From Bacilli bacterium (GTDB lineage Bacteria > Bacillota_I > Bacilli_A > RF39 > UBA660), in NCBI GenBank assembly GCA_017460245.1, contig JAFUBK010000056.1:1-26931 (forward strand): a DNA stretch of 26,931 nucleotides, read 5' to 3'. Both the position numbers and the translations under genes were made by a program. The notes beneath the pieces are model-generated. The model was not told where the DNA came from. It made no database searches and saw only the letters and a list, made by a program, of their open reading frames with translations. Below are positions 1 to 26,931 of the stretch, one piece after another (the stretch's first letter is position 1; each line of letters begins with the position of its first letter).

Positions 1-74
1 AAGAGTAGGTAGCTTTTAAAAAAAGTAAAAATATATTATAATATATATGTTTGAAAGATGTATGGTGGTATGAA

Positions 75-2606
75 ATGGAAAGAAAAGAAGTTAATCTTAA
101 TGATGTAACACCAATGATGAGACAGTATTTGGAAATTAAAAACGCTAACGAGGATTTGATTATCTTTTTTAGACTTGGAGATTTTTATGAAATGTTTTTT
201 GACGATGCGGTTACGGCTTCTAGAGAATTAGAACTTACTTTAACTGGGAAATCTGCGGGACTTGACGAAAGAATTCCAATGTGTGGTATTCCTTATCATT
301 CGGCTAGTGGGTATATTGATAAGCTTTTGGAAAAAGGATATAAAATTGGTATTTGTGAACAATTAGAAGATGCAAAGAATGTTAAAGGAATTGTTAAAAG
401 AGATATCACACAGATAGTGAGCTTGGGAACTGTTATGGATAGTGATACGATAAAATCTAATGATTTTAATTATATTGCGAATATTGTTGATTTTAAACAT
501 GCATATGGTGTTAGTTATGCGGATATTTCCACTGGAGAAATTTATGTTTTTTTGTTGGAACATAATACTTCAAAGGTTGTTAGTGAAGTTGTTAATTTAG
601 GTATTAAAGAAGTAATAATTGATAGTAAGGTTTCTAAGAATATTTATTCAATTTTGAAAAATCAGTTTCATATGACTGTGTCTATTACGGATGATATTAC
701 TGATAATTATAAAAAAATATATACTAATTTGGAAGATCAAAGATATATTCAAACGGTTAAACATTTAATTGCTTATATTGAAAATAATCAGAAACGTAGT
801 TTAGATCATTTACAACAAGTAATTGTGAAACAGCAGAAAGATTACTTAAAAATGGATGTTCATACGAAAAGGAATTTGGAATTAACAGAAACTTTACGAC
901 TTAAAGAACGCAATTTTTCACTTATATGGCTTTTGGACAAAACTAAGACAGCTATGGGAGCAAGATTACTTAAGAACTATATTTTGATGCCACTTACAGA
1001 TAAAAATGAAATTGAACAACGTTATGATACTGTTGAAACTTTATTAAAGGAGTTCTTACTTAAAAGTGATTTAGAAACATACTTAAATGAGGTTTATGAT
1101 TTAGAAAGATTGAGTGGACGAGTAGCTTTTGGAAGTGCAAATGCGCGTGATATGTTACAACTTAAAAATTCACTTAGTGTTTTACCTTTGATAAGTGATA
1201 TTTTAAAGCAAATTAGTTTTCACAAAACTTTAAAACCGCTTGATGATTTGTATGAATTACTTACAAAAAGTATTTATGAAAATCCGCCTATTGGAGTTAA
1301 GGAAGGTTATTTAATTAAAGAAGGGTTTAATAGCGAACTTGATGAACTTAAAGATTTGAGAAAAGGTGGTAAAGATTTTGTTGCACGTTTTGAAAAAGAA
1401 GAACGTGAAAAAACGGGAATTAAAAATTTAAAAGTTGGCTATAATAAAGTTTTTGGTTATTATATTGAGATAAGTAAAGGAAATATTAATTTAATTAAAG
1501 ATGAGTATGGGTATCAGAGGAAACAAACTTTGGCTAATTGTGAAAGATATATAAGTCCAATTTTAAAAGAAAAAGAAGCTTTGATTTTAAATGCGGAAGA
1601 AAAAATTATTGATTTGGAATATGAACTTTTTACAAATATTAGAAATGAAGTAAAAAAATATATTCCTGAACTTCAAGAAGCAGCTAAAATAATAAGCGAA
1701 ATAGATGTAATGCAGGCTTTTGCAACTGTTACAGAGCAAAACAATTATGTAAGACCGATTCTTACTGATAGGGAAATATATATAAAGGATTCTCGCCATC
1801 CAGTTGTTGAAAAGGTTATTGATACGGAGTTTGTAAGTAATGATATTATAATGGATAAAAAAACAAACATCTTATTGATAACGGGACCAAATATGGCCGG
1901 TAAATCAACTTATATGAGGCAAATGGCTTTGCTTTCAATAATGGCACAAATAGGATGTTTTGTTCCGGCTAAAGAAGCAAAAATACCTGTTTTTGATTCA
2001 ATTTTTACAAGAATTGGTGCGAGTGATGATTTGGTAAGTGGAGAGTCAACATTTATGGTTGAAATGATTGAAGCGAATAATGCGATTAGTAATGCTACTG
2101 ATAAAAGCTTGATTTTATTTGATGAACTTGGACGAGGTACGGCAACTTTTGATGGAATGGCTTTAGCGCAAGCTATTATTGAATATATAAGTACAAATAT
2201 TAAAGGAAAAACTTTTTTTTCAACTCATTATCATGAACTTACGGATTTAGAAAATACTTTAAGTGGACTTAAAAATATTCATGTAAGTGCTTATGAAGAA
2301 GACGGCAAAATAACTTTTTTACATAAAATAAAAGAAGGCAGTGTGGATAAAAGCTATGGTATTCACGTGGCACGGCTTGCTAATTTACCTGATAGTTTGA
2401 TTAAAAGGGCTGATGAAATTTTAAAGGTTTATGAAAACAAAGAGAAAAAAAGAGATATTAAAATTCAAGAAGCATTACCTCTTGATGATTTGATTTCTAA
2501 AACTTCTAAAGTTGAAGAAGAACTAGATAAAATTAATCCTTTGGAAATAACACCAATTGAGGCACTTAATATTTTGTATGAACTTAAAAAAATGAAAGGA
2601 GAATAG
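75..2606 (+). CDS. mutS: DNA mismatch repair protein MutS (MutS1)
   Basis: N-terminal TPMMRQY and FFRLGDFYEMFF mismatch-binding motif, P-loop TGPNMAGKSTYMRQ, DELGRGT, STHYHEL, SYGIHVA. ATG at 75 preferred over the TTG at 51. Confidence 0.98.
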   Translation: MERKEVNLNDVTPMMRQYLEIKNANEDLIIFFRLGDFYEMFFDDAVTASRELELTLTGKSAGLDERIPMCGIPYHSASGYIDKLLEKGYKIGICEQLEDAKNVKGIVKRDITQIVSLGTVMDSDTIKSNDFNYIANIVDFKHAYGVSYADISTGEIYVFLLEHNTSKVVSEVVNLGIKEVIIDSKVSKNIYSILKNQFHMTVSITDDITDNYKKIYTNLEDQRYIQTVKHLIAYIENNQKRSLDHLQQVIVKQQKDYLKMDVHTKRNLELTETLRLKERNFSLIWLLDKTKTAMGARLLKNYILMPLTDKNEIEQRYDTVETLLKEFLLKSDLETYLNEVYDLERLSGRVAFGSANARDMLQLKNSLSVLPLISDILKQISFHKTLKPLDDLYELLTKSIYENPPIGVKEGYLIKEGFNSELDELKDLRKGGKDFVARFEKEEREKTGIKNLKVGYNKVFGYYIEISKGNINLIKDEYGYQRKQTLANCERYISPILKEKEALILNAEEKIIDLEYELFTNIRNEVKKYIPELQEAAKIISEIDVMQAFATVTEQNNYVRPILTDREIYIKDSRHPVVEKVIDTEFVSNDIIMDKKTNILLITGPNMAGKSTYMRQMALLSIMAQIGCFVPAKEAKIPVFDSIFTRIGASDDLVSGESTFMVEMIEANNAISNATDKSLILFDELGRGTATFDGMALAQAIIEYISTNIKGKTFFSTHYHELTDLENTLSGLKNIHVSAYEEDGKITFLHKIKEGSVDKSYGIHVARLANLPDSLIKRADEILKVYENKEKKRDIKIQEALPLDDLISKTSKVEEELDKINPLEITPIEALNILYELKKMKGE

Positions 2607-2607
2607 C

Positions 2608-2772
2608 ATGAAAGATTTAGATTTTGAAGACATACAAACCTTTGTAAGTATGCTTAATGATGAAGAGTTTGATATGTTAAAAGAAGTCGTAGCTGAAAGA
2701 GAAATTGAAGATGAAGATACAGAGGAAACTTTAAAAGTAAAATTTTATGATTTAACGTTTAATTTAAAGTAA
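2608..2772 (+). CDS. Small acidic hypothetical protein (54 aa), not in the ORF track
   Basis: ATG 1 nt after the mutS stop, with AAGGAG at 2596-2601. Translates MKDLDFEDIQTFVSMLNDEEFDMLKEVVAEREIEDEDTEETLKVKFYDLTFNLK* and is followed by a terminator. Confidence 0.75.
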   Translation: MKDLDFEDIQTFVSMLNDEEFDMLKEVVAEREIEDEDTEETLKVKFYDLTFNLK

Positions 2773-2803
2773 GTGTACTTAATAAAGGTTACTTGCTTTT
2801 TTT
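2767..2803 (+). terminator. Probable intrinsic terminator of mutS plus small ORF
   Basis: aagtaa...ttactt stem followed by T-runs. Confidence 0.5.
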
Positions 2804-2821
2804 GCTTTTTTGTAATATTAT
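2793..2821 (+). promoter_or_regulatory. Sigma-A-like promoter for orphan paralog A
   Basis: TTGCTT-17 nt-TATTAT. Confidence 0.45.
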
Positions 2822-2847
2822 TAGTGTGGGAAATGTAGGAGGCTTTT

Positions 2848-3663
2848 ATGAAAGAAAATTTTTATGAGATAAAAAAGAAAATAATGCTTGCTAAAACAAA
2901 TAGCGAAAAAATTGAATTAATAAAATCTTATGTTTCTAATAGATTCGACGTAAATTTATATGAGGCACCTGAAAAAGGTGAAAATTTAGATAAAATATTA
3001 TTATGGACTGCTAAAGATTATCAAACATTTTGGGGTGGACTTGGAAAACTATTGAAATGGGCTGGAAGTTCTAGCGAAAGAGATGATTTGTTGAAACAGT
3101 GGCGTAATTGGGATATTGTAGTTGCAAAGCCATCATCACCTTATGAGAAAAAAGCATTTCAATTTTTGGAAGAATTGCAGCAAATGAGCGATGATGAAAA
3201 AATTGTTAAAATCGGATTTTTTTTTGATGAAAATTTTAAAGAAGGTTTAGATAATCTAGCTGATGAAATTAGCAAAGCTAAATTGTCACATAATGATTCA
3301 TATGAAAAAGAATTAAATGATTTGACTAAAAATTTGAAAATTGAAGAAGATTGGTTTAAAGAGCAAGCTATTTCGACTATTAAAGATCCTGATAAAAGAT
3401 TAAAAATGGCGAATATCGATTTTCATAATAAGGAAATGAGAGAAAAGACATTAGAAATGGCTATAGACTATTTAGAACAAACAAAAGGAATGACGGAAGG
3501 AAGTAAATTAGAAGAAGAAGTTTTAAGTGATTTTAAGAAGCAAGCAGCTGATTTAGAAAATTTAAGTACAGAAGAACTAATTAGTTTAAAGGCATTAATT
3601 CAAGAAGAATTAGTAAGAAGACAAAACTTTGAAATGAATCGGCAACAAGGAGTACAAAGGTAA
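2848..3663 (+). CDS. Hypothetical helical protein, tandem paralog A (271 aa)
   Basis: AGGAGG RBS before the ATG. Colinear with the 3775..4767 protein. No signal peptide, TM segment or recognisable motif. Confidence 0.9.
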   Translation: MKENFYEIKKKIMLAKTNSEKIELIKSYVSNRFDVNLYEAPEKGENLDKILLWTAKDYQTFWGGLGKLLKWAGSSSERDDLLKQWRNWDIVVAKPSSPYEKKAFQFLEELQQMSDDEKIVKIGFFFDENFKEGLDNLADEISKAKLSHNDSYEKELNDLTKNLKIEEDWFKEQAISTIKDPDKRLKMANIDFHNKEMREKTLEMAIDYLEQTKGMTEGSKLEEEVLSDFKKQAADLENLSTEELISLKALIQEELVRRQNFEMNRQQGVQR

Positions 3664-3718
3664 TAATTGTTGTGTAGAAAATTATATAGCAAAATCTTGT
3701 GATTTTATAAAAAATTCA

Positions 3719-3747
3719 TTGTCTTTTTGACTTGTTTGTGGTAAAAT
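3719..3747 (+). promoter_or_regulatory. Sigma-A promoter for orphan paralog B
   Basis: TTGTCT-17 nt-TAAAAT with extended -10 TG (TGGTAAAAT). Confidence 0.6.
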
Positions 3748-3774
3748 TTGTATAGAAATCATATGGAGGACTTT

Positions 3775-4767
3775 ATGAGAGAAAATTTTTATGAAACAAA
3801 AAAGAAAATAATGCTTGCTAAATCAGATAGCGAAAAAATTGAATTAATAAAATCTTATGCTTCTAATAGATTTAATGTAAATTTATATGAGCCACCTACA
3901 ACGAGTTATAATATGGATAATAAAGTTCAGTTTTGGACTGCTAAAGATTATGCAACACTTGAAGGTGAACTTGGAGGTTTACTTAAATGGGCTGGAAAGT
4001 CTAGTGAAAGAGATCAGCTATTAGAACAGTGGCATAATTGGAATATAAGGGTGCAATCGCCATCGGCTCTCTATGAAAAAGAGGCATTTCAATTTTTGGA
4101 TGAATTACAGCAAATGAGTGATGATGAAAAAATTGCCAAAATAGAAAAAGATTTTAATGAAATTTTTAAAGACGTTTTAGATTCATTAAATGAAAAAGTT
4201 CATAGAGCGTATTTGTCGCATGATCGTGTGTACGAAAAAGAATTAAACGATATGATTAAAGATGTTGAAATGGAAAAAGGTTGGTTTAAGGAGCAAGCTA
4301 TTGCGGCTATTAAAGATCCTGAAAAAAGATTAACAATGGCTAATGGTGAATTTTATAGTAAAGAAATGAAGAACAAAGCATTAGAAACAGCTACAGAATA
4401 TTTAGAACAAACAAAAAAATTATCTGCAGAGGCGAAGCAAGATGAGCAATCTTTAGAATCACAAGATTTACATGATTTGGAACAAAAACCTATTACTGAT
4501 AATTTTGAATTTTCTCCAGAAACCCGTGAATTGATTGATCAGGCTTCAGAGGTTAAGAAAGATTCAATAGACAGTTCTGCTTTAGAATCAGAGCCAATTC
4601 AAGCTGAATTAGAACAAGATCATATTAATGGTCAAGAATTTTCAGGTGTTGATTTATCTACTTTAAGTAATGAACAATTGATTGCGTTACAAACTGCTAT
4701 ATCTCAGGAAATGATAAATAGAATGCAAAGTATGGAAATGCATCAACAAGATAGTATGCAAAGGTAA
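3775..4767 (+). CDS. Hypothetical helical protein, tandem paralog B (330 aa)
   Basis: GGAGG RBS before ATG 3775. MRENFYETKKKIMLAK aligns with A's MKENFYEIKKKIMLAK. Carries an extra acidic segment before the shared C-terminus. Confidence 0.9.
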   Translation: MRENFYETKKKIMLAKSDSEKIELIKSYASNRFNVNLYEPPTTSYNMDNKVQFWTAKDYATLEGELGGLLKWAGKSSERDQLLEQWHNWNIRVQSPSALYEKEAFQFLDELQQMSDDEKIAKIEKDFNEIFKDVLDSLNEKVHRAYLSHDRVYEKELNDMIKDVEMEKGWFKEQAIAAIKDPEKRLTMANGEFYSKEMKNKALETATEYLEQTKKLSAEAKQDEQSLESQDLHDLEQKPITDNFEFSPETRELIDQASEVKKDSIDSSALESEPIQAELEQDHINGQEFSGVDLSTLSNEQLIALQTAISQEMINRMQSMEMHQQDSMQR

Positions 4768-4775
4768 GATGTTTT

Positions 4776-4807
4776 AAGAAAGTTTTTAAACTTTCTTTTT
4801 TTTTTGT
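4776..4807 (+). terminator. Intrinsic terminator after paralog B
   Basis: aagaaagttt/aaactttctt inverted repeat plus long T-run. Confidence 0.8.
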
Positions 4808-4815
4808 TCTAATTT

Positions 4816-4824
4816 TGTTATAAT
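4816..4824 (+). promoter_or_regulatory. Extended -10 promoter of phosphoketolase
   Basis: TGTTATAAT about 28 nt upstream of the ATG; RBS GAGGGG. Confidence 0.6.
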
Positions 4825-4851
4825 TGTAATAGGAATAAGAGGGGATATGTT

Positions 4852-7173
4852 ATGATTGAAGAAATTAAATTGTTAGATAAATATTTTAGAGCGGCTAATT
4901 ATTTATCTGCTTGTCAGCTTTATTTACTTGATAATCCGCTTTTAAAAAATACTTTAAAAAAAGAACATTTGAAAAAGAAAATAGTAGGGCATTGGGGAAC
5001 CGTGCCTGCGCAAAATTTTGTTTATACACATTTAAATAGGGTAATTAAAAAATATGATTTAGATGTTTTATATGTTTCTGGCCCTGGGCATGGTGGTAAT
5101 TTTTTAGTGGCTAATACTTATTTGGAAGGGACATATAGTGAGGTTTATCCTAATGTTACTGAAGATGTTGAAGGTTTAAAGAAGCTTTTTAAGCAGTTTT
5201 CTTTTCCAGGTGGAATATCATCTCATGCTGCTCCTGAGAATCCTGGTAGCATTCATGAAGGCGGGGAACTTGGTTATTCTTTAGCACATGCTTATGGTGC
5301 GGCTTTTGATAATCCTAATTTGATTGTGGCTTGTGTTATTGGTGATGGAGAGGCTGAAACAGGCCCTCTTGCTACATCTTGGCATTCTAATAAGTTTATT
5401 AATCCAAAAACCGATGGTACAGTAATCCCTATTCTTAATTTAAATGGTTATAAAATTAGTAATCCAACAGTTTTTTCAAGAATGAGCGATAAAGAATTAA
5501 TTGGTTATTTTTATTCTCTTGGATATAAACCATATTTGGTTCAAGGAGACGAACCTATTAAAATGCATACGTTAATGGCACATACTATGGATAAAATTGT
5601 TGAAGAAATTTTTAAAATTAAAAGCGGCGATGTTGATAAAGTTCTTTGGCCTATGATTATATTAAAAACTCCAAAAGGTTGGACTGGACCAAAAGTGGTT
5701 GACGGAAATCAAGTTGAAGGAACTTTTAGAGCTCATCAGGTTCCAATTTCTATCGATACGGATGAACATATTAAGCAACTTGAAGCATGGCTTAAAAGTT
5801 ATCACCCAGAAGAACTTTTTGATAAGAATGGAAAATTATTAGAAGAAATTAAAAATATTATTCCAACAGTAGAAAAGAGAATGGGCGCAAGTCCTTATGC
5901 GAATGGTGGATTATTATTAAAAGATTTGATTTTGCCTGATTTTAAGCAATATGCGGTTGATGTTCAAAAGCATGGACAAATAATGACTAGTGACATGTTA
6001 GAACTTAGTGGATTTATTAGAGATATATTTAAAAACAATCCTAATAATTTTAGAAGTTTTAGTCCTGATGAGGCTATGTCTAATAGATTGTATAAGATGT
6101 TTGAAGTTACTGAAAGATACTGGCAAAGTGATATTAGAGATACAGATGAACATTTAAGTTCTGAAGGTAGAATTATGGATTCTTATTTATCTGAACATAT
6201 GTGTGAAGGCTGGTTAGAAGGATATTTACTTACAGGAAGACATGGATTTTTTACTAGCTATGAGGCTTTTATAAATATTGTTAATTCTATGGTTTCTCAG
6301 CATGCTAAATGGCTTAAAGTTTGTGAGCAAATTTCTTGGAGAAGACCTATTGCTTCATTAAATTTACTATTAACATCTAACGTTTGGCAACAAGATCATA
6401 ATGGATTTACACATCAGGATCCTGGATTTTTAGATCATATTGCTAATAAAAAAGCGGGAATTGTAAGGATGTATCTTCCACCTGATGCTAATTGTTTACT
6501 TTCTTGTTTTGATCATTGTATTAGAAGTCGTAATTATGTTAATGTAATCATTGCTTCAAAACATCCAAGTTATCAATGGCTTTCAATGGATGAAGCTGCT
6601 AAGCATTGTACTAAAGGTATTGGTATTTGGCCTTGGGCTAGCAATGATGAGGATAATGAACCAGATGTGGTTATGGCTTGTTGCGGTGATACGCCAACAC
6701 TTGAAACGATGGCGGCCATTTCTATTTTAAATAAAGAACTTGCTGAACTTAAAATAAGGTGTATTAATGTAGTCGATTTGATGAAGTTAGAATCACCTAG
6801 CAAACACCCACATGCTCTTAGTGATGAAGAGTATGATTTGTTATTTACAAAAGATAAACCTATAATTTTTGCATATCATGGCTATCCAACTTTAATTCAT
6901 GAACTTACTTATTTAAGAAGTAATCATAATATATCTGTTCATGGGTATTTAGAAGAAGGAACTATAACAACACCTTTTGATATGCGTGTTCAAAATGAAA
7001 TTGATAGATTTCATTTGGTTTGTGATGTTATTTCACATTTACCAAATCAAGGTAGTAAAGAAGTTCATTTAATGGAAAAAATGAAAAATAAAATTATTGA
7101 ACATAATCTTTATATTCGTGAAAATGGTGAAGATTTGCCTGAAATTAAGAACTGGAAATGGGATGAAAAGTAG
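4852..7173 (+). CDS. xfp: Phosphoketolase (xylulose-5-P/fructose-6-P phosphoketolase, TPP-dependent)
   Basis: [29 protein letters not shown] motif GDGEAETG...[43 protein letters not shown]. Confidence 0.97.
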
Positions 7174-7199
7174 TTACGTATTATAGTAATTACTTTTTA
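7166..7199 (+). terminator. Intrinsic terminator after xfp
   Basis: aaaagtagttac/gtaattactttt stem. Confidence 0.7.
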
Positions 7200-7212
7200 A
7201 TTAAAGGAAAAC

Positions 7213-7241
7213 TTGACAAAAATTAATTTTGATGATAGGAT
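7213..7241 (+). promoter_or_regulatory. Sigma-A promoter of thioester adhesin 1
   Basis: TTGACA-17 nt-TAGGAT with extended TG. Confidence 0.65.
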
Positions 7242-7298
7242 ATCTTCCTGTAACGAGAGGTTTTTCATGATTGTTTATCTTTAGAAGGGGGAAAAAGT

Positions 7299-8810
7299 AT
7301 GAAAACACTTAAAAAAATTGCTGCCGGTGTGATTTCATTAGCTTTGGTTATTGCTATCACATTAGGTGTAGCTAGTGCTGCTACAGCACCAAGCTCAATC
7401 ACTGTAAAACGTGCGGAGGTTTTAAATGATATTATTACAAACCATGAACACGGATTTACAATTTTTACTACATCAGAAGGTCAATATATCTATTGTATGG
7501 ATGTTGATAAGAAAGCTTTAGTTTCTGGTCAAGTTGCAACTGCAGCTGGCAATGGGGATGCTGGATTACTTTACATTTTGCAAAATGGTTATCCTTACAA
7601 AACGATAACTGGTAATGATAATATTGATAAATACGTTACACAAGCTGCTGTTTGGTGGTATTTAGATGAAAATAAGCTATCTAACGAATTTAAAAATGCT
7701 ACAACAACTGACATTTATCAAGCTATTCCTAAATATATCAAACCATTAGTACAAGGTGCAAGAAGTGCTAAAGATACTCAGGCTACTCCAAGTATGAAGG
7801 TATCTACTGGTAATAGTGAACTTACTTTAACTAGTGATTCTAAATACTATGAATCAGAGTATATGAGTGCTACTTTAGTAAGTGCTAGTACTTATGAAGT
7901 GTCTTTAAATGGTGCTACTACTAATACTGCTATTGTTTCAGAAAGTGGAGAAGTTAAATCTACATTTAATTCTTCAGAAAAGTTTAAAGTAAGAGTACCT
8001 GCTTCAGAAGTAAGCTCTAAACTTAACATTACTGTTAACTTTAAAGCAACTGGATCAGTACAAAAAGCTAAAATTTTTAAACCTAGCGATGCTTCTTACC
8101 AAAGAGTTGTTGGATTATTTGATGAAGTTACAAGTTTATCTAATACTGCAAATTTAACTGTTACACCAGTTAAACACGTTTGTGAATATACAGATGGAAA
8201 ATACTATGGTAAAGCTGGTAACGAAGTTGATAAAAAGACTTACAACAAGGAATGTAAACACGTTTGTGAATATACAGACGGAAAATACTATGGTAAAACT
8301 GGTAATGAAGTAGACGAAAAAACATTTATTAAAGAATGTAAACACGTTTGTGAATATACAGATGGAAAATACTATGGTATCGAAGGAAAAGTAGTTGGTA
8401 AAAAAACTTACGAAAAAGAATGTAAGAAAACTTGTGAATATTCTGATGGAAAATATTATGATAAAAATGGTAAAGTAGTTGATGAGAAAACATTTAATAA
8501 AGAATGTAAAGAACAATTAACTTGTGCTGTTGTCGATGGAAAATATTATGATAAAAATGGTAATGTTGTTGGAGAAAAAACATATGCACAAGAATGTGGA
8601 TCTAAACATATTTGTGAATATACTGACAATAATTACTATGGATCAAATGGCCAAGTAGTTGATCAAGATACATTTAATAGGCAATGTGGTTTAGAAGTAG
8701 CAGTTCCAAATACTGGTTCTAACGTTTCACCAATTGCTGTAGCTTTAGGTATTGTCTTTATGGCTGCCGGAGCATATCTAATTGTTTACCGTAAAAATCA
8801 ATTGAGCTAA
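7299..8810 (+). CDS. Cys-Gln thioester-domain (TQXA/TED) surface adhesin 1, sortase-type VPNTG anchor
   Basis: Signal peptide ending VASA; YIYCMD (Cys codon 7494) and TQAAVWW (Gln codon 7641); beta-rich middle domain; six Cys-bounded repeats; VPNTG (8703-8717), hydrophobic helix, RK tail. Confidence 0.88.
   Translation: MKTLKKIAAGVISLALVIAITLGVASAATAPSSITVKRAEVLNDIITNHEHGFTIFTTSEGQYIYCMDVDKKALVSGQVATAAGNGDAGLLYILQNGYPYKTITGNDNIDKYVTQAAVWWYLDENKLSNEFKNATTTDIYQAIPKYIKPLVQGARSAKDTQATPSMKVSTGNSELTLTSDSKYYESEYMSATLVSASTYEVSLNGATTNTAIVSESGEVKSTFNSSEKFKVRVPASEVSSKLNITVNFKATGSVQKAKIFKPSDASYQRVVGLFDEVTSLSNTANLTVTPVKHVCEYTDGKYYGKAGNEVDKKTYNKECKHVCEYTDGKYYGKTGNEVDEKTFIKECKHVCEYTDGKYYGIEGKVVGKKTYEKECKKTCEYSDGKYYDKNGKVVDEKTFNKECKEQLTCAVVDGKYYDKNGNVVGEKTYAQECGSKHICEYTDNNYYGSNGQVVDQDTFNRQCGLEVAVPNTGSNVSPIAVALGIVFMAAGAYLIVYRKNQLS
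8171..8687 (+). repeat. Six 28-aa (84-bp) two-cysteine stalk repeats
   Basis: taaacacgtttgtgaatatacaga recurs at 8171, 8255 and 8339 (84-bp period), then three diverged units. Consensus KHVCEYTDGKYYGKxGxxVDxKTYxKEC. Confidence 0.95.
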
Positions 8811-8839
8811 AAATATGAGATTTAATCTCATATTTTTTT
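8809..8839 (+). terminator. Intrinsic terminator after adhesin 1
   Basis: aaaaatatgaga/tctcatattttt perfect stem plus T-run. Confidence 0.85.
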
Positions 8840-8883
8840 CTTAACACTGAAAATGTCAAATTAAATTGTTTCTCTTAAAATGA

Positions 8884-8912
8884 TTGTTATTTTTAAAAAA
8901 AATTGTTATACT
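8884..8912 (+). promoter_or_regulatory. Sigma-A promoter of thioester adhesin 2
   Basis: TTGTTA-17 nt-TATACT with extended TG. Confidence 0.6.
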
Positions 8913-8932
8913 ATAATTGGAGGATAAAAGGT

Positions 8933-10273
8933 ATGAAAAAGAGAAATGTTTTATTTTTAGCGTTATGCGCAATTGTGACTATTTTTTGTAGTCTAGGTGT
9001 TGTTAGTGCCGCTACAGCGCCAAGTTCGATTACTGTAAAACGTGCGGAGGTTTTAAATGATATTATTACAAACCATACTCATGGTTTTACAATTTTCACA
9101 ACGTCTGATGGCCAATATATTTATTGTATGGATGTTGATAAGAAGGCACTTGCTTCTGGTATGACTGCCACAGCTTCTGGTAATGGTGATGCAGGATTAC
9201 TTTATATTTTGCAAAATGGTTATCCTTACAAAACGATAACTGGTAATGATAATATTGATAAATATGTTACTCAAGCTGCTATTTGGTGGTATTTAGATGA
9301 AAATAAATTATCTAATGAGTTTAAAAATGCAACGACAACAGATATTTATCAAGCTATTCCTAAATATATTAAACCATTAGTTGAAGGAGCTAAAAGTGCT
9401 AAAGATACTCAAGATACGCCAAGTATGACTTTAACTAACAATGGTACAAAAATGAGTTTGACTAGCGATTCTAAGTATTATGAATCTGAATATATGGTTG
9501 TTACTTTAACTGGTGCGCAGAGTGCAGAAATTAGTCTTAGTGGAGCTACTAAAGACACTGTTATTGTTGATGAGGGTGGTAATGTTGGTAACACTGTTTC
9601 TTCAGGTGAAAAATTTAAAGTAAGAGTACCGGCTTCTGAAATTAGTTCTAATGCTAATATAACTGTTAAAGCTTCAGCTACAGGAACTATTAAAAGAGCA
9701 AAAATATTTAAACCTAGTGATTCTACTTACCAAAGAGTTGTTGGTTTATATGAGGAAAATTCTAATTTAAATAAAGAAGTTACGTTATCTGTCGCTAGTA
9801 CAAAACGAGTTTGTGAGTATACTGGCGGTAAATACTATGGTAATGATGGAACTATCGTAGATAAAACTACTTATGAAAAGCAATGTAAACACGTTTGTGA
9901 GTACACTGGCGGTAAATACTATGGTAATGATGGAACTGTAGTAGGTAAAGCTACTTATGAAAAACAATGTAAACACGTTTGTGAATACACAGGTGGTAAA
10001 TACTATGGCAAAAATGGTAAAGAAGTAAGTAAAGATACATATAATAGCGAATGCTCTAATATTTGTGTATATACAAATGATAAGTATTATGGTAAAAATG
10101 GAAACGTAGTAGATAAAACTACTTACGATCAGGAATGTGGTCAAGAAATTACGGTACCTAACACTAGTGCAAATATTATTTTATGGGTAGTTGGTTTAGG
10201 TGTTGTAGCGATTGCTTCAGGAATTGGATTTATTATTTATCATGATAGAAAAAACCGTCATAAAAATGCATAA
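8933..10273 (+). CDS. Cys-Gln thioester-domain surface adhesin 2 (paralog), VPNTS anchor
   Basis: GGAGG RBS, ATG 8933, signal peptide ending VVSA; YIYCMD (Cys 9125) and TQAAIWW (Gln 9272); four Cys repeats; VPNTS (10154-10168), TM helix, basic tail. Confidence 0.88.
   Translation: MKKRNVLFLALCAIVTIFCSLGVVSAATAPSSITVKRAEVLNDIITNHTHGFTIFTTSDGQYIYCMDVDKKALASGMTATASGNGDAGLLYILQNGYPYKTITGNDNIDKYVTQAAIWWYLDENKLSNEFKNATTTDIYQAIPKYIKPLVEGAKSAKDTQDTPSMTLTNNGTKMSLTSDSKYYESEYMVVTLTGAQSAEISLSGATKDTVIVDEGGNVGNTVSSGEKFKVRVPASEISSNANITVKASATGTIKRAKIFKPSDSTYQRVVGLYEENSNLNKEVTLSVASTKRVCEYTGGKYYGNDGTIVDKTTYEKQCKHVCEYTGGKYYGNDGTVVGKATYEKQCKHVCEYTGGKYYGKNGKEVSKDTYNSECSNICVYTNDKYYGKNGNVVDKTTYDQECGQEITVPNTSANIILWVVGLGVVAIASGIGFIIYHDRKNRHKNA
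9802..10138 (+). repeat. Four 28-aa (84-bp) two-cysteine stalk repeats
   Basis: Units start at 9802, 9886, 9970 and 10054. Consensus KHVCEYTGGKYYGxxGxxVxKxTYxxxC. Confidence 0.95.
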
Positions 10274-10307
10274 AAGAAAAAAAGCGTATAAATTGCTTTT
10301 TTTCTTT
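10273..10307 (+). terminator. Intrinsic terminator after adhesin 2
   Basis: aaagaaaaaaagc/gctttttttcttt inverted repeat. Confidence 0.75.
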
Positions 10308-10326
10308 GCAAAAATGTATAAAAAAA

Positions 10327-10429
10327 TTGTTATTTTTTAAAAAAGATGTTATAATGGGTTTGTAATGTAGAAAAGTTGGTATTATGAGGGTAAACCAAAT
10401 TTGACAAACAGTATAAATTATGGTAGTAT
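10327..10429 (+). promoter_or_regulatory. Tandem sigma-A promoters upstream of the surface-protein operon
   Basis: TTGTTA-17-TATAAT (10327-10355) and TTGACA-17-TAGTAT (10401-10429), both with extended TG. Confidence 0.6.
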
Positions 10430-10507
10430 AGCAACCATTAAAGAGATCTCGAACAAATATATGCTTTTATAAAAGGGGGATTTCTTTCGGAAAAGGAGAG
10501 ATGAAAA

Positions 10508-12163
10508 ATGTATGAAAATACAATGACAATGGAAAGTTTACGTAAAACTTATAAACTTAAAAGAGAAAGTAGATTTTCTAGAATGATTGGTAAAATTAAG
10601 AACACTTATTATAAGGTTGGTTCTGATTATGCCAATAACCGCGTAGTTAGAGCTTTGAAAAAATTAAAAGCTCAAGGTCCTGCGCAAGCTAGATTTGTAT
10701 CAATGGGAGAAGTTAGTGCATTAAAAGTTTGTGTTGGTTTAGCTGCTGGTTTGCTAGGAGCTGATGTTACTGTAGCTTTAATGGCGCCTGATTCTGCTTT
10801 TGCATTAGAAGATGCTGGTATGACTCCTGATATGGATGCTAGTGTGGCTGCAGATGCTAGCCCTGCAGTAGAAGGAGTTTCAGAATTTGAAACTACACCT
10901 GCTGCTCCTGAGACACCTGCTTTATCTGAAGTACCGGTTGTTGAGGAGACACCTGCTTTATCTGAAGTACCGGTTGTTGAGGAGACACCTGTTGTTTCGG
11001 AAGTACCTGCTGAAAGTGTAGAAGTTGTTGAAGTGCCTGCTACTGCAACTTCAGAATTTGAAACTGCACCTGCTACTGAAGAGACTGCTGTAGCTGCTGA
11101 AAGTGTAGAAAAAACACCTATGGAAGCTCAAGCTACTATGGGAGAGACACCTGCCGAGGTTCAAGAAGCTTCTGCAGATGCTATGGTTGTTGACGATGTT
11201 AAAGTTGATAGCGATGCTGTAATTTCTGTTGAAACTACAAATGTTGCTGATATTAACTATGATGAGCCTATTGATATGTCTCAATTTGAAAATGGTCAAG
11301 ATATAACTGTGTCAGAAGGACAACAAGCTGAACTTGTTTTCCCTACAGTTCAAGATGATAACACTACAACTGCTATTATTTTAAATACACCTGATGGTCA
11401 TTCATATGTTGTAATGACTCCAGATTATGAATTAGATTATGATAAATTAAATACTTTATTTGCTGATAAAGTTGCTTCAGGGGAGATTCCTTATAATCCA
11501 TTAGATTCTAAAACATGGCCTGAAGAGTGGGCAAATAATGCTCCTACTTATGATATTTTACCTGGTATTGGTGAAAATGGATCTGAATATGATACAGCAC
11601 TTGGAAAATTAACTTTCTATAGAGATGCTGATGGTAATATTCATATGTTTAATGATGGTTCAACAACATTTGAAGCTAATGTTATGAATGATGGTATGGT
11701 TACAGAGTTGCGTCAAGATCCAGATGCTCCTGATTTTGATCCAACTGAATGGAAACCTGTTGAACATGATGTGCCAACACCTGAGCCTGAACCTGAACCT
11801 CAGCCAGAGCCAACTCCAGAACCAACACCTGAGCCTGAACCTCAGCCAGAGCCAACTCCAGAACCTGAACCAACACCTGAACCTCAGCCAGAGCCAACTC
11901 CAGTTTCAAGTATTCCTAAAACTGGTGATGAGGCTGATATTGCTCCAGTTATTGGTTTAGCTGCTGCCGGAGCAACTGCTATTGGCGCCGGTGTTGCTTT
12001 AGGTAAACAACACGATAGTGCGGTGCTTGCTGATGGTGAATATAACGGTTTAAATGATATATTTGGAAGTATTTCTATTGATGAAAATGGAAAAGTTGTT
12101 TTTCAAAACGATTTAGAAACTACTATTTCAAATTTAGTAAATGGAAAAGCAAAGACTAAGTAA
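10508..12163 (+). CDS. Acidic cell-surface protein with long leader, Pro/Glu stalk and IPKTG sorting motif
   Basis: AAGGAG RBS; about 99-aa basic then hydrophobic leader ending SAFA; A/E/P/V-rich region; non-repetitive domain; PEPEPQPEPT stalk; IPKTG at 11912-11926; Gly/Ala-rich TM; 52-aa tail. Confidence 0.85.
   Translation: MYENTMTMESLRKTYKLKRESRFSRMIGKIKNTYYKVGSDYANNRVVRALKKLKAQGPAQARFVSMGEVSALKVCVGLAAGLLGADVTVALMAPDSAFALEDAGMTPDMDASVAADASPAVEGVSEFETTPAAPETPALSEVPVVEETPALSEVPVVEETPVVSEVPAESVEVVEVPATATSEFETAPATEETAVAAESVEKTPMEAQATMGETPAEVQEASADAMVVDDVKVDSDAVISVETTNVADINYDEPIDMSQFENGQDITVSEGQQAELVFPTVQDDNTTTAIILNTPDGHSYVVMTPDYELDYDKLNTLFADKVASGEIPYNPLDSKTWPEEWANNAPTYDILPGIGENGSEYDTALGKLTFYRDADGNIHMFNDGSTTFEANVMNDGMVTELRQDPDAPDFDPTEWKPVEHDVPTPEPEPEPQPEPTPEPTPEPEPQPEPTPEPEPTPEPQPEPTPVSSIPKTGDEADIAPVIGLAAAGATAIGAGVALGKQHDSAVLADGEYNGLNDIFGSISIDENGKVVFQNDLETTISNLVNGKAKTK
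10910..11008 (+). repeat. 36-bp tandem repeat (ETPALSEVPVVE x2.7)
   Basis: gagacacctgctttatctgaagtaccggttgttgag exact at 10910 and 10946; degenerate third copy at 10982. Confidence 0.95.
11774..11902 (+). repeat. Pro-Glu-Gln-Thr stalk repeat
   Basis: PTPEPEPEPQPEPTPEPTPEPEPQPEPTPEPEPTPEPQPEPTP, with recurring cctcagccagagccaactccag. Confidence 0.95.
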
Positions 12164-12174
12164 GGGGAAATAAT

Positions 12175-12420
12175 ATGAAGAATAAAATAGAGGTTGTAAA
12201 AGTAAGAAAAGATGGTAAGGATGCTGTTGCTAATATTTTGAATTGTTTTGAATTAGATAATGGCAAAACTTATGTCTTATATAGTATTGATGGTGAGGAA
12301 GGCGTTTACGCCTCTTCATTGTATCAAACCCCAAGTGAGATTTTGTTAGATGATGTTTCGGATGAAGAAATGAATTTAATTGTAGAATTGCTTAAAAAAG
12401 CAAATAAAGAAGAGGTGTAA
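12175..12420 (+). CDS. Small acidic protein, DUF1292-like (81 aa)
   Basis: 11 nt after the upstream stop. Pattern (ILNCFELDNGKTYVLYS...VYAS...LDDVSDEEMNLIVELL) resembles DUF1292/YrzB; family call from recall only. Confidence 0.6.
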   Translation: MKNKIEVVKVRKDGKDAVANILNCFELDNGKTYVLYSIDGEEGVYASSLYQTPSEILLDDVSDEEMNLIVELLKKANKEEV

Positions 12421-12423
12421 TTT

Positions 12424-13941
12424 ATGGCAAATGAACAAAAAATTAATGAAACAGAAAGAGAGTTTCCAAAATTCGAAAATAAACTTTCAGAATTAGTAAA
12501 AAAGCTTACTGATGAAGATTTACTTAAATTATCTTATGAGTATTATGCGAAAGCTGTCGAGGGTTTGCAAAATGCTAAAGTGATATTTTCTAGTCTTAAT
12601 CAAGGGGATATTGACGAACAAATTAAAAATATTGATGATGGCATTGAAATTTTAGCTAGTGATAATCGTGATATGCAATTTACAAAAGCACTTTCTGATG
12701 AAATATTGGCTCGTAATGGTAAGGAAGCTTCGCAAGGATTGAGAGCGAGAGCTAAAAGTTTTCTTGCTAGGCGTAGTTTAAGTTCTCTTTTGAACAAAGA
12801 AAATAAAAAAGTGGTTATAGGTGGCGGCAAAAAATTTGACGAAGCTATTAATCAAGAGTTTTTCGCTGGTGATATTTCTAAACTTTCTTCAAATATTGTA
12901 AATATGGAAGTTATTAAGGAAAGAGAAGATTATGTTGGAAATAAACTTGATGAAATTTTCGAAAAATTTAAAGCAAAAACTGCTATGCCTAATGATATTG
13001 TTTTTGCTTGGAATTCTTTTTATGATGCGTTTCAAAGAAGTTTAGAAGAACGCAGAAATAACTTACGATTTAACTTTGTCAAAGAAGCATTAGATAACGT
13101 TATTAAAAGAGAAAAAATTGATGATTATAATACGATATTATATTTACCAAATGGTTCAAAATTTACAATTTCTAAAGAAGCACCTAATTATTCTTTGGAA
13201 GCTTTTATGAAAGAATATATGGAATTTAAGAAGAATAAAACAGAAAAACTTGCCAGCCTTCCAAAAATAGAGGCTAAAGAAGCTAGTATGAATTTGGAAG
13301 AAAGACGTCAAAAAATGCGTGATGATAATGCGAATAAAAAAGAAGATATAAAGGTTAGTGGGCCTGCTATAGAATCTAATTTAGAACAAACTGTAGAACC
13401 TGTTCTTGCCCCTATTTCAGAGCTTGAACCAACTGCAGAACCTGTCTCTGAGCCTAAACTAGAAGAAGTTGTTTCTGAAGAAAAAACTGAAATTGCTCAT
13501 GAAGAGGAAAAATTTGATTTAGATGAATTTATTAATGATTGCCGTGCTAAAGGTTTAAATAACGATGAAATAAAAATGTTAGAAGATACTTGGTGTTTGC
13601 CACTTTCTAACGATTCGTTAGAGAAAATTTTAAAAGATATGGCTGATTCTTATCTTAAAAATAAGGTTGCTACAGAGGCACCTGCTGTAGAGCCTAATGA
13701 ACTAAGTGCAGATGAGTCTGCTGATATAATTGATGAATCAAACTTAAATTCTGAACATCCAGCACCTGCTGTAGAACTTAATCAATTAAGTGCAGATGAG
13801 TTTGCTGATGTGATTGATGAATCAAACTTAAATCCTGGATATCCGGCACTTACCGAAGAGCAAATGAAAACTATGAGTCCAGAAGAAATAAACAATTATA
13901 TTGATGCTGCTAATGAAGCATTTAAAAGTAGAAGTAGATAA
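12424..13941 (+). CDS. Hypothetical helical/acidic protein (505 aa)
   Basis: GAGGTG RBS overlapping the upstream stop. No signal peptide or TM; coiled-coil-like N-half, P/E linker, duplicated 28-aa acidic unit, ends KSRSR. Confidence 0.85.
   Translation: MANEQKINETEREFPKFENKLSELVKKLTDEDLLKLSYEYYAKAVEGLQNAKVIFSSLNQGDIDEQIKNIDDGIEILASDNRDMQFTKALSDEILARNGKEASQGLRARAKSFLARRSLSSLLNKENKKVVIGGGKKFDEAINQEFFAGDISKLSSNIVNMEVIKEREDYVGNKLDEIFEKFKAKTAMPNDIVFAWNSFYDAFQRSLEERRNNLRFNFVKEALDNVIKREKIDDYNTILYLPNGSKFTISKEAPNYSLEAFMKEYMEFKKNKTEKLASLPKIEAKEASMNLEERRQKMRDDNANKKEDIKVSGPAIESNLEQTVEPVLAPISELEPTAEPVSEPKLEEVVSEEKTEIAHEEEKFDLDEFINDCRAKGLNNDEIKMLEDTWCLPLSNDSLEKILKDMADSYLKNKVATEAPAVEPNELSADESADIIDESNLNSEHPAPAVELNQLSADEFADVIDESNLNPGYPALTEEQMKTMSPEEINNYIDAANEAFKSRSR
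13678..13848 (+). repeat. 84-bp direct duplication within the 505-aa orphan
   Basis: APAVEPNELSADESADIIDESNLNSEHP / APAVELNQLSADEFADVIDESNLNPGYP; units at 13678 and 13762. Confidence 0.93.
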
Positions 13942-13964
13942 AGTCAAGATTGCTTGACTTTTTT
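13940..13964 (+). terminator. Intrinsic terminator ending the three-gene operon
   Basis: aagtcaag-attg-cttgactt plus T-run. Confidence 0.85.
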
Positions 13965-13974
13965 CTTGCTTACA

Positions 13975-14003
13975 TTGACTTTTTATATAAAAAAACATAT
14001 AAT
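13975..14003 (+). promoter_or_regulatory. Sigma-A promoter of hisS-aspS
   Basis: TTGACT-17 nt-TATAAT, 25 nt upstream of the ATG. Confidence 0.8.
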
Positions 14004-14028
14004 TTTAAGTAGTACAAGGAGGCATTTT

Positions 14029-15300
14029 ATGTTACAAAGACCAAAGGGAACCTATGATTTATATGGTGATGATGCATTAAAAATTTTATATTTAAAAAAA
14101 ATAATTAATTCTTTAATGGATAAATATAATTTTAAATATTTTCAAACACCTATATTTGAAAGTAGTGAAGTTTTTCATCGTGGTGTAGGAGAAACAACTG
14201 ATATTGTTAGTAAAGAAACTTATGATTTTACAGATAGAGGGGACAGAAATCTTACTTTGAGACCCGAGGGAACTGCGGGAATTGTTAGATGTTTTATTGA
14301 AAATAAACTTTATGCTGAGCCAATGCCACTTAAAGCATGGTATTTTGGTTCGATGTTTAGATATGAAAGACCACAATCTGGAAGAAATCGTGAATTTAGC
14401 CAGTTTGGCGTTGAAGTGTTTGGTTGTGATGATGTGATAATGGATGCAGAAATAATAAGTATTGTTGTGAATTTATTTAGTTTACTTGGATTAAATGGAA
14501 TCAAAGTGAACATAAATTCTTTAGGTGACAAAGAATCTAGGGATAATTATCGTGAGGCTTTACTTGATTATTTTAAACCATACTTAAATGATTTGTGTGA
14601 TGATTGTAAAAGTCGATATGAAAAAAATCCACTTCGTATTTTAGATTGTAAAGTAGATAGTGATAAAATCGTAATGAAAGAAGCTCCTAAAATTGCTGAT
14701 TATTTAAATGAAGAAAGTAAAAATCATTTTGAAGAAGTTAAAAAATATTTGGATGCTTTAAATATTGATTATATTGTTAATGATAATTTAGTTCGTGGTT
14801 TAGATTATTATACGCATACGGTATTTAAAGTTGATGCTGATATAAAAGGATTTGGAAGTCAAAATGTTTTAGCGGCTGGTGGTAGATATAATAATTTAGT
14901 AGAAACTATTGGTGGACCAAAAACTTCTGGTGTTGGATTTGCATTAGGTGTTGAAAGATTGTTACTAGCGTTAGATGCTGAAAACATTGATATTGCTGAA
15001 TGTCAGCCTTTGGATATATATGGAATGTGTATGTCAGATGATGAAAGACCTTATTTACTTAAAATTGTTAATTATTTAAGATTAAATGGTTTTAATGTTG
15101 ATTTAGATTATAGTGGTCGTAATTTGAAAAATAATTTCAAACATGCCGATAGGTTAGGTGCGAAGTTTATAATAATTATTGGCGAAGAAGAGGTTAAAAA
15201 TGATTTTGTTACGATAAAGGATAATGATACTAAAGAAGAATATAAAATTAAACTTGATGAAATAATTGATTTTTTTGATAACAGAATAAGTGAGGAATAA
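14029..15300 (+). CDS. hisS: Histidyl-tRNA synthetase
   Basis: AGGAGG RBS then MLQRPKGTYD; LTLRPEGTAG, FRYERPQSGRNREFSQFGVE, LVRGLDYYT, GGRYNNL, GFALGVERL. Confidence 0.98.
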   Translation: MLQRPKGTYDLYGDDALKILYLKKIINSLMDKYNFKYFQTPIFESSEVFHRGVGETTDIVSKETYDFTDRGDRNLTLRPEGTAGIVRCFIENKLYAEPMPLKAWYFGSMFRYERPQSGRNREFSQFGVEVFGCDDVIMDAEIISIVVNLFSLLGLNGIKVNINSLGDKESRDNYREALLDYFKPYLNDLCDDCKSRYEKNPLRILDCKVDSDKIVMKEAPKIADYLNEESKNHFEEVKKYLDALNIDYIVNDNLVRGLDYYTHTVFKVDADIKGFGSQNVLAAGGRYNNLVETIGGPKTSGVGFALGVERLLLALDAENIDIAECQPLDIYGMCMSDDERPYLLKIVNYLRLNGFNVDLDYSGRNLKNNFKHADRLGAKFIIIIGEEEVKNDFVTIKDNDTKEEYKIKLDEIIDFFDNRISEE

Positions 15301-15301
15301 T

Positions 15302-17023
15302 ATGAAGGTAAATAATACAAATTATAATATAAATAATGCTGGCGAGACTGTTACTTTACACGGATGGGTTTCGAAAACAAGAAATTTAGGTGGGCTTATT
15401 TTTATTGATTTACGTGATCGTAGTGGAATAATTCAACTTGTGGTAGTACCTGAATGTAGTGATTACGAAAAAGCAAGCAATTTAAAAAATGAATCTGTGA
15501 TTGAAGTTTTAGGAACTATTCAAAAACGTAAACAAATTAATAAGAATTTAAAAACCGGTGAAATAGATGTTTTAATTGATAAATTAACGATTTTGAATGA
15601 AGCTTCTGATCTTCCATTTGATTTAAATAATACAACGGCTTTGGAGGATACAAGATTAAAATATCGTTATTTAGATTTAAGACATGATGATTTGAAAAAC
15701 AACATAATTATAAAACATAAAATTATGCAAAGTGCTAGAGAATATTTAAATAATGAAGAATTTATTGAAATCGAAACACCAATTTTATGCAAATCTACTC
15801 CTGAAGGAGCACGCGAGTATTTGGTTCCATCTAGAGTTAATAAAGGTTCTTTCTATGCTTTACCACAATCACCACAAATTTTTAAACAATTGCTAATGAT
15901 GAGTGGTTTTGAAAAGTATTATCAAATTGCTAGATGTTTTAGAGATGAAGATTTAAGGGCTGATAGACAACCTGAATTTACGCAAATTGATTTAGAAATG
16001 AGTTTTATCTCAGAAGATGATGTGATGAATTTAACAGAAGGTTTATTGTGTAAAATTTTTAAAGATGTTAAAAACATTGATATTCCAAGGCCTTTTGTAA
16101 GACTTAGTTATGAAGAAGCTATTGACAGATTTGGTAGTGATAAACCTGATACAAGATTTGATATGGAAATAAAAGATATTACTAGGTTGTTTAAAAATAC
16201 TGATTTTTCGGTATTTAAAAACGTTATTGAGAATAATGGTATTATAAATACTATTGTTGTTAAAGATGCGGCGGATAAATATTCTAGAAAAGATATTGAC
16301 AAATTAACTGATTTTGTTAAAACCTATAAGGCAAATGCTCTTGCTTTTTTGAAGTATGATGGAGAATTTACTGGTAGTATTGCAAAGTTTGTGTCTTCTA
16401 TTGAAGATGATTTGTTAAATAATTTAAAAATTGAAAAAAATGATTTATTATTAATTATTGCTGGTAATAAAAAAATTGTTAAAAATGCTTTAGGATTTTT
16501 AAGATTAAAAGTTGCTAGAGATTTAGAGTTAATTGATTTTAATAAATATAATTTTTTGTGGGTTACAGATTTTCCAATGTTTGAATATAGCGAAGAAGAA
16601 AAACGCTATATTGCCTGTCATCATCCATTTACACATCCCAAGGATCCCGATAAACTTAATGATAAAGAAAATGCTTTAGCTAGAGCTTATGACATTGTTT
16701 TAAACGGTTACGAAGTAGGTGGGGGCAGTATAAGAATTCATAGCCCTAAAGTTCAAAAACAAGTTTTTGAGGCGCTTGGATTTACTTTAGAAGAAGCAAT
16801 GGAAAAATTTGGATTTTTGATTAAAGCTCTTACTTTAGGTGCACCACCACATGGCGGTCTTGCGCTTGGACTTGAAAGATTAACAATGATTTTGTGTGGT
16901 ACTGAAAATATAAGAGATGTAATTGCGTTTCCAAAAACTACTAGTGCTTCTTGCTTAATGAGTGATGCTCCAAACGAAGTAGATCCAAAACAACTTGATG
17001 AACTTCATATAAAATTAAAATAA
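15302..17023 (+). CDS. aspS: Aspartyl-tRNA synthetase
   Basis: LGGLIFIDLRDRSG, RLKYRYLDLR, STPEGAREYLVPSR, LPQSPQIFKQLLM, CFRDEDLRADRQPEFTQ, GAPPHGG, IRDVIAFPKT. ATG 15302 follows GAGG. Confidence 0.98.
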   Translation: MKVNNTNYNINNAGETVTLHGWVSKTRNLGGLIFIDLRDRSGIIQLVVVPECSDYEKASNLKNESVIEVLGTIQKRKQINKNLKTGEIDVLIDKLTILNEASDLPFDLNNTTALEDTRLKYRYLDLRHDDLKNNIIIKHKIMQSAREYLNNEEFIEIETPILCKSTPEGAREYLVPSRVNKGSFYALPQSPQIFKQLLMMSGFEKYYQIARCFRDEDLRADRQPEFTQIDLEMSFISEDDVMNLTEGLLCKIFKDVKNIDIPRPFVRLSYEEAIDRFGSDKPDTRFDMEIKDITRLFKNTDFSVFKNVIENNGIINTIVVKDAADKYSRKDIDKLTDFVKTYKANALAFLKYDGEFTGSIAKFVSSIEDDLLNNLKIEKNDLLLIIAGNKKIVKNALGFLRLKVARDLELIDFNKYNFLWVTDFPMFEYSEEEKRYIACHHPFTHPKDPDKLNDKENALARAYDIVLNGYEVGGGSIRIHSPKVQKQVFEALGFTLEEAMEKFGFLIKALTLGAPPHGGLALGLERLTMILCGTENIRDVIAFPKTTSASCLMSDAPNEVDPKQLDELHIKLK

Positions 17024-17026
17024 TGT

Positions 17027-17066
17027 AAAAAAGTGCATACATTTATAAATGTATGTATTTTTTTTT
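17027..17066 (+). terminator. Intrinsic terminator after aspS
   Basis: aaaaaagtgcatacattt/aatgtatgtattttttt stem with T-run. Confidence 0.8.
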
Positions 17067-17073
17067 ATTTTTG

Positions 17074-17082
17074 TGGTATAAT
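17074..17082 (+). promoter_or_regulatory. Extended -10 promoter for the ncRNA
   Basis: TGGTATAAT 6-7 nt upstream of the hairpin start; no ORF follows. Confidence 0.7.
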
Positions 17083-17088
17083 GTAAAT

Positions 17089-17244
17089 GTCTAGAAGATG
17101 TGACAATTATGAAAAACCTACAAGTTAACGATAGGGAATCTAATTCAATGATGGTGTGAATGCTTAATATTTTAAGAATCCTAAAATTGTTGATGTGATA
17201 CCCACCTGGAATGCCCGGTTTTATCGTTAGAGTCCACTTCTAGA
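17089..17244 (+). ncRNA. ssrS: Probable 6S RNA
   Basis: Own promoter; closing stem tctagaag(17090)/cttctaga(17237) extended by gac/gtc; inner taacgata/tatcgtta and gggaatc/gataccc pairs; cccacctg-type segment. Lies right after aspS, the position of 6S-1 (bsrA) in Bacillus subtilis. No covariance search run. Confidence 0.75.
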
Positions 17245-17271
17245 TTTTTTGTTTGGTTATATATTAACACT

Positions 17272-17308
17272 AAAAAATCTAGCTATTTTGCTAGATCTTT
17301 TATTTTTT
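17272..17308 (-). terminator. Probable bidirectional terminator overlapping the rnhC stop
   Basis: atctagc/gctagat stem with an A-run on the left and T-rich tract on the right. Confidence 0.6.
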
Positions 17309-18242
17309 CAGTGTTTTTAAAGTTACATTTGGCTATTTCGTTTAAAATTGCATCTCCATGTTGTTTTACTATTTTTACTCCAGCTTCATCTACTAAGGTA
17401 GAAGCTCCTTTTGGAAGAGTAACACCGACCATTTTTGATAGTTTATCAAATTCTTTTATAAAAACATAACGACTTATAATCGCTCCGCACGCTACTGATA
17501 AACATTGATCTTCAGCTTTTGTTACAAAAGTGATGTTTTGCTGCTTTTCTATAGATTCATTTATATATTTGTAGAAAAGGGATGGAGTAGTAAATTGGTC
17601 TACTACAACATAATCGACATTTTTATATTCTTTTGTTAAATCTAATAATACTTTATTGTGCAGAATTGCTTTTATTTTATTCATATTCATATTTTCATTA
17701 TATTTACTATTATAATCTTTATTAGATAGAATCATACATGAATATGGTATTTTTTTTATGATTTCAGGAACGATTTTTAAAATGTGCTCGTCAGTCATTT
17801 TTTTTGAGTCCCTTACACCTAAATCTTCTAAAAATTTTATATTGTCTTTTGTTACGTAAGCGGCAGTTACAACAATTGGTCCAAAATAATCACCGGTTCC
17901 AACTTCATCTGAACCAATTGAATTACTATAATAAAGATTATTGTTTTTAGTTATTATTTTCTTTTTTCCTTCGCTTCCTGCTACTTTATATGTGACTTTT
18001 TTATCAGGATTTAGATGTTTTTCGGTTTCAATCCAAATATTGGCGTCAATATCGGCGCTTATACCTTGAAATACGGCTTTTCCCGATTCATATAAGGTAA
18101 CTACAGTGTCGGCTTCATTTGCTTGAAATACAGCATATGGAGGGGTTTTTTCGCGTTTTTTATCTTCAAAATATTCTTTCATTTTGTCCATTGTGTTTTC
18201 ACTTACTTTAACAGTATAAGTTTTTACTTCGTTTTTTGGCAT
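17283..18242 (-). CDS. rnhC: Ribonuclease HIII
   Basis: N-terminal TBP-like domain (VVTLYESGKAVFQG); IGSDEVGTGDYFGPIVV, LGVRDSKK, VVVDQF, TKAE...VACGAIISRY. ATG 18242 follows AGGTGA. Confidence 0.96.
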   Translation of the reverse strand: MPKNEVKTYTVKVSENTMDKMKEYFEDKKREKTPPYAVFQANEADTVVTLYESGKAVFQGISADIDANIWIETEKHLNPDKKVTYKVAGSEGKKKIITKNNNLYYSNSIGSDEVGTGDYFGPIVVTAAYVTKDNIKFLEDLGVRDSKKMTDEHILKIVPEIIKKIPYSCMILSNKDYNSKYNENMNMNKIKAILHNKVLLDLTKEYKNVDYVVVDQFTTPSLFYKYINESIEKQQNITFVTKAEDQCLSVACGAIISRYVFIKEFDKLSKMVGVTLPKGASTLVDEAGVKIVKQHGDAILNEIAKCNFKNTEKIKDLAK

Positions 18243-18258
18243 AGTATCACCTAAGTAC

Positions 18259-18287
18259 ATTTTAACATAAAAACAAGTTGCTTACAA
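18259..18287 (-). promoter_or_regulatory. Sigma-A promoter of rnhC
   Basis: Minus strand TTGTAA-17 nt-TAAAAT with extended TG. Confidence 0.6.
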
Positions 18288-18424
18288 ATTCTATTTTTTG
18301 TTATGTAAGTAGTGGAAATGGAAATAAAATAAAAAATTATAGTTTTTCTATGGTTTTATTTTTGTTTTAAAATAATGTTAATTGTGATATACTTATTTAT
18401 GAAAGGTAGAGTATTGGTGATGAT

Positions 18425-19141
18425 ATGAACATACTTGATATTTTGGTTATTATTCTTTTAATTGTAGGTGCAATTGTTGGCTATAGACAAGGCTTTACTA
18501 AAAGTTTAGTTAATTGTGTTGGTTTGATTGCAGTTATTATTCTTTCATTTTTACTGAAAAATACGGTTAGTAAATTTTTGATGTTAAATTTACCTTTTTT
18601 TGATTTTTGGGGAATGATTAAGGGTGTTTCGGTTTTAAATATTGTAATGTACGAAACTATTGCTTTTATTTTAGTAATGGTTGTCTTATTTTTAGTTTTG
18701 AAAATTTTATTAGTAGTGACTACGGTTTTTGAAAAAATTTTGCAAATGACTATTATTTTGGGAGTCCCTTCAAAAATTCTTGGGGCAATTTTTGGAATAA
18801 TTAAATATTATGATATTGCATTTATTATAATGTATATTTTGGCTTTGCCGACTTTTGCGGATAGTGATATTGTTAAAAATTCAAAATTTCAAAAACCAAT
18901 ATTAGAAAATACGGTTGTTTTATCGACACTTATTGATAGGTCATTAACGGTATATGATGAATTTTCTGTTCTTGGCGATAAGTACAAAGAGAATGAAGAT
19001 AAAAATGGTTATAACTTTGAGGCATTGGATTTATTTTTAAAACATGATTTAGTAAAGTTGGATACAGTTAAAGAACTTGTTCAAAAAGGAAAAATAAAAA
19101 TAGATAATGTCGAGAAAATTTTGGACAAATATAAAGAATAG
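18425..19141 (+). CDS. CvpA (colicin V production) family membrane protein
   Basis: MNILDILVIILLIVGAIVGYRQGF start, four hydrophobic helices, SKILGAIFG motif. Divergent from rnhC, as yshB is in Bacillus. Promoter TGATATACT at 18385-18393. Confidence 0.85.
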   Translation: MNILDILVIILLIVGAIVGYRQGFTKSLVNCVGLIAVIILSFLLKNTVSKFLMLNLPFFDFWGMIKGVSVLNIVMYETIAFILVMVVLFLVLKILLVVTTVFEKILQMTIILGVPSKILGAIFGIIKYYDIAFIIMYILALPTFADSDIVKNSKFQKPILENTVVLSTLIDRSLTVYDEFSVLGDKYKENEDKNGYNFEALDLFLKHDLVKLDTVKELVQKGKIKIDNVEKILDKYKE

Positions 19142-19174
19142 TGATATTTGTGTTAAAAATGTTATGAATTATAG

Positions 19175-19201
19175 AAGATAGGTGTGGCGCCTATCTTTTT
19201 T
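19175..19201 (+). terminator. Intrinsic terminator after cvpA
   Basis: aagataggtg/cgcctatctt plus T-run. Confidence 0.85.
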
Positions 19202-19236
19202 GTTTAAATTTTGATATAATGATATAGGTGATATTG

Positions 19237-19701
19237 ATGAAACGAATTTTCATTGTTGCTGTAATTATAACTTTTATAGATCAAATAATTAAAAATGCTT
19301 TGTTTTTTAATTTTTCTTTGAATGAAAGTTTAACGGTGATTGATAATTTTTTTAATATCACTTTACTTGGTAATACGGGTGCAGCCTTTAGTATTCTTTT
19401 GGCAAATACTTCTTTATTAATAGCTGTGTCTGTTATTGCGATTATTTTGATTTATTGGTTTTTTATAAAAAATCAAGTTCTTGATAAAAAATCTCAATAT
19501 ATTTATGGTATATTATTTGGGGGAATTATCGGAAATTTGATTGATAGATTATTTAGAGGATATGTAATTGATTATTTAGATTTTACTATTTTTGGTTATA
19601 GTTTTCCAGTTTTTAATTTGGCAGATATTTGTATTACTATATCAATTGTTTTATTAATATTTTATATTTATAAGGGAGAAAAAAATGAAAATAGAAGTTA
19701 A
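19237..19701 (+). CDS. lspA: Lipoprotein signal peptidase II
   Basis: DQIIK, NTGAAFS, GGIIGNLIDR, GYVIDYLD, PVFNLAD. Promoter TGATATAAT at 19212-19220, RBS AGGTG. Start could be 19228-19237. Confidence 0.96.
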   Translation: MKRIFIVAVIITFIDQIIKNALFFNFSLNESLTVIDNFFNITLLGNTGAAFSILLANTSLLIAVSVIAIILIYWFFIKNQVLDKKSQYIYGILFGGIIGNLIDRLFRGYVIDYLDFTIFGYSFPVFNLADICITISIVLLIFYIYKGEKNENRS

Positions 19702-20569
19702 TAATTCAGATATAAGATTAGATGTTTTTTTATCAGAGACTTTAGATGTAAGTCGTAGTAGTGTGAGTAAGATGATAAAAAATGGTGAAGTTTTGGTTAA
19801 CGGTAAGGCGGTTAAAGGTGGTTATATGATTAGTGAAGATGATATAATTGAAGTTAATCATGAAGAAGAGCTAAACGATGTTTTACCAGAACAGATGGAT
19901 TTAGATATTGTGTATGAAGATGATGATGTAATTGTTGTTAATAAAGCAAATGGGTTGGTTGTGCATCCGGCTGCTGGTAATTTTCACGGAACATTAGTAA
20001 ATTGTTTGATGTATCATAGTAAATTAAGTGATGTTAATGTGCAGTTTCGTCCGGGAATTGTGCATCGTATTGATGCTTATACGACGGGGTTATTGATGGT
20101 TGCTAAAAATAATAAGGCTCATGAGTTTTTGGCAAAACAACTTGCTGACAAAACGACTTATCGTAAATATATTGCTTTAGTTTGGGGCGTTATTAACAAC
20201 GATACAGGGACTATTGATGCACCGATTGGCAGATCTAAGGCCGACCGAAAAAAAATGGCAATTGATGCTGATGGTAAAGATGCTGTTACGCATTTTAAGG
20301 TTTTAAAAAGATTTAAAAATGCTAGTTTGATTGAATTAAAACTGGAAACTGGCCGCACACATCAAATTAGGGTTCATATGGATTATATTGGTCACCCTGT
20401 GGTTAATGATCCTGTGTATGGACATAGAAAATTAATTGATGAGACTGGTCAGTGTTTACATGCTAAAGAATTGGGATTTGTTCATCCTAAAACTGGTAAA
20501 TATATGCAATTTGATAGTGCTTTACCAGATGAATTTTTGAATATTTTAAAACAGTTTGAGGAGGAATAG
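19685..20569 (+). CDS. rluD: RluA/RluD family pseudouridine synthase
   Basis: S4 domain (RLDVFL), VVNKANGLVVHPA, RPGIVHRID, LETGRTHQIRVH, CLHAKELGF; canonical lspA-rluD overlap. Confidence 0.93.
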   Translation: MKIEVNNSDIRLDVFLSETLDVSRSSVSKMIKNGEVLVNGKAVKGGYMISEDDIIEVNHEEELNDVLPEQMDLDIVYEDDDVIVVNKANGLVVHPAAGNFHGTLVNCLMYHSKLSDVNVQFRPGIVHRIDAYTTGLLMVAKNNKAHEFLAKQLADKTTYRKYIALVWGVINNDTGTIDAPIGRSKADRKKMAIDADGKDAVTHFKVLKRFKNASLIELKLETGRTHQIRVHMDYIGHPVVNDPVYGHRKLIDETGQCLHAKELGFVHPKTGKYMQFDSALPDEFLNILKQFEEE

Positions 20570-20570
20570 T

Positions 20571-21707
20571 ATGAATGAAGTTCTGACTATTGAAAATGAT
20601 GAACTGGTGATGAAGTTATTGAGATATTTTGTGGCTGAAAAAAATTATAATCCGATTATTATAAGAGGCGTTCAAGGCGAAATATGGCTTGAAAATATGG
20701 AGGAGGATTATAAAATTGTTAGAATTGTATCTCATTATATTCACAATGATACGCAGTTTGAATTTGATATTGCTAAGACAAAACAACTAATGAGTACAAT
20801 TAGAAAAAAAACTTTGTCTTTAAAAATGAATGTGCTTAGTATTTTTGTTAATTTAGGAGATAATGTTAATATGGAAAAATTTAATAGTATCCCTAAAATT
20901 TCAGTGGCTTCTGTTACTGATACTAAGGATTTAGAAAAATATCGATTTATACTTGATTCATTTCCTGATATTACTAAAAAGACTGTATTTAGTGAGAAAG
21001 GGTTGGAACTTTTTGTAAAGTTAACAAGCGATATTGCGGAAAAAAATGAGGATGATGCGAGAATGAATGAAGATGTATTTTCAATGAAAAAACCGGTGGT
21101 AACGGTTAGTTTGATTGTAATAAATATTATTGTATTTTTACTTTCTTATGTTTTTAATTTGATTGAAGTGTTTGGAGTAAGTCGCATGGGAGTGCTTCAC
21201 GGTGAATATTATCGTTTGCTTACAGGGATATTTTTACATGGTGGGCTGTTACATATTGTTTTTAATATGTAGGCGTTATACGTTATTGGAGCGCAACTGG
21301 ACAGTTTTCTTGGAAAATGGAAATTGTTGATTGTTGATTTATTAAGTGGACTTGCTGGCAGTGTGCTTTCAATTTTCTTTGGAAACGGAATAAGTGTAGG
21401 TGCTTCTGGAGCAATTTTTGGTTTACTTGGCGCACTTTTATATTTTGGATATCATTACCGTGTTTACTTAGAAACTGTTATTAAATCACAGATTATTCCG
21501 CTTATTATTTTAAATTTACTTATTGGTTTTTCTACACCTGGAATTGATAACTGGGCTCATATTGGTGGTTTAATTGGAGGAATACTTTCTACTATGGCTG
21601 TTGGTGTAAAATATAAATCAACGAAGTTTGAAATGACTAATGGTTGGATATTATATTTAGTTTATACAATATCTATCTTGTTTATGGTATTTAGTAGGGG
21701 AATATAA
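20571..21707 (+). pseudogene. Rhomboid intramembrane serine protease (GluP/YqgP-like) interrupted by in-frame TAG at 21270-21272
   Basis: The track ORFs 20556..21272 and 21324..21707 are in one frame. Read-through gives EYYRL..FLHGG..HIVFNM*ALYVIG..LG..SG..GASGAIFG..AHIGG. Nonsense allele or base-call error. Confidence 0.85.
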
Positions 21708-21733
21708 AAAATAGAACATAATGTTCTATTTTT
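21706..21733. terminator. Bidirectional terminator between rhomboid and the PgsA-like gene
   Basis: aaaaatagaaca/tgttctattttt inverted repeat between convergent stops. Confidence 0.85.
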
Positions 21734-22427
21734 GTTTGGTTAAAACTTTTGTTTTTTGATTATCGTTTGATGGCTGTATTAATTCATTTTTTAGTGCTTG
21801 TAATATTTCTATTTCATTAGTTATTGTAGTTTCGGCATTGTTGTTTGTTTCCTTATAAGCGTTTTTTTCTTTTTGAGCTTTTGCTATTTTGTTATATTGA
21901 TTGATGTTACTTAACTGAAGAATGGTTGTGGCTATAAGTGCAGCATCGGTAATGTGTTTTATTGTTTTATTATTGGAAGCTATGGTTAAGCATTCTAATA
22001 ACAATGATGCTGAAAGTAGGGCGGTTTTAACTTTACCTTCAAAGATGGTTGCGGGCTTTCCTCCTTCTTTGTATGATTTACTATTGATATAAGCAATTAT
22101 TGCTTCTAACGAAGCGGTTAAAGCTAGAAATTTATTTTTTGGTATAAGTGGTAATAGCATACCAAGTGAGAAAAATTTATCTGAAGTAGCATCTAATAGT
22201 CTGCCGAGTTCGGTTTGACCATTCATTTTTCTTGCAATTTTACCATCAAAAAAATCTGTTAAAGCAAAAGCTCCAGCTGATAATAAAGTTTCTAATGGTT
22301 TTCCAGCAAAAGTAAACGCGAGAATAACAAGTGGTGCCGGAATGCGTGAGGCGCTTAAAATGTTTGGTATTATGGCGTTTTTGTTTTGCAAATCTTTTTT
22401 TAATTGTTGTTTATCTAAATTTAACAT
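21726..22427 (-). CDS. CDP-alcohol phosphatidyltransferase family protein (PgsA-like) with about 55-aa C-terminal extension
   Basis: IPNILSASRI; signature DFFDGKIARKMNGQTELGRLLDATSDK; GKVKT. GGAGAGG RBS; promoter TTTACA-17-TATAAT at 22485-22457. Confidence 0.9.
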   Translation of the reverse strand: MLNLDKQQLKKDLQNKNAIIPNILSASRIPAPLVILAFTFAGKPLETLLSAGAFALTDFFDGKIARKMNGQTELGRLLDATSDKFFSLGMLLPLIPKNKFLALTASLEAIIAYINSKSYKEGGKPATIFEGKVKTALLSASLLLECLTIASNNKTIKHITDAALIATTILQLSNINQYNKIAKAQKEKNAYKETNNNAETTITNEIEILQALKNELIQPSNDNQKTKVLTKQK

Positions 22428-22596
22428 AGGTATAATCCTCTCCTGAAACTTTAAATATTATATCATTTTAAATAAATAATGTAAATTTTTTAAAAACATT
22501 ATTTTTGTGTCAAGTAATGTACAACAATGATTTTGATTATATACTTTGTTTAGATGCTTTGTTATAATAAATATAGGATGAATAGGAGGCGATTAT

Positions 22597-25500
22597 ATGA
22601 GTAAAAGATTAATAAATTTGTTTTTGATTTTTATTCTTGTTTTACCGTTTTTTGCTCCTATGGAAAAAGCCGAAGCTGCTAATGCATATTCTGTTGTAAT
22701 GGTATCTAATACTTCTAATAATGAGACTGTGGGAACTTATGCTACGTACAGTGAGGCGGTTAAGGCGATGAATGCTCAAACTTCTACTAGTAGTAAAGTT
22801 GCTTCGATTTATAAAAATGGCACGATTATTAATTCTAAATATGCGATTTTTAGGTTGAAACCTAATAATGGCACTGTAAATTTATATCAAAATTCTGGTG
22901 ATTGGAGTGCTTATACTTATACTAGGCCTTCTAGTATGACTGATACTGCTTTTCTTGATTCTAATGAGTCTAGAGCTTTAATAATGCTTAATGGTTTTTA
23001 TGGTTGGATAGACTTGGATGCTGGAGATATTATTCCTATTTCTTTGCTTGGGTCTAATGCGGTTAATATTACAGCTTCTGGACTTCGTTTAAGGAGTGAA
23101 GCTTCTACGAGCAGTAATGTTGTTGCTAATATAACTTGTACTAATTCGATATTTACTTATACTAGTAAAACAACTAATGGTGGTTATACTTGGTATAAAA
23201 TTAATTACAATGGTAAAGAGGGCTGGGTTGCTTCTGGAAGCTGGCTTTCTGAAACATCAAGTGCTAGTTTAAATACTTATTATTATCGCGATAGTTCTGG
23301 CAACTTGTTACATAGATATGCATATCATAATGGGACAAGTTATGTAGATTATTTTACTAACTTAGGACCAACACCTACTTATTTAACTGAAGGAGTGCAT
23401 TATTATAGTTTTGATGGCGGAATTTATTTTTATACAACGTTAACGAGTATGCTAGATGATTATAAACAAGGTAGTTATGCAAGAAGTATTAATCCTAACA
23501 ATCCTAATTTTGCTTATTACTTATTTTTACCTAATAAATCTGTTTCCAAAGTTTCGGCTGCTGAACTTGATAGTCAAATAACGGATACCAATTCTAAGCT
23601 TTATGGTCAAGGAAAATATTTTAAAGAGGCTGAAAGTTTATATGGAATGAACGCTTTATCGGCATTTTCTACAGCAAAAAATGAAAGTTCTAATGGAACT
23701 AGTAAAATAGCAATGGATAAGAATAATGTATTTGGATATGGTGCTAATGATTCTTGTCCTTATGCGTGTGCTTATAGTTATAATAGCGTTAGAGATTCTA
23801 TTATGGATTATGCTCAAAAAGGTCTTTCTAGTTATATGACGGCTTCAGCTAACAATTATTTTGGAACTCATGCGGGTAATAAAGGTAGTGGTCGTAATGT
23901 AAAATATGCTTCTGATCCGCTATGGGGTGAGACGCAGGCTGCAATCGCATATTCTACTGATTTAAAAGTAAATAAACGTGATTATTTAGCTAATACTATT
24001 GGTGTTACTAAATATGGCAAATACAATATACCTGTTTATAAGGAAGCTAATGATAATGCGGTTATATATAAATTACAAAATAAAAATTCATCATTTAGAG
24101 TTTACAATGTATCGGTTACAGTTAGTGATAAAGTAGATGGGTATTATAAAGTGTTTTCAGACGATTCTAATTATCAATATGGCTATATAAAAGAAAGTGA
24201 TTTATATGTTTCTAATAATCAACCGGTTATAAATGTTAGTGATAAAACTGTTAGTTTAAATTCTAATTTTAATGTGATGGACGGTGTAAGTGCTAGTGAT
24301 AATGAAAATGGTAATTTAACTAACAGGGTAACTGTTTCTGGCAATGTTGATACAAGCAAAACTGGTGCTTATAATGTAACTTATAAAGTTACAGATGATA
24401 GTAATTTTAGTGTTTCTAAAACTGTAAAAATAACTGTCCAAGGATCTTCTGAACCTATTATAAGTGCGGATGATAAGACAATTAGCCAGTATGATGATTT
24501 TGATTATATGGAAGGCATTAGTGCAAAAGATGATACTGATGGTGATATTACTAATAAAATTGTTTATGATAAAACTGTAGATACAAGTAAGGCCGGTGTT
24601 TATAATGTTACTTATAAAGTTACAAACAGTAATGGCAAAACAACTGAAAAAACTATTAAAATAACGGTTTTAGAAAATGAGAAACCAGTTATTGAAGCTA
24701 GTGATAAAGTAATTAATTTAAATAGTAATTTTAATGCTTTAGAAGGTGTTAAGGCTACGGATATGGAAGATGGTGACATTACTGATGCTCTTGAGGTTTT
24801 AGAAAATACAGTTAAAGTTGATACTGTTGGTGAATATAAAGTAAATTATGTTATTAGTGATAAAGCGGGCCAAAGTGTTACTAAAACTATTACGGTTATA
24901 GTTAATGAAAAACTACTTAAAAAGGTAGATTGTGATTTCTATTTAGATTTTTTAAAAAATATTGATGGGAAATTGACTATAAGTGGTTACAATACTATTT
25001 CTGATATGGAATTTGATAATTTATCATTTGAAATTATTTTTGAAAATCAAAATGATGGTAGGACATATGTGCAAGAATTGGAAAAATTAGATATTCCTAC
25101 TATTCCTGTGTATGAAAATTCTTGGTTTTATGGAAACATTGATGTAGATGTAATTCCACAAGGTGATTATTTAGTTTATGTTAAAACTAGTTCTACAGAT
25201 TATTATTCTTTGTCTATTGTTCAAAATATGCTTTTAAATGAGCAGATTACTAGTTATAATACAGAAAATAAATATGTGACAATTTCAAATAATTATTTTA
25301 GGGAGGATATTCCTACAGAATTTATGATAAGAGACACACTCGTAGGTGTTAAGGAAACTGATTTTAGTACTAATCAATATAATTATATTGAAAACATTGA
25401 AATGAAAAACGGCATTGTTAATATGCGAGGTGCTTCTTATTCTGTTGGAATGGATATGGGAAATGATTCTAGCATAAAAAGAACTATTATTTTCGAAAAT

Positions 25501-25818
25501 GTAAATACTTTTAAGACTTATTCATTTGATTTGGGTTATTTAGATCGTGGCAGTTTTGATATTGAACTTATTGCTGCTGATAAATATGGTAAAGTTAAAA
25601 ATCATGCTTGGTATGAGAAAAATATTGATTTAACTTCTTTGGAAAAAGGAAGATATGCTATTTATGTTTCCAATGAAAGCAACATTAAAGATTTTGGTGA
25701 ATATAATGATTTATTATTTACTGATTTAAGTAAAGCTAAATGTCAATATAATGATAGGATATATGAATTTTCTTTAAATGAAAAATTGCGTAATAGGGTA
25801 GAACTTATTATTAAATAG
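22597..25818 (+). CDS. Secreted modular cell-wall hydrolase: SH3b + GH73-type glucosaminidase + 3 Ig-like (DUF5011-type) + 2 C-terminal repeats
   Basis: Signal peptide ending AEA; SH3b (LRLRSEAS...WYKINYNGKEGWV); GH73 motifs NES, NNVFGYGAND, YASDPLWG; three P(V/I)I..D..DG.(L/I)T...G.Y.V.Y.V units at 24223-24903. Promoter TGTTATAAT at 22560-22568. Confidence 0.85.
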   Translation: MSKRLINLFLIFILVLPFFAPMEKAEAANAYSVVMVSNTSNNETVGTYATYSEAVKAMNAQTSTSSKVASIYKNGTIINSKYAIFRLKPNNGTVNLYQNSGDWSAYTYTRPSSMTDTAFLDSNESRALIMLNGFYGWIDLDAGDIIPISLLGSNAVNITASGLRLRSEASTSSNVVANITCTNSIFTYTSKTTNGGYTWYKINYNGKEGWVASGSWLSETSSASLNTYYYRDSSGNLLHRYAYHNGTSYVDYFTNLGPTPTYLTEGVHYYSFDGGIYFYTTLTSMLDDYKQGSYARSINPNNPNFAYYLFLPNKSVSKVSAAELDSQITDTNSKLYGQGKYFKEAESLYGMNALSAFSTAKNESSNGTSKIAMDKNNVFGYGANDSCPYACAYSYNSVRDSIMDYAQKGLSSYMTASANNYFGTHAGNKGSGRNVKYASDPLWGETQAAIAYSTDLKVNKRDYLANTIGVTKYGKYNIPVYKEANDNAVIYKLQNKNSSFRVYNVSVTVSDKVDGYYKVFSDDSNYQYGYIKESDLYVSNNQPVINVSDKTVSLNSNFNVMDGVSASDNENGNLTNRVTVSGNVDTSKTGAYNVTYKVTDDSNFSVSKTVKITVQGSSEPIISADDKTISQYDDFDYMEGISAKDDTDGDITNKIVYDKTVDTSKAGVYNVTYKVTNSNGKTTEKTIKITVLENEKPVIEASDKVINLNSNFNALEGVKATDMEDGDITDALEVLENTVKVDTVGEYKVNYVISDKAGQSVTKTITVIVNEKLLKKVDCDFYLDFLKNIDGKLTISGYNTISDMEFDNLSFEIIFENQNDGRTYVQELEKLDIPTIPVYENSWFYGNIDVDVIPQGDYLVYVKTSSTDYYSLSIVQNMLLNEQITSYNTENKYVTISNNYFREDIPTEFMIRDTLVGVKETDFSTNQYNYIENIEMKNGIVNMRGASYSVGMDMGNDSSIKRTIIFENVNTFKTYSFDLGYLDRGSFDIELIAADKYGKVKNHAWYEKNIDLTSLEKGRYAIYVSNESNIKDFGEYNDLLFTDLSKAKCQYNDRIYEFSLNEKLRNRVELIIK

Positions 25819-25839
25819 GAGATAATTCTCCTTTTTTTT
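25817..25839 (+). terminator. Intrinsic terminator after the hydrolase
   Basis: aggaga-taat-tctcct plus T8. Confidence 0.8.
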
Positions 25840-25866
25840 GTTTTATTTTTATATGTTATAACAATT

Positions 25867-25898
25867 AAAAAAAGCACACCGAATGGTGATGCTTATTT
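25867..25898 (-). terminator. Probable terminator of the PASTA gene
   Basis: aagcacacc/ggtgatgctt stem preceded by an A-run (T-run on the minus strand). Confidence 0.65.
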
Positions 25899-25901
25899 AA
25901 C

Positions 25902-26930
25902 TTAATTACTTTTTATTTCAACTGTAAAGTTTTCACAATCTGTAATAGTTTTACCTTGAAGTGAAGATGTATTTAATATTTGACCTTTTGTTCCACTATT
26001 ACTTTCTGTCATTTTACAAATGGCATTATTATATTTTTCCTTAATGTTTTTACAAGTCTTATCGGGATCGTTTAAAGCAACGTAATTTGGTAGAATTCTT
26101 ATTGTGATACTATTACATTTTTTTTCATCTGAGGTTTCATTATTATTTAAGTTATTATTATAATTGTTTTTTTGAGAACTATTATAGTTATTTGTTTTAG
26201 TTGATTTTGAGGCGTTTGTTTTTGTTACTTCTTCTTGTTTTTTGGTAGCAATTGTTATTTGAATATTATCGCCTTGGCTGATTTCTTGTCCAAATTTTAT
26301 ATTTTGACTAATACATGTTCCTTCGGCAGTTCCGGTATTATATTCATTAATAAAGGTGCAGGTTATGTTTAAACTATTACATTCTTTTGTTATAGCGTCT
26401 TTTGTTTTACCCGAAAAGTCGGGAACAGTTATGGCTTTGCCTTTGGACATATAAACAGTTATACCTTCTTTAATATTGATTTTTTTACCTGTTTTTACGG
26501 AAAATTTTATTATTTCGTCTTTTGGTACATCACTATTGAATTCTTCTTTTATTTCATATTTGATATTATATTTTTCAGCCCAACTTTTAAATTCGCTTAA
26601 ATTTTTAAATTTTGGCATTTTTAGTTTACCTTTTGAAACAGTAATGCCAATTATTGTTTCTTCTTCGATGATGTCACCTTTTTTGTACGTAGCTTCTAAA
26701 ACATGTCCATTTTTAATATTATTATCATATTTATCTGTATAGTTGAGTTTTAAATTATTTTCGATTATCCATTTAGTTACATCACTCATCTTCATATTTG
26801 TAAGTTCGGGAACAGTTATTTTTTTACCTTTAGAAATTGTTAGAATTACTTTATCGCCTGGTGAAATAGTTTCACCTTTTTTTACTGACGATTTAATAAC
26901 GTTCCCTTTTTGAACTGTATCTGAAAAATT
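25902..26930 (-). CDS. Multi-PASTA-domain protein, 5' part outside the window
   Basis: Frame is open to the window edge (NFSDTVQKGNVIKSSVKKGE...ISKGKKITVPELTN). At least four PASTA units (xVP.F/L...SKG), an N/S/T/K linker and a 4-Cys terminal domain. Confidence 0.9.
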   Translation of the reverse strand, partial: NFSDTVQKGNVIKSSVKKGETISPGDKVILTISKGKKITVPELTNMKMSDVTKWIIENNLKLNYTDKYDNNIKNGHVLEATYKKGDIIEEETIIGITVSKGKLKMPKFKNLSEFKSWAEKYNIKYEIKEEFNSDVPKDEIIKFSVKTGKKINIKEGITVYMSKGKAITVPDFSGKTKDAITKECNSLNITCTFINEYNTGTAEGTCISQNIKFGQEISQGDNIQITIATKKQEEVTKTNASKSTKTNNYNSSQKNNYNNNLNNNETSDEKKCNSITIRILPNYVALNDPDKTCKNIKEKYNNAICKMTESNSGTKGQILNTSSLQGKTITDCENFTVEIKSN

Positions 26931-26931
26931 G

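What the first reader, a model, noticed from the sequence alone, without database searches (positions are those of the whole stretch)
7299..10273. Twin thioester 'chemical harpoon' adhesins: near-identical reactive heads on diverged stalks of different length
Seen: both have YIYCMD and TQAA(V/I)WW. From ATAPSS to TPSM they differ at 10 of 139 residues by manual alignment. The head DNA includes identical tracts of about 45 and 58 nt amid many synonymous differences. Signal peptides, middle domains and anchors (VPNTG vs VPNTS) diverge, and stalks have 6 vs 4 repeats. Established: Cys-Gln thioester domains (TQXA/TED, as in SfbI and Cpa) bond covalently to host lysines and are typically the most variable part of such proteins. 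Inference: the usual pattern is inverted here, suggesting one conserved target engaged at two distances, maintained by selection or patchy gene conversion, in a likely uncultured gut lineage.
Basis: partly seen in the sequence, partly recalled or inferred. Interest (0 to 1): 0.65.

Follow-up and report, generated by a model that had tools for sequence, protein, structure and literature searches.

The report
Twin thioester adhesins with copy-corrected heads
Two neighbouring surface-adhesin genes of an uncultured gut bacterium keep their reactive "head" nearly identical, because the copies repeatedly overwrite each other there (gene conversion) and selection resists change, while the rest of each gene has drifted apart since an old duplication.

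Summary
Genes A (7299-8810, 503 aa) and B (true start 8933, to 10273, 446 aa) differ at 10 of 139 head residues. They share identical DNA tracts of 45 and 59 nt. Signal peptides, middle region and anchors diverge, and the stalks have 6 versus 4 repeats.

The interpretation needs correcting. Head and "middle" together form one Class II thioester domain (closest solved structure: BaTIE, 6FWV, Z 20). By homology the bond-forming Gln is Gln268 (YQRVV) in the "middle", not the TQAA Gln.

The tandem A-then-B pair recurs in 11 species of this gut genus. Signal peptide plus anchor separate A from B (support 96/97). The upper lobe instead groups by genome in all ten pairs tested, and A-type monophyly is rejected (AU p = 2e-29). 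Within-genome synonymous difference in the lobe runs from 0.02 to 0.52.

So the head evolves in concert through recurrent, lobe-restricted gene conversion plus purifying selection (window pair dN/dS 0.07). In the window pair conversion is old (pS 0.44) and only short tracts look recent.

A has more stalk repeats than B in all 11 pairs, which fits "one target, two reaches" but does not test it. The 28-aa two-cysteine stalk repeat matches no Pfam family or solved fold. This is a new variant of a known kind, of moderate interest.

The parts
7213..7241 (+). promoter-like site of gene A (TTGACA-17-TAGGAT, TG-extended)
   Evidence: Consensus scan. This is a pattern match only.
7299..8810 (+). gene A: 503-aa long-stalk Class II thioester adhesin. 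Signal peptide aa 1-27, then TED, six stalk repeats and a VPNTG sorting signal.
   Evidence: ORF. Pfam TED 37.5 bits, TIGR01167 anchor 20.3 bits against a 15.9 cut-off. AF2 model pLDDT 84.8.
7380..7778 (+). A upper lobe of the TED (aa 28-160). It holds the reactive Cys66 (codon 7494-7496, YIYCMD) and TQAAVW (7638-7655). This is the part homogenised with gene B.
   Evidence: pLDDT above 90. Class I TEDs align to aa 32..277 while skipping the insert (Z 11-13). In the lobe tree A and B of the window are sisters at 100/99.
7401..7445 (+). 45-nt tract identical to 9032-9076 in gene B
7575..7633 (+). 59-nt tract identical to 9206-9264 in gene B. The local synonymous-difference trough (pS 0.12) lies here.
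7779..8057 (+). A beta-sandwich insert (aa 161-253), the feature that defines a Class II TED.
   Evidence: Strands in the AF2 model. Matches Ig-like folds at Z about 8, and BaTIE/EfmTIE86 over the whole of aa 28-293 at Z 20.2/18.9.
8058..8123 (+). tip of the long P-Q beta-hairpin (aa 254-275, KAKIFKPSDASYQRVVGL) carrying the predicted bond-forming Gln268 (codon 8100-8102)
   Evidence: Gln268 is nearly invariant in 57 homologues. It aligns within one residue of BaTIE Gln266. It fits the PhiQzetaPhiPhi motif of PMC6194298. The island is conserved between the paralogs.
8181..8687 (+). A stalk: six 28-aa repeats, each C-x23-C with a 3-aa linker (Cys295 to Cys463)
   Evidence: AF2 predicts a hairpin plus helix per repeat, pLDDT 83. 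No Pfam family and no PDB match.
8703..8807 (+). A sorting signal: VPNTG, a hydrophobic stretch, then a basic tail
   Evidence: TIGR01167 is above its cut-off. Two sortase genes are present in the genome.
8811..8840 (+). AT-rich hairpin followed by a T-run after gene A, a likely terminator
   Evidence: Read from the sequence. The consensus scanner did not call it because the stem has too few G-C pairs.
8884..8923 (+). promoter-like site (TTGTTA-17-TATACT, 8884-8912) and GGAGG ribosome-binding site (8919-8923) of gene B
8933..10273 (+). gene B: 446-aa shorter-stalk paralog. Signal peptide aa 1-26, Cys65 (9125-9127), TQAAIW (9269-9286), Gln267 (9731-9733), four stalk repeats (9812-10138), VPNTS (10154-10168).
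   Evidence: The database gene call is 446 aa.

Best explanation
A and B are two separately transcribed, probably sortase-anchored surface adhesins.

**Domain structure.** The N-terminal ~265 mature residues of each form one Class II thioester domain. It has three parts:
- an upper lobe (aa 28-160) carrying the reactive Cys66/65 and the TQxxΦW helix;
- an inserted beta-sandwich (aa ~161-253);
- a long beta-hairpin whose tip brings Gln268/267 back into the lobe.

**Inferred chemistry.** Cys and Gln form a thioester, which a nucleophile on the target (typically a lysine amine) attacks. This would leave the bacterium covalently tied to its ligand. The domain is held away from the wall on a stalk of 28-aa two-cysteine mini-domains, six in A and four in B.

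**Evolution.** The two genes are old tandem paralogs. The duplication predates the split of at least 11 species of this gut genus. Signal peptides, sandwich, stalk and anchor have evolved independently since. The upper lobe, and less strongly the hairpin tip, is repeatedly overwritten between the copies by gene conversion and is also under strong purifying selection. Each genome therefore carries two near-identical reactive heads on a longer and a shorter stalk, while heads differ about 40% between species.

**The window pair.** The last lobe-wide conversion is old (pS 0.44). Only short tracts of 45 and 59 nt look recent.

**Shown versus inferred.** Shown: fold class, motifs, paralogy, concerted evolution, selection. 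Inferred: that the thioester forms, that the proteins are wall-anchored, and that the long/short pairing serves one ligand at two reaches.
For: **Fold**
- Pfam TED is above its cut-off for both proteins.
- A profile of the family hits BaTIE 6FWV at E 1.3e-21 over aa 47-285.
- The AF2 model has pLDDT above 90 for aa 30-290.
- Foldseek's top hits are the three Class II TEDs.
- VIA-align gives Z 20.2 (246 residues aligned) to 6FWV and Z 18.9 (254 of 280) to 6FWY. Class I TEDs align only about 140 residues, skipping the insert.

**Motifs**
- The family shows YC[MLV]D, TQxxΦW and YQRVV, with C66, Q115 and Q268 at least 90% conserved in 57 homologues.
- The motif definitions and the BaTIE Cys71-Gln266 bond come from PMC6194298.

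**Paralogy**
- 11 species carry A upstream of B on the same strand.
- The downstream genes (orf551 homolog, orf81 homolog and, where the locus reaches it, hisS) recur in seven of the ten other tandem-pair loci.
- The tree of signal peptide plus anchor splits A from B at 96/97.

**Concerted evolution**
- In the lobe tree, A and B of the same genome are nearest neighbours in 10 of 10 genomes. Eight pairs are supported sisters and two lie in unresolved forks.
- A-type monophyly is rejected, with delta lnL 723 and AU p = 2e-29.
- In a 67-sequence head tree the A/B labels are as scattered as random: 26 changes against a shuffled mean of 22.7.
- Lobe identity is 88.8% within a genome and 59% between genomes. 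The anchor shows the reverse: 41.6% within a genome, 50-52% between orthologs.
- Within-genome lobe pS ranges from 0.02 to 0.52, against a between-genome mean of 0.59.
- Tract maps show sharp edges at about codon 31-42 and about codon 150-167. In L053, codons 31-167 are identical. The G019 pair has pS 0.00-0.09 inside the lobe and 0.4-0.8 outside it.

**Selection in the window pair**
- Lobe dN/dS is 0.07, against 0.41 for the middle region.

**Stalk length**
- A has 1-6 repeats and B has 0-4. A has more than B in all 11 pairs.
Against: - No coordinates of the model were available, so the Cys66-Gln268 distance was not measured. The thioester itself is unproven.
- The HMM alignment places Gln268 one residue off BaTIE Gln266.
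- In the window pair alone the case for conversion is modest. Lobe pS is 0.44 against 0.52-0.75 elsewhere and close to saturation (0.59).
- B gives no hit to an anchor HMM, and the motif ends in S rather than G.
- The A/B labels were first assigned from the anchor motif, so the 'ends' tree is partly circular. Gene order gives the same labels independently.
- Most genomes are fragmentary MAGs, and several carry implausible taxon names.
- The target and the benefit of two stalk lengths are unknown.
Confidence: 0.78

Rival explanations
1. Purifying selection alone. The two heads of the window pair have stayed alike since the ancient duplication only because the lobe tolerates few amino-acid changes. 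No gene conversion is involved.
For: - Lobe pS of 0.44 is close to the between-genome saturation level of about 0.59.
- dN/dS is 0.07.
- The lobe is also the best-conserved part between species.
Against: - Without conversion the A lobes of different species should group together. That tree is rejected at AU p = 2e-29, and the window's A and B are sisters at 100/99.
- Window lobe pS (0.44) is lower than every comparison of either copy with any other genome (0.50-0.73).
- The identical tracts are longer than chance allows (P 0.005 and 0.00025).
- Other species have lobes with pS 0.02-0.04 flanked by diverged sequence.
Confidence: 0.07
2. Repeated recent duplication (birth and death). Each species duplicated the adhesin gene independently, and the ends were later replaced or diverged fast. 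On this view there was no old pair with conversion.
For: Near-identical lobes in some genomes (pS 0.02-0.04) are what a young duplicate would show.
Against: - Signal peptide plus anchor of A and of B form reciprocal clades across species (96/97).
- Gene order is always A then B.
- Downstream synteny recurs in most pair loci.
- Identity drops abruptly at the lobe edges inside a continuous reading frame. This mosaic is what conversion predicts and whole-gene duplication does not.
Confidence: 0.05
3. Conversion is a neutral by-product, not an adaptation. The conserved lobe simply keeps enough DNA identity for recombination to start there. On this view the long/short pairing has no 'two-reach' function, and B may be redundant or decaying.
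For: - Tracts concentrate in the most conserved stretch (codons ~93-125) in several pairs.
- The B copy is broken in one species, as a 262-aa ORF with internal stops.
- Many species of the genus gave only one match in the searches.
- The pair separated by a 1.6-kb insertion has the highest lobe pS, 0.52.
Against: - B is intact, with its own promoter-like site and sorting signal, in 10 of 11 pairs.
- A is longer than B in every pair.
- The B lobe is under strong purifying selection.
- None of this excludes neutrality of the conversion itself.
Confidence: 0.3
4. The repeat region is not an inert spacer. It may be a ligand- or wall-binding module related to choline-binding/cell-wall-binding beta-hairpin repeats. 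In that case 6 versus 4 repeats would change avidity rather than reach.
For: - Foldseek's best hits for the stalk model are all choline-binding, glucan-binding or CROP repeats, though none is significant (E 0.02-1, probability at most 0.11).
- The Atlas structural neighbours include choline-binding families at TM 0.34-0.39.
- One stalk-bearing relative scores 26.6 bits against a 27-bit cut-off on Choline_bind_3.
Against: - The window's stalks match no Pfam family at its cut-off.
- VIA-align against 48,161 chains gives nothing at Z 2 or above.
- Each unit carries an extra helix and an invariant Cys pair that choline-binding repeats lack.
- The repeats lie between head and anchor, the usual place for a stalk.
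Confidence: 0.15

Closest known systems
BaTIE (BasC/BA5258) of Bacillus anthracis, PDB 6FWV, and the other Class II TEDs EfmTIE86 (6FWY) and SaTIE (6FX6)
   Same: - Same fold: an upper lobe, an inserted beta-sandwich and a P-Q hairpin that delivers the Gln. VIA-align gives Z 20.2 and 18.9, and the profile hit is E 1.3e-21.
- The same three motifs are present.
- The TED sits at the N-terminus of a protein with a C-terminal sorting signal.
   Different: - Only 19-23% identical.
- The stalk is not made of CnaB isopeptide or ester domains. It is made of 28-aa two-Cys repeats with no known family.
- The sorting motif is VPNT(G/S), not LPATG.
- The gene occurs as a tandem long/short pair.
Class I TED adhesins (SfbI 5A0L, CpTIE 5A0G, Cpa 2XI9/4C0Z, FNE 5DCQ)
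   Same: - The upper lobe and the Cys/Gln chemistry are shared (Z 11-13 over about 140 residues).
- The proposed mechanism is covalent capture of a target amine, as shown for SfbI and fibrinogen (PMC4450167).
   Different: The window proteins lack the Class I helix alpha-0 region and carry the ~90-residue sandwich insert. They are therefore not Class I.
TIEpLS20 (p34), the Class II TED adhesin of plasmid pLS20 needed for conjugation in liquid (PMC8092201)
   Same: It is a Class II TED on a stalk. It shows that the target of such adhesins can be another bacterium rather than a host tissue.
   Different: It is plasmid-borne, has a Cna-type stalk and is not sortase-coupled (section headings seen). 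The window genes are chromosomal, sitting among housekeeping genes.
Gene conversion between paralogous adhesin genes, e.g. Helicobacter pylori babA/babB and yeast FLO genes (PMC5483490, PMC3512402; known to me only from titles and abstracts and from general knowledge)
   Same: Adhesin paralogs exchange sequence by ectopic recombination or gene conversion.
   Different: - Here the exchange is confined to one structural sub-domain of a thioester domain.
- It homogenises rather than diversifies.
- It has persisted across at least 11 species, with the gene ends staying orthologous.
- A library search for 'thioester domain' with 'gene conversion' returned only complement and TEP1 papers, and none on bacterial TEDs.

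Membership tests
Thioester domain (Pfam PF08341 TED) | Score above the curated gathering cut-off | tested here: met
   A scores 37.5 bits and B scores 41.0 bits against a 22-bit cut-off.
Thioester domain | Bond-forming Cys in a [YFL]C-Phi-zeta motif | tested here: met
   YIYCMD is present in both proteins (Cys66 and Cys65). This Cys is conserved in at least 90% of 57 homologues. The motif definition is from PMC6194298.
Thioester domain | [quoted passage not shown] | tested here: met
   YQRVV is present (Gln268 and Gln267), at least 90% conserved. It aligns within one residue of BaTIE Gln266. Assigned by homology only.
Thioester domain | TQxx-Phi-W motif | tested here: met
   TQAAVW and TQAAIW are present. 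TIGR03934 scores 24-26 bits, below its 30.4-bit cut-off.
Thioester domain | Cys and Gln side chains within bonding distance in the fold | not testable with these tools
   Model coordinates are not exposed. The only support is indirect: a whole-domain superposition on solved Class II TEDs at Z 19-20.
Thioester domain | A thioester is actually formed (17-Da loss, reactivity with amines) | not testable with these tools
   This needs recombinant protein and mass spectrometry.
Class II TED (Miller et al. 2018) | A beta-sandwich of about 75 or more residues inserted between the helical subdomain and strands P/Q, with the hairpin looping back into the lobe | tested here: met
   The AF2 model has strands over aa 165-288, including a long hairpin at 242-262 / 270-288. 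VIA-align gives Z 20.2 and 18.9 to 6FWV and 6FWY over aa 28-293. Class I TEDs align only about 140 residues.
TIE proteins (thioester + isopeptide/ester domain stalk) | Stalk built of CnaB-type isopeptide domains or ester domains | tested here: not met
   Neither protein gives a Cna_B, isopeptide or ester-domain hit. The stalk is made of 28-aa hairpin-plus-helix repeats.
Sortase-anchored (LPXTG-type) surface proteins | C-terminal sorting motif, hydrophobic stretch and basic tail recognised by the anchor HMMs | tested here: inconclusive
   A passes TIGR01167 (20.3 bits against 15.9) but is below the Pfam cut-off (18.6 against 20). B gives no HMM hit, although it has VPNTS, a hydrophobic stretch and a basic tail. 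VPNT[SGAKE] is the norm across the family.
Sortase-anchored surface proteins | A sortase encoded in the same genome | tested here: met
   Two sortase genes are present, on contigs C54 and C125. They pass the family-level model only, and no subclass model reaches its cut-off.
Choline-binding / cell-wall-binding repeats (PF01473, PF19127), considered for the stalk | Pfam score above cut-off or a clear fold match | tested here: inconclusive
   The window's stalks give no such Pfam hit. Foldseek's best hits are of this kind but weak (E at least 0.02). VIA-align wide finds nothing at Z 2 or above. One relative scores 26.6 bits against a 27-bit cut-off.
Concerted evolution by interlocus gene conversion | Paralogs within a genome are more alike than orthologs between genomes, in a bounded segment, also at synonymous sites | tested here: met
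   Lobe identity is 88.8% within a genome against 59% between genomes. The AU test rejects A-type monophyly at p = 2e-29. Lobe pS is 0.02-0.52 within genomes against 0.59 between. Tract edges are sharp.

The most novel reading that the evidence does not exclude
The long/short pair with copy-corrected heads may be an adaptive 'two-reach' covalent adhesion system. Selection would favour conversion that keeps both heads matched to one ligand, which itself changes between host-associated species. The heads would be presented at two fixed distances on a previously undescribed cysteine-stapled (disulfide or metal) 28-aa mini-domain stalk that is confined to a small group of gut Bacillota.
Probability: 0.25. 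Interest if true: 0.65.

Novelty: new variant of a known kind. Interest (0 to 1): 0.45.

Why it matters
Thioester adhesins are widespread in Gram-positive bacteria, but most have no known target. How their specificity evolves is little studied.

This locus offers three things:
- A natural experiment. The same reactive lobe sits on two stalk lengths in at least 11 species, and the lobe changes between species while staying matched within each genome. That points to where specificity lies: the upper lobe, and especially the loop at about aa 59-90, where the few paralog differences cluster.
- A clean bacterial example of gene conversion bounded by a structural sub-domain.
- A rare stalk repeat that is unassigned to any family. 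Only 275 clusters among 1.84 billion representative proteins carry it.

It also corrects an easy annotation error: in Class II domains the TQxA glutamine is not the bond partner.

Tried and rejected
- **Contig look-up closed.** Same-contig pairing of the metagenome proteins could therefore not be looked up. I used whole-genome and genome-contig loci instead.
- **First locus search failed.** The search for related loci with the 57-sequence alignment failed because no stretch was conserved enough. A 10-sequence alignment worked.
- **Gln115 (TQAA) as bond partner.** Rejected on the literature and on the alignment to BaTIE.
- **Stalk identity.** There was no Pfam family at its cut-off and no significant Foldseek hit. 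VIA-align wide gave nothing, and the Atlas gave no usable feature hit, only TM below 0.4.
- **Third TED protein of the genome** (contig C54, next to a sortase). It shows no significant BLASTP similarity to A (best E 0.43) and is not part of this system.
- **Within- versus between-genome dN/dS.** I considered using this to prove co-selection and dropped it, because between-genome synonymous sites are saturated.
- **Assembly artefact.** Rejected for the window pair, because the copies differ at 13% of head nucleotides and 27% overall.


Full report
**What is there**

The window is a chromosomal stretch of a low-GC (about 30%) genome with housekeeping genes on both sides: mutS, phosphoketolase, hisS, aspS, RNase HIII, lspA and rluD. 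The genome held for it is a fragmentary MAG of 863 kb in 171 contigs, 74.5% complete.

Two same-strand ORFs fill the finding: A at 7299-8810 (503 aa) and B ending at 10273. B almost certainly starts at ATG 8933. That start has a GGAGG 10 nt upstream, the database gene call is 446 aa, and the TTG at 8903 sits inside a -10-like TATACT. Each gene has its own promoter-like site. An AT-rich hairpin with a T-run separates them.

**Check of the observation**

Every element is confirmed.
- Both proteins carry YIYCMD and TQAA(V/I)WW.
- The identical DNA tracts are 45 nt (7401-7445 / 9032-9076) and 59 nt (7575-7633 / 9206-9264). They lie among 55 nucleotide differences, about 40 of them synonymous.
- Shuffling codon columns gives P = 0.005 for the longest tract and 0.00025 for the two together. 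Using only synonymous-capable codons gives P = 0.018.
- Signal peptides are 35% identical, the middle 56%, the aligned stalk 65% and the anchor 44%.
- The stalks are six and four copies of a 28-aa unit, C-x23-C plus a 3-residue linker. The sorting motifs are VPNTG and VPNTS.

**What the protein is**

Both proteins pass the Pfam TED cut-off.

An AlphaFold2 model of A has pLDDT above 90 for aa 30-290. Foldseek ranks the three solved Class II TEDs first. VIA-align gives Z 20.2 to BaTIE (246 residues) and Z 18.9 to EfmTIE86 (254 of its 280 residues). Class I TEDs match only about 140 residues spread over aa 32-277, skipping aa ~160-255, and that skipped part on its own matches Ig-like sandwiches.

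This is the Class II architecture described by Miller et al. (PMC6194298). It has an upper lobe, an inserted beta-sandwich, and a twisted P-Q hairpin that loops back into the lobe and supplies the bond-forming Gln. The same paper states three things: the bonding Cys lies in [YFL]CΦζ, the bonding Gln lies in a weak ΦQζΦΦ motif, and the Gln and Trp of TQxxΦW are not essential for bond formation. BaTIE's bond is Cys71-Gln266.

In the profile alignment our Cys66 falls on BaTIE's Cys. Our Gln268 (YQRVV) falls one residue from BaTIE's Gln266 (VQNTT). Cys66, Gln115 and Gln268 are all at least 90% conserved in the family. The predicted bond is therefore Cys66-Gln268 in A and Cys65-Gln267 in B.

I could not measure the Cys-Gln distance because model coordinates are not exposed. 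That test, and the chemistry itself, remain open.

**Why the heads are alike**

*Window pair alone.* The lobe has pS 0.44 (dS about 0.67) and dN/dS 0.07. The middle has dS 0.88 and dN/dS 0.41, and the stalk has dS 0.99. There is one trough of pS 0.12 around codons 96-125. That shows strong purifying selection and only modest evidence for conversion.

*Comparative data settle it.*
- The family was found in 21 of 24 sampled species of the window's genus and in none of 16 more distant relatives.
- A scan of genome contigs found 79 loci in gut MAGs from human (Hadza), rabbit, sheep rectum and chicken. The record names include Ca. Onthousia, Ca. Coprosoma, CAG:822 and CAG:451.
- Eleven species, including the window's, have the tandem pair, always A upstream of B on one strand.
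- Homologues of the window's downstream genes (orf551, orf81 and, where the locus reaches it, hisS) recur downstream in seven of the ten other pair loci.

*Trees on the ten intact pairs*:
- Signal peptide plus anchor separate all A from all B (support 96/97).
- In the upper lobe (aa 27-160), A and B of the same genome are nearest neighbours in all ten genomes. Eight are supported sisters and two lie in unresolved forks.
- Forcing the A copies together costs 723 log-likelihood units (AU p = 2e-29).
- The sandwich is intermediate, with 4 label changes and AU p = 0.12.

A larger 67-sequence head tree shows A/B labels as scattered as random (26 changes against a shuffled mean of 22.7). The middle region keeps some paralog signal (13 changes, 0 of 500 shuffles as low).

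*Identity and synonymous sites.* Lobe identity is 88.8% within genomes and 59% between genomes, whichever types are compared. Anchors are 41.6% identical within genomes and 50-52% between orthologs. Within-genome lobe pS spans 0.02, 0.04, 0.20, 0.21, 0.27, 0.34, 0.44 (window), 0.44, 0.49 and 0.52. The between-genome mean is 0.59.

*Tract edges.* Codon maps show sharp edges. In L053 codons 31-167 are identical, in L048 codons 31-150 and in L050 codons 42-124. The sequence outside these tracts is diverged. The G019 pair has pS 0.00-0.09 inside the lobe and 0.4-0.8 outside. The hairpin tip that carries the Gln is a second, weaker island of similarity.

This is concerted evolution by recurrent gene conversion, confined to the structural unit that carries the reactive site and superimposed on purifying selection. 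In the window genome the last lobe-wide event is old, and the 45- and 59-nt tracts are the only recent-looking traces. The window's lobe pS is still lower than that of either copy against any other genome (0.50-0.73).

"Selection or patchy conversion" is right, and both apply.

"The usual pattern is inverted" is not supported. The papers read describe high diversity among TEDs of different proteins and variable loops near the bond (PMC4450167). They do not state that the TED is the most variable part of a given protein. In this family the lobe is the best-conserved part between species as well.

"One conserved target" holds only within a genome, because lobes differ by about 40% between species.

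"Two distances" fits a regularity I did not expect. A has more stalk repeats than B in all 11 pairs. In the ten other species B has no repeats at all, while A has 1-5. The window's clade is unusual in giving B a stalk, and B's first two repeats are 92% identical in DNA, which indicates a recent internal duplication.

Function of the pairing is untested. A neutral reading, in which conversion simply follows DNA identity kept by selection, remains open. One species has a broken B. The pair split by a 1.6-kb insertion has the highest lobe pS.

Within the lobe, the few A/B differences cluster at about aa 59-90, just after the Cys strand, in most species. This may mark a specificity loop; that is inference.

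**The stalk and the anchor**

Each 28-aa unit is predicted as a beta-hairpin, a short strand and a helix, bracketed by two invariant cysteines (pLDDT 83). It matches no Pfam family at its cut-off. Foldseek finds no significant solved structure, and its best hits (E 0.02-1) are choline-binding, glucan-binding or CROP repeats. An exhaustive VIA-align search finds nothing.

Only 275 of 1.84 billion cluster representatives carry the repeat at E of 0.001 or better. In the ten I scanned, the only above-cut-off domain elsewhere in the protein was a set of SpaA-type domains in one protein, and five had no hit at all.

The protein is therefore not a TIE protein in the strict sense, because it has no isopeptide or ester domains.

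The sorting motif across the family is VPNT followed by S, G, A, K or E. VPNTS is thus the norm here, not an oddity. The genome encodes two sortases that no subclass model claims.

**Verdict**

This is a Class II thioester adhesin pair whose reactive upper lobe evolves in concert across a gut genus, on an unassigned cysteine-bracketed stalk.

Gene conversion between adhesin paralogs is a known process. A library search for 'thioester domain' with 'gene conversion' returned no paper on bacterial thioester domains. I rate it a new variant of a known kind, with moderate interest.

Noticed in passing
window 20556-21707: The rhomboid protease gene is split into two ORFs. The end of the first matches Rhomboid profile positions 2-24, and the second matches positions 44-139. 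This could be a frameshift, a pseudogene or an assembly error.
   Followed up: no
window 10508-12163: A 551-aa protein has a Pro/Glu/Thr-rich spacer, an IPKTG motif, a hydrophobic stretch and an unusually long tail after it. Homologues of it, or of the small orf81 gene that follows it, lie downstream of the adhesin pair in seven of the ten other pair loci.
   Followed up: partly
L002 1327-2692 (G000 contig C54): A third TED protein of 289 aa is unrelated in sequence to A and B. It ends VPNTG but has no hydrophobic tail as called. Its end overlaps the start of an adjacent sortase gene, so there may be a frameshift or an unusual arrangement.
   Followed up: partly
L055 6300-7762 (G014 contig C7): In one species a 1.6-kb insertion separates A from B. 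It carries a 387-aa membrane protein and a 99-aa protein. This pair also has the highest lobe synonymous divergence (0.52). That hints that conversion falls off with distance, but it is a single case.
   Followed up: partly
L057 6592-7380 / L039 (G008 contig C19): The B copy is broken in this species. It is a 262-aa ORF, and one search reports internal TGA and TAA stops in the region homologous to the N-terminus.
   Followed up: no
loci L049, L050, L053, L055: Several MAG records that carry this Bacilli-type locus are titled Tannerellaceae, Vescimonas, Bacteroidaceae or Muribaculaceae. These are probably mis-binned contigs or wrong bin names.
   Followed up: no
family-wide C-termini: The sorting motif of this lineage is VP(N/S/D)T followed by a variable fifth residue (S, G, A, K, E, Q), not LPXTG. 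The two sortases of the genome fit no NCBIfam subclass at cut-off.
   Followed up: partly
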